The notes beneath the pieces are model-generated. The model was not told where the DNA came from. It worked only from the letters and a program-made list of their open reading frames with translations, and did not search any database. A program made the position numbers and the translations under genes. This document shows, in pieces, positions 1-64,000 of a stretch of 64,000 nt of DNA. Location: positions 33,812 to 97,811 of the forward strand of contig CAYSAY010000002.1 of NCBI GenBank assembly GCA_964429215.1, in the 5' to 3' direction. The DNA comes from an uncultured Gammaproteobacteria bacterium. GTDB taxonomy: Bacteria > Patescibacteriota > Microgenomatia > UBA8517. How positions within the stretch are numbered: the first letter of the stretch is position 1; the number at the start of each line of letters is the position of its first letter.

Positions 1-315
1 TTTTTCAAATAAACTTAAATCTAATTTACCTTCTTTGAATGCTAAGCCGAGATTTTTAGGAAATACTGAATTGATATCAGCTAATACAGTTTTACCAATA
101 TATTTTTCAAGAGGAATATTATCAATTGTTGTTCCTTTATCATCCATGTGTGCAAATGCATCTGCATGAGTTCCTATATGTGTTGACATTTGTAAATATC
201 GAAGTCTCCATCCTTCTTTATCTAAATTATGAATTTGTTTGATGTTAACTTCTGGATCTCCAGGATAAACTGGCATTTTATCAAAAAGAGGTTGTGATAA
301 ATCAATAATTTGCAT
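1..315 (-). CDS. cyclase family protein (kynurenine formamidase-like), C-terminus beyond window start
   Basis: Manual rc translation from ATG at 313-315: MQIIDLSQPLFDKMPVYPGD...STHIGTHADAFAHM, matching the HxGTHxDxPxH cyclase motif. Open to position 1. Not in ORF track because it is partial. Confidence 0.55.
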   Translation of the reverse strand, partial: MQIIDLSQPLFDKMPVYPGDPEVNIKQIHNLDKEGWRLRYLQMSTHIGTHADAFAHMDDKGTTIDNIPLEKYIGKTVLADINSVFPKNLGLAFKEGKLDLSLFEK

Positions 316-338
316 TGAGTTATTTTAACACAAAAAAC

Positions 339-623
339 TTAACCTTTTCCTGAAGTAAATACACTCCTAAAACCTTTTGCCCACTTTTCTAAAGCATCAC
401 CAAAACCGGCAACAATTTGATCAGCTTGTTCAACTGCGTCATCTTCTGCGCCAACAGGTAACTCACCATGATTTTGACTTTCTAATTTTTCGAGAATTCC
501 ATCATAGATAGCCATGCCGGTTTGTAATGCAAGGCTTTCTTTTTCAGTTAAAAACTGTGTTGCAACTTGGTCTGACAAAACTACTTTACCAGTAATCTCT
601 CGTCTGTCGTTATCTTTCTTCAT
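339..623 (-). CDS. small hypothetical protein (~94 aa); the ORF-track N-terminal extension to 872 is probably spurious
   Basis: Internal Met (MKKDNDRREITGKVV...) at 621-623 starts where AT-rich coding composition begins. Upstream of that, the ORF runs over the GC-rich palindromic non-coding island. Confidence 0.4.
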   Translation of the reverse strand: MKKDNDRREITGKVVLSDQVATQFLTEKESLALQTGMAIYDGILEKLESQNHGELPVGAEDDAVEQADQIVAGFGDALEKWAKGFRSVFTSGKG

Positions 624-639
624 ACTATGGGTGATATTA

Positions 640-1250
640 TACCAGCCAATTATTCTGCATTCAACCTTTAGTGATGCATTCTTCCTGCCATACACATTGG
701 CCAAAGGCCAACACCCCTGTAAGCTTTGGGGTGTTTTGTGTTGGGCAGGATCCCTGTAAAGGGATATTTCAGTAGCAATGGTTTTGTTGTTTTGGTGTTC
801 TAACCAAGTGCTTTGCCAAAGGCACTTTTGGAGTTGTTTTCTAGCACTTGGGTAGTTGCCCTGAAAGGGCAAATTGCGACTGAAATGTCATATTTTGTCC
901 GTACGGCTAGCCGTTAACCGTCCAGCGGACGGTAACACGGACAAAAGGCCGTAAATACGGCCAGTTAACGGAGTCGATGGAGCTTCTTCCTGACACCGTT
1001 AACTACCCGTCAGGCGCTCGCAAGCGACTGACTATAAAACCCCTTTTCCTTTTGGCGTATTGCGACCGAGCGAAGCGAGGGAGCAAGAAGACAAGCAATG
1101 CGTTAAGCGAAGCCACGAAGTGGCTGAGCGAGGAAACCCGAGCTCCGCAACAATTCCTTCCCCTTTGACCCCTCCCTTGTTGCTCCGCTAAAACTTCAGA
1201 AATTTGTGGTAAAATAAGTTCGAGCGGAATCGTAAACGCTCACATAAAAA
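640..1250. ncRNA. GC-rich, hairpin-dense non-coding island; candidate large structured RNA of unknown family
   Basis: Many perfect stems with GNRA/UAA-type loops: ccugcc...ggcagg, acacccc-N-ggggugu, uugcccu-gaaa-agggcaa, ccgucc-agc-ggacgg, ggccgua-aa-uacggcc, gccacgaaguggc. GTTAAC occurs three times. GC is clearly higher than flanking DNA. No credible protein; only short ORFs on both strands. Confidence 0.3.
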
Positions 1251-1251
1251 T

Positions 1252-1902
1252 ATGGCAGAAAAAGAAAAAATATCAAACACAGGCACTATAATTATAGTGA
1301 CAGGACGAACGGGGTGTGGAAAAGATTTTTTGGTCGACGAATTAGAAAAAATGGCTTTGAGTGAGTTAGGTTTGAGCCGTGTTGTAACACACGCAACACG
1401 TCAACCCAGAGTTGGCGAAATTAATCATACCCATTATCACTTTTGTAGTGATTTGGACTTAAATGCAATGCATTCAAACAATGAGTTAGTTGAAACGCCT
1501 GTTATTACTGGTTCTTCACGTAAAGCTACATCCAAAAAAGAATTACTTCAGGTACTGGAAGGTAAACATAAAATTTGGAGAATTGATTTATCTTTAGCTG
1601 CAAAAATAGCAAGTGGCGAGTATTATCACAATCAATTTGATAGCCAAACAGCTGATATTCTAGCAAGTTCTACTGTTGTAATTTATATAGATGTTGAGCA
1701 AGAAATATTAAATAGTCGAAGACAAAGTAGAGATAAAGAAAAATATGACCCCAATGAATACGCAGAAAGAGATGCTCAAGAATTGGACATAATCAATTTG
1801 CACGGTCATCATTTTAGTACTCGGATTTTAAATCCTGATGGTAAAATTGATGAAACGAAACAGAATTTATATAATTTGGTTAGTGAATTTATAAACAACT
1901 GA
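1252..1902 (+). CDS. guanylate kinase-like P-loop kinase
   Basis: Walker A GRTGCGKD, and THATRQPRVGEINHTHYHF resembles the guanylate kinase TTRxPRxGExxGxxYxF motif. Confidence 0.55.
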   Translation: MAEKEKISNTGTIIIVTGRTGCGKDFLVDELEKMALSELGLSRVVTHATRQPRVGEINHTHYHFCSDLDLNAMHSNNELVETPVITGSSRKATSKKELLQVLEGKHKIWRIDLSLAAKIASGEYYHNQFDSQTADILASSTVVIYIDVEQEILNSRRQSRDKEKYDPNEYAERDAQELDIINLHGHHFSTRILNPDGKIDETKQNLYNLVSEFINN

Positions 1903-1906
1903 CATC

Positions 1907-2416
1907 ATGTTAACTTTAGAAAATATCAATTTAGCACAAAGAATAGTAAGTTTAATTGCGCTTTTACTTTTGTCTATTCAAATAAGTTCAAATACTAACA
2001 AAAAGCTATTTACTTTTTTTATGTATTTATTTGTTCTTATCCAACCATTTTTAATCATCTTGGCTCGATATATATTTAACAGTGATTTAGATCCTTTTTA
2101 CATGTTTACTGATCTTTGTGTTCTTTGTGGAAACAAAGCTGAATTTACAGTCAACTTCTTAAGAATTGCCTTTTACAGTGTATCCGTTGCTGTTTTTGTC
2201 CCACTAATTAAAAACTACGATAAGTTCTTGAAAAAATATTGGAAATATTCAGAAGTATTTTATTACGTAGGTTTTTATGCACTTTCAATTTATGTATTTA
2301 ATTCAAGCCCACTAATTAAATCAAATATGTTTTTACTTTACTTCTGGGGATTACAAGTATTCGTATTAGCTAAAATGATCGAAAAAATTAAGCGATCTTT
2401 TCAACCTCTCGTTTAA
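1907..2416 (+). CDS. hypothetical polytopic membrane protein
   Basis: 169 aa, several hydrophobic segments, no recognisable motif. Confidence 0.45.
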   Translation: MLTLENINLAQRIVSLIALLLLSIQISSNTNKKLFTFFMYLFVLIQPFLIILARYIFNSDLDPFYMFTDLCVLCGNKAEFTVNFLRIAFYSVSVAVFVPLIKNYDKFLKKYWKYSEVFYYVGFYALSIYVFNSSPLIKSNMFLLYFWGLQVFVLAKMIEKIKRSFQPLV

Positions 2417-2597
2417 TTGGGGTAATTTTACCTGTTTCTCGGTATTCCTTTTGCAAATCTGCAATATCTTTTGCGTATTTTTGACCTACAATAACTTGAT
2501 AAGGTGGAACAATACCTTCTACTATTGTATCTTGAGCAGACTTGCCAATCCCCATTCCAGGAAAAACTCTTGATGGTTTAGCTTGTGTTATTGTCAT
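2388..2597 (-). CDS. small hypothetical protein
   Basis: 69 aa ORF ending in TAA; no motif recognised. Confidence 0.3.
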   Translation of the reverse strand: MTITQAKPSRVFPGMGIGKSAQDTIVEGIVPPYQVIVGQKYAKDIADLQKEYRETGKITPIKREVEKIA

Positions 2598-2609
2598 AAT
2601 AGTATTATA

Positions 2610-4160
2610 TCAATCCTTTTCAAACTTTTGCAAATATTTTCTTAAAAACTCCCTCCAGTCATGATGGTCATCGTCATCGTGACCTTCATCATGCTTATTT
2701 TTGTTACCTATATTTATTTTGTAAGTGTCAGTATCTCTTCCGCTTAATTTACCTGAATACTTTTCTGTTTCCACTTTTCCATTTAAGTCATATATAAAAC
2801 TATCCAAATTATACTTTCCTTTAAGTCCTGTTATTTTTAATTTATATTTACCATTTGCAGGTTTTTCAAAAAGTAATATTTTTACAGGATTGCCTGATTT
2901 GATAGAAGGGTTTGTTAAGCTATTAATTGGTTCTTCAACAAAAACTTGAGTTGGGGCAAGTAAACCGTTTGATGTATATAATTCTAAGTTAAACTGCGGT
3001 TCAATTACAAACATCATATATGAAAGATCAGAGTGGGTTGGTGTAAAAGTATTTATGGCAAGAAAATTATTTCCATATGGAGTTAAGTCATTACGGCTTG
3101 CATATCCAGGGTCATTAATAGTATAAGTTTCGCCAATTTTTCCTGTGGCTACAATAAAATGTCCAGGCTCTTTTAAAATTGCTGGTCTATTATTATTTAA
3201 TTCATTGTCAAGATTTGCAGTTGTTGCATCTAGCCTTTTATATTCAAGTGTTGGAGTTAATAAAGTATCGTGTTGCTTTGTATACCTACTTACTGCAAGC
3301 TAATTAATAAGTCCATTTCTAATGTATCCATCCTTTTGGTTTTTAAGCCAAGTGTTAAGTGTATCGGGCATAACGTTGTGTCCGTGGTATCTCAAAACCA
3401 TAACAGCGGAAGTTAGAGCGCAACCAAATTCATGAATAGTGTTATTAGTAAACCCATATATTTTATTTTTCCACGGTTCACTATATTGTTTTAAACTCGG
3501 AACAGTTAAAAATGGACTAGCTGATGGTATTGCAGACGCAGTCGGTGAGGGAGAAGGCGAAGGCGACGGCGATGGACTTGGGGATGAGGAAGGCGAAGGA
3601 CTCGGTGTTGGGCTAGGTGATGCTGTGGGTGTAGGAGTTGGAGTGATTGTGGGTGCTATAGTTGGCGTTGTAGTCGGTGTTGGAATATCTCCTGTTCGTA
3701 TGCAATCTGTCCATGTAGCTTCATCAGGAGTTGTTCCAGGAATTACACCATACATAATTCTAATTGAGTCATAAGTTGGTGGAGTATCAAAATCAAGTCC
3801 ATATGTTCCATTTGGTAAAACGTGGTAAGTTCCTAGTGGAATTTCGTTACTCCAATAATGACCTGTTCCGCTGTTTTGTTTGCATGCAAGTGATCCATTT
3901 CCGTTTTGGTCTGCACAAAACGGATCAGAAAAGTTATTCCACGGTATTCCCAAATCAGGCGAACTGACATTTGTAATTAAAGATTGACCGTTAGCACGTA
4001 AATATTGAACAACTGCTAATTTATCAACATCTGTTGTTATGGCAAAATCAAGTCGATTGCTGTTAATTGTTGCTTCGTAAGTACAAGTGGATGCAAAGGT
4101 CGATGAAGGAAATACTGCATATAAAATGAGTATCAAAATCAATGTAATTTTGTATCTCAT
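2610..4160 (-). pseudogene. secreted C39-like cysteine peptidase with Pro/Ser/Thr linker, interrupted by one in-frame TAG at 3300-3302
   Basis: ORFs 3300..4160 and 2610..3017 are in the same frame. The 94 codons between them (3018-3299) contain no stop; checked codon by codon. Signal peptide MRYKITLILILILYAVF, a (P/S/T)n linker, catalytic Cys in GCALTSAVMVLRY before the TAG and His in GHFIVATG after it. Context NGLIN-TAG-LAV suggests an original TGG (Trp). Confidence 0.6.
3540..3690. repeat. low-complexity GC-rich repeat encoding the (Pro-Ser/Thr)n linker of the peptidase gene
   Basis: ggcgaaggcgacggcgatgg... on the + strand encodes TPTPTPTASPSPTPSPSPSSSPSPSPSPSPSP on the - strand. Confidence 0.5.
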
Positions 4161-4253
4161 AGCAAATCTATTAATTAAGTTTGAAATTTTTTTAAGCTGC
4201 TGTCAATAGTCATTATTGCTAGACTGCAAGCACTTTTATTATGTGGCTATTAA

Positions 4254-5048
4254 ATGTATGATATGAAAATGAAACTAAATATAATTGGAAAACTGATGTA
4301 CTTACACGAAATTGTTTGGAATTATACAGATTGGTATAAATTGTTGATAAATCGATTGCTTCACAATGTTACTACTATTCTTAGGATGAGAAATGGTATT
4401 TTTATCTTAGGAGGAAATAGAAGTTTGATCGTAGATTTAGCCTCCGAGATATTTATTCACGAAGTATATAATCCAAAAGAGATGAAAATAAATCCAGGGG
4501 ATTTAGTTATTGATATCGGTGCAAATATTGGGGTATTTGGACTATATGCATCTAAAAACTTAGCCTCTATGGTATACGAGATTGAACCATTGGTTGAAAA
4601 TATACCTATAATTAAATCAAATTTTGAGAAGAATAATTTCAAAAATCTAAAAATTCTGAATGTTGCTGTTTCAGACAAAGATGGTTCAGACAAACTATTT
4701 ACTGCAGATTTAGATTCACATGGTCTACTTTTTGATCATAACGTCCAAGGAGGTTTAACTAAATTTAAAATCGTTAAAACAATGACTTTGGAAACCATAA
4801 TTAAAAAAAATAAAATAAATCATATTAATTTTTTAAAAATGGACTGCGAAGGAAGTGAGGGAAATATTTTTAAATCCACCAAATCAAAGACATGGAAAAT
4901 GATTGATAAGGTTGCAATTGAGTATCATGATAACGTGTCGGTTTTGAATCACCAAAATATAGTTAGTAAGCTGACTTCAAATGGGTACAAAACAAGGATT
5001 GTAGAAAACGATAATTTTTTTGGATATATATATGCATGGAGAAATTAG
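4254..5048 (+). CDS. FkbM family methyltransferase
   Basis: VIDIGANIGVFGLYAS motif typical of Methyltransf_21/FkbM; 264 aa. Confidence 0.65.
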   Translation: MYDMKMKLNIIGKLMYLHEIVWNYTDWYKLLINRLLHNVTTILRMRNGIFILGGNRSLIVDLASEIFIHEVYNPKEMKINPGDLVIDIGANIGVFGLYASKNLASMVYEIEPLVENIPIIKSNFEKNNFKNLKILNVAVSDKDGSDKLFTADLDSHGLLFDHNVQGGLTKFKIVKTMTLETIIKKNKINHINFLKMDCEGSEGNIFKSTKSKTWKMIDKVAIEYHDNVSVLNHQNIVSKLTSNGYKTRIVENDNFFGYIYAWRN

Positions 5049-5051
5049 ATT

Positions 5052-5801
5052 GTGAATTTTACTATGAACAGAAATAGAGATTTTTATAATGGTTTTCATA
5101 AATCCTCAACACTCCAAACGAAATTGATTTCTGATAACAATTTCACTTATGAAACAACACTAAAAGTTTTTAATAAACACATAAAATCATCAGATACTGT
5201 TTTGGATGTGGGATGCGGAATTGGTGTTATAAGTTTATATTATGGAAATAAATGTAAATCTGTACATGGAATTGATATTTCTGACAAGGCAATTACATTT
5301 GCAAATGAAAGTGCAAAAAAACTTAAACTTAACCAAAAGATAAAATTTGAAGTTGTTGATTTTCCAAACAAATACTTAGCAAAGAAGTTTGACAAAGTTA
5401 TTTTTTCTGAAACTTTGGAACATATTGAAAATGAAGATTTGGCTCTTCAGTCAATTTCTAAAATGTTGAATAAAAATGGTAATCTGGTTGTTACTGTCCC
5501 ATCTGTCAATTCATTTATCTATAGAATAGGCTTAGCGAAGAAGTTTGATAAAGAAGTGGGGCATTTAAGAAGATACACAGTCGATTTTTTAAAGTCAAGA
5601 TTAGAAAAGAATGGTTTTAAAGTTTTAAAAATTTATAAAAGAGAAGGACTTGTTAGAAATATTCTATTTTTTATAAAACCATTTGGATTTTTAATAAAGT
5701 TTATGAAAGGTTTTATTGGTAAATTTGTTATTTGGTTAGATTCACAAACAATTAAACTTGTTGGGGAATCTCAAATTATAATTGTTGCTACTAAAAAATA
5801 A
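5052..5801 (+). CDS. class I SAM-dependent methyltransferase
   Basis: Motif I VLDVGCGIGVISL, motif post-I DKVIFSETLEH, LVVTVP; 249 aa. Confidence 0.65.
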   Translation: MNFTMNRNRDFYNGFHKSSTLQTKLISDNNFTYETTLKVFNKHIKSSDTVLDVGCGIGVISLYYGNKCKSVHGIDISDKAITFANESAKKLKLNQKIKFEVVDFPNKYLAKKFDKVIFSETLEHIENEDLALQSISKMLNKNGNLVVTVPSVNSFIYRIGLAKKFDKEVGHLRRYTVDFLKSRLEKNGFKVLKIYKREGLVRNILFFIKPFGFLIKFMKGFIGKFVIWLDSQTIKLVGESQIIIVATKK

Positions 5802-5803
5802 TT

Positions 5804-6604
5804 ATGAAAATTCTTTTTTTGTCCAAATATCCAACAACACATATAGGAGGGGTGGAGAGGCATGTACGCGAGGTAGGGTCAAGGGTACAGGGTTCAGGGA
5901 ATAGTTTAAAAACAATAACAACTGAAGATATAAATCCACCTAAGATTAAATATTTTGGACTGTTGTATATCTGGTATTGGTTATTTAAAAATCGGGATTT
6001 AATCACAAGGTGTAACCTTGTGCATATACACGATGTTTTTATTTGGTACTTACCATTTAGATTTCTATTTCCAATTAAAAAAGTATATATAACTTTCCAT
6101 GGTTGGGAGGGAAAATTTCCTCCAACACTATGGTCGATTTTCAATAAACGAATTGCAAATAAATTAACAAATGGAAGTATTGCAGTAGGAAAATATATTG
6201 AGAAGTGGTATGGAATTAAGGCAGATTATGTTATTTATGGTGCAGCACAGCCATTAGCTGTTGGTCGTTCGTCATTAGCCAAAGCAAAAAACAATTTAGT
6301 TTTCTTAGGCAGAAAAGATGCAGATACAGGTTATTTTGAATTTTTAGTATGGTTAAAAAGTCGACCAGAGTTGAAAGTTAAATATGTAACTAATGAACCA
6401 AATCCAGAGAAATTTCTTCAAACTGCAGAGTATTGTGTACCCTCCGGATATCTTTCATATTTAGAAGCTAAAAATATGGGTTGTAAAATAATGACCTTTG
6501 CTAATAATCCATTAAAAGTTGATTATTGGAATGAAATTAAGCAACTTAAATCAATTCCAACTTGGGACGCCGTTTCCGATGTCTATTTAAAATTGTGGAA
6601 GTAA
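5804..6604 (+). CDS. compact glycosyltransferase, family 4-like
   Basis: N-terminal GGVERHV and C-terminal YCVPSGYLSYLEAKNMGCKIMT resemble the GT4 PS..EgfglvllEAmA motif. Confidence 0.5.
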   Translation: MKILFLSKYPTTHIGGVERHVREVGSRVQGSGNSLKTITTEDINPPKIKYFGLLYIWYWLFKNRDLITRCNLVHIHDVFIWYLPFRFLFPIKKVYITFHGWEGKFPPTLWSIFNKRIANKLTNGSIAVGKYIEKWYGIKADYVIYGAAQPLAVGRSSLAKAKNNLVFLGRKDADTGYFEFLVWLKSRPELKVKYVTNEPNPEKFLQTAEYCVPSGYLSYLEAKNMGCKIMTFANNPLKVDYWNEIKQLKSIPTWDAVSDVYLKLWK

Positions 6605-6649
6605 ATGTGGTGTTATTCGATAACTAGTAATATAATTCAATTAAATTAA

Positions 6650-7180
6650 ATGAAGAAAGTATTATTTCTACAAAGTTGGTTTTCAAAAGTTACAGATAAT
6701 TGGTATCCATGGCTTGAAACAGAGTTAAAGAAAAAGGGATTCGATACTTATTTTCCCGATATTCCAGAAATGAGAAAAGATGTGCCTGATATGGCTAAAA
6801 TTTTAAAATTTATTGAGTCTTTGAAAGTAATCGATAAGGATACAATTATAATCGGACACAGTCTTGGTAATTTGTTAGCAATGAGATTGGCTGAAAAGTT
6901 TAAATATAAACAAATGGTTTTAGTTTCAGCTTGGGACTATGATGATCTTTGTGAGGGACACGTATTGTTTTGGAAAAATAAAATCAATCATTCCAAGATT
7001 AAAGATCACGTCAAAAATATCACTGTAATTCATTCTGATAACGATCCATATTACACAGCAATTTCTGCAGAGGATACAGCAAAGAGATTAAATGCTAAAT
7101 TAATTATTATTAAAGGTGGTGGACATTTTGGTTCAAAAGAGGGAACAAAAAAGATGCCTGAGATATTAAATCTTTTGTAA
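6650..7180 (+). CDS. serine hydrolase of the YdeN/RBBP9-like alpha/beta-hydrolase family
   Basis: 176 aa with GHSLG nucleophile elbow, a later Asp (HSDNDPY) and His (GGGHF), in the order typical of this family. Confidence 0.55.
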   Translation: MKKVLFLQSWFSKVTDNWYPWLETELKKKGFDTYFPDIPEMRKDVPDMAKILKFIESLKVIDKDTIIIGHSLGNLLAMRLAEKFKYKQMVLVSAWDYDDLCEGHVLFWKNKINHSKIKDHVKNITVIHSDNDPYYTAISAEDTAKRLNAKLIIIKGGGHFGSKEGTKKMPEILNLL

Positions 7181-7189
7181 AACTCTATT

Positions 7190-8173
7190 ATGAAAATAAA
7201 AACAAGTGAACTTCAAAATTTGGTTATGAAAGCCATGACCAAAAAGTATGATGAAGAATATTCATCAAGGATGACAGAACTTGTTATGTTCGGTGAGTTG
7301 TCAGGAAGAGTTTCCCATGGACTAGTTAGATTACTTGTTGGGGGAAATATACTTTTACAAAACCCGATTGGTAAAGCTGAAATAACAAAAGTAACAAAAC
7401 TGTCGTCAATGATTGAAGGAAATGGAAACCCTGGAATGCTGGTTGGTTCGTTAGCATGCGACGAAGTTATTAGAATCGCAAAAGAAAATGATTTTGGGAT
7501 AGTTGGTACTAAAGGTTCGTTCACATCATCAGGTGCATTGACTTATTATCTTGAAAAAATTGCTAAAGAAAATTTAATAGGAATTGTAATGGCAGAATCT
7601 CCAATGAGTACTCCACCAAATGGTGGAATAGAGCCTTTGTTTGGTACTAATCCTATTTCATTTGGTATACCTGCAAACCCTAAACCAGTAATTTTTGATA
7701 TGGGGACAACTGCTATTACTTTTGGTGAACTGCTTAATGCTAAAGCTCTAGGAAAGACAATCCCTGAAGGAGTTGCTCTTGACTCAGCGGGAAATCCTAC
7801 AACTGATCCTGAAAAAGCAATGGAAGGTGCCACTCTTCCATTTGATAAATCATATAAAGGTGCAGGACTTTGTATGATGGTTGAAATACTTGCTGGTACT
7901 TTACCACATTCTGGATATACAGGAATTGACTTAGATAATGGGTGGGGAAGTATGTTTTTGGCATTTTCGCCAAAATTATTGGGTGATGTTGAAGAATTCA
8001 AAAATCGAATGGAAAAAATGATAGATAAAATTAGAAATTCTAAAACAAAAGATGGAAGTAAAGTTAGAATTGTTGGTGAGAAAACATTGGACACAAGAGA
8101 TAAAAATTTAAAATTAGGAGAGATAGAAATTGCTGATAGGATGTATGAATTGTTGGTTGAAGCAATAAAATAG
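7190..8173 (+). CDS. malate/L-lactate dehydrogenase family (Ldh_2) oxidoreductase
   Basis: GELSGRVSHGLVRL (GxxSHGxxR) and overall length/pattern of the Ldh_2 family. Confidence 0.6.
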   Translation: MKIKTSELQNLVMKAMTKKYDEEYSSRMTELVMFGELSGRVSHGLVRLLVGGNILLQNPIGKAEITKVTKLSSMIEGNGNPGMLVGSLACDEVIRIAKENDFGIVGTKGSFTSSGALTYYLEKIAKENLIGIVMAESPMSTPPNGGIEPLFGTNPISFGIPANPKPVIFDMGTTAITFGELLNAKALGKTIPEGVALDSAGNPTTDPEKAMEGATLPFDKSYKGAGLCMMVEILAGTLPHSGYTGIDLDNGWGSMFLAFSPKLLGDVEEFKNRMEKMIDKIRNSKTKDGSKVRIVGEKTLDTRDKNLKLGEIEIADRMYELLVEAIK

Positions 8174-8196
8174 AGTTATTTGATATAATTCTCCAT

Positions 8197-9078
8197 ATGA
8201 CTCCAAGAAAAAATACCTTAAACGTTTCTGTTTGTGTGACGATATTTAATGAAAGCAAAGAAACAGTTAAAAGTCTTCTTGATGCACTAAATTCTCAAAC
8301 TTTAAAACCAGATGAAATTATTATAATTGATGCAAAAGATTATAATAATTGTTCGCGGTCTAAGGGTAGAAATATTGCAATTGGTAAAGCTAGAAATGAA
8401 ATTATTGCCATTACTGATGCGGGGTGTGTACCACACAAGGATTGGCTGACCCGCCTATGTTCAAAATTTCAAATAGGCGAGGCAGGGAAAAATATAGTGG
8501 TTGCGGGCGGTTATAACATGGTTACTAGGAATAATTTTGAAAAAGCCGAGTCAGTATTTTTAGGAGTTATTACTAAAAATATGGATAAAGATTATATGCC
8601 GTCTGCTAGATCAATGGCTTTTACTAAAAGCATATGGAAAAAAGCAGGAGGATTCCCTGAAAAACTTGGAAATACTGCAGAGGATACATTGTTTAATGTG
8701 GAGTTGGTTAAAGCTGGAGCAAAATTTGTGACTGCTAAAAAAGCAGTTGTTGACTGGTATTTGCCAAAGTCGATTAAAGATTTTGCATTAAAGATATATG
8801 GATATGCAAAAGGGGATGCAGAGTCGAAGATTTGGTGGCATCCTGTTAAAAAGTGGAGAACTCATAATTTAAAAATCATGACAGTTTTTGCGCGATATGT
8901 GTTGGGTATTGGATTGTTTTTTGCGAATAGTTACGTCTTCGTACTATACGCTACTCTCTATACGCTATACGCTGCCAGCAAAGCTGGCCTTTGGGGTATT
9001 CCTTTGCAATTTGTTTCTGATTTTGCAGTCATTGCAGGCTTTTTACGAGGTATACTTAAACTATGCGTAAGAATTTGA
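8197..9078 (+). CDS. glycosyltransferase family 2
   Basis: VSVCVTIFNE...IIIIDA..., DAG motif, C-terminal TM helices. Confidence 0.65.
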   Translation: MTPRKNTLNVSVCVTIFNESKETVKSLLDALNSQTLKPDEIIIIDAKDYNNCSRSKGRNIAIGKARNEIIAITDAGCVPHKDWLTRLCSKFQIGEAGKNIVVAGGYNMVTRNNFEKAESVFLGVITKNMDKDYMPSARSMAFTKSIWKKAGGFPEKLGNTAEDTLFNVELVKAGAKFVTAKKAVVDWYLPKSIKDFALKIYGYAKGDAESKIWWHPVKKWRTHNLKIMTVFARYVLGIGLFFANSYVFVLYATLYTLYAASKAGLWGIPLQFVSDFAVIAGFLRGILKLCVRI

Positions 9079-10265
9079 TTTGGGCTGTTTTTGCAAGGGG
9101 AGTATTTCGTGTACTAACTATTGCAAAGACCTTTATTTTAGCAAGAATTCTTAGCCCTTCTCAGTTTGGCGTATTTGGAATAGCCTTTTTGGTTTTAGGT
9201 TTGCTTGAAATGTTAACTGAAACTGGTGTTAACGTAGTGCTTATTCAACAGGACAAAAAGATTGATGATTATATTAATACTGGATGGGTTGTATCCATAA
9301 TCAGAGGAATTTTAATTTCTTTATTGATTGTCATATTAGTTCCAGTAATTACTTTATTTTTCAATTCTCCAGAATCAAAAAATATTTTATATTTAACAGC
9401 AATAATTCCATTCTTACGAGGGTTTATTAATCCGTCTGTGGTTAAATATCAAAAAGACTTGGAATTTAATAAAGAATTTGCGTTTAGATCTGCAATTATA
9501 TTTGTTGAAGTTTTTGCAACAATAGTTATTGCATCAATTTTAAAGAGTGAAAATTCACTTGTTTTTGGGTTAATTATCTCTGTGTTACTTGAAATTGTTC
9601 TTTCTTTTGTATTTTTAAAGCCAAGACCAAAATTTGAATTTGATTACAAGAAATTGTCTAATATGATTTCTAAAGGTAAGTGGATGACGGGAGCTAAAAT
9701 ATTTGATTATTTATTTACACATGGTGATGACATTGTCGTTGGAAAACTTTTGGGGAGTTTTAGTTTAGGTATTTATCAGCAAGCTTACAAAATATCAAGT
9801 TTACCTATTTACGATATTGCTGAAACATTTCAAAAAGTCACATTTGCGACATACTCTAAATTAATTTCTGAAAAGAAGAAGGTGATTTCTGTTTATATTA
9901 AAACTCTTATAGCAACCTCTGCAGTTATTATTCCATTTGGAATTATGATATACATATTTCCAAATCAAATAGTGTTGCTTCTTTTAGGTGAAAAGTGGTT
10001 AAGTGCCGTACCTGTTTTAAAGGTGCTTGCAGTTTTTGGAATAATAAAAACTTTAGCAAATAGTGTTTTTCCGATACTTTTAGCATATAAAAGACAAGAC
10101 TTGTTAATGATATTAACATTAATAGGAATTATTGGCTTGGGTATCACAATTTACCCATTAACTTTAAAATATGGTTTAGTAGGCGCAGGGATATCTACAA
10201 TTATTGGAAGTTTAGTAATGATCCCACCTGCTTATTATTGGTTGAAAAAAGTTACTCATGAATAG
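9063..10265 (+). CDS. polysaccharide biosynthesis protein / Wzx-type flippase
   Basis: 400 aa, about 12 TM segments, typical Polysacc_synt architecture; overlaps the upstream GT2 end. Confidence 0.65.
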   Translation: MRKNLIWAVFARGVFRVLTIAKTFILARILSPSQFGVFGIAFLVLGLLEMLTETGVNVVLIQQDKKIDDYINTGWVVSIIRGILISLLIVILVPVITLFFNSPESKNILYLTAIIPFLRGFINPSVVKYQKDLEFNKEFAFRSAIIFVEVFATIVIASILKSENSLVFGLIISVLLEIVLSFVFLKPRPKFEFDYKKLSNMISKGKWMTGAKIFDYLFTHGDDIVVGKLLGSFSLGIYQQAYKISSLPIYDIAETFQKVTFATYSKLISEKKKVISVYIKTLIATSAVIIPFGIMIYIFPNQIVLLLLGEKWLSAVPVLKVLAVFGIIKTLANSVFPILLAYKRQDLLMILTLIGIIGLGITIYPLTLKYGLVGAGISTIIGSLVMIPPAYYWLKKVTHE

Positions 10266-10279
10266 TTTCTATATGAAGT

Positions 10280-11506
10280 ATGAATAGCGTGTATTTAAAT
10301 TATTATTTTAATGGAGAACTTGGTAGAGAGTTAATTTATTTACGGGAGATAGCACTAAGTCATGCCTTACCTCTTGTAGGACTTACTACATCTCATGAAT
10401 GGTTATCTTACGGTCCATTTTATTATTGGATAATGCTTCCTTTCTTTAACTTGTTTCAAGGCAACCCATACAGTTTGTTCTATGTGGTATTTGCTGTTTC
10501 TTTTTTAGGTTTGTTTTTAAACTACTATGTAGTTAATAAGATTATTAATAAAAACATTGCCCTAATTTCAACTATTATGCTTGCCATATCTCCTTTATTA
10601 GTTTGGCAAACAAGGCTTTCTAAATTGCATACTTTCTTTTTTATATTAAGTCCAATACTTATGTATTTACTACATAAATTATGGAATAAAGAAAAAAAAT
10701 ATTTATTTTGGACTGGACTAACATTTGGATTAATGTTTAGTTTCCACTTAAGTCAAATACCACTCTTCGCTGTGATCATATATTTATTATTTATGAAGAA
10801 ATATGATCTTAAAAGCTATGTATTACTCACACTAGGAGTAATAACACCTAATATCGGATTAATTATAGATAACCTTAAGATTTTAATCTGGATTCCTTAC
10901 AGAATAATAAAATATCCAATTGTTGAAATTGGAAATACTTTTCACTCAGTCTATGAGTACTTAGGGAAAAATTTAATTTGGAATAAAGATTTGTGGTTGA
11001 TACCTTTAATTTTAACAATATTTTTATTTATCCATTATGTACGAATAAATTGGAAAAGTTACAAAAATAATTTTATAACTTTTTATTTAATATCGATTAT
11101 TGGTATTACGTTTATAGCAAATATACTTCATGGTGGAGCGCCAGTTCATTACTTTTTACCAATATATACTACGATACCTTTATTTTTGTCGATCTATATA
11201 GCTAAATTAAAATATTGGCCTATTATTACAATAATTATATTTTTTGTAAATTTTAATTTTTACTTTCACTTTGCAAACCCTGATGATTTTATTCCAATAG
11301 CAAGTCAAAACGAATTGGCAAAAAAAACAGTTAATGAAGCAAATGGTAAAGAAATAAATTTAAAACGAATTGGGCCTAATGATAATTATCCTGAAGATTA
11401 TGCACAGAACTATAAATATCTAATTTTGTGGAATGGTGGTAAATTAAGTGAAAATTCTGAATATGTTGTTACCATTAATGAATATGAATACTTTAACCTT
11501 AAATAA
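10280..11506 (+). CDS. polytopic membrane protein, possibly GT-C fold (ArnT/PMT-like) glycosyltransferase
   Basis: 408 aa, many TM helices followed by a soluble C-terminal domain; assignment is by architecture only. Confidence 0.35.
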   Translation: MNSVYLNYYFNGELGRELIYLREIALSHALPLVGLTTSHEWLSYGPFYYWIMLPFFNLFQGNPYSLFYVVFAVSFLGLFLNYYVVNKIINKNIALISTIMLAISPLLVWQTRLSKLHTFFFILSPILMYLLHKLWNKEKKYLFWTGLTFGLMFSFHLSQIPLFAVIIYLLFMKKYDLKSYVLLTLGVITPNIGLIIDNLKILIWIPYRIIKYPIVEIGNTFHSVYEYLGKNLIWNKDLWLIPLILTIFLFIHYVRINWKSYKNNFITFYLISIIGITFIANILHGGAPVHYFLPIYTTIPLFLSIYIAKLKYWPIITIIIFFVNFNFYFHFANPDDFIPIASQNELAKKTVNEANGKEINLKRIGPNDNYPEDYAQNYKYLILWNGGKLSENSEYVVTINEYEYFNLK

Positions 11507-12044
11507 AACTAACATTACTGACTTTGCAAAGGAACGTAATGAATTGCTAAAGAAGTCTAAATCTGAGTGGAATTTATTTTTAGATAATGATGAGACAATT
11601 ACTAATCCAATAAATCAGTTATTCAGTAAAACAATAAACGATGCATACTATATTTACAGGAAGAATTATTTTTTAGGAAAATATGTTGGGACTGATAAAA
11701 TAATTCGTTTGGTAAAAAAGGGAACTGGAAAATGGATGAGAGGGGTGCATGAAGTTTGGGTTCCAAATGATTTGTTACGTGTAGGAGTTATTAATGATAG
11801 TTTCATTACTCACAATACTGCGTCAAATTTGGCTTTATATTTAGAAAAAGTAAATTACTATTCAACATTGCATGCAAAAGCTAATTTTAATGAAGGAAAA
11901 AGATCAAGTATTTTTAAAATTATATTTTATCCAATTGCTAAATTTATATTTACATTTGTGAAATCAAGACATGTTGTATTTAGTATAATGCAGTCACTGC
12001 ACTCTTTTATATCATGGTCAAAATTATATTTGCGACAATATTAA
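11448..12044 (+). CDS. glycosyltransferase family 2 (KdtX/WaaE-like) lacking the usual N-terminal ~50 aa
   Basis: WNLFLDNDE (DxD), RLVKKGTGKWMRGVHEVW, LALYLEKVNYYSTLHA match the GT2 KdtX-type pattern. Its start overlaps the upstream gene by 59 nt. Confidence 0.45.
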   Translation: MKILNMLLPLMNMNTLTLNKTNITDFAKERNELLKKSKSEWNLFLDNDETITNPINQLFSKTINDAYYIYRKNYFLGKYVGTDKIIRLVKKGTGKWMRGVHEVWVPNDLLRVGVINDSFITHNTASNLALYLEKVNYYSTLHAKANFNEGKRSSIFKIIFYPIAKFIFTFVKSRHVVFSIMQSLHSFISWSKLYLRQY

Positions 12045-13066
12045 TTCTTTTTCCTTTAGGGCAGTTAACTAAAATTAACGGTGTTAATTTAATAGATGTT
12101 GCTGTAGGTTTGCTAGCAGTAATAACAATTCTTAAAAGACCAAAATATCCAGAGTGGTTTAAATATTTTTTATATTTTATTTTGTTCTGTGTGTTCGGTT
12201 TATTGGTCAACTATGCACTATTCTCTATACCCTCTGCACTATACCTAGTCCGTTTACTTGCCTATTCTTTTGTTGCAGTTTATGTTTTTAACTATGTTAA
12301 AGACAAAACAGCTATTAGTCATTGGCTATTGGCTATTAGCACGGCGTCGGCTGCACTCGGCTGGGCGCAGTACTTATTGCTTCCTGATACACGATTCATA
12401 TTTAACTATGGTTGGGATGACCATTTATATAGAATGATAGGAACTTTTTTTGATCCAACATATTTAGCACTTATTATTTTATTAGGTATTATTGTTGCAA
12501 TTTATACAAAGAGCAATAAAGTTTTTTGGTTTCTTTTGATTAGCTTAGCCTTTACTTATTCTAGGGCAACATATTTGGCCTTAGGATTATTACTTTTGTA
12601 TAAGAAGAAATTTGTAGCAATTGTAGTTTTTGCAATTGTTGTAATGTTATTACCTAAAATGCTTTCGGAAGGAACTGATTTTGGCAGAGTAGTTAGTGGT
12701 AATAATAAATTAAATAATTATATTGAAACTACTCAGATATTTTTAAAATCACCTGTACTTGGAATTGGATTTAATAATTTGTGTAGTGCAAAAGTAAAGT
12801 ATCTAAACGTTACAAACACAGAGTCGCATGCTTGTTCAGGTTCTGATTCTTCGATATTATTTCTACTTGCGACAACAGGGATTGTTGGTTTAATTTTTTT
12901 CATAAATTTTGTATCAAAAATGCCTAAAAGTCAATTGCTAGTGACTAGCGCTGTAGTTGTGCTGATACATAGCATTTTTGCCAACAGTTTATTTTATCCA
13001 CATATCATGTTCTGGTTATTCGCACTTGTAGGGTTAAAGGCTGAAGTTAACAATAAAAGAAGTTGA
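12014..13066 (+). CDS. O-antigen ligase / Wzy-like membrane protein
   Basis: Polytopic protein with AFTYSRATYLALGLLLL Wzy_C-type motif. Confidence 0.6.
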   Translation: MVKIIFATILILFPLGQLTKINGVNLIDVAVGLLAVITILKRPKYPEWFKYFLYFILFCVFGLLVNYALFSIPSALYLVRLLAYSFVAVYVFNYVKDKTAISHWLLAISTASAALGWAQYLLLPDTRFIFNYGWDDHLYRMIGTFFDPTYLALIILLGIIVAIYTKSNKVFWFLLISLAFTYSRATYLALGLLLLYKKKFVAIVVFAIVVMLLPKMLSEGTDFGRVVSGNNKLNNYIETTQIFLKSPVLGIGFNNLCSAKVKYLNVTNTESHACSGSDSSILFLLATTGIVGLIFFINFVSKMPKSQLLVTSAVVVLIHSIFANSLFYPHIMFWLFALVGLKAEVNNKRS

Positions 13067-13747
13067 TGTTTCATTTCCTGCAGGATCGACTGCTTTTACA
13101 TCAAATTTGTTTTCACCTTCTGTGAGTGTAGTTGTAAAGGTAAATGTTCCGTCATCTTTTAAAGAAACAAATCTATCATTTATTGTTAAGTCTGCAGATT
13201 CGTCAACTGTACCTTTTACTGTTAATTGCCTCTGTCCTGGTCCGTAATAGGATGAACCATCTTTAGGACTTTCCACAACAAGTTCTGGCTCAGTATTATC
13301 ATAAATAATTTTGTATGTTTTAGTTTGTGTACTTGAATTACCTGCAGTATCTTTCGCTATAGCATCAATTGAATTTTCTCCTTTATCTAAATTGAATACA
13401 AATGTGAATTGTCCTTCATTATTTGCAACAACTTCACTGACACTATTATTTGATCTTATTGAAATAACTGCTCCATTTTCAGAAATTCCAGTAATTTCTA
13501 GGTTTTCATCTTTAGAGAACTCTGGTATATTTTCAAATTGTGGAGGGGCAGGTGGCGTTGTGTCTGTTATTTCTATTGGTTTATTTGAATCTCCGATATT
13601 ACCTATAAAACCTGCAAATTTAACTAAAGTTGGTAAACCTAAAAATATTAAAAAAACTATAGCAATAATCGATAGTAATACATAGGTAACTGCTCTTCTA
13701 ATATTTCTCTTTTCTTCAACCGAGGCTAATCTAGAATATTTTTTCAT
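13034..13747 (-). CDS. membrane-anchored surface protein with tandem bacterial Ig-like domains
   Basis: N-terminal TM, then beta-rich repeats (TVKGTVDESADLTINDRFV..., GENKFDVKAVDPAGNETS) typical of Big-like folds. Confidence 0.45.
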   Translation of the reverse strand: MKKYSRLASVEEKRNIRRAVTYVLLSIIAIVFLIFLGLPTLVKFAGFIGNIGDSNKPIEITDTTPPAPPQFENIPEFSKDENLEITGISENGAVISIRSNNSVSEVVANNEGQFTFVFNLDKGENSIDAIAKDTAGNSSTQTKTYKIIYDNTEPELVVESPKDGSSYYGPGQRQLTVKGTVDESADLTINDRFVSLKDDGTFTFTTTLTEGENKFDVKAVDPAGNETSTSFIVNFSL

Positions 13748-13760
13748 CGTATATAGTATA

Positions 13761-14606
13761 ATGTATTTTATACCACTTTATATGGATAAATACAAAGCAG
13801 TTTGGGTAAGTCATTCTTCAATTTCAGATTTTTTAGTTTGTCCACGTGCTTATTACCTTCGAAATGTGTATAAAGATCCAAAAACTGGTAATAAAATAAC
13901 TGTAACTTCACCTGCCTTGTCACTTGGCCAGGCTGTTCATGAAGTTGTGGAAAGTCTTTCTGTGTTGCCTGTTGAAGACAGGCTTAAAATATCACTTCTC
14001 AAAAAATTTGATGTTGCCTGGGAGAAAGTATCAGGAAAACTGGGTGGGTTTAAATCAAAAGAGGAGGAAGAGACTTATAAAGAGCGTGGTACAGTAATGC
14101 TTAAAAGAGTAGAAGAACATCCTGGACCTATTTTAAATAAAGCCGTCAAATTGCCTTCTGATTTTATACCTAATTATTATCTCTCTGAGGAAGATGAAAT
14201 AATTCTTTGTGGAAAGATTGACTGGTTGGAATATGTAGAGGCTACTGATTCAGTTCATATTATTGATTTTAAAACTGGTAAAAATGAAGAAGATGGTGAA
14301 TCACTTCAGCTTCCAATTTACTTATTGCTTGCTACAAATTTACAAAGCCGAGCAGTATCAAAGGCATCTTATTGGTATTTGGACAAGTCTGATGATTTGA
14401 TTGAAAAAGAATTACCTAATATCGTTGACAGTAAAGATAAAGTTTTAACTGTTGCTAGACGTATTAAACTTGCAAGGCAACTTAACCATTTTGTTTGTCC
14501 TAAAAATGGTTGTATGAAATGTAGGCCACTTGAAAGAGTTTTAAAAAATGAAGGTGAAAAGGTAGGTACTTCAGATACTAGACAAGATATTTATATTTTG
14601 CCATAA
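13761..14606 (+). CDS. PD-(D/E)XK nuclease, Cas4/RecB-like with Cys cluster
   Basis: GKIDWLE (D) and IIDFKTGK (DxK) core. One N-terminal Cys (VCPRAYY) plus C-terminal CPKNGCMKC, as in Cas4/AddB-type FeS nucleases. Confidence 0.6.
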   Translation: MYFIPLYMDKYKAVWVSHSSISDFLVCPRAYYLRNVYKDPKTGNKITVTSPALSLGQAVHEVVESLSVLPVEDRLKISLLKKFDVAWEKVSGKLGGFKSKEEEETYKERGTVMLKRVEEHPGPILNKAVKLPSDFIPNYYLSEEDEIILCGKIDWLEYVEATDSVHIIDFKTGKNEEDGESLQLPIYLLLATNLQSRAVSKASYWYLDKSDDLIEKELPNIVDSKDKVLTVARRIKLARQLNHFVCPKNGCMKCRPLERVLKNEGEKVGTSDTRQDIYILP

Positions 14607-14610
14607 ATTC

Positions 14611-15114
14611 ATGCAAAAAAAAGTTGTTGTAAACAATATTATGCAAAAAGATTTTGTATACTATTTGACGGAAAAAATTGGTCATAATTTTGATCCAGAT
14701 TTTAAACCAGAATTAACACCACAAGAAATGCTTGCACTCGGAGTTTTTGGTGGTAAATATATGACAGATTGCAAAAATGAATTCCCTGAAGATTAGTATA
14801 AAACTGCTAAATTATGCCATGAAAAACATGATTCAGAATTAAATTTTTTTAAAGTAAATGCTAGTCAGCCACTATCTGTTTGGATTAAAAAAGGATGGAT
14901 AAATGAAGATGATCCAAGAGGTTGGTTTCAGTGGTATTGTAGATATTTTATGGGAAGAAGAACACTTGATGACGAAAGACAAATAAAGAGGTGGAAATCT
15001 TTTAAACGGCATGTATCACAAGTTAAAATAAATTGTAAAAAAGGTGATTTAAGTTGCAGAATTGTACAAAGACAAGCACTACTTCATTGGGCATATGATT
15101 CAAGAGTGATTTAG
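14611..15114 (+). pseudogene. conserved hypothetical protein (GWFQWYCRYFMGRR motif) interrupted by in-frame TAG at 14794-14796
   Basis: The 61 aa ORF continues in the same frame for 105 stop-free codons to TAG at 15112-15114; verified codon by codon. Context FPED-TAG-YKT is compatible with an original Trp codon. Confidence 0.5.
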
Positions 15115-15121
15115 GAAATAT

Positions 15122-16150
15122 ATGATAATCAAAAAATTATTTTTAATTATTTTAATAGTACTAGCGATTTATTTTGTTTATTCACGTTTTTCAAAAGAAG
15201 ATAAAATTATTGATTTAATTAGTCAAAATAATAATATTGAAAAACCTCAAGAAAGTTTTGCATTTGAAGAAATGACAATTCCATATCTTCAAGATAGAAC
15301 GTATGAAAGTAAATTAAATGATTTAAGTGTTTTGTCTGAAAATAGTAATTACACATCTTATTTAACTTCGTACTCATCTGATGACTTAAAAATAAATGGT
15401 CTCCTTACAATTCCTAAAGGAGAAGTGCCTGATGGTGGATTTCCAGCAATTGTTTTTGTTCATGGATATATACCACCTGAAAGTTATAGAACCACTGAAA
15501 AATATACTGCCTATGTTGATTATTTAGCAAGAAATGGTTTTGTTGTGTTTAAAATTGATTTAAGAGGGCATGGAAGTTCTGAAGGCACTCCTGGAGGAGC
15601 ATATTATTCTAGTGATTATGTAATTGATACATTAAATGCATACCCAGCCTTGCAAAATGCAGACTTTGTGAATAAAAATAAAATTGGTTTGTGGGGGCAT
15701 AGTATGGCAGGAAATGTAACTTTTAGGAGTATGGTTGTTAAAAAAGATATACCTGCGGTTGTTATCTGGGGTGGTGCTGGGTTTACCTATTCTGATTTCT
15801 TGGAGTTAGGTATTGGGGATAATAGTTACAGGCCTCCTACTAATAATTCAGAAAGAGCGAGGAAAAGAAAAGAGCTAATGGATAGTTATGGGCAGTTTGA
15901 CCCTAATAGTTGGTTTTGGAAACAAGTTACTCCGATTAATTATGTAGATGGGGTTACAACAAAAATACAACTACACCATGCAACAGATGATGATGTTGTA
16001 AATATTGAATATAGTAGAAACTTGAAGAATATTCTTTCAGAAAAAAATTTTGATTTAGAATTATTTGAATATCCAAACGGAGGTCATAACATTTCAGGCG
16101 CATCATTTTCCAAAGCAATGCAACAGACAGTTGAGTTATTTAAAAAGTGA
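15122..16150 (+). CDS. alpha/beta hydrolase (S9 prolyl-oligopeptidase/dienelactone-hydrolase-like), membrane anchored
   Basis: N-terminal TM; VFVHGY..., DLRGHGSSEG, nucleophile elbow GHSMAG. Confidence 0.6.
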   Translation: MIIKKLFLIILIVLAIYFVYSRFSKEDKIIDLISQNNNIEKPQESFAFEEMTIPYLQDRTYESKLNDLSVLSENSNYTSYLTSYSSDDLKINGLLTIPKGEVPDGGFPAIVFVHGYIPPESYRTTEKYTAYVDYLARNGFVVFKIDLRGHGSSEGTPGGAYYSSDYVIDTLNAYPALQNADFVNKNKIGLWGHSMAGNVTFRSMVVKKDIPAVVIWGGAGFTYSDFLELGIGDNSYRPPTNNSERARKRKELMDSYGQFDPNSWFWKQVTPINYVDGVTTKIQLHHATDDDVVNIEYSRNLKNILSEKNFDLELFEYPNGGHNISGASFSKAMQQTVELFKK

Positions 16151-16218
16151 ACTATAATCGCAATATAGCAATTCCGATTTTAGAATTTGCTTCTGCTCAC
16201 AAAAAATATAAATAAAAT

Positions 16219-16533
16219 ATGACAATTGAAGATAGGTTACGCGAGATAAGGGGATTAGCTTCACCAAGAAAAATTAATGCGGTTATTCACCCGGTTGAAT
16301 CAGATGCTAACACAATATTCAGTTCTTTACCTGACGATGTAAAAGCAAGATTAGATAGAGGGTCTGGTAAATTAGAAAGAAAAAAAAGATTTCTTAAAAA
16401 TTTGCAATCATTAGTTGAAGGTGGTTTTTCAATATCTCATTTAGTTCAAATGGATGACGAATGTGTAGATAATAAAGGTAGAATTAAAGAAGATAGGCTT
16501 AGAGATATAATCGCTGGCAAACATGACGATTAA
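16219..16533 (+). CDS. hypothetical protein
   Basis: 104 aa, charged, no motif. Confidence 0.35.
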   Translation: MTIEDRLREIRGLASPRKINAVIHPVESDANTIFSSLPDDVKARLDRGSGKLERKKRFLKNLQSLVEGGFSISHLVQMDDECVDNKGRIKEDRLRDIIAGKHDD

Positions 16534-17483
16534 TTTAAATATCTTTTAATTTTTAAATCTTCAAGTAAACTAATTTCAATTTTTAATTTTTCTTTAAAAC
16601 TAAATATTGCTTCATTTTCACCAAATTTATCAAATTCTAATCTTGCCGGGATGTTATCCTTTATCATTTTTGGGAAATCTCCTAATCTATCTCCTGTTAA
16701 AATTAAATGAATTCCTGCATATGCGCCCATTGAAGATAATCTTTTTATTGCATCCTCAATTTCTACACTGTATAGGTTGAAAACTGTACCTATGTAAATA
16801 ATTACAGGAAATTTTTGAGATTCATTTTTATTCAGTATTTCAATTCTTCTATCTATTTCACGAGATAGCCATCTTAGTGCAGATAATGATTTGTCAGTTT
16901 CGTTAATTATTGGAGCAAGAAGATGGGGAATATTATTAAATTTACTAAGATTGTTTGTTGCGTCGTCGATGATTAGTCTGACATCTTCTAAAGTAAACTT
17001 AGATAATAAAAATAATAAATATGTTTTTAGGAATTCATATTTTTTACTGATAATATTACCTGTAACTATTAAATTACCAATTTTACTAAAATCTGTGTTT
17101 AGATACGGTATATCAAGTGGATTGTTTAGAGATTTGACCTCGTCTGGCAAGAAATCAGCAATAATTGGATTATATTTTTTAGTTGGATCAATAAGTTCTT
17201 CTTTTTTCTCAATAATTAACATTTCACTATTCTTTTCCTTAAATTCCTTAAAAGATTTAATTAGTACCTCTCTTGGTCTACTACTACCATCAGAAGGAGT
17301 AAGTACTCCTGTGCTTTGTAATTGATCTATAAGTCTTGCGGCTCTTGCGTATCCGATCGAAAGTCTTCTTTGAAGTAGTGAAGCAGAAGCCCTATCGTAT
17401 TGAATACATGTCTTTACTGCTTCTTCTAATAAATTGTCTGGATCTACTGAAATTCCGGGAACTGATGAATATATATCTATCAT
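16530..17483 (-). CDS. FtsK-like protein with N-terminal gamma (KOPS-binding wHTH) domain and degenerate motor domain (Walker A/B lost)
   Basis: N-terminus DNLLEEAVKTCIQYDRASASLLQRRLSIGYARAARLIDQLQSTGVL matches FtsK gamma. Downstream LEDVRLIID..IPHLLAPI...ALRWLSREIDRR and AGIHLILTGDRLGDFPKMIKDNIPARLEF match the FtsK motor. Walker A is TGNIISKK and the Walker B position reads IIYIGTV instead of DE. Confidence 0.55.
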   Translation of the reverse strand: MIDIYSSVPGISVDPDNLLEEAVKTCIQYDRASASLLQRRLSIGYARAARLIDQLQSTGVLTPSDGSSRPREVLIKSFKEFKEKNSEMLIIEKKEELIDPTKKYNPIIADFLPDEVKSLNNPLDIPYLNTDFSKIGNLIVTGNIISKKYEFLKTYLLFLLSKFTLEDVRLIIDDATNNLSKFNNIPHLLAPIINETDKSLSALRWLSREIDRRIEILNKNESQKFPVIIYIGTVFNLYSVEIEDAIKRLSSMGAYAGIHLILTGDRLGDFPKMIKDNIPARLEFDKFGENEAIFSFKEKLKIEISLLEDLKIKRYLN

Positions 17484-17565
17484 AATTTTAATATAGTCCT
17501 AAAAAAATATATTTGCAAGAGTAGGGGAGTGGAAGGCATAAATTAAATTTGATATACTATAGTAT

Positions 17566-17817
17566 ATGGAAAAAAGAAAATTTGAAGAAGTTGGTTTAAA
17601 TGTTGCTACTAATCATAGAGAGGCTTCTTCTGAGGAAATTCTTGTGGCAATGGCCGTAGCAGGTCGTGCTATTAGCCCTAAAGAATTAGCAGCAATGTCA
17701 GGATATCCACTAACGACCGTAAAAAAGTGTTTAAATATTTTGAAAAGAGAAGCTTTAGTTGAAAAACACAGGGATGGACTGAGATTTTATTATTCACTGA
17801 GAGGAAAGCAAAAATAA
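17566..17817 (+). CDS. small winged-helix DNA-binding protein
   Basis: 83 aa; ISPKELAAMSGYPLTTVKKCLNILKREALVEK..GLRFYY is typical of wHTH. Confidence 0.4.
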   Translation: MEKRKFEEVGLNVATNHREASSEEILVAMAVAGRAISPKELAAMSGYPLTTVKKCLNILKREALVEKHRDGLRFYYSLRGKQK

Positions 17818-17820
17818 TTT

Positions 17821-18123
17821 ATGACTGAAGATCTAAGAATGATAGCGTGTGTACAAGGCAATTTAAATACACAATTGCCAGAAGCAGCTTTTCGCATTTC
17901 ATATGAATCAGGAGGTATACCGATTACTCCGTGTGCTGGATGCCAATTTAAAACTCATTTAGAAAGAATTGCTAAGATTGCAGAAGAAATAGCCAGAGCT
18001 AAAACGATAGGAGTTGCGTTAAAACAACATGAGAAACATGCAGTACTAGTTTTTGAACATAAAGAAAGACTGCATGTTAGATGTACCTGTCGTTGTTGTA
18101 CTGAAGTAGTTAAGGAAGAGTAG
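17821..18123 (+). CDS. Cys-rich hypothetical protein
   Basis: 100 aa; CAGCQFKTH ... RCTCRCCTE clusters suggest metal binding. Confidence 0.35.
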   Translation: MTEDLRMIACVQGNLNTQLPEAAFRISYESGGIPITPCAGCQFKTHLERIAKIAEEIARAKTIGVALKQHEKHAVLVFEHKERLHVRCTCRCCTEVVKEE

Positions 18124-18355
18124 AATTTAAAAAATTTAATCAAATACTGTAAAATACTCCATGGGAATAGAAAGCGAACGAGTTGAATATCAGTTAATTT
18201 AAAACCTGTATATAAAACTACCCCACAAGGGTGGGATTGTAGAAGCTGTATTGATTGAAAAGCCGAAAGTAAATTCAATTTCAATTGAAGAATTACTACT
18301 GAATTAGTTACTTCTGTTTGGAAATAGGTAAGCAAAAGTAAAATTTCATCTAAAT

Positions 18356-18697
18356 ATGGTGATGTACTATAATACCCAAATGCCAGAAATATTAAGATTG
18401 CCAGATTCAGGGCGCACAAATGAATTTTATGCTGATTTTACGTTGAAAGACGATGATGAATTTGTAGTGGTAACAGAAGGTTGGATATTTGCACCACATA
18501 GAGGTAATGAAATGATGGATATAATACAGTCCAAGCTCTCGTTATTAGCTCGTGATAGAAATAAGACCTTCATACATTTATATGAAGCCTCAACTATTGA
18601 AGGTAAAAAATTAGTTCAGCGAAATTCAAGATATAGCTATGTCGGAAGATCACATGCAGGTTATTCAGTTTATAAAGCTGTTTATGAACCAGAGTAA
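18356..18697 (+). CDS. hypothetical protein
   Basis: 113 aa ORF, no motif. Confidence 0.35.
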   Translation: MVMYYNTQMPEILRLPDSGRTNEFYADFTLKDDDEFVVVTEGWIFAPHRGNEMMDIIQSKLSLLARDRNKTFIHLYEASTIEGKKLVQRNSRYSYVGRSHAGYSVYKAVYEPE

Positions 18698-18709
18698 CAT
18701 TTTAGAACT

Positions 18710-18943
18710 ATGACAAACACAATTTTTACAAATAAGGCACTTTCAAAAATGAAAGATGTTGGACTTTCTGAATCCTTAGTGCTTGATGCTTTTAACTCCG
18801 GAATAGTTGAAAAGTGGTCTACTGGAGGTGGGTATAATAGTGTTAAAAAATATAATGGCTACGAAATTGGAGTTGCTTGGCTTCGAGACGAAAAAGGTGC
18901 ATACATAATCACTTCAGTTTGGAAAAGAGATAATAGGAGATAA
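18710..18943 (+). CDS. hypothetical protein
   Basis: 77 aa ORF. Confidence 0.3.
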   Translation: MTNTIFTNKALSKMKDVGLSESLVLDAFNSGIVEKWSTGGGYNSVKKYNGYEIGVAWLRDEKGAYIITSVWKRDNRR

Positions 18944-19003
18944 TCTTATTTGCAATTTATATAGTTGATCTTTCTTCTGTTTTGATCAAAGATCAGAATA
19001 GGT

Positions 19004-19390
19004 ATGAAAATTAGTCGTGACTCGGCAATTCAAATTTTAAAATATTGTGATAAACACAAAAAGTTTAATTTCCCATTCTTTGTAATGTGCAAAGAATATT
19101 CCCCAGAAGATGATGATTTTGTAGAAATTGGACCTGATGAATGGCAAGCAATTGAAGATGATGACACTTATCAAACATTTGAACTGTGGGAAAAACAGCC
19201 TCAATCAGATACAGAGATAATTTTAGATAGATTAAATATCTTAATTAAAAATTACAAAAAGTATTTAAAAAATGAAGCTTCAGATGACGAAAATTCAGAA
19301 TTGTCTGATTTGCATCAGTTCATCTCCGGCAAACTTGATGCATATGTAGAATGTAGAGATATAGTTTTAGAAATTAGTAAAGTTGTATAA
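19004..19390 (+). CDS. acidic hypothetical protein
   Basis: 128 aa, Asp/Glu rich. Confidence 0.35.
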   Translation: MKISRDSAIQILKYCDKHKKFNFPFFVMCKEYSPEDDDFVEIGPDEWQAIEDDDTYQTFELWEKQPQSDTEIILDRLNILIKNYKKYLKNEASDDENSELSDLHQFISGKLDAYVECRDIVLEISKVV

Positions 19391-19400
19391 TAGTTAAAAA

Positions 19401-20168
19401 ATGGATTTAAATTTTGATACAGCCTTGTTAAGTAATTATGTTAGTAATTCTCAAAAAGCAAGAATATTGACTGAAAAATGGACGTTAAATAATATTTATT
19501 GTCCTAGTTGTGGTGACTTTGTTAATGAATATGCAAACAATGCGCCCGTTGCTGATTTTTATTGCTCGAAATGTAATGAAGATTTTGAACTAAAATCGAA
19601 GTCTGGAAAATTTAACGCTTCAATTTCTGCAGGTGCATATTCTGAAATGATTAAAAGAATTAGTTCTAGAGAAAAGCCAAATTTTTTCTTTCTAGAGTAT
19701 GTTGCTAAGTTATTAAATGTGAATGATTTTTTCGTTGTCCCTAAACATTTTATTATCAAAGAAATTATCGAAGAGAGGAAACCTCTAAAAGAAACTGCAA
19801 AAAGAGCAGGTTGGGTAGGCTCAAATATAAAGTTCTCAAAAATACCAAAAGCAGGTCAGATATATTATGTAGAAAAAGGAATAGAAATTCCAAAACCAAT
19901 CGTATTGGAAAAGTGGCAAAAAACTGTATTTTTAAAGAAAGTTGATGATGTTAACGCAAAAGGTTGGATTTTGGACATTATGAATTGTATTGATTCTCTC
20001 AACAAAAAAGATTTTACTTTGCAAAATATATATGCTTTTGAAAACGATTTGTCTGTTATCCATCCTGAAAATAAAAACATAAAGCCTAAAATTAGACAGC
20101 AGTTACAATTCTTAAGAGACAAAGGCTATCTAGAATTTATCGAGGCTGGAAAATATCGACTGAGATAG
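19401..20168 (+). CDS. DpnI-like methylation-dependent restriction endonuclease (PD-(D/E)XK N-domain plus C-terminal winged helix)
   Basis: NSQKARILTEKW, CPSCG...NNAPVADFYCSKCNEDFELKSK, PNFFFLEY, and C-terminal IRQQLQFLRDKGYLEFIEAGKYRL closely resemble my recollection of the DpnI family. Confidence 0.6.
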   Translation: MDLNFDTALLSNYVSNSQKARILTEKWTLNNIYCPSCGDFVNEYANNAPVADFYCSKCNEDFELKSKSGKFNASISAGAYSEMIKRISSREKPNFFFLEYVAKLLNVNDFFVVPKHFIIKEIIEERKPLKETAKRAGWVGSNIKFSKIPKAGQIYYVEKGIEIPKPIVLEKWQKTVFLKKVDDVNAKGWILDIMNCIDSLNKKDFTLQNIYAFENDLSVIHPENKNIKPKIRQQLQFLRDKGYLEFIEAGKYRLR

Positions 20169-20203
20169 TTGACTTTCTTTCAAATTCGATCAATGATCAG
20201 AAT

Positions 20204-20407
20204 ATGGATGAAAAAATCAAAAAATTTCCAAAACATTCTTGTCAATTTTGTGGTTGTGAGCGTAAGTTAGTTGAAACAATTATAGATGATGAGTTTTTTT
20301 GGGATAAAGATGAACAAACATATCAGCCTGATAAGTTTACTGACATTTTTGAACATACTGGCAATAATCGCTGTGTACAGTGTGAAAAAGAATGGTCGGG
20401 TACGTGA
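20204..20407 (+). CDS. small zinc-ribbon protein
   Basis: 67 aa with CQFCGC ... CVQC pairs. Confidence 0.35.
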   Translation: MDEKIKKFPKHSCQFCGCERKLVETIIDDEFFWDKDEQTYQPDKFTDIFEHTGNNRCVQCEKEWSGT

Positions 20408-20441
20408 ATCTTCCGACTAGAAGGGTAATTGATCGCCAGAA

Positions 20442-21061
20442 GTGGTTAGGAATTTAATTTTAAGATATTCAAATGAAGGCGATAATTTGTTAGATCCAAT
20501 GATAGGTGGTGGTACAACTGCTATTGAAGCAAGGATTTTGAATAGGAATATAATAAGTATAGACGTTAATGCAAAAGCTGTTGAGAGAACTATTAAGTGC
20601 CTTCAATTTGATGCCCTAAATTCATCTGTACAAAGTGTGATGGTCGGAGATGCAAGAAACTTAAAAATAGTAAAGGACAAAAGTATTGATTTTGTGTTAA
20701 CTCATCCTCCATATGTAGACATTATAAAATATAGTGATGGCAAATTAGAAAATGATTTGTCTAATATTCATGAGATTGATAAATTCATAGTAGAAATTAC
20801 AAAGTAGCTAAAGAGTTATTTCGTGTACTAAAAAATGGAAAATATTGTGCTATTTTAATAGGCGATACTAGACGAAATAAAATGTATCAACCATTGGCTT
20901 TTAAAGTTATGGATGCATTTTTGAAAGTTGGATTTAAATTAAAAGAAGATATTATTAAAAAACAATTTAATTGTACTGCTACTGGTTTTTGGGTTAAAAA
21001 GTCTAAGGATTTAAATTTTTTGTTAATAATGCATGAACACCTATTTGTATTTCAGAAATAA
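20442..21061 (+). pseudogene. SAM-dependent N6/N4 amino-methyltransferase (DNA MTase-like), disrupted by a -1 frameshift near 20800
   Basis: Frame A: LLDPMIGGGTTAIEA (motif I), IISIDVN, IDFVLTHPPY (motif IV), then TAG at 20805. Frame C from 20801 continues KVAKELFRVLKNGKYCAILIGD...LLIMHEHLFVFQK to TAA at 21059-21061. The shift sits in the run acaaag. Confidence 0.55.
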
Positions 21062-21082
21062 ATTAATTTATAAAATCTTCAG

Positions 21083-21556
21083 GTGTATAATCGAGCCATG
21101 AGGAAAGTGGATGGGAATACTTTAAATGCCAGGATTGGGAGGCATGTTGAAGTGGAGATTGATATTAGAGAGAATTTGGCTTGGAATTTGATGATGCAGG
21201 TGGTTAGATTTTTTGTAGTTCCTGTTAAACTTTTTAATGAATACTTTACAAAATTTAAACTTTCCAAAACTTCAAGATTTTATAATTTAGTTAATTATCC
21301 ATTGTCTGATTATTTATTTAAAAAAACTATTGAAGCAGTAGTTATATTAGGACTATTTAGCATAGGATTATATGCATTTGAATTTGAAGAATTTCAGTTT
21401 ATTGTTGCAATGGTTTTAATTGCTTTAATATTATTTTTGCCGGCATTTTTAAAAATTTTGTTTTTGGCTTTTGTAATGCTTGTTGAGTTGATTGTGAGAA
21501 TTATTAAATCAATCTTTTTTACAGTTAAATCATTGGTTACTGAAAGGACTTATTAA
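21083..21556 (+). CDS. hypothetical membrane protein
   Basis: 157 aa, C-terminal hydrophobic helices; start uncertain. Confidence 0.3.
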   Translation: MYNRAMRKVDGNTLNARIGRHVEVEIDIRENLAWNLMMQVVRFFVVPVKLFNEYFTKFKLSKTSRFYNLVNYPLSDYLFKKTIEAVVILGLFSIGLYAFEFEEFQFIVAMVLIALILFLPAFLKILFLAFVMLVELIVRIIKSIFFTVKSLVTERTY

Positions 21557-21570
21557 ATATAAATTTGAAG

Positions 21571-21622
21571 TTTGTATACATGTTTTAAAAGATGTATACA
21601 AAGTACACCAGTTTGTATACAT
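21571..21622. promoter_or_regulatory. three copies of 11-nt motif TTTGTATACAT (two direct at 21571 and 21612, one inverted at 21592) about 20-21 nt apart, followed by TATATAAT -10-like box
   Basis: Read directly; all three centre on GTATAC. The array lies in the 85 nt upstream of the DUF3800 gene start at 21642. Confidence 0.4.
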
Positions 21623-21641
21623 TAGGGTATATAATTAATAT

Positions 21642-22226
21642 ATGGATAACAACCTGTTATTTATTGATGAATCTGGTGACCATAGCTTAAATAATATTAA
21701 TTCTGACTTTCCAATATTTGCATTATTAGGATTAATAATTGAAGAATCAAGTTATAAAATACTAATTAATGAAGTTAATGACTTTAAAAATAAATATTTT
21801 AAGACAACTAGTGTCGTATTACATAGTAGAGAAATAAGAAAATGCGAAGGCGTGTTTGCAATCCTTTTTGACTTAAAAGTTAAGGAGGAATTTTATAAGG
21901 ATTTAAATTCAATTATTACAAATACAAACTTTATGCTTGTTTCTTCTGCAATACTAACTTTAGCAAAGCGTTATAACGAGCTTTTATATAAAGGTAGTGG
22001 TGTTGTCTCTTCAGGAAGATTTGTAAATAGATATAATCAGGAATTGTTATTTAAACGCAAAAGCCAAAATGATATAGGATTACAATTAGCTGATTTGTGT
22101 GCATACCCAATAGCAAGACATGTGTTGTATCCAGAAGAGCCCTATCCGGCGTTTGAAATAATTAGGAGTAAAATTCGAAACAATCGTGGAAAAGTTGAAG
22201 GTTTTGGAATTAAGATATTTCCTTAA
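21642..22226 (+). CDS. DUF3800 family protein
   Basis: N-terminal LLFIDESGD and C-terminal GLQLADLCAYPIAR are characteristic of DUF3800. Confidence 0.55.
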   Translation: MDNNLLFIDESGDHSLNNINSDFPIFALLGLIIEESSYKILINEVNDFKNKYFKTTSVVLHSREIRKCEGVFAILFDLKVKEEFYKDLNSIITNTNFMLVSSAILTLAKRYNELLYKGSGVVSSGRFVNRYNQELLFKRKSQNDIGLQLADLCAYPIARHVLYPEEPYPAFEIIRSKIRNNRGKVEGFGIKIFP

Positions 22227-22290
22227 AAAAACAAAAAGCCTTCTTTCGAAGACCTTTTGCCGATCGGGGACACCCCGGTCCATTCTTATT
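22227..22290. terminator. bidirectional terminator region between convergent genes
   Basis: A stem in aaaaagccuucuuucgaagaccuuuug and the GC hairpin cggggacaccccg. On the - strand the hairpins are followed by a U-run (ttttgttttttt). Confidence 0.45.
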
Positions 22291-22328
22291 ATATACCACA
22301 TCTGTCAAGTTTAGCAAACTAGATCAAA

Positions 22329-23702
22329 TTATATCAATTCCTTTAATTTTTCCCAGATTTTGACCATGGCGAGGGTGTCTAGGCCACAGTATTCTAATAA
22401 TTCTTTTGCTTTTGATTTGTCTGTTGTGTGGATTAACTCCCACCAAACTAGCATTGCTTGATCGCCTTTGTTTACAGCCAACTTTTTATATGAGAGGTCT
22501 GGAACCATTACAGGTAAAACATTTTTGATTGACCAACTGCCTAGGAAGTCTGGATGAATGTAGAGTTCTTTGTTAATGAAATCTGCTAGGTCTATCATTC
22601 TACTATTTACATCATCCAAAAATTCTTTGTATTCTGGATATAATCCTGCAATGTCTTTATTTCTTTCAAATTCAAAAGTTTTATTCCAGACTACTACTGA
22701 AGCAGCATCTTTAATGTCCTCTTTTAGTTTTTTAATTAAATTTACTGATGGGTCACCTAATTCAGTTTCTAAATATTCTTGATGCATCATTGTTCCGTCA
22801 CTCTCTACTATGTGCAATGAATACTGGAAAACCATATGTTGATATGGCTTGTAGCCTTTATAAATTGGAATTGCTAGCGGGTAAGTTTCATAATCTAAAA
22901 AGTAAATTGGAAAAACAAAAGTATTTAAAAAGTCTGATAATCCTGTTGCATTTAAATATGGAGTATTTGATTTAATTATATTTTTGATTAACGTTTGTTT
23001 AGGTGAAAGTGGAAAACTGTCTGGGATATCTTTGATTTCTAAAATCCTTGAATCTTTTAACTCTCTTTTCTTCTGTGGGTGGAGGGCTGGGATATGGTAA
23101 ATTGATTTTTCTGGTAAATTTGGGTGACAAAGTGAGATACATGGGCAGGACTTAGGATCTAAACATGTTTCTACATGGTCTGGAGTGTCTTTACCTGCCA
23201 CTTTTTCTGCTTCCATCATTTTCTCCTGTATTTCTATGGTTAGTTCCATTACTTCATTTGTAACGTCGTTTATTTGGAAGAGTTCTTTGATATTTAGTGA
23301 ATCTGATAATATATATTCTTTGTTTAAATTAACTACATATACTTTATTTATTTTAATTGTTTTACTTTTTACAATGTATTGGAAAGTGGCATCATATAAA
23401 TGTTCTTTTTCTACTTTGGTGGTACTTTTAACTTCATATAAATCGTAGGTATCATCAGTATTTTTAATTAATGCATCTGACCTTGATTCAAAACCATTTG
23501 AAATAAAGGTTTCTTGCCAAATTGCATGGGGGAGAAGTTTGTGGGCTAGAGTTTCAACTTCATAACCTTGCTTCATTAAATGTTGGTCATATACTGATGG
23601 AGTAAGGTTATTTAATTTGTTGTGCTTATCTGCCCAGAGATGCATAGGGGACTTTAAAAAAAGTAGAAAGTCTGATTTTGCGATCATTTTAATATTATAC
23701 AA
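22329..23702 (-). CDS. DUF2779-like predicted nuclease (PD-(D/E)XK-like N-terminus, RNase H-like C-terminus)
   Basis: MIAKSDFLLFLKSPMHLWADKH start, DLYEVKS, CxC pair, and FLDYETY resembling a DEDD-like exonuclease motif. Confidence 0.5.
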   Translation of the reverse strand: MYNIKMIAKSDFLLFLKSPMHLWADKHNKLNNLTPSVYDQHLMKQGYEVETLAHKLLPHAIWQETFISNGFESRSDALIKNTDDTYDLYEVKSTTKVEKEHLYDATFQYIVKSKTIKINKVYVVNLNKEYILSDSLNIKELFQINDVTNEVMELTIEIQEKMMEAEKVAGKDTPDHVETCLDPKSCPCISLCHPNLPEKSIYHIPALHPQKKRELKDSRILEIKDIPDSFPLSPKQTLIKNIIKSNTPYLNATGLSDFLNTFVFPIYFLDYETYPLAIPIYKGYKPYQHMVFQYSLHIVESDGTMMHQEYLETELGDPSVNLIKKLKEDIKDAASVVVWNKTFEFERNKDIAGLYPEYKEFLDDVNSRMIDLADFINKELYIHPDFLGSWSIKNVLPVMVPDLSYKKLAVNKGDQAMLVWWELIHTTDKSKAKELLEYCGLDTLAMVKIWEKLKELI

Positions 23703-23745
23703 CTTTTAATTAATTCTATTGACTTCGGTTTGAGTTTGGGTTAAA

Positions 23746-24770
23746 TTGAATAGAATGACCATTCCTAAAGAAATGATAATTTACAAAACTCCAAATGGTG
23801 ATGTAAAAGTTGAAATTCTATTAAGAGGCGAAAATATCTGGCTTACTCAAAAGACAATATCTAAATTATTTGATTGTTCTATAGATAATGTATCGCTTCA
23901 TTTAAAAAACATTTTTAAGGAAGGAGAACTGTCAGAGAATTCAGTTGTCGAGGATTACTCGATAACTGCTGAAGATGGAAAAAGTTACAAAACAAAACAT
24001 TATAACTTTGATGCTGTCATAGCTGTTGGTTATAGAATTAATTCAATAAAAGCTACACAGTTTAGAATTTGGGCAACCAAAATAATAAAAGAATATATAA
24101 TTAAAGGCTTTGTCATGGACGATGAGAGGTTGAAAGATCCAGACTATATTTTTGGCAAAGATTATTTTGAGGAACAACTGGCAAGAGTTAGGAATATTCG
24201 TTCAAGTGAACGAAGAATGTATCAAAAAATTACTGATATTTATTCAGAATGTAGCGCTGATTACGATTCAGATAGTGATATTACTAAAAAGTTTTTTGCT
24301 ACAGTTCAAAATAAACTACATTTTGCAATTACAGTCAAACAGCAGCTGAAATAATATGTAAAAGAGTGGACAGTAGAAAAAAAGATTTAGGATTAACTAC
24401 TTGGAAAAATGGGCCAGTGGGCAGTATTCGAGAAACTGATGTAATTATAGCTAAAAATTATTTAAATGAAAGCGAACTAGATCAATTGAATAGAATAGTT
24501 ACAATGTATTTAGATTATGCAGAATTCCAAGCAAAAAACAGAGTTGCTATGTATATGAAAGACTGGATTGAAAAATTAGATGCATTTCTTCAATTTAATG
24601 AAAAAAACATACTTTTTGATTATGGGAAAGTGAGTAATAAAGTTGCAGAAAAGTTGGCAATTAAAGAATATAAAAAGTATAAGATTGCAAAAGATAGAAA
24701 TTATTTTTCAGATTTTGATAATGTTGTTAAAAAATATCTAAATTATCAAAAAAATGAAGTTAAAATTTAA
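23746..24770 (+). pseudogene. RhuM family protein, split by a 1-nt deletion in an A-run near 24337-24339
   Basis: ORF1 23746..24354 (WLTQKTISKLFDCSIDNVSLHLKNIF..., FRIWATKIIKEY) is the RhuM N-half. ORF2 24366..24770 (LGLTTWKNGPV..VIIAKNYLNE) is the C-half in another frame. The other frame across the junction reads TAAEIICKRVDSRKKDLG, which fits the family. Confidence 0.6.
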
Positions 24771-25959
24771 AAGAATATATAGTGTTGTTAAAATAAACAT
24801 TAAGAAATTTATATTTCCTTTGTGGCTTTTACCCTTAAAACTTATTACTTATCCTGTTTATTTTTCATTTTATTTAACTTGGAAAATTATATCTTGGCCT
24901 TTTCGTAAGTGGTCTAACTTTTTTAAGTGGATATTCTGGAGTTTCACGATTATTTATTTCCTTTTTTCTTTACTAGTCATTTTTGATTACTTAAGTCGAG
25001 AATATGGAAGTTTTGATAAAATGTTTTGTGGTACTGGAGTTAAGACTAAACTTCAAAATTCAGTAGTTAGAATAATTGGTGGAGAAGGCGAAGGATCTGG
25101 ATTTTTCATAACTCCTACTGAAGTTGTAACAAATTTCCATGTAATTGCTGATGAACCTAGTCCTAAAGTAGTATTTCCTGATGGGACATTTCAAACGCCT
25201 AAAAAGATTGTGGGTGATAAAAAGATGGATATTGCTGTTTTGACATTGGATAAAGAGTTCCCTGAAATGGTTTATGAATTACCTGAAAAACTTGGTCTTG
25301 TCGCTGATGAACCACTTCTTTCAGCAGGTTTTCCACTTGGGTCTGAAGTTGTTGGCGGTGTTTCTATTGTAAAAGGTAATTTTATAGAATTTAGAAGAAG
25401 TAGAAAAGATGTAGTAAGTTACATTCAAACTAGTTTAAGTTTAGTCCCAGGAATGAGTGGTGGGCCTCTAGTAGACCAATGCGGTCAAGTTGTGGGGGTT
25501 AACACAATGAGCCTTGCTGGAATATCATTTTTTATAACTGCCTCTGACGTTAAAGCAAGTCTTCCTAACCTTACTGATCAAGAAATAGTTAAAATTAATG
25601 TTGATCCCAAAAAATCTCCTGATCAAGCTGTGTATGCGTTTTATACATATTTGAAAGCACGTAACATGGAAAAGGGATATAACTTACTTAGTGCAAAGTA
25701 CTTAGAAAAGACAAATTATACAGAGTGGACAAATAGATTTACTGATATATTGGATGTAAACATAGTTTTGACGGAACTTGTTGAAGACAGTGATACTCAA
25801 GTATTTGTAAAATTTGGAACTACTAACTGGGTGGATGGAGAAACTGAATATCATTTCTATGAAGGTACTTGGGATACTGTAAATGAGGAGGGGACTTATA
25901 AAATGGATAAAAGTAAGATAAAAGAAGTAACTGAACCTAACTGGGAGTGGTTTTATTAA
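24754..25959 (+). CDS. membrane-anchored trypsin-like serine protease (S1 family) with C-terminal uncharacterised domain
   Basis: N-terminal TM helices; catalytic triad contexts TNFHVIA, DIAVLTL, GMSGGPL. Confidence 0.65.
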   Translation: MKLKFKRIYSVVKINIKKFIFPLWLLPLKLITYPVYFSFYLTWKIISWPFRKWSNFFKWIFWSFTIIYFLFSLLVIFDYLSREYGSFDKMFCGTGVKTKLQNSVVRIIGGEGEGSGFFITPTEVVTNFHVIADEPSPKVVFPDGTFQTPKKIVGDKKMDIAVLTLDKEFPEMVYELPEKLGLVADEPLLSAGFPLGSEVVGGVSIVKGNFIEFRRSRKDVVSYIQTSLSLVPGMSGGPLVDQCGQVVGVNTMSLAGISFFITASDVKASLPNLTDQEIVKINVDPKKSPDQAVYAFYTYLKARNMEKGYNLLSAKYLEKTNYTEWTNRFTDILDVNIVLTELVEDSDTQVFVKFGTTNWVDGETEYHFYEGTWDTVNEEGTYKMDKSKIKEVTEPNWEWFY

Positions 25960-27101
25960 TTAATTTTTCTGCTCTCCAATATTTTGTCAATTTGTGTTGC
26001 ACGACTTGCAACCATTAAATCGGCAGCAATTTTTTCTATTCCATAATCTTTTTTAATTCCAATTTTACCATCTGATAAAAAGTGTTTTAATACTACCATT
26101 AATTGAACAATTCTTGGATCAAATGAACCGCAGAGCGCTGCAATGTCTAGATCGTGATAAAAAACTCCAGCTGCTGCATATGAGTCTAAATGTTTGAGAA
26201 TTAGTGGAAGCTTTTTTTTGTAGTCATGTGCAAACAATTCTTTGTCAGGGACATCGTCTAATACCCATCTTGCATTTAACCTGGGAGAGAAAGGGTCTTT
26301 GATACCTGTTAAGAAATCATTATTTTCAGCTCTTACTCTTGCTATTTCGTCGGTATTTTTTACGTCATTATATTCGAGAGTTTGGTGATTGTTTCGTGCA
26401 CGTAGTTTTAGCATGACTGTAGCATTCCATAACCCCTCAGCAATGTTTCCTTTACTCATAATTATTGAAAAAGTTAAAAACTTAGATAAATTGACTCCTT
26501 CAGCTCCTTTATTTTTTTCAACCCAGTCCCAAAGTGGTTTGACTTGTTGGTTATAGAGATTCGCGATAGTTTCATTTGATGAATCAGTATCTTGTAGTAT
26601 TGCTTCAATGTTATTTAAAATTGATGATCCTGGGTTAACCTCTAATAAATGTTCTGAACCTTTTATATTTTCTTGGCTGAATTCAATTTGTTTACTATTT
26701 CTACTACTATCAACTAACCTAATTAAAATATCGTTAAGGTCATTCATTTCAAATGAACTTAATGCATTTTCTATTTCTTGAGGACTTTTTAGAGAAGCTA
26801 AATTAAGTAAATCAATCGCGGCACCTTTGCCAATTTTTGAAATATTTAATATATCTTCAAATTCATCAAGACCTATATAATTTTCTGGTTTGTCGTAAAA
26901 TGCTAGTGGTTGATCGTTTGTAGCTGCCCATCTGTCATGTCCATTAATTGCGTCTAATAGTAATTCATCTGTGAATTGAAATTCAGGGTTACTTTCAGGA
27001 AATTTTAAACCAGATAAATTGTTTGGTATGTCTTCCTTATCAATCAGATAATTGCGTACGCTCTCAAGAGTTGTTTCTGACAAAATTATCTGAAATTTCA
27101 T
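25956..27101 (-). CDS. hypothetical protein
   Basis: 381 aa ORF with no motif I can name. Confidence 0.35.
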   Translation of the reverse strand: MKFQIILSETTLESVRNYLIDKEDIPNNLSGLKFPESNPEFQFTDELLLDAINGHDRWAATNDQPLAFYDKPENYIGLDEFEDILNISKIGKGAAIDLLNLASLKSPQEIENALSSFEMNDLNDILIRLVDSSRNSKQIEFSQENIKGSEHLLEVNPGSSILNNIEAILQDTDSSNETIANLYNQQVKPLWDWVEKNKGAEGVNLSKFLTFSIIMSKGNIAEGLWNATVMLKLRARNNHQTLEYNDVKNTDEIARVRAENNDFLTGIKDPFSPRLNARWVLDDVPDKELFAHDYKKKLPLILKHLDSYAAAGVFYHDLDIAALCGSFDPRIVQLMVVLKHFLSDGKIGIKKDYGIEKIAADLMVASRATQIDKILESRKIN

Positions 27102-27199
27102 CTAATTTTTTACTTACACCCGAAGCATCCCCAGCGGCTTTAAGCAATCCTATTCCTGCTAATTTTAAAAAATCTCTTCTTGATATATCTGACATATTT

Positions 27200-27273
27200 T
27201 GGAGCTGGTGGGTAGAATCGGACTACCGTCGATGGTTTACGATACCACTGCTCTGCCACTGAGCTACACCAGC
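27200..27273 (-). tRNA. tRNA-Thr (anticodon CGU), CCA encoded
   Basis: rc folds as GCUGGUG/CACCAGC acceptor, GCUC/GAGC D-stem, GUGGU/ACCAU anticodon stem with loop AUCGUAA, GGUAG/CUACC T-stem, discriminator U, CCA. Confidence 0.8.
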
Positions 27274-27290
27274 GAAGTCTTAATTATATC

Positions 27291-27986
27291 CTAATAGCCA
27301 ATGAATTTCTCAGTTTTCACCCTGTCTTGTGGAATCTTCATCTCATCTAAAATATCCTCCATTGCATTGGCGAATGTATTTGGTCCTACGGACCAGAACA
27401 TGCAATTTTTAATTTCCAATTTACAATTTCCAATGAATTCTAAAATTTTTAATTTATCAATTCGGCCAACTAGAGATGTATCAATATATTCAATTTTAAT
27501 AAAATCATTTTCTTTTTGCCATTTGTCTAATTCCCTTTTAAATACATGGTCAGAATCTGAATTGGAATAGATTAAAGTCATTTTAATTCCTAATTTATTA
27601 TCAATATTATATTTAATCATTGATCTAAATGGTGTTATTCCAATACCTCCTGCTAAAAAAATATTATTTGTAATATTTTTGTCAATAATAAATGCACCAA
27701 ACGGTGCGCGGGATTCGATTTCTGATCCTATCTCTAAACTATCAAGATTTTGTTTGAATTCTGATTCTTTCCTTATTCTTGTTGTAATTTGAATAAATTC
27801 TTCTGTGGGTGAATTTGCTATTGTAAATTGCTTGGTTATTTTACCTAAAGTAATATAGGCATATTGCCCTGGCTGCCAAGTAAATTTTTCACTAGGAGCA
27901 AAAAAGAATGATTTTGCGTCTTTTGCTTCAATAACTTCTTTGACAAGTTTTAAGAACATGCTAATATTATATATTATGTGCTTCAA
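27291..27986 (-). CDS. FNR-like FAD/NAD(P)-binding oxidoreductase
   Basis: QFTIANSP (RxYS-like FAD site) and LAGGIGITPF NAD(P)-binding motif. Confidence 0.55.
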   Translation of the reverse strand: MKHIIYNISMFLKLVKEVIEAKDAKSFFFAPSEKFTWQPGQYAYITLGKITKQFTIANSPTEEFIQITTRIRKESEFKQNLDSLEIGSEIESRAPFGAFIIDKNITNNIFLAGGIGITPFRSMIKYNIDNKLGIKMTLIYSNSDSDHVFKRELDKWQKENDFIKIEYIDTSLVGRIDKLKILEFIGNCKLEIKNCMFWSVGPNTFANAMEDILDEMKIPQDRVKTEKFIGY

Positions 27987-28152
27987 CTGTGGATGTGAGG
28001 AACCAGAAAACGATATGGGTAAGTCTGCTGTAGTTGGTGCTTCACTTATTGAATCTTCATTTGTAGAAATGGCAAAAGAGTGGGGAATCAGTGTGGAAGA
28101 GACAAAAGAGAACGTATATAAACTTCTTAAAAAGCAATTAAATAAAGATTAA
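27940..28152 (+). CDS. small hypothetical protein
   Basis: 70 aa ORF; real start may be the internal Met. CGCEEPE motif. Confidence 0.25.
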   Translation: MTSFKNMLILYIMCFNCGCEEPENDMGKSAVVGASLIESSFVEMAKEWGISVEETKENVYKLLKKQLNKD

Positions 28153-28484
28153 CGATCTTCTTTTTTGATTAGATTCCAGTGGTATTTGTATAGAGGAACT
28201 CCTACAAGAAGCATTGCAAGTGCTGTGGAAACTTGTCTTTGCCTATTTCTTGTTGTTTCTTTGTCCTGTTGTGCTTTTTGGTCTGCTTTTTCTTGATCAG
28301 TTAGAGCAATTTCTTTCCCTGTTGGGTCAAACTTTGAAGTTAATGGATAATCATACCTGTCTGCTTCTTTAAATAGATATACTTTCATTCCAAGATCTAC
28401 AATTTGAATTGTTCCTATTACTGCAATAATTAATCCTATGAAGGAGAAGAGGTATAAATATAAAAGACGGATACTAAATTTCAT
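28149..28484 (-). CDS. hypothetical membrane protein
   Basis: Two TM segments flanking a charged stretch. Confidence 0.35.
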   Translation of the reverse strand: MKFSIRLLYLYLFSFIGLIIAVIGTIQIVDLGMKVYLFKEADRYDYPLTSKFDPTGKEIALTDQEKADQKAQQDKETTRNRQRQVSTALAMLLVGVPLYKYHWNLIKKEDR

Positions 28485-28502
28485 GTAATTTTAATAATAC
28501 AA

Positions 28503-29054
28503 TTAATTATTTCTACAAGCAACTGCGTCTACCATCGCTGGTTTAATCATAGCTTCAAATGTTGCTTGCTGTCCGCTTGCAAAATATCCGATTACATCAC
28601 CTGTAGCTGAATCGATTATTTCAACATCATTACTCGCCCCCAAGACTCTTCTCATTCCGTACAAAGTTCTTTTGTTGGCTTCTGTGTATGAACCTTTTTC
28701 AACACACAACCTGCCTTTTTCAGGTTTTGGATCTGGCACTACTTTATAATCTGCACATGTTTCAAAATTTGTAATATGTCCAGGAGGTGTTGGTTCGCAA
28801 CTTGTGGATGTGCTGTTGTCACTATTTGCAGTTAAATCTTCTGTCGTGGTAGATGGTGCTGCCGTCCCATCGCTATTGTATGTGTCTTGTGCTAATGCAG
28901 GTCTACCATCACGATTGGTATCACCTGTTGCTGAAGTTATATCTGTATTTGATCCTTTATATATTGCAATTCCTCCTGCTGCAGCAGCTATCCCGAATAC
29001 AACAGCTGCTTGTATACCAAGATCTCTCCATGTTGCTCCTTCGTGTTCAGCCAT
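28503..29054 (-). CDS. hypothetical secreted/anchored protein, GC-rich gene
   Basis: N-terminal hydrophobic GIQAAVVFGIAAAAGGIAIY and an Ala/Thr/Ser-rich body. Codon usage is visibly more GC-rich than the neighbours. Confidence 0.35.
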   Translation of the reverse strand: MAEHEGATWRDLGIQAAVVFGIAAAAGGIAIYKGSNTDITSATGDTNRDGRPALAQDTYNSDGTAAPSTTTEDLTANSDNSTSTSCEPTPPGHITNFETCADYKVVPDPKPEKGRLCVEKGSYTEANKRTLYGMRRVLGASNDVEIIDSATGDVIGYFASGQQATFEAMIKPAMVDAVACRNN

Positions 29055-29140
29055 GCGGAATTATATGACTTTTTAATGTCTAATAGCAAGTTTTTAAAAC
29101 ACTTATTGACTTCGTGTATCCTTTGGTTTAATGTTAATTT

Positions 29141-29971
29141 ATGCTAGCTTCTGAATTAATTATATTTAAAGGTAAAAATATTAGAAGAAAATGGAATTCA
29201 AAAAATGAAAAGTGGTATTTTTCTGTAGTTGATATTATTTCAGTTTTGATCGATCAACAGGATCATAAACGGGCTCAGAGTTATTGGACAACACTTAAAA
29301 ATAGACTTAAAGATGAAGAGAGTCAGGTCATCACAAAATGTGACCAACTGAAAATGACAGCTTCAGATGGTAAAAAATATTTGACCGATGTAGCTGATGT
29401 TGAAACATTATTTCGTTTAATACAGTCAGTTCCTAGTCCTAAAGCAGAGCCTATTAAGTTGTGGCTTGCTAAAGTGGGTTATGAAAGACTTCAAGATATG
29501 TCCGATCCTGCAAGATCACTAAATCGCGCTCGTAATTACTGGCAAAAAATGGGAAGAAGTGAAAAATGGATACAACAACGGATGATGGGTCAGGAAACTA
29601 GAAATAAACTTACAGATTATTGGAAAACACATGAAGTAAATGAACAGAATGAATATGCAATTCTAACAAACATTATTCATGAAGAGTGGAGTGATTTGTC
29701 AGTTAAAGAATACAAAAAGTTAAAAAGTCTTAAAAGTGAAAATTTGCGTGATCATATGACTGAAGCGGAGCTTATTTTTTCTGCTCTTGCAGAGTTTTCA
29801 ACAAGACAAATTGCAGAAAAGTTGAATTCAATAGGATTTGAAGAAAATAAATTGCCTTCCAAAAAAGGTGGAGGAATTGCTAAACTTGCTAGAACTGAAT
29901 TGGAAAAGAAAATAGGTAAATCTATAATTTCCGACACAAATTATTTACCTGTTCGTAAAAAACTAAAATAA
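29141..29971 (+). CDS. DNA-damage-inducible protein D-like (Bro-N domain)
   Basis: N-terminal Bro-N-like IRRKWNSKNEKWYFSVVDIISVL; C-terminal LRDHMTEAELIFSALAEFSTRQIAEKL resembles DinD. Confidence 0.5.
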   Translation: MLASELIIFKGKNIRRKWNSKNEKWYFSVVDIISVLIDQQDHKRAQSYWTTLKNRLKDEESQVITKCDQLKMTASDGKKYLTDVADVETLFRLIQSVPSPKAEPIKLWLAKVGYERLQDMSDPARSLNRARNYWQKMGRSEKWIQQRMMGQETRNKLTDYWKTHEVNEQNEYAILTNIIHEEWSDLSVKEYKKLKSLKSENLRDHMTEAELIFSALAEFSTRQIAEKLNSIGFEENKLPSKKGGGIAKLARTELEKKIGKSIISDTNYLPVRKKLK

Positions 29972-29972
29972 T

Positions 29973-31007
29973 ATGGCAAATACTATCAAATGCAAGACTT
30001 GTGGGGCTATTATTGACGTGGCTGAGGAGTTAGCACATGATATTAAAGAATCTGTTGTTTTAGAGGAAAGGAAGAAGGCTCAAAATGAGGTTGATGAGGT
30101 TAGAAGAAAGTTTACGAATGATATGGGAAAGCTTCTTGATGAAATTAAAACACTTCGGGAAAAGGATGAAATGCGAGATATTGAGATGAAAAAGAAATTA
30201 ATGGAGAGTGAGGAAACAATAAAACAGGACGTAAGAAGAAAAACTGAAGAAGAACATCAATTAAAGGATGCTGAGAAAGAAAAGTTAATTCAAGATCTTA
30301 AAAAATCACTTGAAGATGCACAGAAAAAGGCTACTCAAGGCTCGCAACAGTCACAAGGTGAAAGTTTGGAATTGACTTTAGAAACTAAATTACGGCAAGA
30401 ATTCCCTAATGATGAGATTTCAGAAGTTAAAAAGGGAGTTAGAGGAGCTGATATAACTCAATTGGTTGTAGATAAATTAAATAGAAAATGTGGATCTATT
30501 CTTTGGGAATCTAAAAATGCTAAATGGAGTGATGGATGGATTGAAAAGTTAAAGGAAGATCAAAGACAGGCAAAAGCAGATCTTGCAGTTTTAGTTACAG
30601 TTAATCTTCCTGAAGGAATTAATACATTTAATTTTGTGCGTGGAGTATGGGTTTGTAGTTGGACTAGTTTTGTCCCTCTTGCACTTGCGTTACGCTTTAA
30701 TCTTATTAATATCTATTTTGAAAAACAGAATGCTGTAGGGGTTGATGAAAAAATGAAAGTTTTGTATGAATACTTAACTGGAAATGAGTTTAAACATAGA
30801 GTTGAAGGAATTGTTGAAGCCTTTGGCACATTACAAGATGATATTGAACGGGAAAAGAGATGGTTTTCTTCAAAATGGGCAAGGCAAGAAAAAGAAATAA
30901 GAAAAGTAATTGACCATACTCATGGTATGTATGGGGATTTACAGGGAGTTACAGGAAGAGCTTTACCTGAAATAAAATCATTGGAATTATCTGAAAATAC
31001 GGATTAA
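29973..31007 (+). CDS. DUF2130 family protein
   Basis: N-terminal CxxC and coiled coil. C-terminal GESLELTLE...CGSILWESKNAKWSDGWIEKLKEDQRQAKADLAVLV...MYGDLQG matches my recollection of DUF2130. Confidence 0.55.
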   Translation: MANTIKCKTCGAIIDVAEELAHDIKESVVLEERKKAQNEVDEVRRKFTNDMGKLLDEIKTLREKDEMRDIEMKKKLMESEETIKQDVRRKTEEEHQLKDAEKEKLIQDLKKSLEDAQKKATQGSQQSQGESLELTLETKLRQEFPNDEISEVKKGVRGADITQLVVDKLNRKCGSILWESKNAKWSDGWIEKLKEDQRQAKADLAVLVTVNLPEGINTFNFVRGVWVCSWTSFVPLALALRFNLINIYFEKQNAVGVDEKMKVLYEYLTGNEFKHRVEGIVEAFGTLQDDIEREKRWFSSKWARQEKEIRKVIDHTHGMYGDLQGVTGRALPEIKSLELSENTD

Positions 31008-31022
31008 ATGTGAGCGGGTAAC

Positions 31023-31093
31023 GGTAATCGAAACCGTATCTACTCCTTGGGAAGGAGTCATTCTACCACTAAACTATACCCGCATTTCATTCC
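31023..31093 (-). tRNA. tRNA-Gly (anticodon CCC)
   Basis: rc folds as GCGGGUA/UACCCGC acceptor, ACUCC/GGAGU anticodon stem with loop UUCCCAA, ACGGU/ACCGU T-stem, UUCGAUU T-loop; no encoded CCA. Confidence 0.8.
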
Positions 31094-31111
31094 GCTTTTA
31101 ATTATAGCAAA

Positions 31112-31726
31112 TTAACGAGGTAGGACTAGAATGTTTCCAGCATAAATTATATTTGGAGTAGTGATTTTATTTTCTCTTGCAATTTCTACCCATTTATAGC
31201 CATCACCGTAGGCTCTGACTGCAATTTTCCATAGTGAATCACCTTTTACTACCTCATAAGTTGCTGAAGTTAATGTAACTGGTTCATTTGAAGTAACAGA
31301 AGTGGCAACTTCTTCTGATTCGATAACCACATCATTTGATGCTACAACATCAATTTCTGGAATAACTAATTCTTGATCAACATCTAATACACTTGCATTA
31401 GGTAATTTATTTTCAGTTGCTATGTCAACCCATCTAAAACCATCTCCATAGTAGTTTTCGGCAATTGTCCAGAGACTTTCTCCTTTTTCGACTTTGTGAG
31501 TTTTCACTGTGGATTCAATAGAATTTGGTTGATCAAGCAACGCTTGTGGTATTGTTCCTCTGTCTGCTTTTAAATACTTAACTACTAAGGTTGAAACTAC
31601 AATTACTACCAAAATTCCCAAAAACATACTTATTGAAGTTTCATTCAACTTTATTTTTTTAAGAAGATTTTTTAATTTGTTTTCCAATTTAATTGCCCAA
31701 TCATCAGGGCAGAAGATATAAGACAC
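31112..31726 (-). CDS. membrane-anchored protein with two LysM domains
   Basis: N-terminal TM; two repeats of the GxSLWxIA..YGDGxxWxxIAxxN form. Confidence 0.65.
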   Translation of the reverse strand: MSYIFCPDDWAIKLENKLKNLLKKIKLNETSISMFLGILVVIVVSTLVVKYLKADRGTIPQALLDQPNSIESTVKTHKVEKGESLWTIAENYYGDGFRWVDIATENKLPNASVLDVDQELVIPEIDVVASNDVVIESEEVATSVTSNEPVTLTSATYEVVKGDSLWKIAVRAYGDGYKWVEIARENKITTPNIIYAGNILVLPR

Positions 31727-31975
31727 AATTTATATTAGTTGTTTATTGATGTCAAGTGGAGATCTGAATCATCTTGAAATTCCATAGTAGTTATTATTAT
31801 TGGTTGGATAGAATATTTTAAATATGAAACATATCCAACTGTAATATTTATTACTATAAGGAGTGCGACAAAAGATTTAAGTAATCCAAATTTCATGTCT
31901 GTATTGTATACTATAAGATATAATAAGTCAAAAATTGTACGTGTTTAGGACTCTAATGTTATAATTATTTGTATT

Positions 31976-32416
31976 ATGGCAACCATTTTTGAAAGTATTA
32001 ATTTTATTGTTGAATCTAAAGAAAAACCAGAAATTGATAGGCTTGAAGGTGGTCATATAAAAATATCTCCAAAGATAGAAATAGAAGATCGAACTAAATT
32101 AACTCCACAACAGGCAATTGAATTAATGAGGCTAACTATAGTTGTTGGAATAGCCATGAAAGAAGGAATGAAAAAGTCTGGTATAAATATAGGCAGAATT
32201 AATTATCAAGATAATGGAAATTGGACTCCTCATTTTCATATTCATTTGTACGGTCGAGCAATTGACGCCAAAATTCAAAAGTTTGGTGACCCGATTATTA
32301 GTGGATATAGGGAAGAATACAAACCTTTAAATTCAGATGATATTACAAATATAAAAGAAGAGATTGAAAATCAATTTAAATTGGAAAAGTTTCTGGATTC
32401 TTCTTGGGGACTCTGA
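31976..32416 (+). CDS. HIT-like (histidine triad) family protein
   Basis: PHFHIHLYGR fits the HxHxHxx HIT motif. Confidence 0.45.
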   Translation: MATIFESINFIVESKEKPEIDRLEGGHIKISPKIEIEDRTKLTPQQAIELMRLTIVVGIAMKEGMKKSGINIGRINYQDNGNWTPHFHIHLYGRAIDAKIQKFGDPIISGYREEYKPLNSDDITNIKEEIENQFKLEKFLDSSWGL

Positions 32417-32459
32417 TTGTATCTGTGAGAAATTTATCAATCAATTAATTATTTCGTTT

Positions 32460-32538
32460 CTAATTTGTAATGCGGTACGTTAAACGTACCAATTGCCAAG
32501 TTAAACTTGGCGGAGTCAATGGTACGAGTTTAGAACTT
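32460..32538. repeat. copy 1 of local repeat family: 16-mer CTAATTTGTAATGCGG, a 38-nt twin-hairpin insert, then a 25-mer AGTCAATGGTACGAGTTTAGAACTT
   Basis: Direct reading. The insert tacgttaaacgtaccaattgccaagttaaacttggcgg has two 6-bp-stem/UAA-loop hairpins. The flanks are identical to copy 2. Confidence 0.5.
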
Positions 32539-32575
32539 TAATATAGAATGTTTTAGGTGATATTATTACAATAAA

Positions 32576-33166
32576 ATGGAAAGCACTCAGAGAGAAAATA
32601 CTCAATCGAATAATTTTTCGTGGCGTGATGCATTAGAAGATCATAAAGAATGGCTTCAAACGGATATTCCTTTTGGAGAATACCATGGATTTAATTATAA
32701 GGAAGCTGGCTTCGATCTTGAAACTCAAATGAAACAAAGGAGAGACGGAATAATTATTGATGTTGGCGGTCCAACTCGTACATTTGGCGAAGCATTTAAT
32801 GTTGACTCAAGTGCATTCAAAAGAGTATTTAGTACAAATATATCCAAAAAAGCTTATACGTTTTCATCCGAAAATGTCGATTTTCAAGCTGATGGTAGGA
32901 AGTTACCGCTTTCTTCAGATTCTGTAGATGTTGTTTTTGCCGAAGGAGTTATGAGACCGTTGGCTTCTGGCTTCATAGAAGAGGGAGCTAGAGTGCTTAA
33001 ACAAAACGGGTTAATGTTAATTCATTCGTGCAACGAAGCCTCTATCAAAATAGGTGAAAATCTTGGCTTAGAAGTTAAGGAAATTGTTAATGTAGATGAA
33101 AAAGATCCTGGTGACCTATTTCTAGTTGTGTTTCAGAAATTGGTTGATGTAAAGCCTGAGAATTAA
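32576..33166 (+). CDS. class I SAM-dependent methyltransferase-like protein
   Basis: IIDVGGPTRTFGEAF (motif I-like), DVVFAEGVM, ARVLKQNGLMLIHS. Confidence 0.45.
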   Translation: MESTQRENTQSNNFSWRDALEDHKEWLQTDIPFGEYHGFNYKEAGFDLETQMKQRRDGIIIDVGGPTRTFGEAFNVDSSAFKRVFSTNISKKAYTFSSENVDFQADGRKLPLSSDSVDVVFAEGVMRPLASGFIEEGARVLKQNGLMLIHSCNEASIKIGENLGLEVKEIVNVDEKDPGDLFLVVFQKLVDVKPEN

Positions 33167-33258
33167 ACATACTCCAAATTAAGTTAGTATTTTTTTTAAA
33201 TATATCAGAAGTTCTAGTCCCATCACGGGGTATATGCAGTTTGATATAGTTATTGAAG

Positions 33259-33299
33259 CTAATTTGTAATGCGGAGTCAATGGTACGAGTTTAGAACTT
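33259..33299. repeat. copy 2 of local repeat family (16-mer + 25-mer, no insert)
   Basis: ctaatttgtaatgcggagtcaatggtacgagtttagaactt is identical to the copy-1 flanks. Confidence 0.5.
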
Positions 33300-33319
33300 A
33301 CAAATAAGGTAAACAACTC

Positions 33320-33655
33320 TTATCCTTTCTCCCCCCACGCTTTTTTTCTAAGTTTCTTTAGAAGTTCTTCTTCCGCTGGGTTCTGATCGACAAACTCCAT
33401 GCTCTCAAGTCTACGAAGCATACCATTTTCACTTGGAGATAATCTTGGATATTGAAAATCAGGATCATCTATAAGATTTGATATAGCGTCAAGATTTTGA
33501 AGTAGTTTTTTAACATGCGTTTCTTCTACTTCTGATGATCCTCGCTCATTAGCTTCTTCAGCTCCTTTGATGTGAGTGTCTGCAGATTCTAAAAATGCAT
33601 TAAAAAACAAATTTGATGCAGTCGGTCTATTTTCTTGGTTCTTTTTTTCTGACAT
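33320..33655 (-). CDS. hypothetical protein
   Basis: 111 aa charged ORF. Confidence 0.3.
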   Translation of the reverse strand: MSEKKNQENRPTASNLFFNAFLESADTHIKGAEEANERGSSEVEETHVKKLLQNLDAISNLIDDPDFQYPRLSPSENGMLRRLESMEFVDQNPAEEELLKKLRKKAWGEKG

Positions 33656-33734
33656 ATTATAATTTATCTTAATTATATCAAAAGTTCGAAAATAATTATT
33701 AAAATTGAATAATTGATATATTTAGATATACTTT

Positions 33735-34079
33735 TTGTGCCTAATTTGTAATGCGGGATCGACGAGACTCGAACTCAGGTCTATAGCTTGTACTCGAAAT
33801 ATATTAAAACGTGTTCAAGTAAAGTATGGTGATGGTAAATCGTCAAATAGTCAGGGTGCTATCGTTGTAAAATTAGATTATGAGAATAGGAGAAAAGATA
33901 ATTTCACCTATAAATCTTCCGAAGTAGATTTACTTGTTGTTTACATACCAAAAATAGATAAACTTTGTAGTTTTCCACTTGAAATATTTGAAGGTAAACG
34001 TAAATTAACTATTCGAATTGAGAAACCAAAAATAAATCTTGTAAAGGGTATTATTTTTGCAAAAGATTATTATTGGTAG
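33735..34079 (+). CDS. hypothetical protein (start uncertain; overlaps repeat copy 3)
   Basis: 114 aa ORF; the DLLVVYIPKIDK segment is faintly nuclease-like. Low confidence. Confidence 0.3.
   Translation: MCLICNAGSTRLELRSIACTRNILKRVQVKYGDGKSSNSQGAIVVKLDYENRRKDNFTYKSSEVDLLVVYIPKIDKLCSFPLEIFEGKRKLTIRIEKPKINLVKGIIFAKDYYW
33741..33776. repeat. copy 3 of 16-mer CTAATTTGTAATGCGG fused to an inverted 24-nt copy of the tRNA-Asp 3' end (T-arm + acceptor)
   Basis: 33753-33776 is the exact reverse complement of 34363-34386 (gagttcgagtctcgtcgatcccgc). Confidence 0.55.
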
Positions 34080-34125
34080 CGATTATTTGCTTTTTAATGT
34101 AAAATTGCATTGTAAAACTTTAGGT

Positions 34126-34387
34126 GGGGTCGTAGCTCAATTGGTTAGAGCGCTTCCCTGTCGATTTGTGGCAGCTCTTTCTAGCAATATTAAGATGTTA
34201 AATCAGGCTAATTCGGGGAAACCTTTAAAATGGTAATCCCGAGCTAAATCACCGATTAAATCGGTGTAAATGTGTAGAGACTATATACCTGACAACCCTA
34301 GTGGTTGATGAGATAGTCCAAGCTTTAAGGAAACTTAAAGATCGTTGCACGGAAGAGGTTGCGAGTTCGAGTCTCGTCGATCCCGCC
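34126..34387 (+). tRNA. tRNA-Asp (GUC) interrupted by a ~186 nt group I intron (34162-34347) in the anticodon loop
   Basis: Exons: GGGGUCG UA GCUC AAUUGGUUA GAGC G CUUCC CUGU | CAC GGAAG AGGUU GCGAG UUCGAGU CUCGU CGAUCCC G CC. The intron follows U and ends in G. Inside are AAUUCGGGGAAACCU and GUGUAGAGACUAUA, like the J3/4-P4 and P7 elements of small IC3 tRNA introns. A candidate IGS GUGG can pair with exon CUGU. Confidence 0.7.
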
Positions 34388-34406
34388 TAGAGTTTTACAA
34401 TTAAAT

Positions 34407-34655
34407 TTAAACAACAATAACAACCTTACCTTTGAAGTTTTTTAAGGCTAAATTAGATCTTTCTCCTCCTTCGTTTTCAATTGTTCCGTTTTCAATAGCT
34501 AGATATCCACGAATTCCCTTGTCCGTTTCGTTAAAATGTTGACCGCGGTTTTTAAGTACCATCATTACATTTCCTACCACTCGAAATTCATGTATCATCC
34601 CATCATCTATCGGACTTAAATCTTTCCTCATAATTTCAGTATAGTCTTTTATCAC
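34407..34655 (-). CDS. hypothetical protein
   Basis: 82 aa ORF. Confidence 0.3.
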   Translation of the reverse strand: MIKDYTEIMRKDLSPIDDGMIHEFRVVGNVMMVLKNRGQHFNETDKGIRGYLAIENGTIENEGGERSNLALKNFKGKVVIVV

Positions 34656-34766
34656 AAAAATATAGTATTAAAATATCCTATATTTTGACTTATGACCTAT
34701 AATATGTTATATTTTCTTCATCAAATTCGCTTGCGAAATTGATATATCCTAAGTGTGAGGTGAAAA

Positions 34767-35036
34767 ATGGTTGCAGTTGTGACAGGAATATTTGGTGGTG
34801 GTGTTGTTTATGCTAATCCAGAGTTAACAGTTACTTTCGAGGATGAAACCTCGGTCTTTGCCAGATATGTTGACAAAGATAAGTTTGTTGATTCGCTAGA
34901 AAAGCTAAACGATGAGGAATTGGCCATCGGCCTTTTCCTGATCATCAAAAATAGAAATGTCGTTACAATTAGTTGCGAAAGTCATGAAGTTCATCTAAAT
35001 CGAAATGAACTACTTGATAAATTATATAGCAGCTAA
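34767..35036 (+). CDS. hypothetical protein
   Basis: 89 aa ORF followed by a terminator. Confidence 0.3.
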   Translation: MVAVVTGIFGGGVVYANPELTVTFEDETSVFARYVDKDKFVDSLEKLNDEELAIGLFLIIKNRNVVTISCESHEVHLNRNELLDKLYSS

Positions 35037-35038
35037 AC

Positions 35039-35092
35039 CAAACCCTCATCTTGATGCTTCGGCATACAAGCTCTGAGGGTTAGTTTTTTTCT
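35039..35092 (+). terminator. Rho-independent terminator
   Basis: aacccuca...ugaggguu long stem followed by aguuuuuuu. Confidence 0.5.
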
Positions 35093-35109
35093 TCTGGTAT
35101 ACTTAATTC

Positions 35110-36789
35110 ATGACTAATTTGGAGATTTCAGAATTACTTCGCAATGTAGCTTCAGCTTACCAATATCATGATCAAAACAAATACAAATTCCAAATAATTG
35201 CTTACAATCGCGCTGCTGACTCCATTGAACACGCTAACTCTGAACTTAAAGATCTTTGGGATGATGGAAAACTTGATGAACTACCTTCAATTGGAAAATC
35301 CATTGCTGAGCATTTAGACGAAATATTTCGAACTGGAAAATCAAAACATTTTGAAGAACTTATGAAAGATATACCTCAGGAGGCTTTTACTTTGATGGTG
35401 CTTCCTAAAGTAGGACTTAAGACTGCAATGAAAATGATAGGCGAATTGCCTAAAGAAGAATTGGCAGAAAAAATAAAGGAAGCCGAGTTGATATTAAACA
35501 AAGTTAAAAGGCATTTACTACCATACGCCGAAACTATAGCTTTAGAGGTCACAGAATGGTTAAAAGAAGTGCCTGGTATAGAAAAGATGGATACATTAGG
35601 CTCTCAACGAAGGAAATGCGCTACAGTAGGGGATATTGATATTGTTGTTGCAACTTTAAATTCTGCCGAAGTTATGAAAAGATTTATTGCTTTCCCTAAA
35701 ACTCAAAAGATTATTGAACAAGGGGAACATACTGCGTCACTTTTACTTCCTGGTAATGTACAAGTTGATTTACTTGTGATGGAACCTTCTCGATATGGTT
35801 CAGCTTTACAGCATTTTACAGGTAGTAAGTTTCATAATATAGCTCTGCGTGAGCATGCCAAGAAAATGGGATATAGTTTGAATGAATACGGAGCAAAAAA
35901 AGAGAACAGTAATGAGCGTTTAGCCTTTAAAACTGAAGAAGAGTTTTATAATTTTCTAAAACTTGATTATATTGAACCTGAACTTAGAGAGGACACAGGC
36001 GAAATTCAAGCGTCTATTAACAATTCTCTGCCTGACTTAATTACTCTAGGTGATATCAAGGCTGATTTGCAAATTCATAGTAATTTTGACATTGAAACAT
36101 CACACGATTTGGGAATTAACTCGATGGAGGAGATTGCAATTAGGGGCCATGAATTAGGATATGAGTATTTAGCATTTACAGAACATAACCCAAGTAAAAA
36201 AGGTCATGGTGAAAAACAAATAGAAGATCTCTTAAAAAAGAAGAAAGAAATTGTAGAACAATTAAATTACTCGCATGAAAAGAGAGGAATATATTTATTC
36301 AATAGCCTTGAGATTGATATGGGTAAAGATGGATCTTTGCCTGTTTCCGTGAAAGGTTTGGAAACGCTAGATTTTGCATTGGTATCAATTCATTCAAGTT
36401 TTGACCTGCCTCGACTCGATCAGACGAGTCGGGTACTTGATGCTCTCTCTCATCCTAAGGTTAAGATTTTCGCGCATCCTACAGGACGTAAAATTAACGA
36501 AAGAGAAGGAGTTGAACTTGATTGGGATAAAGTTTTCGATTTTTGTCTTAAAAATAATAAATGGATCGAAATTAATGCTGACCCAATGAGGCTTGATCTA
36601 CCCGACACTTTAGTGCGTGATGCAGTAAAACTGGGAGTAAAACTTACAATGGGTACAGACACACATTCAATTGATATGATGGACAATATGAAGTATGGAA
36701 TCAATGTTGCAAGAAGGGGTTGGGCAGAGAAAAAAGATGTGATAAACTGTTTAAGTCTTGAAGACTTTAAACAAGAATTAAGAAAGTAG
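35110..36789 (+). CDS. polX: DNA polymerase X family protein (Pol beta-like domain + PHP domain)
   Basis: N-terminal helix-hairpin-helix/Pol-beta-like region, GDIDIVV nucleotidyltransferase motif, C-terminal PHP-type His/Asp-rich domain; 559 aa. Confidence 0.75.
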   Translation: MTNLEISELLRNVASAYQYHDQNKYKFQIIAYNRAADSIEHANSELKDLWDDGKLDELPSIGKSIAEHLDEIFRTGKSKHFEELMKDIPQEAFTLMVLPKVGLKTAMKMIGELPKEELAEKIKEAELILNKVKRHLLPYAETIALEVTEWLKEVPGIEKMDTLGSQRRKCATVGDIDIVVATLNSAEVMKRFIAFPKTQKIIEQGEHTASLLLPGNVQVDLLVMEPSRYGSALQHFTGSKFHNIALREHAKKMGYSLNEYGAKKENSNERLAFKTEEEFYNFLKLDYIEPELREDTGEIQASINNSLPDLITLGDIKADLQIHSNFDIETSHDLGINSMEEIAIRGHELGYEYLAFTEHNPSKKGHGEKQIEDLLKKKKEIVEQLNYSHEKRGIYLFNSLEIDMGKDGSLPVSVKGLETLDFALVSIHSSFDLPRLDQTSRVLDALSHPKVKIFAHPTGRKINEREGVELDWDKVFDFCLKNNKWIEINADPMRLDLPDTLVRDAVKLGVKLTMGTDTHSIDMMDNMKYGINVARRGWAEKKDVINCLSLEDFKQELRK

Positions 36790-36799
36790 GTGATTAATT

Positions 36800-37360
36800 A
36801 TGAATATAACATTAATAATATTAGCTGTAATAGTAATAGGCGCTTTTTGGGTTGTATCTATTTATAATTTTTTTGTATCTAGCAAAGCTCGTATTAAAGC
36901 TTCTGTGCAGGAAATTGGAAACCAACTTAAAAGACAATCAGATTTAATACCTAATCTTGAATCATCTGTAAAAGGCTATCTAAAGCATGAAAAAGGAATA
37001 CTTGAAATGCTTGCTGAGGCAAGAAAATTAGTTAGTAAGGGTAAAGATGCGTCAATACAGATTTCAGATGCACTTGCAGGTCTTAGAGTCGTTGTCGAAA
37101 GCAATCCAGAACTTAAGGCAAATACTGTTGTTGAGAATTTGATGGGTGAACTTCGAGATACATCTGACAAAGTAATGTATGCAAGAAGACTTATGATCGA
37201 CTTGACTGCTGACTATAACGTTAAAAGAGTATCTGTTCCATCAAATATCGTTGCAAACATGTTTGGTTTTACAGAACTTAAAGGTCTTGAAACTGCAGAA
37301 AGTGGTGAACACTTAACAGTAAGTGATGCAGAAATGAAAAGCCCTAAGGTAAATTTGTAA
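36800..37360 (+). CDS. lemA: LemA family protein
   Basis: N-terminal TM then the typical LemA sequence (QSDLIPNLESSVKGYLKHEKGILE...). Confidence 0.7.
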   Translation: MNITLIILAVIVIGAFWVVSIYNFFVSSKARIKASVQEIGNQLKRQSDLIPNLESSVKGYLKHEKGILEMLAEARKLVSKGKDASIQISDALAGLRVVVESNPELKANTVVENLMGELRDTSDKVMYARRLMIDLTADYNVKRVSVPSNIVANMFGFTELKGLETAESGEHLTVSDAEMKSPKVNL

Positions 37361-37797
37361 TGACTAGATTATTTGATATTATGCTCTGGCCATTTATGTG
37401 GATTCTTGGCGGATTTAACTTTCCTGTCCAGGAAACACATGCTTGGCATGTTAAAAAGCATAATTGGGGAAAACAAAAGGGATTAGTCGTTAAAGAAGTT
37501 GATAAAAAAGCATTGTTTGGGCATGAAGCCCCATTTGGACTTTTTCATATGCCGATATTTGGCGGTTTAACCAAGTATGTCGTAATTGAAGCTTCAGGAC
37601 ATAATAATTATTGGCAAATTGGATGGGAAGAAAATTTACATTCATTACCCATTAAACAAAAAAGAATTGCAATGCTTGTGGGTAAAAGGGGTTTTGTGGC
37701 ATATGGACTTGGTGATACTGGACAAAAGTTAAATTTGAAAATTGTTGGATTTGGAGAACTTGGAGACGGAAAGTATAATGAGATAAGATTATTTTAA
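37360..37797 (+). CDS. hypothetical protein
   Basis: 145 aa ORF lying between LemA and HtpX. Confidence 0.35.
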   Translation: MTRLFDIMLWPFMWILGGFNFPVQETHAWHVKKHNWGKQKGLVVKEVDKKALFGHEAPFGLFHMPIFGGLTKYVVIEASGHNNYWQIGWEENLHSLPIKQKRIAMLVGKRGFVAYGLGDTGQKLNLKIVGFGELGDGKYNEIRLF

Positions 37798-38730
37798 ATG
37801 CAGAATATATATGAAGTTTCTCAAAGTAATAAAATAAAAAGTGGTGTAATTACCACTGCATTCTTTTTGTTTTCAGTTGTTGCTATTTATTTTATTTCTC
37901 AAGCTTTTGGCTATTATAATGGTTATGAAGTTGGTGGATTTGGATACGTTGGCGTTGCTTTAATCGTATCTGGTGTATCTACTTTTGTCAGTTATTATTA
38001 CTCAGATAAAATTGTATTAAGTATATCCGGTGCTAGGGTTGCTAATTCTACAGAAGATAAAATGTTTACTTCTGTTGCCCAGAATTTATGTATTGGTGCA
38101 GGGATACCAATGCCTAAATTGTATGTTATAGAAGATACTGCCCCAAATGCATTTGCAACTGGTAGGGATCCAGACCATGCAGTTATTTGTGTTACAACTG
38201 GTTTATTATCAAAGTTAAATAGAACTGAACTCGAAGGAGTAGTTGCTCATGAGTTAACTCATGTAAAAAATTATGATATTCGATTAATGAGTATTGTCTC
38301 AGTAATGGTTGGATTAATTGCATTATTAGGAGATTGGTTTTTTAGAGCTAGACTATTTGGAGGAGGAAAAAGCAGAGATAATGATAATAACCAATTGGGG
38401 GCGATAATAATGGTTATAGGAATTTTATTTGCGATACTTTCACCAATTATTGCAACTTTAATACAACTGGCCATATCTCGTCGTCGTGAATTTATGGCTG
38501 ATGCTGGATCAGTAGAAATTACCAGACAACCACAAGGGTTAATGTCGGCACTTGCAAAGATTTCTGCTGACACTGAACCATTGGAAGCTGCTAACAAGGC
38601 TACTGCTCATTTATATATTATTAATCCTTTTAAAATGGGAATTAGTGGAAATGTCGGTCGTTTTGCTAATTTATTTAATACGCACCCTGCGATTGCAGAT
38701 AGAATAGCAACACTTCAAAAAATGAGTTAG
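37798..38730 (+). CDS. htpX: M48 family metallopeptidase HtpX homolog
   Basis: HELTHVKNYD (HExxH), TM helices, M48 topology. Confidence 0.7.
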   Translation: MQNIYEVSQSNKIKSGVITTAFFLFSVVAIYFISQAFGYYNGYEVGGFGYVGVALIVSGVSTFVSYYYSDKIVLSISGARVANSTEDKMFTSVAQNLCIGAGIPMPKLYVIEDTAPNAFATGRDPDHAVICVTTGLLSKLNRTELEGVVAHELTHVKNYDIRLMSIVSVMVGLIALLGDWFFRARLFGGGKSRDNDNNQLGAIIMVIGILFAILSPIIATLIQLAISRRREFMADAGSVEITRQPQGLMSALAKISADTEPLEAANKATAHLYIINPFKMGISGNVGRFANLFNTHPAIADRIATLQKMS

Positions 38731-39057
38731 TTGAAGTATGATATCAATATGGCAAAGTTAACAAAAAAGGACGTACTCCATGTCGCAGAACTAAGTAACT
38801 TAACGCTTAGTGATGCTGAAATTAAAAAATTTACTCCACAGCTTGATAAAATAATTGACTTCGTAGCGAAGCTTTCTGAAGTTGATACTGAAGGCGTTGC
38901 TCCAACAAGCCAAACAACTGGGATTACCAACGTTACTCGCGAAGATGTTGTAATAAGTGAAAACGGTTTGAGTCAAGATGAAGCACTTAGTGGAACTGAT
39001 GGACATAATGGTTACTTTAAGGTAAAAGCGATTCTGAAGAATCGTAGTAGTATGTAG
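38731..39057 (+). CDS. gatC: Asp-tRNA(Asn)/Glu-tRNA(Gln) amidotransferase subunit C
   Basis: ~100 aa with the GatC pattern (LSNLTLSDAEIKKFTPQLDKIIDFV...VDTEGVAP), immediately upstream of gatA/gatB. Confidence 0.7.
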   Translation: MKYDINMAKLTKKDVLHVAELSNLTLSDAEIKKFTPQLDKIIDFVAKLSEVDTEGVAPTSQTTGITNVTREDVVISENGLSQDEALSGTDGHNGYFKVKAILKNRSSM

Positions 39058-39072
39058 TATGTAGAAAGTAGT

Positions 39073-40458
39073 ATGCAAACACAAACGCCATTAACAATAA
39101 AAGAGACACAGGACGGATTAAAATCTAAAAAATTTAGTGCAGTGGAACTTGTTGATGCATATTTGGCACAAATTAATAAATATAATAGTGATTACAACGT
39201 TTTTTTGACAGTTACTGAGGAAGAGGCTTATAAAAAAGCAAAGGAGTTAGATAAGGTTGGTTTATATGCTTCCCCGTTGTCAGGAGTTGTCACTTCATAC
39301 AAAGATATATTTTTGACTAAAGGGGTAAGGACCACTGCAGCGTCTAAAATTTTGGATAGCTATATTCCACAGTACTCTGCAACGAGTGTTAAAAAAATCG
39401 ATGAGGCAGGTGGAATTATGATAGGAAAATTAAATTGTGATGCATTTGCACATGGTTCAAGTGGTGAAAATTCTGATTATGGTCCTACTTTAAATCCTTG
39501 GAATAAAGAGTACATTCCAGGTGGATCTTCATCTGGATCAGGAGCAGTCTTGTCTGCGAATATGAGTTTGATTTCAACTGGTACAGATACATGTGGATCA
39601 ATTAGGTTGCCTGCTAATTATGGTTACTCAGTTGCACTTAAACCAACATATGGAGCTGTGTCCCGATACGGTGTTATTGCAATGGCTTCTTCACTTGATA
39701 CTGTTGGTTCGTTAGGAAGATGTGTAGAAGATGTAGAAACAGTATTTAACGTTATTAAAGGTACTGACAATCTTGACGGTAATGTTACTGATCATAAAGC
39801 GACGTTCATTGATCACAAGTTTCGTATTGGAATTCCAAAAGAATTCTTTGTAGGTGGACTTGATAAGGAAATTGACAAAAATATTCAAGAAGCAATAAAT
39901 ATCTATAAAAAAGAGAATGTAGAATTCGTTGAGGTATCCTTGCCATCGACAAAATATGGAATATCTGTCTATTACATAATCCAACCCGCAGAAGTATCAA
40001 GTAACTTGGGAAGATTTGATGGAATTCGATATGGAAATGATAGAAATAGTTTTGGTGAAGAAGCAAAGAGAAGGATAATGCTTGGTAGCTACGTGCTTTC
40101 GGCAGGATATTATGATGCGTATTATGAAAAGGCAATGAAGGTTAGAACTATAATTAAAAATGAAGTTGATGAGGTGTTTACAAGGGTTGATGCCTTGATT
40201 GCACCAGTTGCACCAACACCTCCGTTTAAAATTGGTGAGAAGTCTGATGATCCGCTTGCAATGTATTTAACTGATATCTATGCAGCTACAGCTAATCTTT
40301 GCGGAATACCGTCAATTGCAATTCCTTCTGGTTTTAGTAACAAAAAGTTGCCTTTAGGCTTTCAATTAATGGGACCAAGGTTTGGTGAGGATACACTTTT
40401 TAAGTTAGGGAAAATATACGAAATGTCGACAAATTACAAACCGAAGGTGGCAATCTAA
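39073..40458 (+). CDS. gatA: Glu-tRNA(Gln) amidotransferase subunit A
   Basis: Amidase signature GGSSSGSGA, 461 aa, gatCAB order. Confidence 0.85.
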   Translation: MQTQTPLTIKETQDGLKSKKFSAVELVDAYLAQINKYNSDYNVFLTVTEEEAYKKAKELDKVGLYASPLSGVVTSYKDIFLTKGVRTTAASKILDSYIPQYSATSVKKIDEAGGIMIGKLNCDAFAHGSSGENSDYGPTLNPWNKEYIPGGSSSGSGAVLSANMSLISTGTDTCGSIRLPANYGYSVALKPTYGAVSRYGVIAMASSLDTVGSLGRCVEDVETVFNVIKGTDNLDGNVTDHKATFIDHKFRIGIPKEFFVGGLDKEIDKNIQEAINIYKKENVEFVEVSLPSTKYGISVYYIIQPAEVSSNLGRFDGIRYGNDRNSFGEEAKRRIMLGSYVLSAGYYDAYYEKAMKVRTIIKNEVDEVFTRVDALIAPVAPTPPFKIGEKSDDPLAMYLTDIYAATANLCGIPSIAIPSGFSNKKLPLGFQLMGPRFGEDTLFKLGKIYEMSTNYKPKVAI

Positions 40459-40473
40459 GAATTTATAAATTAT

Positions 40474-41757
40474 ATGAAATATATAACAATTATTGGGCTT
40501 GAAATACATATAGAACCAAATACAAAATCTAAAATGTTTTGTAGTTGTTCTCAAAACCATTTTGGAGCTAAGCCAAATAGCCAAACTTGTCCAATTTGTT
40601 TAGGTCTCCCTGGTGCGCTTCCGATTGCAAACAAAGAAGCGATTAGAAAAGTTATTCAACTTGGTTTAGCGTTAGGATCTACTATTAGTGATAAAAGTAA
40701 TTTTTACAGAAAGCATTATTTTTACCCTGATTTAGCAAAAAGTTTCCAAACAAGTCAAAAGGATAATCCTTATTGTATCGGTGGTGAGTTAATGGGTAAG
40801 CAAATTAATCATATTCACCTGGAAGAGGATGCAGGTAAATTAATTCATGACACTTTAAATGGAGAAAAAGTGTCGCTAGTCGATTTTAATCGTTGTGGCT
40901 GTGCATTAATTGAAATGGTTACAGAACCAGTATTCCACAGTGTTTTAGAGGTTATAAGCTTTACGAAGGAACTTCAGTTAATTGCAAAGTACTTGGATAT
41001 TAGTAATGCTGATATGGAAAAAGGAACAATGAGACTGGAGGCAAATATATCACTTTCAAAAGATGGTTCACTACCTGATTACAAAGTTGAACTTAAAAAT
41101 ATTAATAGTTTTAAGTTTTTGGAGAAAGCACTAAATGCTGAAATTGAAAGACAAACTATTGCACTTGATAGTGGTGAAAAATTAGTACAGGAGACTAGAG
41201 GTTATGATGAAAATACAAAGAAAACTTTTTCTCAAAGAGTGAAGGCAGATTCTAACGATTATCGATATTTTCCAGAAGCAGATCTTCCCCCTGTAGATAG
41301 TACAGAGTACAAAGTACTGAGTACACAGATAGAACTTCCACAACAAAAGAGAGAAAGGTTTGAGAATGAATATAAACTTTCAAAAGATTATATAGAAATA
41401 TTAGTTTCAGATATATCTAGGGCAAATTATTTTGAGAGTGCAGTAAAACTTGCTCCTGACTTAACAAAGTCAGTTGTAGATTTAATGATTAACAAGCAAC
41501 TTGATAAAGAATATCCTGAACCAGCAGGACTTGTTAAAAAAATAAGGGAAATAACAAATGTTGTTTATGCGACAGCGACAGAAGTTGAAGAATCCATTGA
41601 AAAAGTATTGTCAGAAAATCCTGATGTTGTTACATCTTACAAAAATGGTAAAGGTCAAGTTGTGGGATTTTTGATAGGGCAAGTACAGAAAAAATTACAA
41701 GGTAAAGGTAACACTAAATTAATTACTGAAAAAATTATTCAACAAATAAATGCCTAG
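40474..41757 (+). CDS. gatB: Asp-tRNA(Asn)/Glu-tRNA(Gln) amidotransferase subunit B
   Basis: N-terminal IGLEIHIE...FCSC and overall GatB pattern. Confidence 0.85.
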   Translation: MKYITIIGLEIHIEPNTKSKMFCSCSQNHFGAKPNSQTCPICLGLPGALPIANKEAIRKVIQLGLALGSTISDKSNFYRKHYFYPDLAKSFQTSQKDNPYCIGGELMGKQINHIHLEEDAGKLIHDTLNGEKVSLVDFNRCGCALIEMVTEPVFHSVLEVISFTKELQLIAKYLDISNADMEKGTMRLEANISLSKDGSLPDYKVELKNINSFKFLEKALNAEIERQTIALDSGEKLVQETRGYDENTKKTFSQRVKADSNDYRYFPEADLPPVDSTEYKVLSTQIELPQQKRERFENEYKLSKDYIEILVSDISRANYFESAVKLAPDLTKSVVDLMINKQLDKEYPEPAGLVKKIREITNVVYATATEVEESIEKVLSENPDVVTSYKNGKGQVVGFLIGQVQKKLQGKGNTKLITEKIIQQINA

Positions 41758-42949
41758 GAAATTTTTTTTACTTTGGATATCACAAATCCTTTCTCAAGTA
41801 ACTTTAAACGTACTTAATTTTTTACTTTTAGCACGATTATTTGATGTTACACAATCTTCGATTGCGACTTCACTTTTGTGGGTTGCTTATGCATTACCTA
41901 CGATATTTTTTGGCCCGATTGGTGCCAGTTTTGCTGATTTACTAAGTAGAAGAAAGACACTTATGATTACTAACTTTTTGCAAGCACTTGTTATATTTAT
42001 ATTTATATTTACTCATACTTATTCAATATTTTTACTTTTTGCTGTTATTATTTCTTATTCATTTTTAAATCAATTTTATGTACCTGCTGAGATAGCTAGT
42101 TTGCCGTCACTTGTCCCTGAATCTAAACTTTCTAAAGCTAATAGTATGTTTTTTTTGACCCAACAATTATCACTTATAGTTGGGTTTGGGTTTGCAGGAT
42201 TAATTGAAAATTGGATTGGGTTTAACGGTGCCTTGATTTTATGTTCCACATTACTTTTTGTAGCATTTATTAGTGTTTCTTTTCTGCCTAAATTAAATCC
42301 AGTTGCAAAAGTACCTAAAAATTGGGAAGAACTAATAAAAGTTTTTTTAAATCATATATTAGAAGGATATAGGTTTATAAAAAATATGAAGTCAGTTTTT
42401 TATCCTCTAGGACTACTATTTGTAATCCAAGTAGGTCTAACTATCGTTATTGCTAATTTGCCAATAATAGCAAATGAGATTTTGAATGTACCAACTAATT
42501 TAGCAGGATTGTATGTTGTTGTACCTGCTGGTATAGGAGCTACACTTGGGTCATTTTTAATAAATAAAATGGTTAAAAATAAGTGGAGAAAAAAGAAAAT
42601 GATTGATATAAGTTTAGGACTTTTGGGGGTATCTGTCCTTGGATTAATTTTTGGTAAGGTTATGACTTCGTCTTTATTTATTGTACTTATTGGAATAGGA
42701 TTTGTGGGAGTTAACATCCCCACTTTAACTTTTCTGCAAGAAGTAACTCCTGAGTGGTTAAGAGGAAGGGTGTTTGGAAACTTATTTTTCATAATTACAA
42801 TTACAACTATATTACCTGTAATCTTTTCTGGAGTAATTTCAGAATTTTTTGGAGTAAAAACCCTCTTAACAATTTTAGCTCTTGGTGTTATTCTAATTCT
42901 GACCTTTTCACTTAATAAAGGCCAAAAACTAATACAAGAAAATTTTTAA
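41750..42949 (+). CDS. MFS transporter
   Basis: 399 aa, 12 predicted TM segments. Confidence 0.6.
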   Translation: MPRKFFLLWISQILSQVTLNVLNFLLLARLFDVTQSSIATSLLWVAYALPTIFFGPIGASFADLLSRRKTLMITNFLQALVIFIFIFTHTYSIFLLFAVIISYSFLNQFYVPAEIASLPSLVPESKLSKANSMFFLTQQLSLIVGFGFAGLIENWIGFNGALILCSTLLFVAFISVSFLPKLNPVAKVPKNWEELIKVFLNHILEGYRFIKNMKSVFYPLGLLFVIQVGLTIVIANLPIIANEILNVPTNLAGLYVVVPAGIGATLGSFLINKMVKNKWRKKKMIDISLGLLGVSVLGLIFGKVMTSSLFIVLIGIGFVGVNIPTLTFLQEVTPEWLRGRVFGNLFFIITITTILPVIFSGVISEFFGVKTLLTILALGVILILTFSLNKGQKLIQENF

Positions 42950-42950
42950 A

Positions 42951-43580
42951 ATGGATAAAAGGATTAATTATACAAGTCATTACATTAAGGAAAATCTTGT
43001 TGTTAGAAAACCGATACCCCGTGCTGAAAGAAAATTATTGAATAAATTAAATATTGCAGAGGAGGCCGCTAAAAGAAATAATACTACTGATTTTTTGACA
43101 GGATTACCTGATCGTAATCAATTAGCTATTGATCTTGCTGACGCTGAAAAAAAATTAAGAGATGGCAAATCTACGTATGCAGTTGTCTTTTTTGATGTTG
43201 ATAATTTAAAAAAAGTTAATGATCAACTAGGTCATTCAGAAGGTGATAGTTTGTTGGTAAGAATCTCGACAATTTTAAAGTATTGTGTCCGTGATAATGA
43301 TGCATTATATAAAATTGGAGGAGACGAAATGATTGTGCTTTTGCGTGACATAGATCCAGACAGCGTTGATGCTGTTTGTACAGGATTAATGAAAGCTGCT
43401 AAAACAAATCTTTGGCATCAACTCAAGATATTAAAAAATGATGCATATAAAGATGTCGGGTTGTCCGCTGGCTATGCCACACCAATCGGAGATGAAAGTG
43501 CTACTGATGTGTTTAAACGATCAGATGCTAATATGTATTTAGATAAGCAACACAGAAAGGCCTACCGAACTAGTGACTAA
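42951..43580 (+). CDS. GGDEF-domain diguanylate cyclase (standalone)
   Basis: FLTGLPDRNQL, VVFFDVDNLKKVND, GHSEGD, IGGDEM active-site motif. Confidence 0.65.
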   Translation: MDKRINYTSHYIKENLVVRKPIPRAERKLLNKLNIAEEAAKRNNTTDFLTGLPDRNQLAIDLADAEKKLRDGKSTYAVVFFDVDNLKKVNDQLGHSEGDSLLVRISTILKYCVRDNDALYKIGGDEMIVLLRDIDPDSVDAVCTGLMKAAKTNLWHQLKILKNDAYKDVGLSAGYATPIGDESATDVFKRSDANMYLDKQHRKAYRTSD

Positions 43581-46500
43581 ATTTGTTCATCTTCACAATC
43601 ATACAGAATATTCACTTCTTGATGGGCTTTCGAGAATTAAAAAACTTTTCGCTCACATTAAAGCAAATGAAATGGATGCTGTGGCAATCACTGATCATGG
43701 AACTATGTATGGTGCTGTGGAGTTTTTTAAAGAAGGAAAGAAACAGGAGGTAAAACCTATTATTGGCCTTGAAGGGTATATAACTCGTGATATGAATTCA
43801 AAAATTAAAGATAATTTTCATGTTACCTTGCTTGCTAAAAACTATGAAGGTTATAAAAATTTGATGAGATTAACTTCTATTGCACACATTGAAGGATATT
43901 ATTATAAACCGAGATTTACTAAAGAAATTTTAGAGAAGCATAAAGAAGGAATTATTTGTTTTTCAGGTTGTCCTGCTGCAGAAATACCTCAATATTTAAT
44001 TGATGGAAACTATGAAGAAGCCAAAAAACTAACAGAGTGGTATGCAAGTACCTTTAAAGATGATTTTTATGTTGAAATTCAAAGACACGCGTATGAAAAA
44101 ATTATTCCTGGTATTGCAGTTCAGGAACTTAAGGCAACACTTCAACGAGTTGCTGATGAAGGCAAAAAAGTTGAAGAAGGAGTAATTAAATTATCAAGAG
44201 ATTTAGGAATTCCTCTAGTTGCAACAAATGATGCACACTATATCAAAAAAGAAGATGCTGAAGCTCAAGATGCACTCCTATGTATAGCCACTGGCAAAAA
44301 TGTATCAGATCTTAAGAGAATGAGATACATTGATAATCCTGATTTTTATGTTAAAAGTCCTGATGAAATGATTGAAATATTTAAGGACTTACCTGATGCT
44401 ATAGAAAATACAGTCAAGATTGCTGATAAATGTGAGGTTGAAATACCTATCGGAGCTTGGTCATTTCCAAAATATAACTTACCTGCTGGTAAAACTGATG
44501 CAGGATATCTTGAAGAATTGGCCTGGGAAGCTTTACCTAAAAAGGTTGATGAAGTAACAGAAGAGGCAAAAGAGAGATTAAAATATGAATTAAGCGTTAT
44601 TAATACCAAAGGTTATTCTCCTTACTTTTTAATTGTCCGTGATATGGTTAATTGGTGTGCTCGTAATGGAATTATTACAAATACTAGAGGTAGTGCTGCA
44701 GGTTCACTTGCATCGTTCGTATTAGGTATTACAACAGTTAACCCTCTTATTTATAATTTGCCTTTTGAACGTTTTTTAAATCCTTATAGACCTTCACCCC
44801 CTGATATTGACTTTGATATTTCTGATAATCGTAGGGATGACGTAATTAAATATATCTCAGACACTTACGGAGCTGAAAAGACTGCACAGATTTGTACATT
44901 TGGAAGAATGTTAACGAAGGCTGCTGTAAGGGATATTGCTAGAGTATTGGGCTATCCGTACGCCACAGGAGACAAAATAGCAAAGCTTGTTCCTTTAGGT
45001 GCGCAAGGACACCCTATGACTTTTGAGAGAGCTCTAAATGAAACTCCTGACCTTAAGGCGTTATATGAAAGTGATGCTGATACAAAGAAGATTATTGATC
45101 TTGCAAAAGCTGTTGAAGGTAATGCAAGACATTTGTCTGTTCATGCTGCTGGAGTCGTTGTTGCACCAACAGTAATTACTGATTTTGCTCCGATTCAAAA
45201 AGAAACAGGTGGAGAAAAAATTATTACTCAATATGAAATGCATGCTTGTGAAGATGTGGGGCTCATAAAATTTGACGTCTTGGGAATTCGAAATTTATCA
45301 ATTCTTGGAAATGCAATTCAAATTGTGAAAGATATACAAGGAATTGATATCAATTTGCATGATGTTCCAATCGATGGATCAAAGGATGAACGTGCTAAAA
45401 AAACATTTGAAATGCTTTCTCGTGGAGAAACAATGGGAACATTTCAATTAAATGGTGGAGGGATGACAAAGTTTTTGAAAGAACTTAAACCTGAAAGAGT
45501 TGAAGACATCATGGCCATGGTGGCACTTTACAGGCCTGGTCCTATGGCAGTTATACCTGAATATATTGCTAGGAAAAATGATCCTAGTTTAATTAAGTTT
45601 TTAGATCCTAGGATGGAGAAATTTTTAAATATGTCATACGGATTAATTGTTTATCAAGATGATCTTTTATTTTCTGCTATTGACCTTGCTGGTTATACCT
45701 GGGAAGAAGCTGATAAATTCAGAAAAGCAGTTGGAAAGAAAATTCCAGAGGAAATGGCAGCCCAACGCGAGAAGTTTGAATCTGGAATTATGAATAATGG
45801 GCAGACGAAAGAATTTGCTGAAAAGTTGTGGAAACTTTTTGAACCTTTCCAGTCATACGGATTCAATAAAGCTCACGCAGCCTCTTATGGAATGGTTGCT
45901 TATTACACTTCTTATATGAAAGCTAATTACCCTGCAGAATATATGAATGCTCTACTTTCTGCGGAAAGCTCAGATGCTATTAAGGTAAGCCAAGCAGTTC
46001 ATGAGTGTAGAAGGATGGGTATAAATGTTTTGGTTCCTGATATTAATGAATCTAATTTAGATTTTTCTATTTCGACCGACGAGACTTCTTTGAATAATAA
46101 AGCTATTCGGTTTGGATTGTCTGCAATTAAAAATGTAGGAAACGTGGCAATTGAAATTATTTTAGAAGCTAGAAAGGCTGGTCCATTTTTAACTTTTATG
46201 GATTTTATTAATAGGGTTGATGCTAGAAAGGTAAACAAGAGGGTTTTGGAAAGCCTTATTAAAGTTGGGGCTATGGATAAGTTTGGAAAAAGAACTGCAC
46301 TTCTTGCTGCAATTGACCTTGTTAAGGCAAAGCTTTCAAAGCCAAAAGAAAATAATGGACAATCTGGATTATTTGCTGAAACAGATATGGCAAAAACATC
46401 CGCATTTGTTACTGATTCTTCAATTATTGATAATTCTGTAGACGATTATACAGATGAAGAAAGGGAAAATTTTGAGAGAGAACTGTTGGGTTTTTCTATT

Positions 46501-47037
46501 TCTGCCAAACCTATTAACGAACTACTTGATCCGTTGGAAGATGAAATTACTTGTAGAATCTGTGATATTGACCCTGAAGAGCAAAAAGGGAAAGAAATAA
46601 CTCTTGCTGTTGTTATACGTGAAGTTAGAGTTATTTTAACTAAAAAGAATAATTCAGAAATGGCTTTTGTAAAAGCTGAAGATACATCAGGTTCTGTAGA
46701 TGTTGTAGTTTTTCCTAAGCTCTATCAGACGACAAAAAATTTGTTGCTCGATGGAAAAGTGGTACTAATTTCTGGTAAAGCTGATTTGAGAGAGGATGAA
46801 ATATCATTTTTGGTTGAAAAAATGATTGAAGTTAAACATGATAGTAGTCATCTTGTTACTATCCCTGCAGGTACAAAACAAGATAAATTATTAAAATTAA
46901 AGGAGCTATTTGATAATAATCTAGGAGAAGATCTAATCTCTCTTTATTTTGAAGTGGACCAAAGAAAAATCCTTGCAAAACAGAAAGTCGTATGGAGTGG
47001 GGAACTGGAAAAAGAGATTAGGAAAATTTTGATATAA
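43573..47037 (+). CDS. dnaE: DNA polymerase III alpha subunit
   Basis: N-terminal PHP domain FVHLHNHTEYSLLDG; 1154 aa. Confidence 0.9.
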   Translation: MTKFVHLHNHTEYSLLDGLSRIKKLFAHIKANEMDAVAITDHGTMYGAVEFFKEGKKQEVKPIIGLEGYITRDMNSKIKDNFHVTLLAKNYEGYKNLMRLTSIAHIEGYYYKPRFTKEILEKHKEGIICFSGCPAAEIPQYLIDGNYEEAKKLTEWYASTFKDDFYVEIQRHAYEKIIPGIAVQELKATLQRVADEGKKVEEGVIKLSRDLGIPLVATNDAHYIKKEDAEAQDALLCIATGKNVSDLKRMRYIDNPDFYVKSPDEMIEIFKDLPDAIENTVKIADKCEVEIPIGAWSFPKYNLPAGKTDAGYLEELAWEALPKKVDEVTEEAKERLKYELSVINTKGYSPYFLIVRDMVNWCARNGIITNTRGSAAGSLASFVLGITTVNPLIYNLPFERFLNPYRPSPPDIDFDISDNRRDDVIKYISDTYGAEKTAQICTFGRMLTKAAVRDIARVLGYPYATGDKIAKLVPLGAQGHPMTFERALNETPDLKALYESDADTKKIIDLAKAVEGNARHLSVHAAGVVVAPTVITDFAPIQKETGGEKIITQYEMHACEDVGLIKFDVLGIRNLSILGNAIQIVKDIQGIDINLHDVPIDGSKDERAKKTFEMLSRGETMGTFQLNGGGMTKFLKELKPERVEDIMAMVALYRPGPMAVIPEYIARKNDPSLIKFLDPRMEKFLNMSYGLIVYQDDLLFSAIDLAGYTWEEADKFRKAVGKKIPEEMAAQREKFESGIMNNGQTKEFAEKLWKLFEPFQSYGFNKAHAASYGMVAYYTSYMKANYPAEYMNALLSAESSDAIKVSQAVHECRRMGINVLVPDINESNLDFSISTDETSLNNKAIRFGLSAIKNVGNVAIEIILEARKAGPFLTFMDFINRVDARKVNKRVLESLIKVGAMDKFGKRTALLAAIDLVKAKLSKPKENNGQSGLFAETDMAKTSAFVTDSSIIDNSVDDYTDEERENFERELLGFSISAKPINELLDPLEDEITCRICDIDPEEQKGKEITLAVVIREVRVILTKKNNSEMAFVKAEDTSGSVDVVVFPKLYQTTKNLLLDGKVVLISGKADLREDEISFLVEKMIEVKHDSSHLVTIPAGTKQDKLLKLKELFDNNLGEDLISLYFEVDQRKILAKQKVVWSGELEKEIRKILI

Positions 47038-47045
47038 TAAATATT

Positions 47046-47468
47046 ATGAATAAAACAAAAATAAATTCTAGAGAATTTGCCGAGCGACTTGGATCTTATT
47101 CTCACGGGTATAAAATAGATTTTGGAGACTCAGAAATGATATTTACGACCGGGCAGATTGGACTGGACAAAAAGGGAGACGTGGTTTTTCCTGAAAGTAT
47201 TACTAAACAAACAGAATTTGTATTTGAAAGCTTGAAAAAAATATTAGCAGAAGCTGGTGCAGATTTTGACGATGTCGTCAAGGCTGTTATATATGTTACT
47301 GATATGAATTTATTTTCTGAGATATCTAAGGTTAGAAATAAATATTTTAAGAATTCAGAACCAGTATCGACATTGGTAGAAGTAAGTAGACTTGTTAAGG
47401 ATGGTTGCCATATTGAGATAGAGCTTGTCGCCGTAAAGAATAAATTAAAGGAAACTAGAGGAATTTAG
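47046..47468 (+). CDS. ridA: RidA/YjgF family protein
   Basis: 140 aa with the typical RidA pattern (FTTGQIGLD..., VKAVIYVTDMNLF). Confidence 0.65.
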   Translation: MNKTKINSREFAERLGSYSHGYKIDFGDSEMIFTTGQIGLDKKGDVVFPESITKQTEFVFESLKKILAEAGADFDDVVKAVIYVTDMNLFSEISKVRNKYFKNSEPVSTLVEVSRLVKDGCHIEIELVAVKNKLKETRGI

Positions 47469-47532
47469 GGGAAATCTGAACAGTGTGCTAAATTCCTCCT
47501 TTAAATTCCCTTAAAATCCCCTAATATTAATT

Positions 47533-48246
47533 ATGGACCCTGTGATACAGGCTCAGATTGATAAAACCATGCAAGAGCTTGGTCAGTCAACTAAACCAAG
47601 AGAAAGGTCAAGGATTTCAAAAACTTCAAATGGATATATTTTCTTAATTGCTTGGGCAAATGCAAGTTTGCTTCGTGTTTTAGCTACCAGGTTTACAGAT
47701 TCACTTCCAAGATCTTTATATCGCTTAAAATCGCAACTGGATGATGCATGTAGGTCAGTTGTAGCTAATATTGAAGAAGGGTATGCAAGACAAACAACAT
47801 CTGAATATATAAATTTTTTGGGATACTCAAGAGCAAGTTTAATAGAAGTCAAAGGCGATCTTCAAAGAAGTTTGCAGGATGGTATTTTGGATTCTGCAGT
47901 AGGATCAAGTCTTTTAGATCTAAAAGTAAATTTGGCTGATTGGCATGAAGTATTGAAAAGGACCGTTGTTTCAAAGCCAAACGAAATTAAAGGATTTTGC
48001 GGGAAGTTAAAGGAACTTAGGCTAAAGCGTGGATATACCCAGAGTCCGTTATATACCTTTAAATTCCTATATAAACCTGTAGATAATTTGAAAGTACAAG
48101 ATTTAACTTTTGAAATATTTATCGAACTTGTAAACAAAACTGATTGGAATATTAGAAAATTAATAGAATCTCTTGAGAAGAAACTAAATTCCGATCAAAA
48201 ATTTTATCAAGTAGAGAAAATGCGAACATTTGAGAAATTTAAGTAA
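47533..48246 (+). CDS. four-helix-bundle protein (23S rRNA intervening-sequence protein family) with C-terminal extension
   Basis: ACRSVVANIEEGYARQTTSEYINFLGYSRASLIEVKGDLQ matches the family pattern. Confidence 0.5.
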   Translation: MDPVIQAQIDKTMQELGQSTKPRERSRISKTSNGYIFLIAWANASLLRVLATRFTDSLPRSLYRLKSQLDDACRSVVANIEEGYARQTTSEYINFLGYSRASLIEVKGDLQRSLQDGILDSAVGSSLLDLKVNLADWHEVLKRTVVSKPNEIKGFCGKLKELRLKRGYTQSPLYTFKFLYKPVDNLKVQDLTFEIFIELVNKTDWNIRKLIESLEKKLNSDQKFYQVEKMRTFEKFK

Positions 48247-48278
48247 CCTAATAGTTAAGACTTTTCAGAAGGAAGTAT

Positions 48279-48716
48279 TTGATATATAATACCCATATGT
48301 CACTTAGAATTAAACACAACGAGGTCGAGTTTGGTGTCGGAGACAGAATCAAAGTCTACCAAAGAATTAAAGAAGGCGAAAAAACCAGAGTAGCCTTTTT
48401 TGAAGGAATGGTTCTTTCTATAAGCGGCAAACTAGATCGAAAGATGTTTACCGTAAGAAGAGTTGGTGAGGCTGCAATTGGAATTGAAAGAATTTTCCCT
48501 ATAGCACTTCCATCTATTGAAAAGATCGAAGTAATTAAAAGAGGTACAAGAGGTGTAAAACAAGCAAGACTTTATTACACTCGAGATAAGTCAACAAAGG
48601 AAATTGATAAAATTTATTCAAGAAACAATAGAAGAGAGCTTGCTAAAAAACAAGCTACTGAAAATACCACTAAAACAACAAAGGTTGTAAAGGCAAAGAA
48701 AACCCCAAAAAAGTAA
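48279..48716 (+). CDS. rplS: 50S ribosomal protein L19 with Lys-rich C-terminal tail
   Basis: FGVGDRIKVYQRIKEGEKTRVAFFEGMVLSI...RRVGEAAIGIERIFPIALPSIEKIEVIKRG. Confidence 0.75.
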   Translation: MIYNTHMSLRIKHNEVEFGVGDRIKVYQRIKEGEKTRVAFFEGMVLSISGKLDRKMFTVRRVGEAAIGIERIFPIALPSIEKIEVIKRGTRGVKQARLYYTRDKSTKEIDKIYSRNNRRELAKKQATENTTKTTKVVKAKKTPKK

Positions 48717-48738
48717 GTAATCCTGTTATACTGTTTAT

Positions 48739-49257
48739 ATGATAATTCTAGGAATTGATCCAGGCACTGCAACTACTGGTTTTGGTTGTATTAACATAAC
48801 TGATGTGTCAGCAGTTACTGGGAAAGGTCTTCAAGTTATAGAATGGGGTTTAATTGAAACTGATAAATCACTTCTAAAAGAGGAACGACTTGAAATTATT
48901 TACGAAAAGACACTTAAATTAATTACTAAATTCAAACCAGATGTCTTTGTATTTGAGAAAGTATTTTTTTCAAATAATGCTAAAACTGTAATTGCTGTAG
49001 GGCAAGCTCAAGGGGTAATGTTGTTGGCTGCAAGGAAACTTAATGTTTTTGTTGCTGAATATGCTCCCGGGACAATAAAGAAACTAATTACAGGAAGTGG
49101 AAGAGCTAATAAGAAGGAAGTTCAGGAACATGTAAGAAGAATATTAGGAAGTAAAGTAAAAAGTGAGAAGAAAAAGAAAACTCATTTTGATAACGCTGCA
49201 GATGCATTAGCAATTGCTATGACTCATGCCATGAAAATTTATGAAAATAAAGAATAA
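48739..49257 (+). CDS. ruvC: crossover junction endodeoxyribonuclease RuvC
   Basis: MIILGIDPGTATTGFG start and RuvC-like length and pattern. Confidence 0.8.
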   Translation: MIILGIDPGTATTGFGCINITDVSAVTGKGLQVIEWGLIETDKSLLKEERLEIIYEKTLKLITKFKPDVFVFEKVFFSNNAKTVIAVGQAQGVMLLAARKLNVFVAEYAPGTIKKLITGSGRANKKEVQEHVRRILGSKVKSEKKKKTHFDNAADALAIAMTHAMKIYENKE

Positions 49258-49294
49258 ATTTGCTCACTTGAAGTGATGAAATTTTACGAAACGA

Positions 49295-49561
49295 ATGTTT
49301 AAATTAGGCACTGTAATTAATTATTTACCAAAAACTCAGATTGCGATTATCCAATTATCGGCGGATTTATTCATTCATGAAAAAATTAAATTTGTATTTG
49401 AAAAATATACATTATTTGAACAAGTTGTTGATGAGATTCGATTGGATTATAAAAAAGTTGATTTTGCTAAAGCAGGATCAGTAGTAGGAATACATATAGA
49501 TATGTTAGTATTAGGGGAAAATGGGAAAATTGAAACGGGGACAGAGATCTTCAGGAGTTGA
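49295..49561 (+). CDS. hypothetical protein
   Basis: 88 aa ORF. Confidence 0.3.
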   Translation: MFKLGTVINYLPKTQIAIIQLSADLFIHEKIKFVFEKYTLFEQVVDEIRLDYKKVDFAKAGSVVGIHIDMLVLGENGKIETGTEIFRS

Positions 49562-49934
49562 TTGGCAAGTAGCTGAGGATATCGAGAGCCGAACAAACAA
49601 ACTAATTAAAGAACTTGAACTGGAATGGCTGTCTTATGGTCGTATATTTTATTATCGCTCCACAGGAAGTACAGCAAGGGCATATGCAAGAACTTGGGGA
49701 CTTCCTCGACTTTGGCAAACAGTTTTAACAGTTGAACCTGCCTATATTGTTGAGGTAATTTCTGAACACTTTGACAAATTATCCCAAAGACAACAAGATG
49801 AAATAATCTTACACGAGCTATCCCATATTCCAAGAAATTTTTCAGGAGCACTTACCCCACATACAAAAAGAGGTCATAATAATTTTAAGGATAAGCTTAG
49901 GCAAATGATTGTCAAGTTGGACAGCCTAAAATAA
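49521..49934 (+). CDS. putative zinc metallopeptidase (SprT/WLM-like, HExxH)
   Basis: IILHELSHI motif; overlaps the upstream ORF by 41 nt. Confidence 0.4.
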   Translation: MGKLKRGQRSSGVDWQVAEDIESRTNKLIKELELEWLSYGRIFYYRSTGSTARAYARTWGLPRLWQTVLTVEPAYIVEVISEHFDKLSQRQQDEIILHELSHIPRNFSGALTPHTKRGHNNFKDKLRQMIVKLDSLK

Positions 49935-49990
49935 ATTTATAGTTTTTAGTTCTTAATTTTTATTGAATTTCTAATTACTATTTAATAATT

Positions 49991-50350
49991 ATGAATAATA
50001 AATATGATTTAGAAGAAAGATTAGCTGTATACGGTGAAAGAGTTATTAATTTGTGTAAAGATAATTTTAAGAACGAATTTGCAAAGTCAATCATAAATCA
50101 ATTGTTGCGTTCAGGTACATCGATTGGTGCAAACTATAGTGAGGCAAATGGTGCAAGCAGTAAATTAGATTTCAAAAACAAAATACATATTTGTAAAAAA
50201 GAGGCAATTGAGACTAAATATTGGCTAAGAATGTTAAGCAATGCCATACCTAACGAAACTGAGAAGTGTAGAAAATTGTGGAAAGAAACTCAAGAATATA
50301 CATTGATATTCTCTAAAATTATTGGAACTATGCGTTTAAATGCTAAATAG
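49991..50350 (+). CDS. four-helix-bundle protein (23S rRNA IVS protein family), second copy
   Basis: QLLRSGTSIGANYSEANGASSKLDFKNKIHICKKEAIETKYWL. Confidence 0.5.
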   Translation: MNNKYDLEERLAVYGERVINLCKDNFKNEFAKSIINQLLRSGTSIGANYSEANGASSKLDFKNKIHICKKEAIETKYWLRMLSNAIPNETEKCRKLWKETQEYTLIFSKIIGTMRLNAK

Positions 50351-50399
50351 AAAATATGAATTGAATTAAAATTGAGAATTAATAATTAGAAATTAAATT

Positions 50400-50951
50400 A
50401 TGAAAATAATTGTATTACATGGTGATGATACGATAAAACTTTATGACAGGCTCCAAAAGTTTATTGAAGAGGCAAAACGCCGATCATGGAAGATTACAGA
50501 TTATAGTTTAGAAGAAGTAGAAAACCAAAGTCTTTTTGGTGAAGAAAATTTTTATATATTAAAGGATTATAAGTTGCTGGAGAAAAAAGTTATAGAAAAG
50601 CTAAAGAATTATTCTGGTAATTTAATTATTTATCATGAAGGTAAAATACCTGCTCCAGTACTTAAAACTTTTGAAGCTACAAAGGTGGAATTGTTTGAGC
50701 TGCCACAGCTAATGTGGAAATTTTTGGATAATATGACTGTACAAGGTCTTCATGAGTTAATTAAAACACAACCCGTTGAATCGTTAATTGGTTTGATTGC
50801 CTGGAAGTTAAAGCAAAAATATCAAAGACACCCAACAACTGAGGTGACACAAATGATATCAGAATTAGCTGAGATTGATTATAAATCTAAAATTGGCAAG
50901 GTTGATTTATTGTTGTCACTTGACTTGCTGTTGTCTAAAAGATTAGTATAA
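50400..50951 (+). CDS. short DNA polymerase III delta subunit-like protein
   Basis: MKIIVLHGDD start and C-terminal ELAEIDYKSKIGKVDLLLSLDLLL resemble HolA, but at 183 aa it is short. Confidence 0.35.
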   Translation: MKIIVLHGDDTIKLYDRLQKFIEEAKRRSWKITDYSLEEVENQSLFGEENFYILKDYKLLEKKVIEKLKNYSGNLIIYHEGKIPAPVLKTFEATKVELFELPQLMWKFLDNMTVQGLHELIKTQPVESLIGLIAWKLKQKYQRHPTTEVTQMISELAEIDYKSKIGKVDLLLSLDLLLSKRLV

Positions 50952-50967
50952 GTTTCATATAAATTGT

Positions 50968-53187
50968 ATGAGATTTGCAAAACCTATTGCCAAAAATCAA
51001 CTCGAAAAAATATTTTTAGGTCAAGTTGAAAAAGACACACCTGATAAAGTTAAAAATAGTAAATTAATTGATTTAAATAACGAAGGTGAGTTTGTTTTTA
51101 CACTTCGAAAAGAGCATTTAACCGAGTTTGATATAAATAGTGAGGGACTTGGAATATTATCTTGGTTTGAGAATTATAAAGAGGAAGCAAAGGTTTCTAC
51201 TGCTGGCATCAGAGGTCTACAGAATCCTCTTTATCCATGGGATACTAGGTACCCTTTAAATCTAATTGGAGTAACGTTGGCAACAATGGGTAAAGTTTTG
51301 GTTGCAAAAGAAGATGGTTTGGTAAAAGAAAAGATTGCTGCGTGCGAAGTTAGATATAACTCTAAACAATATGTGGAATTGATTGCTAGAATACAGGCAG
51401 CAAATGGAATAAAAACATATTTAACAGAAAATTATCAAACAATTCCAATATTTTTAATTTCCTTTGTTATTTTTATGAACGATTTATATGGTGGTGAATA
51501 TGTTACTTCTTCACACGCTATGTGCAAGAAAATAGCAACAAAAGATTTGAATACTCAAGGAAGTCAATATATTCCAAGTGAATCATTGAGATTCGTTGAA
51601 AAAGTAGAAGAAATATTAAAGATTGTAAATCAAGAAGGTAAATATACAATGAAGTTTTCATCTTTAGATAATATAAATATTGATTTTGAATTTTTGAAAT
51701 CAATAAAAAATGGAATAGATGACTATGTGAAATATTTAAAAAATGGAATAGCTACCGAAGTTAATTTAAAAGCCATTAAAAAGTATAAAAATAAATTAAT
51801 TATAGATACCGTGGGTGGCAGTTTGACCAATACTTTTTTACCTGTCTTGAAACAGCTAGGAATTGAGGACAAATTTTATTTTGTACATTCTGAGGAAGAT
51901 TCGTTTAATCATGGTGTTGGAAAGATTATTAACGAGGACGGTAAATTTTTTGATTGGAGTTGTGATACTACAATAATGAAAGCTGATCTTAAAACACTTG
52001 AAATTAAAATACCCGTTGTTGGAACTATTAATTATGGTGAAATTCTAAAAGACTATCCAATAGGTACTGTAATTTTGATGACCGATCCAGATGCCGATAG
52101 ACTTGTCACTGCTGTACTTGAAACAAAATCAAAAATAGATATTTTAAAAAAGATGGGAATTGTATACTCAGAAATTGATGGTGAAAGAATACTAGTATTG
52201 TTTACCCCTAATCAATCCTTTTTGATGAATATTGATTTTCAAAAGAAAGCATTAATTAATGCTGGTCTTTGGGATAAATACAATTGGTTTGTTATTAAAA
52301 CCTCAGCTTCTCAGAGAAGTTGGGATGAGTGGTGCATTAAAAATAATATACCTGTAATCAACACCCCAGTAGGGTTTAAAGAACTCGCTGATACGATGAT
52401 TAACGTCGAAAGAAAGATTGAAAATTCTAGTGGTGAAGATATTTTTATAAATGATGTGTTTGGAAAATCTATAAATATAGGAAAGAAACCAAGAATGCTA
52501 TTTGCAGGTGAGGAAAGTGGTGGAGAAATTTTTGGTCCACCTGAAATGATATTGAGTAAAAAGGGCAGAAAAGCAATTTCAATGCGTGAGAAAAGTGCTG
52601 GGGAAGCCATTATCATAACATCAGCAATGGTTAGCTATTTAGATGACCAAGGTCTGACTTTAGTGGATTATTTAAATAATATATTTGTTGAAAACAATAT
52701 TGCCTTTAGATACGAAATTAGAATTGATCAAAAATATTATAACGAAAGTGAACCTGACATCAAGAAATTATTAATTGAAAAAGAAAAAGGTATGAAGTTA
52801 AAGTCCCAAAACAACTCGTACTTTTTAAGTTTGGCGATAGGACTTAGAGATAAAATATTGTCAATCGAACAAGTCAGAGAAGTGCTAACTGATAATTTTA
52901 ATGAACTGAACTTTTCTGACCTTGTTGATATTCTATTTTGCGGTGATGGAACTTATTTTTTGTTTAAGGACAAATGTATGGAAGTAAGGCCATCAGGAAC
53001 AGATGCAGTAAACAAGGCATATTGTTTTGGTAAAGATCAGTGGGAGAATATTAAGTATGCCCAAACTATTGCAACATTTGATGGAACTAGAAATAAATTA
53101 CATATAAAGTATATACCATCAGAATTTTACAACAGAATAGAAAAGTATAGTTTTGAAATATATACACATTATAAAGAGAACCAATAA
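50968..53187 (+). CDS. alpha-D-phosphohexomutase superfamily protein (PGM/PMM-like), unusually long
   Basis: STAGIRG (GTxGxRG-like) and TSSHAM in place of the canonical TASHNP phosphoserine loop; 739 aa. Confidence 0.5.
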   Translation: MRFAKPIAKNQLEKIFLGQVEKDTPDKVKNSKLIDLNNEGEFVFTLRKEHLTEFDINSEGLGILSWFENYKEEAKVSTAGIRGLQNPLYPWDTRYPLNLIGVTLATMGKVLVAKEDGLVKEKIAACEVRYNSKQYVELIARIQAANGIKTYLTENYQTIPIFLISFVIFMNDLYGGEYVTSSHAMCKKIATKDLNTQGSQYIPSESLRFVEKVEEILKIVNQEGKYTMKFSSLDNINIDFEFLKSIKNGIDDYVKYLKNGIATEVNLKAIKKYKNKLIIDTVGGSLTNTFLPVLKQLGIEDKFYFVHSEEDSFNHGVGKIINEDGKFFDWSCDTTIMKADLKTLEIKIPVVGTINYGEILKDYPIGTVILMTDPDADRLVTAVLETKSKIDILKKMGIVYSEIDGERILVLFTPNQSFLMNIDFQKKALINAGLWDKYNWFVIKTSASQRSWDEWCIKNNIPVINTPVGFKELADTMINVERKIENSSGEDIFINDVFGKSINIGKKPRMLFAGEESGGEIFGPPEMILSKKGRKAISMREKSAGEAIIITSAMVSYLDDQGLTLVDYLNNIFVENNIAFRYEIRIDQKYYNESEPDIKKLLIEKEKGMKLKSQNNSYFLSLAIGLRDKILSIEQVREVLTDNFNELNFSDLVDILFCGDGTYFLFKDKCMEVRPSGTDAVNKAYCFGKDQWENIKYAQTIATFDGTRNKLHIKYIPSEFYNRIEKYSFEIYTHYKENQ

Positions 53188-53189
53188 AT

Positions 53190-53966
53190 TTATTTATCCC
53201 CTTTAAGTTCAAGAAGCTTGTCCATGAGGTATTCACCGCCGAGATGCTCGCCATCGATAAAATAATCTGATTGCAAGTGTTCTTTGTCTGTTGTTATACC
53301 AATACCAGCTGTATCTGTCATGTCTTTGTCATTTATCCCATTTCCTACAGCCATAGTTTGAGAAATGTCTACACCAAGCTGTTCTGCTAACTTCCTTAAA
53401 CCAACACCTTTATTAAATCTATAAGGAGCTATGTCGTATGCTTCGCCATTCCACCAACAATAAAATTCATTTTTGGAGTCATGTTTTTTAACGATTTCAT
53501 CTATTGCTGGAATTGCTTCAAAACAATGTAGTGTGATTAAAAATTGCTTTGGCTCAAAACCACGTGCTTTTTCGTTTTCAATTGCCAGTCTCTGTAAGTC
53601 AACGGTAATTTTACGAAGCGTTTCTAATTCGTAATTAGTAAATTTATCAGTCTGCTTAAGTTCGCCTTCTTTAATTGTAAAAATACCAATTTCTCCAATT
53701 ACGCTTGCATTTCCCCAGAGCATACCTTGAAAAACTTTGGTTAAATACATTGTGCTTCTTCCACTATTTACGGTAACATGGAAATATTTTTTTAGTCGAA
53801 TCATTTTTTGTAGAATACGATCTTCAAGTGGGGAAGTTTTAACCTTTAGTTCTGTCCCCTTTTCTGAAATCTCTGTGCCTTTTTTAATTGTTACCCCATC
53901 TACATCAAAACAAACTACTTTGATATCCCTTATATCTTCTGCTGTTAAGTCGTCTAACTGTTTCAT
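53190..53966 (-). CDS. HAD-superfamily hydrolase (Cof-like, subfamily IIB)
   Basis: Motif I VCFDVDGV, late GNGINDKDM. Confidence 0.6.
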   Translation of the reverse strand: MKQLDDLTAEDIRDIKVVCFDVDGVTIKKGTEISEKGTELKVKTSPLEDRILQKMIRLKKYFHVTVNSGRSTMYLTKVFQGMLWGNASVIGEIGIFTIKEGELKQTDKFTNYELETLRKITVDLQRLAIENEKARGFEPKQFLITLHCFEAIPAIDEIVKKHDSKNEFYCWWNGEAYDIAPYRFNKGVGLRKLAEQLGVDISQTMAVGNGINDKDMTDTAGIGITTDKEHLQSDYFIDGEHLGGEYLMDKLLELKGDK

Positions 53967-54038
53967 TCAAGAGATGTTATCAATATTTTACGTTGGTTGC
54001 AAGTATAGGATTAATGATTTATTATTTCCATATAAAAT

Positions 54039-54953
54039 ATGACTAAAATTCTCTCATTCGGATCAGTCTATTTAGATATAAATTCAGTAGGTTTTCCAGA
54101 CTTAGATATTCTTAAAGTTGAATATGAAATCGTAGGTAATGAATATGAGTGTGAAATTGGCGGTTCTGCAGCTAATTTTTGCAAAGAACTTTCAATTTTA
54201 GGAATAGATACATTGTTTATATCTAAAATTGGTAATGACCAGATTGGCAAAATAATTATAGATCTTTTTCAAAAAACTAAAATAGATTTTAGACCAATTA
54301 TTAGCGGGGACTCTAAAAGTAATGTTGGAATTAATTTAATTCAAAAGAATGGTAAAAGATTTATGGTTGTACTAGGAAATTCAAATAAGACAGCGACTTC
54401 ATATGAGTTTCTCGAAAAAATTAAAAACAGTCTTTCTGATATTAAATATTTATATTTAGGCGGTGTTAACAAATTAAAATTACTTAACGACACTTTTTTT
54501 ACGGATTTAATAAAAACAGCCAAGAGCCATGCTATTTCGATTGTTTTTGATCACGGTAGATTTACAAATTTTAATTTGGTCGCGAATATAAAAAAAGATA
54601 AATCAATTTTAAATTTGTTGGATAAAAATGATTTTTATTTACCCAGCGAAGATGAATTTTTATCCTTAATGCAAGAAAGTGATATAAATGTTGCGTATGA
54701 GAAATATTCAAATATTACAAATTGTAATTTAGTAATAAAACAAGGCAAAAGTGGTGCATCGTACTTTGCAGAAGGTAAGTTGTTAACGATTAACGCCCAC
54801 AAGATACAAATTATAAATACTGTTGGTGCAGGAGATGCATTTAACGCAGCTTTTATTAAATCAATTTCGGAATCAAATAATATTGACAATGCTGTTGATT
54901 TTGCAAATAAATTTGCATCACTTAAAATATCAGGATATTATAATAAGGTATGA
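54039..54953 (+). CDS. PfkB family carbohydrate kinase
   Basis: C-terminal NTVGAGDAFNAAF motif and N-terminal GG-like region. Confidence 0.65.
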   Translation: MTKILSFGSVYLDINSVGFPDLDILKVEYEIVGNEYECEIGGSAANFCKELSILGIDTLFISKIGNDQIGKIIIDLFQKTKIDFRPIISGDSKSNVGINLIQKNGKRFMVVLGNSNKTATSYEFLEKIKNSLSDIKYLYLGGVNKLKLLNDTFFTDLIKTAKSHAISIVFDHGRFTNFNLVANIKKDKSILNLLDKNDFYLPSEDEFLSLMQESDINVAYEKYSNITNCNLVIKQGKSGASYFAEGKLLTINAHKIQIINTVGAGDAFNAAFIKSISESNNIDNAVDFANKFASLKISGYYNKV

Positions 54954-55843
54954 AATTAAGTACAGAAGTAAAATTAATTCTAGCTGACGTTGATGAAACA
55001 ATCGCTGACGTTTATACAGATGCTACTCCAGAAATGATATCAGAACTAAATAAAATTTTATCAAAAGGAACAGCATTGTTTTTAGTTTCCGGCGGAGGAC
55101 TTCAAAGCATAAGAGAAAGGGTAACTGATAAATTGGATAAAGATTTAAGGCATCGAGTTCTCGTTGCTCACTGCACAGGTGCTGAAGTATGGGGATTTGA
55201 ACTCAACGGAGAGTTAAAGAAAGATCCTTTTTATGGAGTTTACGATGAAAAAATGTCAGTATCGCAAAAGAAAAGATGGAGAGAAATAATTGACAGCATT
55301 ATCTTAAAGTATAAATTGGTTACTTATCCAACAATGCCTACAAAGAAGTTTATTGAATTGACTAATGGGAATAGAAATTCAATTATGTTGGCAGATCGTG
55401 GTCCTCAAATTACTTTAGAATTTCCAAATAGTGAAGATATGAGGCCTCCTATTCTTGAGGATTTAAAAACAATATATATACAAGAAAATTTTCCTGTTCA
55501 CCCTAAACTTGCTGGAATGTTTGCACTAGATAACCCATTAGATGGTGTAGATAAAACATTTGCAATTGATACCATATTGAATAATAAAGAAATTATAGGT
55601 AATTTAAATTTACCTCTAGATATTAGGAATAAATCAGATTTAGTCGAAATTTGGGGAGATAAATTTGCGGAAGTTGGAGGTTCTGACTTTATGATGAGTA
55701 AAGCCGTCTCACCAAAGGTAAAATCAGTTGATTTTAGAGAAGAATCCGAGGAAAAGTTTGCAGATGGATATAACATAATGGTTTGGAGGGGCAAGAAACA
55801 TTTGCATGAAGGTCTTCTGGAATATCTTCAAGGTAGCATATAA
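54950..55843 (+). CDS. HAD-like hydrolase family protein (possible sugar phosphatase)
   Basis: LILADVDETIADV resembles HAD motif I (DxDxT); rest unassigned. Confidence 0.4.
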   Translation: MKLSTEVKLILADVDETIADVYTDATPEMISELNKILSKGTALFLVSGGGLQSIRERVTDKLDKDLRHRVLVAHCTGAEVWGFELNGELKKDPFYGVYDEKMSVSQKKRWREIIDSIILKYKLVTYPTMPTKKFIELTNGNRNSIMLADRGPQITLEFPNSEDMRPPILEDLKTIYIQENFPVHPKLAGMFALDNPLDGVDKTFAIDTILNNKEIIGNLNLPLDIRNKSDLVEIWGDKFAEVGGSDFMMSKAVSPKVKSVDFREESEEKFADGYNIMVWRGKKHLHEGLLEYLQGSI

Positions 55844-55850
55844 TTAAAAC

Positions 55851-56687
55851 ATGAATTGGATTGTTTTATCAATTTTTGCCGGGATAGCTTCATCTGCATT
55901 TAGTGCCATTAATAGAATTGCATTAAAGGATAAGGGCGACTCAACTGCCTATGGTTGGTGGTTTGAAGTTGTTAGATCTATTTTTTTTATCACAATTGTC
56001 TTAAGAAATCCTTTTCCTGAATTAGATTTAAGCTCATTAACTAAATTGATATTAGTAAGTTTTTCTGAGATGTTTTCAGTTTATGTCTTTATGCGTATGC
56101 ATGCATTGACTGAATTGTCTGTTTCTTCAATAATATCACGTTTAAGAATTGTCTGGTCTCCAATCATTGCGTGGCTAGTTATTAATGAGCGTTTAACTTC
56201 TGTTGAGTATCTTGGCATCATAATAATATTTTTAGGTATAGCAATTGTTAGTTCTCCTAGTGAAATTAAAAAAGACAAGGGAATAAAATTTGCATTATTA
56301 TTTTCATTTTCAAGTGCGTTGTTAAGCACGCTTGTAAAGAACGCAAGTGTAAATTTATCTAGTGAAATTATAATACTATCTCAAGGGATTGTTCCAATCA
56401 TCTTACTTCCAATTCTGATGAAAAGTAGATTTCAACGAATTTGGGATTCAGCTTCAAATAATTTGTTTAATATATTATTAGCAGGTAGTTTTAATATTGC
56501 GAGTTCATACTTATTAGTAGAAGCACTAAGGCTAACTGAAGCAAGTAAAGTAGTTGGTATTTATCAGGCCATGACAATTCTGTCTGTTATTTATGGAATA
56601 TTTGTATTAAAAGAAAAGGATAAGATGTATAGAAAAATAATTGGTACTATAATTGTTATATTGGGAATTATTCTAACAGTTGTCTAA
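55851..56687 (+). CDS. DMT-superfamily (EamA-like) membrane transporter
   Basis: 278 aa, about 10 TM helices in two halves. Confidence 0.55.
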   Translation: MNWIVLSIFAGIASSAFSAINRIALKDKGDSTAYGWWFEVVRSIFFITIVLRNPFPELDLSSLTKLILVSFSEMFSVYVFMRMHALTELSVSSIISRLRIVWSPIIAWLVINERLTSVEYLGIIIIFLGIAIVSSPSEIKKDKGIKFALLFSFSSALLSTLVKNASVNLSSEIIILSQGIVPIILLPILMKSRFQRIWDSASNNLFNILLAGSFNIASSYLLVEALRLTEASKVVGIYQAMTILSVIYGIFVLKEKDKMYRKIIGTIIVILGIILTVV

Positions 56688-56715
56688 ACAGTTAAGTGAG
56701 TAGTATAGTAGAATC

Positions 56716-57753
56716 ATGAATTTAAATGAAGATTATACAAAATTAGATCCAGATGGAGTCGAAAAGGCTTTGGAAAAGTTTCCAGAACAAATTAAAAATG
56801 CCTTTGGGCAAGTACAAAGTACAAAGTACATAGTACAAAGTTTCGATACGATAGTTGTTTCTGGTATGGGAGGGTCAAGTAATGCAGGGAAAATTGTTCA
56901 AGGATTATTAGAAGATAATTATACGAAACCATTTGCTGTGTATAACGATTATGGTTTACCTGCTTGGGTTAATGATAAAACTTTAGTTGTTTTAAATAGT
57001 TATTCAGGAAATACAGAAGAAACACTTTCAGGCTATGAAATTGCTAAAAGTAAAAACGCGCAAATTATTGGAATTGCGACTGGTGGAAAAATTGGTGAGA
57101 TGGTAAAGGCAGGAGTTATTCAAGGAGCAGTAATTGATCCGAAAGATACTAATCCTACAGGATTTCCTAAGTCTGGACTTGGAGTGTCGCTTGGAGGGTT
57201 GCTTGGGGTTCTATTAAATATTGGCGTTATAACAAACGCAGAAGCTGAAATAAATACAGCATTGGTAGAACTTATTGATATTAGGGCTAAATGGAATTGC
57301 AAAGAAATGGCTGAGAAGCTACATGGTTCAATCCCTGTATTGCTTGGTGGTAGGCCGCTTCTTGGCGCATTGAACGCTGGAAGGAACGCAATGTGTGAGA
57401 TATCCAGAAATTTTACTGAGTTCTATGATTTTCCAGAAGTTAATCATGTTCTTGTTGAAGCTGTGGGTAAACCTGCTTCAGCTATATCCAAAAAATATTT
57501 ATTCTTTGAAAGTAAATTTAATCACGACAGAGTAAAACTACGATTCCAAATAACAAAAGATATTTTCATCGAACAAAATCTAAGTACTATGTCCTATGTA
57601 CTAAGTACTTCGAGTGTATTGGCACAATCACTCGAATTAGCTCATTATTGTGCATGGGTAGGTTTTTATCTTTCGATTTTAGATAATACAAACCCTGGAC
57701 CTGAACCTTGGATTTTAAAACTAAAATCTGCCCTTTCCCAGCCGGTGCATTAA
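56716..57753 (+). CDS. SIS-domain bifunctional phosphoglucose/phosphomannose isomerase-like protein
   Basis: IVVSGMGGSSNAG ... VVLNSYSGNTEETL ... IGIATGGKIGE pattern of the archaeal-type PGI/PMI family. Confidence 0.5.
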   Translation: MNLNEDYTKLDPDGVEKALEKFPEQIKNAFGQVQSTKYIVQSFDTIVVSGMGGSSNAGKIVQGLLEDNYTKPFAVYNDYGLPAWVNDKTLVVLNSYSGNTEETLSGYEIAKSKNAQIIGIATGGKIGEMVKAGVIQGAVIDPKDTNPTGFPKSGLGVSLGGLLGVLLNIGVITNAEAEINTALVELIDIRAKWNCKEMAEKLHGSIPVLLGGRPLLGALNAGRNAMCEISRNFTEFYDFPEVNHVLVEAVGKPASAISKKYLFFESKFNHDRVKLRFQITKDIFIEQNLSTMSYVLSTSSVLAQSLELAHYCAWVGFYLSILDNTNPGPEPWILKLKSALSQPVH

Positions 57754-57768
57754 TGCTATATTGAATAT

Positions 57769-60048
57769 ATGACTACACTGCCACTTGTAATCGACTTCAA
57801 AGATATTGATAAAGATTCTCTTGCTTTAGTTGGTGGAAAGGGCGCAAACCTTGGTGAAATGACCAAAGCAGGTTTCCCTGTTCCTAATGGTTTTGCAGTT
57901 ACAGTTCCTGCTTATGACATATTTTTAAAGGAAAATGATATATCTTCCAAAATTTATGACATACTTGCAGTAACAAATGTGGATGATCCTGCACAACTTG
58001 AGAGTGCTTCTAAAAAGTTACAGAAATTAATTAATACGAGTAAATTTCCTGATGCTGTTTTTAAAGATGTAAATAAGTCTTATAAGAAACTATCTGGAAG
58101 ATTTTCCCAAGCTTTAGTTGCTGTACGATCATCTGCAACTGCTGAAGATTTGCCTGGAATGAGCTTTGCCGGGCAACAAGCAACATTTTTAAATATTAAA
58201 GGAGAGTCTAACTTACAAGTTGCAATTCGTGAATGTTGGGCATCACTTTTTACTCCTCGTGCAATTTATTACAGAGTTCAGAATAAAATTAAACACGAAA
58301 AGGTAGGAATTTCTGTAATAGTTCAAAAAATGGTGCAATCTGAAGTTTCTGGAATTATGTTTTCAATTGACCCTGTTACTAACCTTAAAGATAGGATAAT
58401 TATTGATTCCGTTTGGGGACTTGGAGAAATGATTGTGCAAGGATCATATATTCCTGATCATTATGTTGTACAAAAAGAAACTTTTGCGATACTTTCAAAG
58501 GAAGTAAATGAACAAAAGATGCAATATATTAAGAATGGTCAAGTAACTAAAGAGATTGCTGTTCCTACTAAAAATATTAATAGAATTAAATTAAGTGATG
58601 AACAAATTGTTCATTTGGCAAAGTTGTCACAAAAACTTCATGAACATTATTACTTTCCACAGGATTCAGAATGGGCTCTTGAGAAAGGAAAATTATATAT
58701 AGTTCAAACAAGGCCAATAACTACTATTGAAAAAACAAAGGCAGTACATAGTACACAGGACAAAGTACAAAGTGAAACAACTGCGCCAATTCTTAAAGGT
58801 ATACCTGCAAGTCCTGGAATGGGGACGGGAACAGTTAGAATTCTTAAGTCTCCTAAGGAGATTGATAAGATTAAAACAGGAGATATTTTAGTTGCTCCTA
58901 TGACATCTCCTGATTATGTACCAGCCATGAAGAAGGCAACTGCAATTGTCACAAATGAAGGTGGTATGACATCACATGCTGCAATTGTATCTCGTGAAAT
59001 GGGTATCCCTTGTGTGGTCGGTACTAAGGATGGAACTAAAATACTAAAAGATGGAGACTTAATAACTGTTAATGGATCGACTGGTGAAATATATATGGGA
59101 GGAAACAAAGATAATAAGATAAGAGGGACAAGTCCTGATTTGGTGACTCATCATTCTAATCCTAAATCCTCAATTAAGACTGCAACAAAGGTCTATGTTA
59201 ATCTTGCGGAACCTGATTATGCAGCAAAAGTAGCTAAGATGAATGTTGATGGTGTTGGTCTACTTCGAGCAGAGTTTATGATAGCAAACATAGGAATACA
59301 CCCTAAAGAAGCAATCAAAAGACACACTCAAGGTATATTTGTCGATAAATTAGTAAAGGACTTAACAACATTTTGTGAATCTTTTTATCCTAGACCAATA
59401 ATTTATCGTGCAACTGATTTTAAATCTAATGAATATAAAAGTCTTGAGGGGGGTATTCATTGGGAACCAAAGGAACCTAATCCAATGCTTGGGTTTAGAG
59501 GAGCATTCCGTTATATTTCTGATCCTGAAGTATTCAACTTAGAGTTACAAGCTTTAAAGAGGGTTCGTGAAAAATACAATAATTTACATATCATGATTCC
59601 TTTTGTTAGGTCTCCAGAAGAACTTCGTAGGGTAAAAAGACTTGTAAATGCTGGAGGATTATTTGATGACCCTACATTTAAGTTTTTAATGATGTGTGAA
59701 CTTCCAGTAAACGTTATTATGCTTGAAGAGTTTATTAAAGTTGGAATTGACGGAGTTTCTATTGGAAGTAATGATTTGACAATGTTGTTACAAGGAACTG
59801 ACAGGGATAATTCAACTGTCGCAACTGAATTTAATGAAATGCAACCTGAGGTTATTTGGGCACTTAAAAGAGTAATTAAAACTTGTAATAAATTTGGCAT
59901 AACTTCTTCTATTTGTGGACAAGCAGCAAGTACTTATGATGAGCTTGTAGAAATACTTGTTAAAGCTGGAGTTACTAGTGTATCTGTTAATCCTGATGCT
60001 GTAGACAGGGTTCGAAGAATGATTCACGAAACAGAAAAAAACGTTTAA
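57769..60048 (+). CDS. ppsA: phosphoenolpyruvate synthase / pyruvate, water dikinase
   Basis: N-terminal LVGGKGANLGEM, central phospho-His domain GGMTSHAAIVSREMGIPCVVG, C-terminal PEP-utilising domain. Confidence 0.8.
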   Translation: MTTLPLVIDFKDIDKDSLALVGGKGANLGEMTKAGFPVPNGFAVTVPAYDIFLKENDISSKIYDILAVTNVDDPAQLESASKKLQKLINTSKFPDAVFKDVNKSYKKLSGRFSQALVAVRSSATAEDLPGMSFAGQQATFLNIKGESNLQVAIRECWASLFTPRAIYYRVQNKIKHEKVGISVIVQKMVQSEVSGIMFSIDPVTNLKDRIIIDSVWGLGEMIVQGSYIPDHYVVQKETFAILSKEVNEQKMQYIKNGQVTKEIAVPTKNINRIKLSDEQIVHLAKLSQKLHEHYYFPQDSEWALEKGKLYIVQTRPITTIEKTKAVHSTQDKVQSETTAPILKGIPASPGMGTGTVRILKSPKEIDKIKTGDILVAPMTSPDYVPAMKKATAIVTNEGGMTSHAAIVSREMGIPCVVGTKDGTKILKDGDLITVNGSTGEIYMGGNKDNKIRGTSPDLVTHHSNPKSSIKTATKVYVNLAEPDYAAKVAKMNVDGVGLLRAEFMIANIGIHPKEAIKRHTQGIFVDKLVKDLTTFCESFYPRPIIYRATDFKSNEYKSLEGGIHWEPKEPNPMLGFRGAFRYISDPEVFNLELQALKRVREKYNNLHIMIPFVRSPEELRRVKRLVNAGGLFDDPTFKFLMMCELPVNVIMLEEFIKVGIDGVSIGSNDLTMLLQGTDRDNSTVATEFNEMQPEVIWALKRVIKTCNKFGITSSICGQAASTYDELVEILVKAGVTSVSVNPDAVDRVRRMIHETEKNV

Positions 60049-60051
60049 ATT

Positions 60052-61320
60052 ATGAGTACCATAAAGCACATTTGGGCAAGAGAGATATTAGATAGCAGAG
60101 GAATTCCTACTGTTGAATGTTACTGCCAATTAGATGATGGAAGGTTTGCAACTGCTTCAGTTCCTGCTGGAACTTCTACGGGGAGCCATGAGGCATTAGA
60201 ACTTAGGGATAAAGATGCTGCTCGTTATATGGGCGAAGGTGTACTTAAAGCTTGTGAAAATATCAATTCAGTATTAGGTCCTGCTTTAGTTGGTATGGAT
60301 CCAACTCACCAAGCAGAAATTGATCAGAAATTAATATCAATTGATGGAACAGAAAATAAATCAAAATACGGGGGGAATGCGATTTTAGCTATTTCTGAAG
60401 TTGCTTGTAAGGTTGCATCACTAGTTCAAGGAAAAGCTCTTTATACATGGATAAATGAATTAGCTGTAGAAAGAGGAATAGCAAAGGGAGTAAAGATCCC
60501 TACTCCTTTATTAAATATGATAAATGGAGGATTGCACGGAGCAGGTAACCTAGATTTTCAAGAGTTTTGGATGATACCTGCAACAAGTAAAAAATTTTCA
60601 GTTGGACTTCAAATGGGGGTAGAAATTTATCATGCAATTGGAGACAATTTGTCAAGACGTGGTGCAATTCATTCTGTGGGTCATGAAGGTGGTTATGCTC
60701 CTAATTTATTTACAAATGCTGATGCATTTGAGGTATTTGTAGAATCAATTAAACAAACAAGTTATTCTCTTGGAAGAGATGTATTTTTAGGACTTGATAT
60801 AGCTTCTAACAGTTTTTATAAAGATGGTGATTATTTAATTCGAGACAGATCATCATCTCTTTCTGATGATCAGTTATTAGATTATTATAAAGAACTTGTT
60901 GGTAATTATAAGCTAGCTATTATTGAAGATGGGTTTCAAGAAGATGCTTGGAATTCATGGAAGAAATTATATGCTGATATGTCAGGCAATGTGATAATTG
61001 CAGGCGATGACTTATTGGTAACAAATCCTAAAAGAGTACAAAAGGCTATTGATGAAAAAGCTTGTAACGCTGCAATTGTTAAACCTAACCAAATAGGTAC
61101 TGTTACTGAAAGTTTACAGGTAGTTAAAATGGTAAAAGACGCAAATTGGAAATTAATAACATCTCATAGATCTGGTGAAACTAATGATACTTTTATTGCT
61201 GATTTTGCAGTAGGTGTTGCATCTGATTATGCAAAGTTTGGTGCACCTGCTAGAGGAGAAAGAGTCGCAAAATATAATAGGTTAACAGCAATAGAAATCG
61301 AATTAGATTATTTTAAATGA
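60052..61320 (+). CDS. eno: enolase
   Basis: IWAREILDSRGIPTVE start and 422 aa enolase pattern. Confidence 0.9.
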   Translation: MSTIKHIWAREILDSRGIPTVECYCQLDDGRFATASVPAGTSTGSHEALELRDKDAARYMGEGVLKACENINSVLGPALVGMDPTHQAEIDQKLISIDGTENKSKYGGNAILAISEVACKVASLVQGKALYTWINELAVERGIAKGVKIPTPLLNMINGGLHGAGNLDFQEFWMIPATSKKFSVGLQMGVEIYHAIGDNLSRRGAIHSVGHEGGYAPNLFTNADAFEVFVESIKQTSYSLGRDVFLGLDIASNSFYKDGDYLIRDRSSSLSDDQLLDYYKELVGNYKLAIIEDGFQEDAWNSWKKLYADMSGNVIIAGDDLLVTNPKRVQKAIDEKACNAAIVKPNQIGTVTESLQVVKMVKDANWKLITSHRSGETNDTFIADFAVGVASDYAKFGAPARGERVAKYNRLTAIEIELDYFK

Positions 61321-62984
61321 CCCCAAAGTTTGTAATATTAACTGTTTTAGATGGCTGGGGATTATCTGCACCTTCTGCAGGGAATGCCATTTCGCTTGCT
61401 AATACTATAAATATAAATAGGTATATTGCAAGTTATCCTCATACAGAATTACAAGCAGCAGGTGAGTCTGTAGGGTTACCTAGAGGAGAAGCAGGTAATA
61501 CAGAAACAGGACATTTAAATCTTGGTGCAGGAAGGATTGTTTATCAAGACTTACTTCGAATTAACATGTCGATTGCTGATGGATTGTTTGCATCAAACAA
61601 AGTTTTATTGGGAGCTATTGAACATGCCAAAAAGAATAATTCGAATCTGCATGTAATGGGTTTAGTGGGAGCTGGAGGAGTGCATTCAAACCTTGAGCAT
61701 TTGTTTGCAATTTTAAAAATGTGTAGAGAGCAAAACTTTGATAGAGTGTTTTTACATTTGTTTACAGATGGTAGGGATTCACCTCCTACTGCAGCAAAAA
61801 TATATATTGATAGAATTAGGGAAGTTTGCGCTAGAGAGAAGGTGGGAGTAATTGCTTCAATAATGGGACGTTATTGGGCAATGGATAGGGATAATCGATG
61901 GGATAGAACAGCTAAGGCTTATTTTGCTTTGACTTTGGGTCAAGGTAATTTAGTTAAGACTCCTGAAGAAGCGATTGAGACTTCTTATGTAAACGGTAAA
62001 ACAGATGAATTTGTTGACCCCGCATTGATCTGCGATCAAACTGGTAAGGCTATTTCTTTAATTAAAGATAATGATGCTGTAATATTTTTTAACTTTAGAA
62101 TTGATAGGCCTAGACAACTATCTAAAGCATTTGTTTTTAAAGATTTAGCTCAAGCAGTAAGCACTACATCGTTTGATCCTTATATGGTTAAGTATAAGAA
62201 AAAGCATTTGGAGACAGCTCATTCATCACTGCCTGAAGTAGTACCTTTTGTGAGAACTACTAAATTAAACAACTTGTATTTTGCAACCATGACTCAATAT
62301 GAAAAAGAACTAATTAAAGAGGGAGCCTTTGTTGCTTTTGCTCCTGAAACTGTTGAAATGCCGTTGGGTCGTGTAATAGCTGAAAATGGATATAAGCAAC
62401 TTAGAGCATCTGAGAGTGAAAAGGAGAGATTTGTTACATTCTATTTTAATGGTCAGCAAGAGTTGCCAATGGATCAAGAAGATAGATTAATAGTTTCTTC
62501 ACCAAAAGTTGCAACTTATGACTTAAAGCCTGAAATGAGTGCAATTGAATTAACTGACACTGTTATAAATAAACTCAAAATAAGTTTGGATTATAAATTT
62601 ATATTAATAAATTTTGCAAATGTGGATATGGTTGGACATACTGGAAATATTGGTTCGGCTGTTAAAGCTTGTCAGATAGTAGACGAGTGTGTAGCAAGAA
62701 TTGCAAATTTTTGTTTGGCGTATGATGGTGCGCTTGTGATTACTGCAGATCATGGAAATGCTGAGGAAATGATAGATGCCCAAAGTGGTCAAATTGAAAC
62801 AGAACATTCATCAAACCCAGTACCACTGGTAATTATTAGTAAAGATTTAACAGGTAGGTCTCAGATGTTACCTTCTGGAGTTCTTGCAGATGTGGCGCCA
62901 ACCATATTGACTTTGTTAGGACTTGAAATACCATCGCAAATGACGGGAAGAAACTTGTTAGGCTCTTCCGTATTTTCTAATTAA
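61317..62984 (+). CDS. gpmI: 2,3-bisphosphoglycerate-independent phosphoglycerate mutase
   Basis: LTVLDGWG, ...GGVHS, C-terminal metal-binding region; 555 aa. Confidence 0.85.
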   Translation: MTPKFVILTVLDGWGLSAPSAGNAISLANTININRYIASYPHTELQAAGESVGLPRGEAGNTETGHLNLGAGRIVYQDLLRINMSIADGLFASNKVLLGAIEHAKKNNSNLHVMGLVGAGGVHSNLEHLFAILKMCREQNFDRVFLHLFTDGRDSPPTAAKIYIDRIREVCAREKVGVIASIMGRYWAMDRDNRWDRTAKAYFALTLGQGNLVKTPEEAIETSYVNGKTDEFVDPALICDQTGKAISLIKDNDAVIFFNFRIDRPRQLSKAFVFKDLAQAVSTTSFDPYMVKYKKKHLETAHSSLPEVVPFVRTTKLNNLYFATMTQYEKELIKEGAFVAFAPETVEMPLGRVIAENGYKQLRASESEKERFVTFYFNGQQELPMDQEDRLIVSSPKVATYDLKPEMSAIELTDTVINKLKISLDYKFILINFANVDMVGHTGNIGSAVKACQIVDECVARIANFCLAYDGALVITADHGNAEEMIDAQSGQIETEHSSNPVPLVIISKDLTGRSQMLPSGVLADVAPTILTLLGLEIPSQMTGRNLLGSSVFSN

Positions 62985-63593
62985 CCCTACTACTTTACCT
63001 TGGATGGTTACCTCTTTGGCAAATATTGGTGACATGGATGCATTTGCTGGTTCAAGTCTGATTCTTGTAGCTTCTTTAAAGTATCTTTTAAGTGTCGCCA
63101 TACCATTTTTAAGTAATGCCACAACTATTTCTCCATTATTTGCAGTTTCTGCCTGTTCGCAAATTACATAGTCTCCATCGTTTATATGATCTTCTATCAT
63201 TGATAAACCTCGAACTTGCAGGACATATACTCTTTTTGTCCCTGAGGCAAAATTTGGAGGAATAGACATATGGGCTGATGGATCTGTCATAGGTTCAATT
63301 GGTTGACCTGCTGCAATAAATCCTAATATTGGCACTGTTACACCTTCGTTACTCATACTCACATTTGTGGTTAACTCCATTTTTCGTAGGCGTCCTGAAG
63401 TACGTTTTAGTAAACCTTTTTCGACTAGTCCTTGAACATGTTCATGTACTGTTGCAAGTGAATTAACTCCAATTGCGTTTGCTATTGCACGTAGTGTTGG
63501 AGCATAACCAGTACTTTCAATATTTTGTTTTATGAAGTCTAATATTTGAGCTTGTCTTTTGTAAACTACTGGTGCTGAATTGATTTTGGTCAT
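62958..63593 (-). CDS. lexA: LexA repressor
   Basis: N-terminal wHTH (RAIANAIGVNSLATVHEHVQGL) and C-terminal S24 peptidase (GLSMIEDHINDGDYVI ... GKVV). Confidence 0.8.
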   Translation of the reverse strand: MTKINSAPVVYKRQAQILDFIKQNIESTGYAPTLRAIANAIGVNSLATVHEHVQGLVEKGLLKRTSGRLRKMELTTNVSMSNEGVTVPILGFIAAGQPIEPMTDPSAHMSIPPNFASGTKRVYVLQVRGLSMIEDHINDGDYVICEQAETANNGEIVVALLKNGMATLKRYFKEATRIRLEPANASMSPIFAKEVTIQGKVVGLIRKYGRA

Positions 63594-63661
63594 AGTTCAT
63601 AATACGAACCTTAACCGAAATAGTCAACTGTATCTTTTTGTATCATGATATAATTACACAC

Positions 63662-64000
63662 ATGCAATTCAAGTTAAAAACAAATTATACACCAATTCCT
63701 GAACAACAGAGAGCAGTAAATCAGTTAGTCAGTAATATCAGTAACTCAGTAAAATACCAGACACTTCTTGGAGTTACTGGTAGTGGGAAAACTTTTACTG
63801 TAGCAAATGTAATTGAGAAACTTCAGAAACCTACTTTAATAATTTCTCATAACAAAACATTGGCTGCTCAACTTTATCAAGAGATGAGGGATTTATTTCC
63901 TGACAATGCAGTATCTTACTTTGTTTCTTACTATGATTATTATCAACCAGAGAGTTATATTCCTTCAACAGATACTTACATTGAAAAGGATTCTGCGATT
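63662..64000 (+). CDS. uvrB: excinuclease ABC subunit B, N-terminal part (continues beyond window)
   Basis: QQRAVNQL..., [15 protein letters not shown] Walker [15 protein letters not shown]; divergent from lexA. Confidence 0.8.

Follow-up and report, generated by a model that had tools for sequence, protein, structure and literature searches.

FtsK is the textbook example of a fast DNA pump. Almost all that is known of its gamma domain, the winged helix that reads KOPS and touches XerD, concerns a role as an appendage that steers the pump and activates Xer. One gene in the 64,000-nucleotide stretch of DNA analysed here (the window) raises the question of what such a sequence reader does when the pump attached to it has been dismantled. 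An initial annotation described its product as an FtsK homologue with the gamma domain placed first and inactivated ATPase motifs, and proposed that it could be a regulator or a component of a defence or mobile-element system. Our tentative answer, to which we give a probability of roughly 45%, is that the protein is a non-motor, sequence-specific DNA binder that autoregulates its own promoter, with the dead motor domain as an oligomerisation scaffold. No earlier description of a gamma-first, motor-dead FtsK family was found in the literature.

Domain order of the protein

The gene and its main parts are as follows.

16530-17483, minus strand: gene for the gamma-first FtsK paralogue, from the open reading frame list (ATG start, 317 amino acids and a stop codon)
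17259-17438, minus strand: FtsK gamma winged-helix domain, residues 16-75 (Pfam, E = 7.9e-23)
17109-17258, minus strand: linker, residues 76-125 (AF2 confidence profile; alignment with canonical CPR FtsKs)
16533-17108, minus strand: degenerate RecA-like (FtsK beta) domain, residues 126-317 (Foldseek; Pfam FtsK_SpoIIIE)

Profile searches and structure prediction both supported the gamma and motor homologies, and every peptide string cited in the annotation was found in the translation. The gamma domain, first placed at residues ~18-75, scored 80.4 bits with Pfam FtsK_gamma over residues 16-75 (cut-off 30.6). FtsK_SpoIIIE (PF01580) scored 51 bits (cut-off 24; E = 1.7e-13) over residues 130-220 and one further stretch. 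When PDB sequences were searched with phmmer, the top match was P. aeruginosa FtsK (2iut, E = 2.7e-24), and the solved gamma domains 2ve8 and 2j5o also matched (E about 5e-9). Query residues 13-74 aligned with residues 499-559 of the 2iut chain and residues 128-217 with 207-297, showing that the domain order is reversed. Gamma is N-terminal instead of occupying its usual C-terminal position, and the protein ends directly after the beta domain. An identical protein (P0001) is encoded on a 241,893-bp metagenome contig (locus L001).

The AF2 model (pLDDT 86.4) predicts that the gamma domain folds into three helices (residues 19-26, 34-41 and 45-57) and a wing strand (71-73). The linker is predicted to be partly disordered, with pLDDT below 50 at residues 91-100, and the conserved segment Y-x-P...FLP within it falls at the FtsK alpha/beta boundary in the alignment. 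By Foldseek, the structures closest to the beta domain were the FtsK motors 6t8o, 2ius and 6t8b (E about 2e-14), followed by EssC/EccC D2-D3. Canonical CPR FtsKs are about 700 amino acids long; two of them (P0306 and P0264) contain the alpha domain (PF17854) by Pfam, for which the 317-residue protein gave no match at E up to 1.

Loss of the motor motifs

Two remnants mark where the ATPase motifs were.

17037-17063, minus strand: remnant P-loop TGNIISKKY, residues 141-149 (alignments; column statistics from 89 members)
16785-16805, minus strand: remnant Walker B strand VIIYIGT, residues 227-233 (alignment; column statistics; AF2 strand 227-233)

Motifs were compared in an alignment with canonical CPR FtsKs. 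Their Walker A motif, AGQTGSGKS, reads TGNIISKKY here, which keeps the first glycine and the lysine and has lost both later glycines and the Ser/Thr. The annotation had called the motif inactivated, and no gamma-first member that was checked has GxxxxGK[ST] at the position. The family pattern is G-N-x-[I/L]-S-x-K, with G142 conserved in 100%, N143 in 88%, S146 in 99% and K148 in 98% of 89 members. The Walker B motif, LLIDELAD in canonical CPR FtsKs, reads IIYIGT, so that Asp-Glu is replaced by Gly-Thr as first noted, and four residues are deleted as well; an acidic pair is found at this position in none of the 89 members. In the AF2 model, the Walker A remnant lies at the expected strand-loop-helix (strand 138-141, helix 148-162) and the Walker B remnant at the end of strand 227-233. 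Careful alignment thus revealed no intact Walker motif.

The decay extends beyond what was first claimed, to the arginine finger, pore loop I and the missing alpha domain. In P. aeruginosa FtsK, the arginine finger is R620, pore loop I carries K657/R661 and pore loop II spans R632...K643 (PMC7321959). In our alignment, R620 corresponds to Ala254 in the query's subgroup, while a group of family members of ~380 amino acids has an arginine one position from the site. Pore loop I falls within a 20-residue deletion, and pore loop II is two residues shorter, with R266 and K275 retained. Compared to the FtsK/SpoIIIE translocases (E. coli and P. aeruginosa FtsK, B. subtilis SpoIIIE; PF01580, PF17854 and PF09397), the protein therefore has homologous beta and gamma domains and keeps the putative counterpart of the E. 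coli residue that touches XerD, but it has neither alpha domain nor membrane anchor, its gamma domain is N-terminal, and Walker A, Walker B, the arginine finger and the pore loops are lost, deleted or shortened. This sequence evidence speaks strongly against ATP-driven translocation of double-stranded DNA. A pure scaffold role would leave the strong conservation of G142, S146 and K148 in the P-loop remnant unexplained, and the protein may still bind a ligand.

A conserved family beside canonical FtsK

A search for similar architectures elsewhere, as the annotation had suggested, found the gamma-first order to be a family trait. Among the best 120 homologues, about 105 place gamma first and have no Walker A, and this motor-dead layout occurs in at least 25 clusters at 50% identity. 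All hosts are CPR/Patescibacteria (Dojkabacteria, Woesebacteria), a range based mainly on the source names of the homologues; a scan of species-representative genomes yielded only 6 loci. One complete genome with the gene is CP011214.1 (819 kb). The loss of catalytic motifs and the internal deletions would fit the remains of a duplicated ftsK that is decaying without a function. However, hundreds of homologues at 36-80% identity have an intact reading frame, many alignment columns are invariant or nearly so, the degenerate P-loop included, and the gene has its own conserved promoter element (see below). This family-wide conservation effectively refutes the remnant reading.

The gamma-first protein does not stand in for the cell's own FtsK. 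A gamma-first member (P0027) and a canonical FtsK (P0306) come from the same sample, and the longest contig that they share is 841,695 bp; with both on one contig, the former is a paralogue beside canonical FtsK and not its replacement. The paralogue's gamma domain shares 66-69% identity with the one at the C-terminus of canonical CPR FtsKs. We mapped E. coli gamma numbering onto the 317-residue protein from the PDB phmmer alignment. R39 (R1289 in E. coli), which is invariant in the family alignment, and R50 (R1300) are retained, E1303 is replaced by Asp53 and N1296 by Ala46, and the last two changes are also found in canonical CPR FtsK gamma domains. The family thus presents a sequence reader under strong selection in a small-genome bacterial radiation, where the pump is dismantled and a normal FtsK is also kept.

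Such a paralogue might act on the real FtsK, with its dead beta domain joining or capping FtsK rings or with the protein competing for KOPS-type loading sites. The paralogue does co-occur with a canonical FtsK, the two gamma domains are nearly identical, and the RecA-like fold appears to be retained with high model confidence. By analogy, the degenerate FtsK-like domains of EssC/EccC, the next-best structural matches, regulate an active domain. These D2/D3 domains of type VII secretion are FtsK-family and RecA-like with little or no catalysis, and work as regulatory or interaction modules. They differ in belonging to a large membrane protein whose D1 is active and in still binding nucleotide, whereas here a stand-alone domain is joined to a DNA-reading winged helix with no secretion context, and NCBIfam family-level scores are far below cut-off (EssC, 30 bits against 778; EccCb, 27 against 347). 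Against this, the paralogue lacks the alpha domain, a contributor to the FtsK ring, and in the query's subgroup also the arginine finger, which would act on the ATP of the neighbouring subunit; no genomic linkage to ftsK was found, and the sequence examined holds no skewed KOPS-like word to compete for. We regard modulation of FtsK as distinctly improbable.

A viral origin was also considered and rejected. IMG/VR viral contigs contain no member of the gamma-first family, and matches in phage databases were ordinary FtsK-like proteins at less than 36% identity.

A conserved element at the predicted promoter

Upstream of the gene are two further features.

17512-17531, minus strand: conserved promoter element CACTCCCCTACTCTTGCAAA (invariance in 7 independent loci)
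17490-17518, minus strand: predicted sigma-70-like promoter (promoter scan)

An invariant 15-bp core, ACTCCCCTACTCTTG (17516-17530), abuts the -35 box of the gene in 7 independent loci, where protein identity falls as low as 56%. It is surrounded by AT-rich DNA that is otherwise unalignable, and each locus, like the window, has a single copy of it. The only 11-13-mers common to all 7 upstream regions come from this element, making it their sole common non-coding word. The predicted -35 box TTGCAA (17513-17518) and -10 box TATATT (17490-17495) are separated by a 17-nt spacer, and the same geometry is seen in other loci. Since the ATG lies only 6 nt downstream of the -10 box, the mRNA is likely leaderless or nearly so. 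No known RNA family was found in the intergenic region.

On the plus strand the core reads GAGTAGGG (17519-17526), which fits the B. subtilis motif GAGNAGGG listed in Table 1 of PMC3384302. Like KOPS, the element is non-palindromic. On this circumstantial ground, GAGTAGGG is a candidate KOPS/SRS-type target of the gamma domain, although another regulator could bind the element. The exact 15-mer occurs at at least 120 loci in metagenomes; the gene is present at 2 among the matches listed, and the other listed loci (L116 included) are chance matches in unrelated organisms. The element is absent from the canonical ftsK promoter. It is also missing in the divergent members L009 (46% identity), L011 and L018 (the ~380-aa group), whose recognition helix is identical, and autoregulation via the element is thus at most a subgroup trait.

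The word GRGNAGGG was rejected as a KOPS-like signal. It has 4 matches in the window against 4.3 expected, two on each strand, and is unskewed in other loci, so a reading of GRGNAGGG by CPR gamma domains is not supported. The GC skew of the whole window is positive, which makes the skew of its sub-words uninformative.

In the preferred reading of a non-motor DNA binder, a CPR-specific FtsK paralogue would have given up its motor role while keeping a gamma domain nearly the same as that of the cell's own FtsK. With ATP hydrolysis and the ring-pore grip on DNA gone, its role would be sequence-specific binding. One KOPS is bound by three gamma domains, and binding is poor with a single motif or a single domain (PMC5052618, PMC3384302). 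Because single gamma domains bind an 8-bp target weakly, the dead RecA-like domain could serve as an oligomerisation scaffold that gathers several of them. Such an assembly would bind the asymmetric, G-rich GAGTAGGG(GAGTG) abutting the -35 of its own promoter, and binding there would produce autoregulation, most simply repression.

A phage small terminase offers a precedent for joining an N-terminal gamma to a partner that is not a motor (PMC8190038). In Bacillus phages Sam46 and Sam112, which that study describes together with stand-alone phage gamma-like ORFs, the gamma is presumably a sequence-recognition module of the small terminase. The partner there is Terminase_2 in a phage, whereas here it is a dead FtsK beta domain encoded in a cellular chromosome, and Pfam found no Terminase_2 after gamma in the 317-residue protein. 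If the protein does bind the element, a KOPS-type reader would clearly have been put to new use as a transcription factor, CPR gamma domains would have in the 15-bp element a concrete candidate for the DNA word they recognise, and the gene would provide a handle on the conserved defence-island hot-spot in CPR genomes described below.

The variable island next to the gene

17566-24770, plus strand: variable defence/restriction-modification (R-M) island, context of the gene (Pfam; called genes of L001; 7 other genomes)

The divergent small winged-HTH gene and small ORFs noted next door are present from 17566 onwards. The first (17566-17817, plus strand) encodes an 83-residue protein with weak, sub-threshold Pfam matches to HTH_IclR and MarR_2. 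The island in the window continues with DpnI (19401-20168), a methyltransferase fragment, DUF3800, DUF2779 (minus strand) and two RhuM genes, and ends at an HtrA-like Trypsin_2 gene (24754-25959). The gene flanks a defence/R-M island in all 8 genomes of the query's subgroup with different cargo each time: DpnI, a C5 methyltransferase with a C-protein-like HTH, an N4/N6 methyltransferase with a MutH-like nuclease, and in further genomes type I R-M, a Dam methyltransferase or a ResIII-Eco57I fusion enzyme. There is thus no constant partner gene, and comparison of the 8 genomes shows that the winged-HTH gene and small ORFs are this genome's variable cargo and not conserved partners. The far side is bounded by the conserved Trypsin_2 gene in 5 of 8 genomes, and the opposite flank of our gene consists of housekeeping genes (Ddl, AsnRS, NUDIX). 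A variable island between two core genes is the usual picture of a hot-spot.

This setting raises the possibility that the protein is a component or regulator of the island, for example a DNA-sequence sensor for R-M genes or for cassette acquisition. Beyond the constant adjacency, 2 of 3 genes in the ~380-aa group have R-M systems nearby, one relative (P0145, gamma-alpha-beta-gamma-TIR) is a defence-style fusion, and the element sits in a short divergent intergenic region where the palindromic TTGCAA could act both ways. Predicted inactive FtsK ATPase modules have also been noted in or near defence contexts among NTP-dependent conflict systems (Kaur et al. 2020, PMC7159879). Those are effectors in multi-domain or multi-gene systems of multicellular prokaryotes, unlike the stand-alone gene here, which has its own promoter and a gamma domain. 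The changing cargo, the hot-spot arrangement and the housekeeping flank all weigh against an island role, as does the absence of the family from IMG/VR. PADLOC gave no convincing match, only weak domain-level ones to SspH and mad8 (E about 1e-4). The mad8 match to the 317-residue protein (E = 2.2e-4) and a mad1 match to the adjacent winged-HTH protein (E = 6e-3) were both weak and partial, and MADS models matched none of the other neighbours scanned. MAD6, MAD7 and MAD8 are mandatory in the operon of the MADS system (mad1-mad8; bioRxiv 10.1101/2023.03.30.534895), which this locus lacks, and we rejected MADS or SspH membership. Membership in a defence system is therefore not supported, and we consider the island role unlikely. 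Of the two roles first proposed, the regulator gained indirect support from the conserved element at the gene's own -35, while the case for a defence or mobile-element component is circumstantial.

Recombination offers another way to use a gamma domain. The protein could switch on a XerD-type recombinase without pumping DNA, for chromosome dimer resolution or for rearrangement at the adjacent island. The XerD contact surface of gamma is the alpha2-alpha3 loop with E. coli R1289 as key residue, and a short gamma peptide is enough to activate XerD (PMC5052618); the putative counterpart R39 is invariant, and 2 of 3 loci in the ~380-aa group have Xer-type recombinase genes (Phage_int_SAM_1 and Phage_integrase) at a distance of 2-5 kb. 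In the query's subgroup, however, none of 8 loci has a tyrosine recombinase within 10 kb. An att/dif-like role for the element was rejected, as no locus holds a second copy at up to 3 mismatches and no other word is common to the islands, inside or at their far edge. The GC skew keeps its sign throughout the window, indicating that the locus is not a terminus or dif region, and canonical FtsK with the same gamma is already available for Xer activation. We think it doubtful that the protein is a translocation-independent Xer activator.

A combination of these ideas is more speculative still, and we hold it to be very unlikely: the gamma-first protein would be the fixed "address protein" of a defence-island platform on the chromosome and, bound to the invariant KOPS-like edge site, would recruit or activate Xer-type recombinases or block FtsK, so that R-M and other defence cassettes are captured and exchanged at a single conserved locus. 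If true, the platform would be integron-like in function, built from cell-division parts and without a dedicated integrase.

Relatives with other domain combinations

A few relatives depart from the motor-dead layout. P0162 and P0145 have the order gamma-alpha-beta-gamma, the latter with C-terminal TIR domains, and share with the gamma-first family an N-terminal gamma ahead of the motor. Unlike that family, they retain the alpha domain, have an intact Walker A and carry a further, C-terminal gamma; they could plausibly be evolutionary intermediates, but they do not belong to the dead family. In P0045, the N-terminal part of a C5 methylase is joined to a dead beta domain; the sequence comes from a lone 1.3-kb contig and is probably an assembly chimera or a local rearrangement.

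Domain order and loss of motor features

The query protein and its remnant P-loop are encoded at the following positions:
16530-17483 (-): ORF of 317 aa, the query gene
17037-17063: remnant P-loop within this gene (residues 141-149)

The initial annotation had described this ORF as a gamma domain followed by FtsK motor homology, in reversed order, and each part of that description holds. The ORF is present, and its product matches two Pfam families above their curated cut-offs, FtsK_gamma over residues 16-75 (E=7.9e-23) and FtsK_SpoIIIE starting at residue 130 (E=1.7e-13). The top PDB sequence matches are FtsK from P. aeruginosa (E=2.7e-24) and E. coli (E=1e-19); because the N-terminus maps onto the C-terminal gamma domain of PDB FtsK chains and the middle onto their motor core, the domain order is reversed. 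All NCBIfam scores fall far below the family-level cut-offs (for example 73.6 bits versus 1566 for the FtsK equivalog), so by profile comparison the protein is an FtsK homologue and not an FtsK orthologue.

Motor residues were judged on an alignment of the query protein with relatives and three canonical CPR FtsKs, using the functional residues of the FtsK-DNA cryo-EM study (PMC7321959). Here Walker A changes from canonical AGQTGSGKS to TGNIISKKY, Walker B from hhhhDE to VIIYIGT with four residues deleted, and arginine finger R620 is aligned with Ala254. Pore loop I residues K657/R661, the main DNA-backbone contact of FtsK (PMC7321959), lie within a 20-residue deletion, pore loop II is shorter by two residues, and a Pfam search for an alpha domain gave no match. 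Since all of these features are altered or gone, the earlier statement that ATP hydrolysis is very unlikely can be considered conservative, and in the query's subgroup DNA engagement by the ring pore is predicted to be lost besides hydrolysis. With 89 family sequences as input, AlphaFold2 gave a confident model (mean pLDDT 86.4) in which a winged helix of three helices is joined to a RecA-like core by a linker disordered at residues 91-100. The closest structural matches of the model were FtsK motors (E about 2e-14), with the degenerate EssC/EccC D2/D3 domains next. Homology places the protein in the FtsK/SpoIIIE superfamily, yet it lacks every functional hallmark of a translocase and is very probably a non-motor, non-ATPase protein.

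Partial precedents exist: an N-terminal gamma domain occurs on a phage small terminase (PMC8190038), and FtsK ATPase modules predicted inactive occur in conflict systems (PMC7159879). A full-text literature search, with most subscription journals outside its coverage, did not turn up any account of CPR bacteria having a family of gamma-first FtsK paralogues with a dead motor.

A gamma-first family beside canonical FtsK

The first homologue search gave 2,067 matches; among the best 120, about 105 are gamma-first proteins of 300-395 aa without GxxxxGK[ST] at the P-loop. Named sources were Candidatus Dojkabacteria, Woesebacteria, Microgenomates and 'Patescibacteria group'. Two size classes were found, one of about 310-320 aa (44-80% identity to the query) and one of about 375-390 aa (36-41%), the longer class keeping the segment around pore loop I that is deleted in the query. 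An exhaustive profile search over 1.84 billion cluster representatives recovered the collinear gamma-first layout in at least 25 clusters at 50% identity, none of which has a Walker A motif. The remnant P-loop, G-N-x-[I/L]-S-x-K, is near-invariant across 89 members (G142 100%, S146 99%, K148 98%), and this conservation despite impossible catalysis suggests that a ligand may still be bound. The gamma-first proteins thus read as a conserved family, and a functionless remnant, for all the lost catalysis, is scarcely credible.

The same profile search found two proteins with gamma-alpha-beta-gamma order and an intact P-loop, P0162 and P0145, the latter with additional C-terminal TIR domains. They are plausible evolutionary intermediates, along a path in which an N-terminal gamma would have been gained first and the C-terminal gamma, alpha domain and catalysis lost afterwards. 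Further architectures among P0124, P0134 and P0149/P0094/P0098 were alpha-beta with three gamma domains and two-gamma-only proteins of ~250 aa. Separately, P0045, on a 1,308-bp metagenome contig, has the initial two-thirds of a C5 DNA methylase fused in frame to the dead beta domain (71% identity to query residues 124-316) and carries no gamma; the fusion probably arose by chimeric assembly or by rearrangement at the island junction.

The query gamma shares 66-69% identity with the gamma at the C-terminus of canonical CPR FtsKs, the motor part only 33-34%. One sample yielded both canonical P0306 (696 aa; alpha, beta and gamma) and gamma-first P0027, each listed with a longest contig of 841,695 bp, and no canonical ftsK lies within the 64-kb window. 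The gamma-first protein is an extra copy beside canonical FtsK, not its replacement; that this copy modulates the real FtsK is quite improbable.

A KOPS/SRS-like element at the promoter

Upstream regions from different genomes share one highly conserved stretch, [C/T]ACTCCCCTACTCTTG[C/T]AA, in otherwise unalignable AT-rich DNA. Its positions in the window are:
17516-17530 (-): 15-bp core of the promoter element
17513-17518: TTGCAA, -35-like hexamer

Seven independent loci, with proteins as little as 56% identical, have the core unchanged and only once each (in roughly 6-21 kb); the window holds a single copy at up to 3 mismatches. The only 11-13-mers common to all seven upstream regions come from this element. 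On the gene strand the order is CCCTACTC, TTGCAA (-35), 17 nt, TATATT (-10), 6 nt and ATG; a promoter scan independently recovered this promoter, whose transcript would have little or no leader. TTGCAA is palindromic and lies within the 82-bp divergent intergenic region, so it could also serve the divergent wHTH gene, placing the element in that promoter's spacer.

The opposite strand of the element, GAGTAGGG, matches the B. subtilis SpoIIIE/FtsK motif GAGNAGGG (PMC3384302 Table 1), is one position off E. coli KOPS GGGNAGGG, and like KOPS is non-palindromic. The element was not found in the canonical ftsK promoter of P0027's organism, Rfam has no family for the region, and divergent members at L009, L011 and L018 are without it though their recognition helix is unchanged. 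The KOPS/SRS-type word GRGNAGGG occurs at chance frequency with no strand skew in the window and other loci, and a 15-mer scan of a metagenome collection, dominated by chance matches among those listed, was uninformative on further target sites.

Read most economically, the protein would be a sequence-specific DNA binder built from FtsK parts, in which the gamma winged helix would give specificity and the dead RecA-like domain oligomerisation. One KOPS is bound by three gamma domains, and single domains bind weakly (PMC5052618, PMC3384302). A complex on the element beside the -35 box would autoregulate its own gene. We put the full mechanism at roughly 45%. The conserved element at the gene's own promoter lends indirect support to the regulator half of the earlier 'regulator or defence/mobile-element component' suggestion; the evidence for the other half is circumstantial.

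The neighbouring defence island

Each of the eight independent genomes in the query's subgroup has R-M or other defence genes bordering the gene on its promoter side, and the cargo is different in each.

Island cargo in eight CPR genomes
L001 (window, 17566-24770): wHTH, small ORFs, DpnI, methyltransferase fragment, DUF3800, DUF2779, RhuM
L003: C5 methyltransferase, C-protein-like HTH, three unknown proteins
L004: N4/N6 methyltransferase, MutH-like nuclease, ThsB-TIR
L005: DUF3800, RhuM, type I R-M system
L007: Bro-N, DUF3800, DpnI, PD-(D/E)XK
L009: DUF2130, Vsr, C5 methyltransferase
L012: Dam methyltransferase, DUF6996/6997, N4/N6 methyltransferase
L013: RhuM, DUF5655, 1,367-aa ResIII-Eco57I enzyme

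An HtrA-like conserved Trypsin_2 gene closes the island in five of the eight (window: 24754-25959), and the gene's other side carries housekeeping functions (Ddl, AsnRS, NUDIX, cell-envelope genes). Such an arrangement is typical of a variable hot-spot flanked by two core genes, here Trypsin_2 and the FtsK-like gene. The adjacency holds down to 46% protein identity, and in the ~380-aa group R-M systems lie near two of three genes, along with Xer-type recombinases, as would suit a regulator or component of the island. However, the eight genomes share no constant partner gene, PADLOC gave weak, domain-level matches only, and no family member was found in IMG/VR viral contigs. Given this and the hot-spot arrangement, we do not class the protein as part of a defence system, and consider an island role unlikely. 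Equally doubtful is an Xer activator independent of translocation, the recombinases of the ~380-aa group notwithstanding.

Other features around the gene were:
13761-14606 (+): Cas4-like PD-(D/E)XK nuclease (PDDEXK_1 E=5.5e-22)
19401-20168 (+): full-length DpnI-type methyl-directed restriction enzyme (Pfam DpnI E=1.7e-70, plus DpnI_C)
20442-20807 (+): 121-aa N6/N4 DNA methyltransferase fragment
27200-27273 (-): tRNA-Thr (CGT)

The methyltransferase fragment adjoins the DpnI gene, which suggests a methyltransferase decayed or replaced beside a methylation-dependent nuclease. The tRNA gene, just past Trypsin_2 and a 381-aa ORF at the island's far side, is a possible integration target. In the ~380-aa subgroup (L018 and the P0081 contig), the FtsK-like gene has an SRAP (SOS-response-associated peptidase) gene as its neighbour, with an XerC/D-type tyrosine recombinase 2-5 kb away and type I or type IIG R-M nearby. 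The Cas4-like gene, on the conserved side, is syntenic with L003, together with Big_6 and Wzy_C genes. The contigs of L012 and L013, both from GTDB representative genomes, bear the title 'uncultured Gammaproteobacteria bacterium' yet carry the CPR-type gene, promoter element and same neighbours, and these labels look wrong. GC content of the window (1-64000) is about 32%; nearly all 2-kb bins show positive GC skew and the + strand carries the majority of long ORFs, so the entire stretch appears to belong to a single replichore, with strong gene-strand bias.

Follow-up and report, generated by a model that had tools for sequence, protein, structure and literature searches.

What is an intact gene for a DpnI-like, methyl-directed restriction endonuclease doing beside a broken gene for an N6/N4-type amino-methyltransferase? 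We examined this question for a locus of a CPR/Patescibacteria lineage that lies in a 64,000-nucleotide stretch of DNA, referred to here as the window. A sequence-only reading of the locus had offered two answers: either a methyltransferase incompatible with the nuclease had been inactivated under selection, or a restriction-modification cassette had been replaced in the manner of DpnI/DpnII switching. Our analysis favors replacement, and we consider it probable that a DpnI cassette took over the core of a three-gene DpnII-type GATC operon, of which the broken methyltransferase, called M2 here, would be the leftover end. The features on which the argument turns are the following.

19004..19390, + strand: p128, an acidic 128-aa ORF linked to DpnI
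19401..20168, + strand: intact DpnI-family restriction endonuclease gene (255 aa; predicted type IIM, Gm6ATC-dependent)
20204..20407, + strand: Zn-ribbon-like ORF (CxxC...CxxC) of 67 aa, the next gene after DpnI
20412..21061, + strand: pseudogene of M2, the second methyltransferase of a DpnII-type operon, corresponding to codons ~34-249 of the intact gene
20418..20420, + strand: TAG stop in place of the first Trp of the conserved SDWRGNW, from frame translations compared with homologues
20430..20432, + strand: TGA stop in place of the second Trp of the same motif, from the same comparison
20801..20804, + strand: frameshift site, an A4 run reduced to A3 by deletion of one A

The DpnI family is defined by Pfam PF06044 and PF17726 and by type IIM, Gm6ATC-dependent endonuclease activity. 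The product of 19401..20168 matches Pfam DpnI (1.7e-70) and DpnI_C (2.8e-33; a C-terminal winged-helix domain at residues 186-253) and the PADLOC model mREase_II (1.3e-96), and its residues 1-253 align over the full length of R.DpnI (PDB 4esj, E 4.3e-79), confirming the resemblance to DpnI noted in the sequence-only reading. As in R.DpnI (PDB 4esj, 4kyw), to which its identity is about 50-55% as judged by eye rather than computed, a PD-(D/E)XK catalytic domain with a Cys4 site is followed by a winged-helix domain. [quoted passage not shown] Among 19 CPR homologues, D52/E63/K65, N47, Q18, R126, L129, R135, W138 and G140 are invariant, as are the four cysteines of the zinc site in the catalytic domain (C34, C37, C55 and C58, arranged CxxC...CxxC), and the window protein has them too. 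These conserved residues suggest that cleavage by the window enzyme would depend on methylation.

Intact M2 is a protein of 249 aa, and the window copy lacks about 30 N-terminal codons together with its own start. A -1 frameshift near 20800 had been pointed out before, and it is real: the window reads GAA ATT ACA AAG TAG where the intact gene of the sister genome L001 reads GAA ATT ACA AAA GTA, so that the remnant runs in frame 0 to a stop at 20805-20807 and in frame 2 onward to 21061. The damage is, however, greater than a frameshift, since the missing codons and the stops at 20418 and 20430 had been overlooked. Thus, the uninterrupted full-length frame expected of an N6/N4 amino-methyltransferase is replaced in the window by a truncation, two stops and one frameshift. 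An alternative genetic code in which TGA and TAG are sense codons is ruled out, as both codons would need reassignment and long standard-code ORFs fill the window. By blastn, the remnant is 88-89% identical to the intact M2 genes of L001 and L088 from M2 codon ~34 onward, and the reconstructed protein shares 92-94% amino acid identity with P0001-P0006 and likewise with the M2 proteins of the sister slots. The dN/dS of the window M2 relative to L001 is 0.05, indicating that the disabling lesions are recent. Its dS relative to the sister genes is 0.55-0.64; that of the flanking genes is 1.3-1.7.

Motif I (DPMIGGGTT) precedes motif IV (THPPY) in M2, as had been observed, but this order is not atypical for the family: more than 4,400 homologues and the full-length PADLOC MTase_II model have it as standard, and family members always have His in the first position of motif IV. 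Relative to TTHA0409 (PDB 2zie), query residues 63-157 align with residues 18-113 and query residues 3-45 with residues 223-265 of the chain, so M2 is circularly permuted relative to the beta-class N6_N4 methylases. With that class (Pfam PF01555; TTHA0409 2zie, M.MboIIA, DpnA), M2 has three features in common, namely motif I (xDPxxGxGTT), motif IV ((D/S/H)PPY) and the helix before motif I; it differs in its I-then-IV order, permuted to a gamma-like or Trm11-like topology, in having THPPY as motif IV, and in its very small size of 249 aa, in which no separate target-recognition domain is obvious. The AlphaFold model of M2 is mediocre (pLDDT 67, below 50 over the N-terminal 38 residues), and Foldseek with this model returned Trm11 as the top match along with generic class I methylases. 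A structure-based assignment of the substrate was uninformative, as the model is as similar to DNA methylases as it is to Trm11-type RNA methylases. Operon context and the PADLOC MTase_II model suggest that intact M2 may be a GATC adenine DNA methylase.

The window locus occupies a chromosomal slot that is also present in sister genomes, and its borders and remaining cargo are as follows.

16530..17483, - strand: FtsK-gamma-domain gene, the left border (flank kept in L001, L085 and L088 at 70-78% nucleotide identity)
21642-22226, + strand: DUF3800 gene (Pfam), missing from the sister slots
22329-23702, - strand: DUF2779/RNase_H_2 gene (Pfam), missing from the sister slots
23746..24770, + strand: RhuM-family gene (PADLOC candidate PDC-S05), a pseudogene split by a 1-nt deletion
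24754..25959, + strand: Trypsin_2 protease gene, the right border (flank kept in the same three genomes at 74-75% nucleotide identity)

Between these shared flanks the slot exists in two states. In L088 and L089 it holds a D12 methylase (318 aa), a DpnII PF04556 nuclease (285 aa; 5.8e-91 for L088) and M2 (250 aa); in L088 this corresponds to the DpnII-type definition, which calls for three genes encoding a DpnM-like methylase, another methylase and a nuclease of the DpnII family. In L001 it holds a D12 methylase, a DUF6996/7 protein (PADLOC REase_II 1.4e-33) and intact M2. The L001 D12 methylase has DpnM (2dpm) as its best PDB match (4e-70) and matches TIGR00571 dam (8e-87), and its gene is about 89% identical in nucleotide sequence to the L088 dam gene. 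The L085 slot has only a p128-like ORF and DpnI. The window and L085 are thus DpnI-type, whereas L001, L088 and L089 are DpnII-type, and replacement of one cassette by the other at this slot is well supported. No dam remnant was detected upstream of DpnI in the window, where the right arm alone survives. The window island is also rearranged relative to the sisters, with the DUF3800, DUF2779 and RhuM genes lying between M2 and the protease gene, and the history of the slot therefore involves more than one event. One of the two RhuM ORFs matches the N-terminal part of the Pfam RhuM model and the other its C-terminal part, a break confirmed by frame analysis, and the intact 339-aa homologue of L001 matches PADLOC PDC-S05; the RhuM gene is a second pseudogene in the same island as the M2 remnant. 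A scan of 17400-21800 for promoters and terminators gave nothing above shuffled controls, and GATC avoidance in the window left no signal (166 sites observed, 176 expected).

Elsewhere, intact M2 is the third gene after a DpnM-like methylase and a GATC nuclease. Among 80 metagenome M2 loci, dam lies upstream in 61 of the 63 with a full upstream flank, and the gene between dam and M2 in those 61 encodes a DUF6996/7 nuclease (26), DpnII (22) or another nuclease family such as MutH-like (13). The remaining 17 loci have a short upstream flank and show the same genes wherever these are visible, and M2 stands alone in only 3 loci. Loci with DpnI have the complementary content: in about 90 loci, the surroundings of DpnI out to about 5 kb contained no full-length dam, no full-length M2 and no DpnII-type nuclease. 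The earlier argument that a resident methylase and DpnI are incompatible is thus right in principle. What these loci do contain is methylase remnants, with M2 remnants directly 3' of DpnI in about 16 of 80 GTDB loci and dam remnants directly 5' of it in L004, L007, L010, L044, L060, L090, L091 and L094.

The remnants also bear on how the cassettes are exchanged. DpnII-type L176 and DpnI-type L004, a second allelic pair, are 93.6% identical in nucleotide sequence over a stretch that begins at M2 codon ~33 and takes in the downstream AAA gene. Between L176 and L091, the 3' part of dam is 89% and M2 is 91% identical, and the ~1.04-kb middle is unrelated. The truncated M2 copies (M2') are polyphyletic among intact M2, and those of group A (the L004/L090/L091/L094 type) share 92.6-99.5% amino acid identity with intact P0085/P0101, most of them at least 96%. 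L007 and L010 have one common left junction, and the truncated dam of L007 is 88.9% identical to an intact dam, as compared with 73.8% to that of L010. When arms and DpnI are compared in the same genome pairs, the dS of the arms is 0.5-1.1, which is 2-4 times lower than that of DpnI (~2). Because the arms are polyphyletic, the junctions shared and the arm dS lower, these comparisons suggest that the cassettes are exchanged by homologous recombination, the crossovers falling inside the methylase genes.

The small ORFs are often found beside DpnI. The Zn ORF comes after DpnI in 12 of 80 GTDB loci and in L004, making it a frequent companion. We considered whether it might be the frameshifted N-terminal domain of M2 and found this unsupported: its family comprises 57 clusters of 63-79 aa, every member of which is stand-alone, with zero in-frame fusions. 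The cassette/M2 junction coincides with the 3' end of the Zn ORF, whose stop codon overlaps M2 H-K codons in related loci; a comparison of the junction nucleotides with intact M2 gave no clear answer on the origin of the ORF. By tblastn, p128 homologues directly adjoin DpnI in about 17 loci, downstream of it in 14 GTDB loci and upstream in the window, L085-L087 and L095. p128 has no PADLOC match, and neither it nor the Zn ORF matches any Pfam family, DpnD/PcfM included. To look for carriage of the cassette by phages, profiles of DpnI and M2 were run against IMG/VR as pattern scans, and these found no relatives.

Starting from the gene identities, the lesions, the allelic slots of the sisters and the truncated methylase arms around DpnI in many genomes, all observed directly, we propose the following history, in which the enzymatic specificities and the recombination mechanism are presumed. 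The ancestral FtsK-gamma/trypsin-like protease slot would have held a DpnM-like alpha-class adenine methylase, a nuclease for unmethylated GATC and the 249-aa M2. A defense cassette of p128, DpnI and the small Zn-ribbon ORF would then have taken the place of the nuclease gene and of ~30 codons from the 5' end of M2, and in other genomes dam would have lost its 3' end to the cassette as well. The crossovers most likely occurred within the methylase genes by homologous recombination, such that a single event would have removed the nuclease, disabled both methylases and installed a cutter of methylated GATC only. The broken methylase would be the right-hand recombination arm, or scar, of this swap, having acquired its two nonsense codons and 1-nt deletion afterwards. 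DpnI would now restrict incoming Dam-methylated DNA, and it would need host GATC sites to be unmethylated.

The window system is a further case of a kind already seen in pneumococcus and Neisseria. The complementary DpnI/DpnII cassettes of Streptococcus pneumoniae (Lacks et al. 1986; reviewed in PMC3812788) likewise occupy one locus with either a DpnI gene plus accessory ORF(s) of small size or a DpnII-type system of three genes, for DpnM-like methylase, second methylase and nuclease for unmethylated GATC, the two states being mutually exclusive. The CPR systems differ in gene order (M1-R-M2 rather than dpnM-dpnA-dpnB), in having the circularly permuted 249-aa M2 rather than DpnA, in a nuclease slot that holds at least five unrelated nuclease families, in their host lineage, and in accessory p128 and Zn ORFs without a DpnD/PcfM match. 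Their breakpoints also appear to fall within the two methylase genes, of which truncated copies remain, whereas pneumococcal exchange proceeds via flanking chromosomal genes. In Neisseria, the dam-replacing gene drg (NmeBII; Cantalupo 2001; PMC516771; PMC4269198; PMC6789123) is a DpnI-family gene that sits in a truncated dam, strains have either dam or drg, and a DpnIIB-like or truncated methylase follows downstream in gonococci (PMC4269198, PMC6789123). There, however, an orphan dam was replaced rather than a complete restriction-modification operon, the Zn ORF and p128 are absent, and the second methylase belongs to another family.

A bolder reading, which we regard as possible but tentative, is that the cassette of CPR bacteria is selfish and the truncated dam and M2 ends are homology arms that aim it at DpnII-type operons. 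One recombination, in destroying the nuclease and both methylases at once, would then turn a GATC-methylating cell into a methyl-GATC-restricting cell, and repeated exchange with functional methylase genes would keep the arms "fresh". A stronger variant has M2' active: the decapitated protein could be made from the frame that overlaps the Zn ORF, or as part of a nucleotidyltransferase fusion, and work together with DpnI, perhaps by tagging invaders that are single-stranded.

It is doubtful that many CPR genomes use DpnI, the Zn ORF and the truncated methylases together as a working module, of which the window would hold a decayed copy; in such a module M2' might, for instance, be limited to single-stranded or non-GATC targets, or label incoming ssDNA for attack by DpnI. 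In L090, L091 and L094 all three genes have dN/dS of 0.02-0.12 and no stops at 15-25% nucleotide divergence, as a module would predict, but the arms are up to 99.5% identical in amino acid sequence to intact M2, and recent recombination with functional genes would explain the low ratios. The arm dS is also lower than that of DpnI. The M2 frame stays open across the Zn ORF where M2' is intact (0 stops) and has 2-5 stops where M2' is gone; this is suggestive of M2' expression without being proof of it, as the pattern is expected of a young relic just as much as of a selected gene. An in-frame nucleotidyltransferase-M2 fusion is kept in L009 and L010 at about 70-77% nucleotide identity, and the gonococcal order of drg then DpnIIB-like methylase is also in keeping with a module. 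Against it, the truncated dam lacks the C-terminal conserved segment, and the N-terminal extension of M2' is not conserved at the protein level.

That a functional resident M2 made the DNA DpnI-sensitive, so that the frameshift and nonsense mutations were positively selected, is quite unlikely. The idea would account for the absence of a complete dam or M2 from every DpnI locus examined, and three disabling lesions against ~2.8% non-synonymous divergence exceed simple neutral decay, although the excess is not statistically significant and the numbers are too small for it to serve as evidence of selection. The cassette junction, however, had already deprived M2 of its start and first ~30 codons. 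In at least eight other loci, moreover, an uninterrupted truncated M2 frame adjoins DpnI, which is itself intact in seven (L007, L009, L010, L016, L090, L091 and L094), and the proposal that the frameshift was selected is not supported. Two of the three lesions also fall within the junction-proximal 10 codons, where there are four further changes, as would be expected if the donor segment was older and had decayed. Given the prior decapitation and the uninterrupted M2' of other loci, the point lesions look like later decay that was presumably neutral. It is very improbable that the lesions are sequencing or assembly artefacts in an organism with an intact methyltransferase: although the data are a metagenome assembly and the frameshift lies in a short A run, two lesions are base substitutions creating stops, the truncation is structural, the long housekeeping ORFs of the window are intact, and an ENA megahit contig (L002; window 13401-26168) and an independent Logan assembly of ERR3094302 (L003; 13401-20898, both stops and the deletion included) are 100% identical to the window.

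Cassette replacement, then, remains the preferred reading, and the broken methylase should be annotated as a pseudogene remnant and not as a partner of DpnI. The polymorphism between methylating GATC and restricting methylated GATC, classic in pneumococci and Neisseria, is thereby extended to the candidate phyla radiation, and the scar of the switch is directly visible in a methylase gene that was severed at the cassette junction and decayed afterwards. The gene arrangements suggest a hot-swappable nuclease slot that is bounded by two conserved methylase genes and occupied by DpnII, DUF6996/7, MutH-like or other nucleases, or by DpnI. If switching does take place inside the methylase genes, it would be a simple route to flip the GATC epigenetic state of a population, and with it the barriers to gene flow and phage.

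The DpnI region of the window is AT-rich, with a GC content of about 30%, and carries the following features.

19004-19390, + strand, acidic ORF of 128 aa (p128)
19401-20168, + strand, DpnI homologue of 255 aa (Pfam, 4esj match, PADLOC)
20204-20407, + strand, 67-aa ORF with a CxxC...CxxC pattern (Zn ORF)
to 21061, + strand, methyltransferase-like frame, in frame 0 to a stop at 20805-20807 and then in frame 2

The 255-aa protein is unambiguously identified as a DpnI homologue by its sequence matches: Pfam DpnI (1.7e-70) and DpnI_C (2.8e-33), the R.DpnI crystal structure sequence 4esj over its full length (E 4.3e-79), and the PADLOC model 'type II methyl-directed restriction enzyme' (1.3e-96). 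In DpnI, catalysis depends on Asp53, Glu64 and Lys66, and guanine and methyl readout on Gln18, Asn48, Arg126, Leu129, Arg135, Trp138 and Gly140 (PMC4117772). We observed all of these residues, together with the four zinc cysteines, in the window protein, and they are invariant across 19 aligned homologues from the candidate phyla radiation (CPR), making methyl dependence of the window enzyme likely. Homologues of p128 directly adjoin DpnI in about 17 loci (e.g. L023 5810-6220, L085 6610-6990), lying 3' of it in 14 GTDB genomes and 5' of it in the window lineage. p128 has no match in Pfam or PADLOC and may assist or regulate DpnI.

When the two methyltransferase frames are joined, the resulting 209-aa protein has more than 4,400 protein matches, the best being proteins of 244-250 aa with 92-94% identity. 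These are M2 proteins, the second methyltransferase of DpnII-type operons; we call a truncated copy beside DpnI M2'. The sequence-only reading had placed a DpnI-like gene near a frameshifted methyltransferase, and this is borne out, with further damage. The frameshift is the loss of one A from an A4 run (GAA ATT ACA AAG TAG in the window, GAA ATT ACA AAA GTA in an intact sister). In addition, the invariant SDWRGNW has lost both of its Trp codons to stops (TAG at 20418, TGA at 20430), the junction-proximal 10 codons carry four further changes, and the first ~30 codons (MK.LHPE.F.LECTSVW.FPRRGNWATH) are missing, with the 3' end of the Zn ORF in their place. The window is matched at 100% identity by the source contig (ENA ERZ27247837 k141_273057, 242 kb) over positions 13401-26168 and, also at 100%, by an independent Logan assembly of ERR3094302 over 13401-20898, covering all three lesions. 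The window methyltransferase is thus, as judged from its coding sequence, a multiply disabled pseudogene. Its motif order, I then IV, had been called atypical; it is instead the norm of the M2 family, which the 249-position PADLOC MTase_II model spans end to end, and amounts to a genuine circular permutation when set against beta-class enzymes such as TTHA0409. A weak fold model suggests closest resemblance to Trm11, and the presumed substrate of M2 is assigned from operon context only.

In sister genomes, the closest intact M2 homologues occupy the corresponding chromosomal slot. It is bordered on one side by an FtsK-gamma-domain gene and on the other by a Trypsin_2 protease gene, and the flanks are 70-79% identical in nucleotide sequence to those of the window. 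The slot contents in sister loci are as follows.

L088/L089: D12 methylase (318 aa), DpnII-family nuclease (PF04556, 5.8e-91), M2 (250 aa), AAA ATPase
L001: RhuM, 119-aa ORF, D12 methylase, DUF6996/DUF6997 protein (PADLOC REase_II 1.4e-33), M2 (249 aa)
L085: p128-like ORF, DpnI (83% identical), one small ORF

The best solved relative of the L001 D12 methylase is DpnM (2dpm, E 4e-70), and it also matches TIGR00571 dam (8e-87). A scan of metagenome contigs yielded 80 intact M2 loci, 63 with a full upstream flank and 17 with a short one. A DpnM-like adenine methylase gene (dam) lies upstream of M2 in 61 of the 63, separated from it by a DUF6996/7 nuclease (26 loci), DpnII (22) or another gene (13), such as a MutH-like one or a member of a ~205-aa or a ~176-aa PD-(D/E)XK-like family; M2 stands alone in only 3 full-flank loci, and the short-flank loci show the same genes wherever visible. 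Given that dam and a nuclease precede M2 both in the slot and in the metagenome loci, M2 comes third, by gene order, in a DpnII-like GATC operon whose middle nuclease gene is interchangeable. In L096-L175 the middle position is filled by nucleases of at least five unrelated families (DpnII PF04556, DUF6996/7, a MutH-like 236-aa protein, a ~205-aa family and a ~176-aa PDDEXK_11-like family), and some of these loci have an extra 565-616-aa ORF, with a motif suggesting DUF262, or a separate 531-546-aa ORF family.

AAA_15/AAA_21 ATPase genes adjoin the GATC cassettes (L088 6357-8114, L004 6911-8350, L176 1981-3420); that of L088 resembles AriA/PtuA/GajA in PADLOC, and the others belong to the same Pfam ATPase families. 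These neighbours support viewing the slot as a defence island. The island holds a second pseudogene, a RhuM-family gene (PADLOC candidate defence PDC-S05) split into 23746-24354 and 24366-24770 on the + strand by a 1-nt deletion near 24333 (ACAG-TCAAACA for the expected ACAGGTCAAACA); its counterpart in L001 is intact (339 aa). Elsewhere in the window, the anticodon loop of a tRNA-Asp(GUC) gene (34126-34387, +) is broken by a 186-nt group I intron (34162-34347; Rfam RF00028, 88.5 bits). ARAGORN missed this tRNA in the raw sequence and found a canonical 76-nt tRNA-Asp after in-silico splicing.

A DpnI profile identified 80 GTDB species representatives, nearly all Patescibacteria, and tblastn over these and other DpnI loci found no DpnII-type nuclease beside DpnI. 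A truncated dam lies immediately 5' of DpnI in eight loci (L004, L007, L010, L044, L060, L090, L091, L094), ending after ...SFTSYT or ...LYS and always missing the conserved C-terminal segment. Immediately 3' of DpnI, about 16 of the 80 GTDB loci carry a truncated M2, from near-complete (starting at codon 13-26) down to 20-codon stubs; the companion between the two is the Zn ORF (12 loci), a p128 homologue (14) or a small nucleotidyltransferase-like domain (6). The clearest allelic pair is L176 (dam, DpnII, M2 protein P0085) and L004 (DpnI, Zn ORF, M2'), which are 93.6% identical in nucleotide sequence across M2 from codon ~33 onwards and through the AAA gene that follows. Likewise, L176 and L091 share the 3' part of dam (89%) and M2 (91%) around an unrelated center of ~1.04 kb. 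The right junction, at M2 codon ~31-35, is common to the window, L004, L090, L091 and L094. Comparison of these loci indicates that DpnI repeatedly replaces the core of a DpnII-like operon. Cassette replacement, which the sequence-only reading had offered as its alternative, is thereby upheld by the allelic pair and by sister slots holding either a DpnII-type operon or DpnI. In L004 it is DpnI that is broken, at a T8 run (~5585), into parts of 121 and 137 aa, with M2' uninterrupted; this reverse of the window could be true decay or a homopolymer error. Both cassette types, L089 (DpnII) and L095 (DpnI), occur in related CPR populations of one metagenome sample (run SRR33452760).

Recombination inside the methylase genes would account for several observations. 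M2' sequences are polyphyletic among intact M2, and in the L004/L091 group the amino acid sequences of the M2' bodies are 92.6-99.5% identical to intact M2 proteins, mostly at least 96%. L007 and L010 share a left junction and ~88% identical DpnI, but the truncated dam of L007 shows 88.9% identity with an intact dam and just 73.8% with the L010 copy. Among L090, L091 and L094, DpnI has a dS of ~2 and the methylase fragments on either side 0.5-1.1. The window conforms to this: dS between its pseudo-M2 and the M2 genes of the sisters is 0.55-0.64 (dN/dS 0.05), compared with 1.3-1.7 for flanking chromosomal genes. Since dS is similar for M2 and flanks in the L001-L088 pair, M2 does not have an inherently low rate of synonymous change. 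On the simplest reading, the M2 body derives recently from a functional intact gene, the far more decayed junction-proximal stretch arrived with the cassette, and the frameshift and nonsense codons are recent and fell on an already decapitated M2. Selection for the frameshift itself, as first proposed, finds no support; the underlying argument, that a methyl-dependent nuclease is incompatible with a resident methylase of overlapping specificity, holds for the replacement event, in view of the truncated methylases and missing DpnII-type nuclease. The nuclease and both methylases would be lost together in a one-step exchange, a change that the cell could survive given the poor activity of DpnI on hemimethylated DNA.

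M2' may alternatively keep a residual function beside DpnI. In several loci the truncated genes have dN/dS of 0.02-0.12 and no stops at 15-25% nucleotide divergence. The M2 (+1) frame over the Zn ORF has 0 stops wherever a full M2' follows (L004 6027-6239, L007 5795-5998, L016 4318-4521, L091 1816-2025), and 2-5 where M2' is absent (L008, L014, L022, L031, L055, L057); the third frame contains 6-14. Gene callers consequently report a 276-301-aa 'long' M2 with little conservation in its N-terminal extension. In L005, L006, L009, L010, L015 and L029, DpnI is followed by a ~100-aa Pol-beta-type nucleotidyltransferase-like domain, which L009 (1967-2980) and L010 (5716-6771) keep as an in-frame fusion with M2, beginning near M2 codon 20. 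However, the near identity of L004/L091-group M2' bodies to intact M2 points to exchange with functional genes, and repeated recent recombination of this kind explains most of the preservation.

We rate the window system as belonging to an already known type. It matches the complementary DpnI/DpnII cassettes of pneumococcus (PMC3812788) and the neisserial drg (dam-replacing gene), which is inserted within a truncated dam and, in gonococci, has a DpnIIB-like or truncated methylase downstream (PMC4269198, PMC6789123). Compared with those cases, the features here are a CPR host, the gene order M1-R-M2, a permuted M2 family, breakpoints inside both methylase genes, a multi-family nuclease slot and accessory ORFs.

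What the first reader, a model, noticed from the sequence alone, without database searches (positions are those of the whole stretch)
32460..33776. Local family of 16-nt repeats, one copy carrying a twin-hairpin insertion and one fused to an inverted copy of the tRNA-Asp 3' end
CTAATTTGTAATGCGG occurs three times within 1.3 kb (32460, 33259, 33741). Copies 1 and 2 share a further 25-mer (AGTCAATGGTACGAGTTTAGAACTT). In copy 1 these two parts are separated by a 38-nt element made of two near-identical 6-bp/UAA hairpins (gtacgt-taa-acgtac, ccaagt-taa-acttgg). Copy 3 instead continues as an exact inverted 24-nt duplicate of the tRNA-Asp T-arm/acceptor (33753-33776 versus 34363-34386). On the minus strand all three read ...CCGC-ATTACAAATTAG, resembling a tRNA 3' end plus flank. 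This looks like attachment-site remnants or miniature mobile elements targeting the tRNA-Asp locus, or scars of intron or homing-endonuclease activity.
Basis: seen in the sequence. Interest (0 to 1): 0.6.

Follow-up and report, generated by a model that had tools for sequence, protein, structure and literature searches.

The report
Gene-cassette array anchored on tRNA-Asp
The three 16-base repeats are the junctions of a small array of swappable single-gene cassettes attached to the 3' end of an intron-containing tRNA-Asp gene in an uncultured Microgenomates/Woesebacteria-type bacterium; it resembles an integron, has no recombinase gene nearby, and I found no published description of it.

Summary
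Comparison with relatives changes the interpretation. Read on the minus strand, the 16-mer is CCGC|ATTACAAATTAG. In relatives L018 and L019 this sequence directly follows the functional tRNA-Asp gene. It then recurs after each of up to eight single-gene cassettes, preceded each time by the rc-25-mer (a degenerate T-arm look-alike). It is usually followed by one of two conserved ~60-nt leaders ending in a promoter-like TGnTATAAT; some leaders are unique.

The window holds three cassettes: a 111-aa ORF, a methyltransferase and a HIT protein. Copy 3 is the array's anchor. It is a 24-bp inverted copy of the tRNA 3' end, lying beside the promoter of a free-standing PD-(D/E)XK homing-endonuclease gene. 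That gene is N-terminally deleted here. The array is joined to the real tRNA in two genomes and to the inverted copy in at least six, so the endonuclease-tRNA segment has inverted between the two arms.

Cassette content differs completely between genomes that share the flanking genes. One cassette is 95% identical between genomes whose adjacent endonuclease gene is 78% identical.

Best explanation (0.55): integron-like site-specific insertion at CCGC| by an unidentified recombinase acting in trans. No recombinase gene is nearby, and nothing has been tested experimentally.

The parts
31925..31960 (-). c0: degenerate terminal boundary element. It is rc-25-mer-like and lacks the 16-mer. It lies next to the 53-aa/LysM genes at the distal end of the array.
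   Evidence: 64% match to the 25-mer region (family D1); sequence. Not detected by the nhmmer profiles, so this is a weak call.
31976..32416 (+). Cassette 3 ORF: HIT-family protein, 146 aa, reversed relative to the array direction.
   Evidence: Pfam PF01230, E=1.3e-7. Bounded by c0 and c1.
32460..32475 (-). c1 junction core (16-mer; CCGC|ATTACAAATTAG on the minus strand).
32476..32513 (-). 38-nt twin-hairpin insertion, sitting exactly at the inferred junction point and bracketed by a CCGC (GCGG) duplication.
   Evidence: The orthologous element of the MTase cassette in L018/L020 lacks it. Homologous inserts occur at the same position in L008_A and L008_B, and three of the six base pairs of hairpin 2 show compensatory changes.
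32514..32538 (-). c1 25-mer: the 3' end of cassette 2 in the array direction (AAGTTCTAAACTCGTACCATTGACT).
32576..33166 (+). Cassette 2 ORF: SAM-dependent methyltransferase, 196 aa, reversed relative to the array direction.
   Evidence: Pfam PF08241. A homologue (75% aa) sits in the L018/L020 array in the same reversed orientation between the same elements.
33198..33258 (-). Beta-type leader of cassette 2. It contains an inverted T-arm-like stretch and an extended -10-like TTCTGATATATT at 33199-33210.
   Evidence: nhmmer beta profile, E=5.5e-30 over 33201-33300. 92% identical to the flank of L007's anchor element. Sequence. The promoter is a consensus match only.
33259..33299 (-). c2 boundary element: 16-mer core plus 25-mer (the 3' end of cassette 1).
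33320..33655 (-). Cassette 1 ORF: 111 aa, no family match, oriented in the array direction.
   Evidence: No Pfam or NCBIfam hit.
33656..33740 (-). Alpha-type leader of cassette 1, with an extended -10-like TTTTGATATAAT at 33672-33683.
   Evidence: nhmmer alpha profile, E=3.1e-22 over 33670-33774. About 90% identical (by eye) to the leader that follows the real tRNA-Asp in L018. Sequence.
33741..33756 (-). c3 junction core (16-mer) at the array anchor.
33753..33776 (-). IR-L: an inverted 24-bp copy of the tRNA-Asp 3' end (T-stem position 51 to C74). This is the anchor (attI-like site) of the array in this genome.
   Evidence: 24/24 match. Conserved at the same place in L005-L009, L014 and L018, and decayed in L016, L017 and L019.
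33777..34079 (+). Remnant of the free-standing PD-(D/E)XK homing-endonuclease gene. The -35 TTGTAC (33787-33792) is kept. The -10, the start codon and about 43 codons are deleted. Homology to intact genes runs over 33801-34079.
   Evidence: Pfam PF11645 matches only profile positions 40-135 of 138. Alignment to the intact L006 and L007 genes. The family is related to PDB 2OST.
34102..34125 (+). tRNA-Asp leader, complementary to the trailer at 34386-34408 (18 of 20 positions pair when counted from the discriminator).
   Evidence: (pair I1).
34126..34385 (+). tRNA-Asp(GUC) gene. Exons are 34126-34161 and 34348-34385. The group I intron is 34162-34347, between anticodon positions 35 and 36.
   Evidence: Rfam RF00028, 88.5 bits. 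ARAGORN on the spliced sequence. This intron class is published (PMC13011429).
34363..34386 (+). IR-R: the 3' end of the functional tRNA-Asp, the partner of IR-L.

Best explanation
The repeats are the boundary sites of a tRNA-Asp-anchored, integron-like array of single-gene cassettes.
Anatomy (shown). Read in the tRNA direction (the window's minus strand), each unit is: leader, usually alpha or beta with a promoter-like TGnTATAAT; one ORF; a 25-nt end (AAGTTCTAAACTCGTACCATTGACT) that resembles the tRNA T-arm/acceptor; then CCGC. The next unit starts with ATTACAAATTAG. The first 'cassette end' of the array is the tRNA-Asp 3' end itself (...CGATCCCGC). So the 16-mer CCGC|ATTACAAATTAG is the junction shared by the anchor and every cassette.
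Mechanism (inferred). Cassettes enter and leave by site-specific recombination at or next to CCGC|. The partners are the tRNA end (attI-like) and a cassette-borne site (attC-like). The recombinase is encoded elsewhere in the genome.
This genome (shown). The array has three cassettes: the 111-aa ORF, the methyltransferase and the HIT protein. Its anchor is not the functional tRNA end but a 24-bp inverted copy of it. This copy lies upstream of the promoter of a free-standing PD-(D/E)XK homing-endonuclease gene, which itself lies just upstream of the intron-containing tRNA-Asp.
Inversion (inferred). Recombination between the two 24-bp arms inverts the endonuclease-tRNA segment and rebuilds an intact tRNA either way. 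This would explain why the array hangs on the real tRNA in some genomes and on the inverted copy in others.
Other points. The endonuclease gene here is a dead, N-terminally deleted copy (shown). The 38-nt twin hairpin is a later insertion exactly at the junction point (shown); its function is unknown.
For: (1) In L018/L020 and L019 the functional tRNA-Asp is followed directly by ATTACAAATTAG plus an alpha or beta leader. In L020 eight cassettes then follow, and each boundary repeats rc-25-mer + CCGC + ATTACAAATTAG + leader in one orientation.
(2) Profiles of the element hit only inside these arrays. This holds across 160 kb of loci and across the whole window.
(3) Gene content differs completely between genomes that share the flanking LysM, PolX and endonuclease genes. 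The window has the 111-aa ORF, MTase and HIT. L007 has NDT, an 81-aa ORF and an ANT-like gene. L008 has a GNAT. L020 has GNAT, cupin, NDT, MTase, NUDIX and others.
(4) The NDT cassette is 94.9% identical over 505 nt, core to core, between L007 and L018. The adjacent endonuclease gene is 78% identical between the same genomes. The cassette is first in one array and fifth in the other.
(5) Three observations place the junction at the same nucleotide: tRNA...CCGC|ATTAC in L018 and L019; the terminal element of L019, which ends ...CCGC|TTGTTAAATTT; and the twin-hairpin insert, bracketed by CCGC at that point.
(6) The cassette end resembles the tRNA T-arm region; 5 of 5000 shuffles score as well. 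Beta leaders carry GACGAGACTAGAACT, 14 of 15 identical to the inverted tRNA T-arm.
(7) The flanks are swapped as an inversion predicts. The window's left flank is the reverse complement of L018's right flank (alpha leader, about 90% by eye). The outer flank of L018's inverted fragment resembles L006's tRNA trailer.
(8) The window's arrangement is seen in independent assemblies (L001 and L002).
Against: No integrase, recombinase or transposase gene lies in the 64-kb window or on the 10.9-kb L020 contig. The only nearby tyrosine recombinase is in L008/L009. It is generic Xer-like and is not conserved at the locus.
The elements have neither the integron attC core motifs nor a significant single-strand fold.
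The crossover point is inferred from few junctions. Only one terminal element (L019) is clean.
The tRNA leader, which lies inside the invertible segment, is complementary to whichever trailer is currently present. A simple recent flip does not predict this.
The phylogeny is too poorly resolved to show repeated inversion.
All relatives are metagenome-assembled contigs. Only about ten genomes were compared. There is no experimental evidence of excision, insertion or inversion.
Confidence: 0.55

Rival explanations
1. Homologous recombination only. The boundary elements are conserved intergenic modules (the end of one gene plus the promoter of the next). They arose by tandem duplication of the tRNA-Asp 3' end and its downstream region. 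Cassettes are then swapped between strains by ordinary homologous recombination through these ~110-bp modules after DNA uptake. No dedicated site-specific recombinase is involved.
For: No recombinase gene is near any array. The boundaries are long and more than 90% conserved within and between genomes, which is enough for RecA-type exchange. The leaders contain promoter-like sequences, so they could be conserved for expression.
Against: Homologous recombination does not explain how unrelated genes came to lie between identical boundaries. It also does not explain why junctions with non-homologous DNA fall at the same nucleotide: tRNA...CCGC|, the L019 terminal CCGC|, and the hairpin insert at CCGC|. 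The restriction to a single tRNA-anchored locus is typical of site-specific systems.
Confidence: 0.25
2. Miniature transposable elements. The 41-nt unit (or the ~110-nt unit) is a MITE-like or REP-like repeat that has inserted several times between genes near the tRNA. The genes between copies are ordinary residents.
For: The repeats are short and intergenic. The 38-nt twin hairpin does behave like a small insertion with a 4-bp duplication, and it recurs at the same site in other genomes. A palindromic insertion sits in another element in L020.
Against: All copies lie in one locus and in one orientation. There are no copies elsewhere in 64 kb. The genes between the copies, not the copies themselves, are what vary between genomes. 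The first copy of the series is the tRNA gene end itself. The 41-nt unit has no target-site duplications.
Confidence: 0.07
3. Scars of homing-endonuclease or intron activity. Double-strand breaks made by the PD-(D/E)XK enzyme at tRNA-Asp were repaired illegitimately. This left tRNA fragments and local duplications.
For: A homing-endonuclease gene and a group I intron sit directly beside the repeats. The origin of the 24-bp inverted duplication is unexplained and could be a repair product.
Against: L010 and L011-L013 have the same endonuclease-tRNA::intron pair but no inverted fragment, and the regex, blastn and profile comparisons found neither the 16-mer nor the 25-mer there. The repeats are regular, oriented and conserved across genomes, not idiosyncratic scars. 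In the window the endonuclease is dead while the inverted copy is perfect.
Confidence: 0.05
4. A purely regulatory motif. On this view the 16-mer/25-mer is an operator, terminator or RNA-processing signal shared by co-regulated small genes, and mobility is not implied.
For: The leaders end in TGnTATAAT-like boxes. In L018 and L019 the 16-mer is part of the pre-tRNA trailer and pairs with the leader, so it may have an RNA-level role there.
Against: The position relative to genes is inconsistent. In the window the element is downstream of HIT, upstream of MTase, downstream of the 111-aa ORF, and upstream of both divergent genes at c3. There is no terminator-like structure, and folding of c2 and c3 is at chance level. 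A regulatory role does not explain the cassette turnover.
Confidence: 0.05

Closest known systems
Integrons, especially sedentary chromosomal integrons with highly similar attC repeats (e.g. the Vibrio cholerae repeats)
   Same: A tandem array of small, mostly single-ORF cassettes in one locus. Each cassette ends in a conserved repeat. One fixed anchor site sits at the head of the array. Cassette content and order differ between related genomes. Cassette functions are of the same general kind: small enzymes such as acetyltransferase, nucleotidyltransferase-like, NUDIX, methyltransferase and cupin.
   Different: There is no intI gene next to the array. The anchor is the 3' end of a tRNA gene (or an inverted copy of it), not attI. 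The repeats lack the RYYYAAC/GTTRRRY cores and show no significant attC-like single-strand fold. Forward cassettes carry their own promoter-like leader. The family is known so far only from a few Microgenomates/Woesebacteria MAGs.
tRNA-targeting integrative elements and the islands they build (e.g. tycheposons of Prochlorococcus, bioRxiv 10.1101/2020.12.28.424599; from my own knowledge also CIME-type integrase-less elements that accrete beside ICEs)
   Same: Insertion at a tRNA gene, with successive insertions pushing older ones outward and leaving partial-tRNA-like repeats through the island. Integrase-less units depend on a recombinase supplied in trans.
   Different: The units here are 0.45-0.9 kb with one gene, not multi-kb elements with integration and replication modules. 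No unit carries an integrase. The repeats keep only CCGC plus a degenerate T-arm look-alike, not a true partial tRNA. The shared core extends into the trailer, and the anchor can be an inverted copy of the tRNA end.
Collaborative homing: a free-standing homing endonuclease beside an intron-containing gene (F-CphI and psbA of cyanophage S-PM2; PMC6083498, citing Zeng et al. 2009)
   Same: An endonuclease gene lies next to, not inside, a gene interrupted by an endonuclease-less group I intron. The endonuclease belongs to Pfam PF11645, a PD-(D/E)XK family reported inside tRNA-fMet introns of Cyanobacteriota (PMC13011429), and is related to PDB 2OST.
   Different: This precedent concerns the neighbouring module, not the repeats. 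Cleavage specificity is untested here. The gene in the window is a deleted pseudogene. Collaborative homing does not predict cassette arrays or the inverted tRNA fragment.
Group I introns at position 35/36 of tRNA-Asp/tRNA-Asn in Patescibacteria (PMC13011429)
   Same: The window's tRNA-Asp intron is of this published kind. It has the same insertion site, it escapes standard tRNA finders, and the 5' exon ends in U while the intron ends in G.
   Different: That paper does not mention adjacent free-standing endonuclease genes, inverted repeats or cassettes. It infers limited intron mobility from the lack of endonuclease genes inside the introns.
Invertible DNA segments bounded by short inverted repeats (phase-variation switches, shufflons) - from my own knowledge
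   Same: A segment bounded by inverted repeats is found in both orientations relative to its flanks, and a functional gene is reconstituted either way.
   Different: No invertase is identified. The arms are the end of a tRNA gene. The evidence is between-genome comparison only, not within-population switching. The arms are decayed in several lineages.

Membership tests
Integron | An integron-integrase gene (intI) adjacent to the cassette array | tested here: not met
   No tyrosine recombinase in the window or on the whole L020 contig. L008's nearby recombinase is generic Xer-like (best NCBIfam 90.8 bits against a cut-off of 220) and has no homologue at the other loci.
Integron | attC sites with RYYYAAC/GTTRRRY cores and an imperfect-palindrome single-strand fold | tested here: not met
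   The core motifs were not found on reading the sequences. ssDNA folding z-scores run from -1.7 to +1.2. Beta-type elements do have a 14-bp inverted repeat.
Integron | A tandem array of single-ORF cassettes whose content varies between strains | tested here: met
   Arrays of up to 8 cassettes (1 in L019, 3 in the window, 8 in L020). Content differs between genomes with shared flanks. The NDT cassette is 95% identical at different positions.
tRNA-targeting integrative element / genomic island | Insertion at the 3' end of a tRNA gene, with the tRNA kept intact | tested here: met
   In L018 and L019 the array begins immediately after the discriminator + C of an intact tRNA-Asp.
tRNA-targeting integrative element / genomic island | Direct repeats of a true partial tRNA flanking each element | tested here: inconclusive
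   The boundaries share CCGC and a T-arm-like stretch (5 of 5000 shuffles score as well). They are not tRNA fragments. The only true fragment is the inverted 24-mer.
tRNA-targeting integrative element / genomic island | An integrase encoded by the element | tested here: not met
   Every cassette holds one small non-recombinase ORF.
PD-(D/E)XK homing endonucleases (Pfam PF11645, PDDEXK_5) | Sequence membership of the family | tested here: met
   Window ORF: PF11645, 47.9 bits against a cut-off of 26.1, but only profile positions 40-135. The intact L006 homologue matches PDB 2OST at E=3.7e-8. NCBI names cluster members 'group I intron-associated PD-(D/E)XK endonuclease'. I recall 2OST as I-Ssp6803I; the deposited name is only 'Putative endonuclease'.
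PD-(D/E)XK homing endonucleases (Pfam PF11645, PDDEXK_5) | An intact catalytic core and cleavage of the intron-less allele | tested here: not met
   In the window the N-terminal ~43 codons are deleted, including the YDL Asp region that aligns to 2OST, together with the start codon. Cleavage activity cannot be tested with these tools.
Group I intron in tRNA (position 35/36 class of Patescibacteria) | A match to the group I covariance model, and exon ends that restore a canonical tRNA | tested here: met
   RF00028, 88.5 bits against a gathering score of 50. The spliced 74-nt product is called tRNA-Asp(gtc). The 5' exon ends in U and the intron in G, as described in PMC13011429.
MITE / REP-type dispersed repeat | Many copies dispersed over unrelated loci of the genome | tested here: not met
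   There are no copies outside 31.9-33.8 kb in the 64-kb window. The rest of the genome was not available.

The most novel reading that the evidence does not exclude
A previously undescribed gene-capture platform in Patescibacteria, a 'tRNA-anchored integron analogue'. Promoter-bearing single-gene cassettes are inserted one after another at the 3' end of an intron-containing tRNA-Asp. The recombination sites imitate that tRNA end, and there is no dedicated integrase next to the array. The anchor can be switched between the real tRNA and an inverted copy by flipping the endonuclease-tRNA segment. The recombinase would be either a housekeeping Xer-type enzyme used in trans or an unrecognised enzyme.
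Probability: 0.4. Interest if true: 0.85.

Novelty: new variant of a known kind. Interest (0 to 1): 0.68.

Why it matters
Patescibacteria (CPR) have tiny genomes, and how they exchange accessory genes is poorly understood. If this reading is right, it would be a compact, sequence-defined platform for acquiring and shuffling single genes in these organisms. It is built on a tRNA gene instead of on an integron integrase. The boundaries are precise enough to search for in any assembly.

It would give a concrete handle for finding the responsible recombinase, by looking for a family that co-occurs with arrays. It would also allow cataloguing of the mobile accessory gene pool of an uncultured lineage.

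The finding also qualifies a recent conclusion that Patescibacteria tRNA introns are largely immobile because they lack internal endonuclease genes (PMC13011429). In this clade the tRNA-Asp intron has a free-standing endonuclease gene immediately upstream, seen in several stages of decay.

Finally, these repeats break short-read assemblies at this locus. That matters for MAG quality and for tRNA-Asp annotation.

Tried and rejected
(1) RNA antisense idea: that copy 3 lies in the endonuclease/tRNA transcript and pairs with the tRNA 3' exon. Rejected. The fragment lies upstream of the conserved -35/-10 of the endonuclease promoter. In addition, its substitutions in L006 and L008 would create mismatches with the invariant tRNA.
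(2) That the 82-aa ORF downstream of the tRNA (34407-34655) is the missing N-terminus of the endonuclease, brought in by inversion. Rejected. It has a homologue next to PolX in L005 (84 aa, judged by eye) and no PF11645 signal.
(3) That the 25-mer, or the long element with its hairpins, is a tRNA or tRNA-like gene. No tRNA call from ARAGORN or from Rfam even at E<=10. Manual threading finds hairpins with 7-nt loops but no acceptor or D-arm.
(4) A sigma-70 promoter or terminator role for the 16-mer or 25-mer itself. The consensus scan is at background level (21 sites against 16 +/- 4 expected), and no site falls inside the 16-mer or the 25-mer proper.
(5) attC-like folding of whole elements. 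Not significant.
(6) A nearby recombinase. tblastn with L008's integrase and L012's serine recombinase found nothing in the window or the other loci. Pfam on the window's ORFs found none (precomputed annotation).
(7) Counting inversion events from a tree of the invertible segment. Bootstrap support of 28-64% is too low.
(8) Collection scans. The metagenome scan with a degenerate element pattern gave only two loci, both from genomes already in hand. The viral contig scan gave none.
(9) Literature searches for integrons or cassettes, or tRNA-linked islands, in Patescibacteria found nothing relevant.
Full report
1. THE OBSERVATION

The 16-mer CTAATTTGTAATGCGG is present exactly three times, at 32460, 33259 and 33741. 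Even with two mismatches allowed it occurs nowhere else in the 64 kb, and none of 100 shuffles gives three matches. The 25-mer occurs exactly twice. The 24-nt inverted copy of the tRNA 3' end is exact (33753-33776 against 34363-34386). The 38-nt insert in copy 1 (32476-32513) forms two hairpins and is bracketed by GCGG...GCGG. A whole-window repeat search shows no other repeat family of comparable exactness.

2. THE SURROUNDINGS

ARAGORN does not call the 'tRNA-Asp' because it carries a group I intron (RF00028, 88.5 bits). Using the rule that the 5' exon ends in U and the intron in G, I place the intron at 34162-34347 (186 nt), between anticodon positions 35 and 36. The spliced 74-nt product is called tRNA-Asp(gtc). 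This intron class has been described in Patescibacteria, with self-splicing shown in vitro (PMC13011429).

Immediately upstream, ORF 33735-34079 matches the PD-(D/E)XK endonuclease family PF11645, but only from profile position 40 onward. Intact 136-aa homologues exist in more than 130 protein clusters. The sources that name them assign them to Woesebacteria, Chisholmbacteria or Patescibacteria, and NCBI calls some of them 'group I intron-associated PD-(D/E)XK endonuclease'. The intact L006 protein is related to PDB 2OST, which I recall as I-Ssp6803I.

Compared with intact genes, the window's copy lacks the promoter -10, the start codon and about 43 codons, so it is a pseudogene. In L005 the gene is almost entirely gone. 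A free-standing endonuclease beside an endonuclease-less intron is the arrangement named 'collaborative homing' for F-CphI and psbA (PMC6083498). Whether this enzyme works that way is an inference, not something I tested.

The organism is a Microgenomates/Woesebacteria-type bacterium, judged from its closest relatives. The window matches an ENA metagenome contig, and the same arrangement occurs on an independently assembled contig.

3. WHAT RELATIVES SHOW

I fetched the same locus from about ten related genomes. I used PolX as an anchor, then endonuclease homologues and a homologue of the window's methyltransferase.

3a. Copy 3 is conserved and is not a private scar. The 16-mer followed by an inverted tRNA-Asp 3' copy lies upstream of the endonuclease gene in L005, L006, L007, L008/L009/L014 and L018. 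It ends about 11 nt before a conserved promoter-like TTGCAC-17-TATNNT. Mismatches to the tRNA number 0 in the window, 1 in L007, 4 in L006 and L008, and 5 in L005 and L018. Decayed versions are recognisable in L016, L017 and L019. The more distant L010 and L011-L013 have none.

3b. The 16-mer is the natural continuation of the tRNA gene in two genomes. In L018 and L019 the functional tRNA-Asp ends ...CGATCCCGC and continues ATTACAAATTAG plus a conserved leader. In L018 (full contig L020) eight single-gene cassettes follow. They are GNAT, a 162-aa ORF, a 268-aa ORF, cupin, a nucleoside deoxyribosyltransferase-like gene (NDT), a reversed methyltransferase, a 136-aa ORF and NUDIX. The boundaries after the first seven read AAGTTCTAAACTCGTACCATTGACT-CCGC-ATTACAAATTAG-leader, all in one orientation. 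The element after the last cassette is degenerate and carries a palindromic insertion.

3c. The leaders. Two types recur, which I call alpha and beta. Both end in TTTTGRTATAAT, a match to the extended -10 consensus just upstream of the next ORF. This is a consensus match only and not evidence of promoter function. Some cassettes have other, unique leaders, for example after c1 in the window and after the NDT cassette in L007.

3d. The elements are confined to the arrays. nhmmer profiles built from L020 elements hit only inside the arrays of each locus. In the window they hit only c1, c2 (beta type) and c3 (alpha type).

3e. The window's array. Read on the minus strand, away from copy 3, the order is as follows:
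- anchor (IR-L plus core)
- alpha leader and the 111-aa ORF
- c2
- beta leader and the reversed methyltransferase
- c1, with the hairpin insert
- the reversed HIT gene
- a degenerate terminal element c0
- the 53-aa and LysM genes

4. EVIDENCE THAT CASSETTES MOVE

Genomes that share the flanking LysM, PolX and endonuclease genes carry entirely different cassettes. The NDT cassette is 94.9% identical over 505 nt, core to core, between L007 and L018. The adjacent endonuclease gene is 78% identical between the same genomes. The cassette is first in the L007 array and fifth in the L018 array. The window's methyltransferase cassette recurs in L018 (79% nt) between the same kinds of element and in the same reversed orientation. 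It is second in the window's array and sixth in L018's.

The L018 counterpart of c1 lacks the twin hairpins. Homologous inserts sit at the same position in two L008 elements, and three of the six base pairs of hairpin 2 differ by compensatory changes. What the hairpins do remains unexplained.

5. WHERE THE JUNCTION LIES

Three independent junctions fall at the same nucleotide, after CCGC:
- the tRNA end joined to ATTACAAATTAG in L018 and L019
- the last element of the L019 array, which keeps rc-25-mer-CCGC and then continues with unrelated sequence (TTGTTAAATTT) up to PolX
- the hairpin insert in c1, bracketed by CCGC

These are shown. The cassette end resembles the tRNA T-arm region more than chance; 5 of 5000 shuffles score as well. 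Beta leaders contain an inverted near-copy of the T-arm, 14 of 15 identical. Each beta-type cassette therefore repeats the plan of the endonuclease-tRNA segment: an antisense arm, a promoter, an ORF, and a sense arm ending in CCGC.

I infer insertion of circular cassettes at the tRNA end, with new cassettes entering next to the anchor as in integrons. This is an inference from anatomy, not a demonstration.

6. THE INVERTED COPY

The two 24-bp arms bracket the endonuclease promoter, the endonuclease gene, the tRNA 5' exon, the intron and part of the 3' exon. Recombination between the arms would flip this segment and restore an intact tRNA in either orientation.

Both outcomes exist. The array is joined to the real tRNA in L018 and L019. 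It is joined to the inverted copy in the window, L005, L006, L007 and L008/L009/L014. The flanks are exchanged as predicted. The window's left flank is the reverse complement of L018's right flank. The outer flank of L018's inverted fragment resembles the tRNA trailer of L006.

A tree of the segment is too weakly supported to count events. How the inverted duplicate first arose is unknown.

7. AN UNEXPLAINED COMPLICATION

In every genome of this clade except L017, the 12-17 nt before the tRNA are complementary to the trailer currently in place. Only 0-2 of 2000 shuffles pair as well. There are at least six different sequence versions. One of them is a 16-mer-like leader opposite the ATTACAAATTAG trailer in L018 and L019. 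L010 and L011 lack this pairing.

The leader lies inside the invertible segment and the trailer outside it, so a simple flip would break the pairing. Either the leader is re-templated from the trailer (a quasipalindrome-type correction, which is my speculation), or a pre-tRNA leader-trailer helix is under strong selection.

8. RECOMBINASE

None is encoded in the window or on the L020 contig. L008/L009 have a generic Xer-like tyrosine recombinase beyond LysM, but it has no counterpart at the other loci. The enzyme, if there is one, acts in trans. This is the main weakness of the model and the main support for the rival explanation by homologous recombination alone.

9. COMPARISON WITH KNOWN SYSTEMS AND NOVELTY

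The array works like an integron, but it fails the integron membership tests: there is no intI, no attC motifs and no attC-like fold. It resembles islands built by tRNA-targeting elements such as tycheposons. However, its units are single genes without integrases, and its repeats are not true partial tRNAs.

The intron is already published (PMC13011429). That paper does not mention the adjacent endonuclease, the inverted repeat or cassettes. My literature searches found no description of such arrays in Patescibacteria. The library is incomplete, so the array may have been described elsewhere. I rate it a new variant of a known kind.

10. CAVEATS

All relatives are metagenome-assembled contigs, and only about ten genomes were compared. 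Judged from the contig names, the assemblies used final k-mers of 127-141, and the longest runs of identity I saw shared between elements (roughly 40-60 nt by eye) are shorter than that. The arrays are therefore unlikely to be assembly artefacts. Even so, short contigs from other samples do break inside these repeats. Only 64 kb of the source genome was available.

Noticed in passing
window 34126-34385: tRNA-Asp(GUC) is interrupted by a 186-nt group I intron between anticodon positions 35 and 36 and is missed by ARAGORN. The spliced product is a canonical tRNA-Asp. This intron class is already published for Patescibacteria (PMC13011429).
   Followed up: yes
window 33777-34079; L006 5108-5518; L005 ~1050-1170: A decay series of a free-standing PD-(D/E)XK homing-endonuclease gene directly upstream of the intron-containing tRNA-Asp. 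It is intact in L006-L008 and L016-L019, N-terminally deleted in the window, and almost gone in L005. The published survey of these introns looked for endonuclease genes only inside introns and concluded that mobility is limited.
   Followed up: partly
window 34102-34125 and 34386-34408; same positions in L005-L008, L016, L018, L019: The tRNA-Asp leader and trailer are complementary for 12-17 nt beyond the acceptor stem. The sequences differ between genomes but always match each other. Relatives without the inverted tRNA fragment lack this pairing. The cause is unknown; it could be templated correction or selection on a pre-tRNA helix.
   Followed up: partly
window 49962-50398: A 119-aa gene of the '23S rRNA intervening sequence protein' family (PF05635; 49991-50350) is bracketed by a 29-nt inverted repeat (49962-49990 / 50370-50398, 79% complementary). 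A second PF05635 gene lies at 47533-48246.
   Followed up: no
window 41299-41328, 56811-56854, 58743-58772: Short runs of a heptamer-like repeat AGTACA[AG] occur at three separate places.
   Followed up: no
L002-L004 (contigs of the same organism from other samples): Short contigs begin or end inside the boundary elements. Assemblies fragment at this locus, which fits repeat-induced breaks or strain heterogeneity in cassette content.
   Followed up: no
L020 ~4935-4990: The terminal element of the eight-cassette array carries a perfect 22-nt palindrome insertion (GCCTGCCTGCCGGCAGGCAGGC) inside the rc-25-mer. This is a second kind of small insertion into these elements, besides the twin hairpin.
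   Followed up: no
L012 5527-7074 versus L011 and L013: Genomes encoding the identical endonuclease protein differ by a called large serine-recombinase gene near RusA and PDDEXK_1 genes downstream of LysM. However, tblastn finds the same 515-aa protein at 100% identity in L011, so part of the difference may be gene calling. A separate integrated element may use the same neighbourhood.
   Followed up: no
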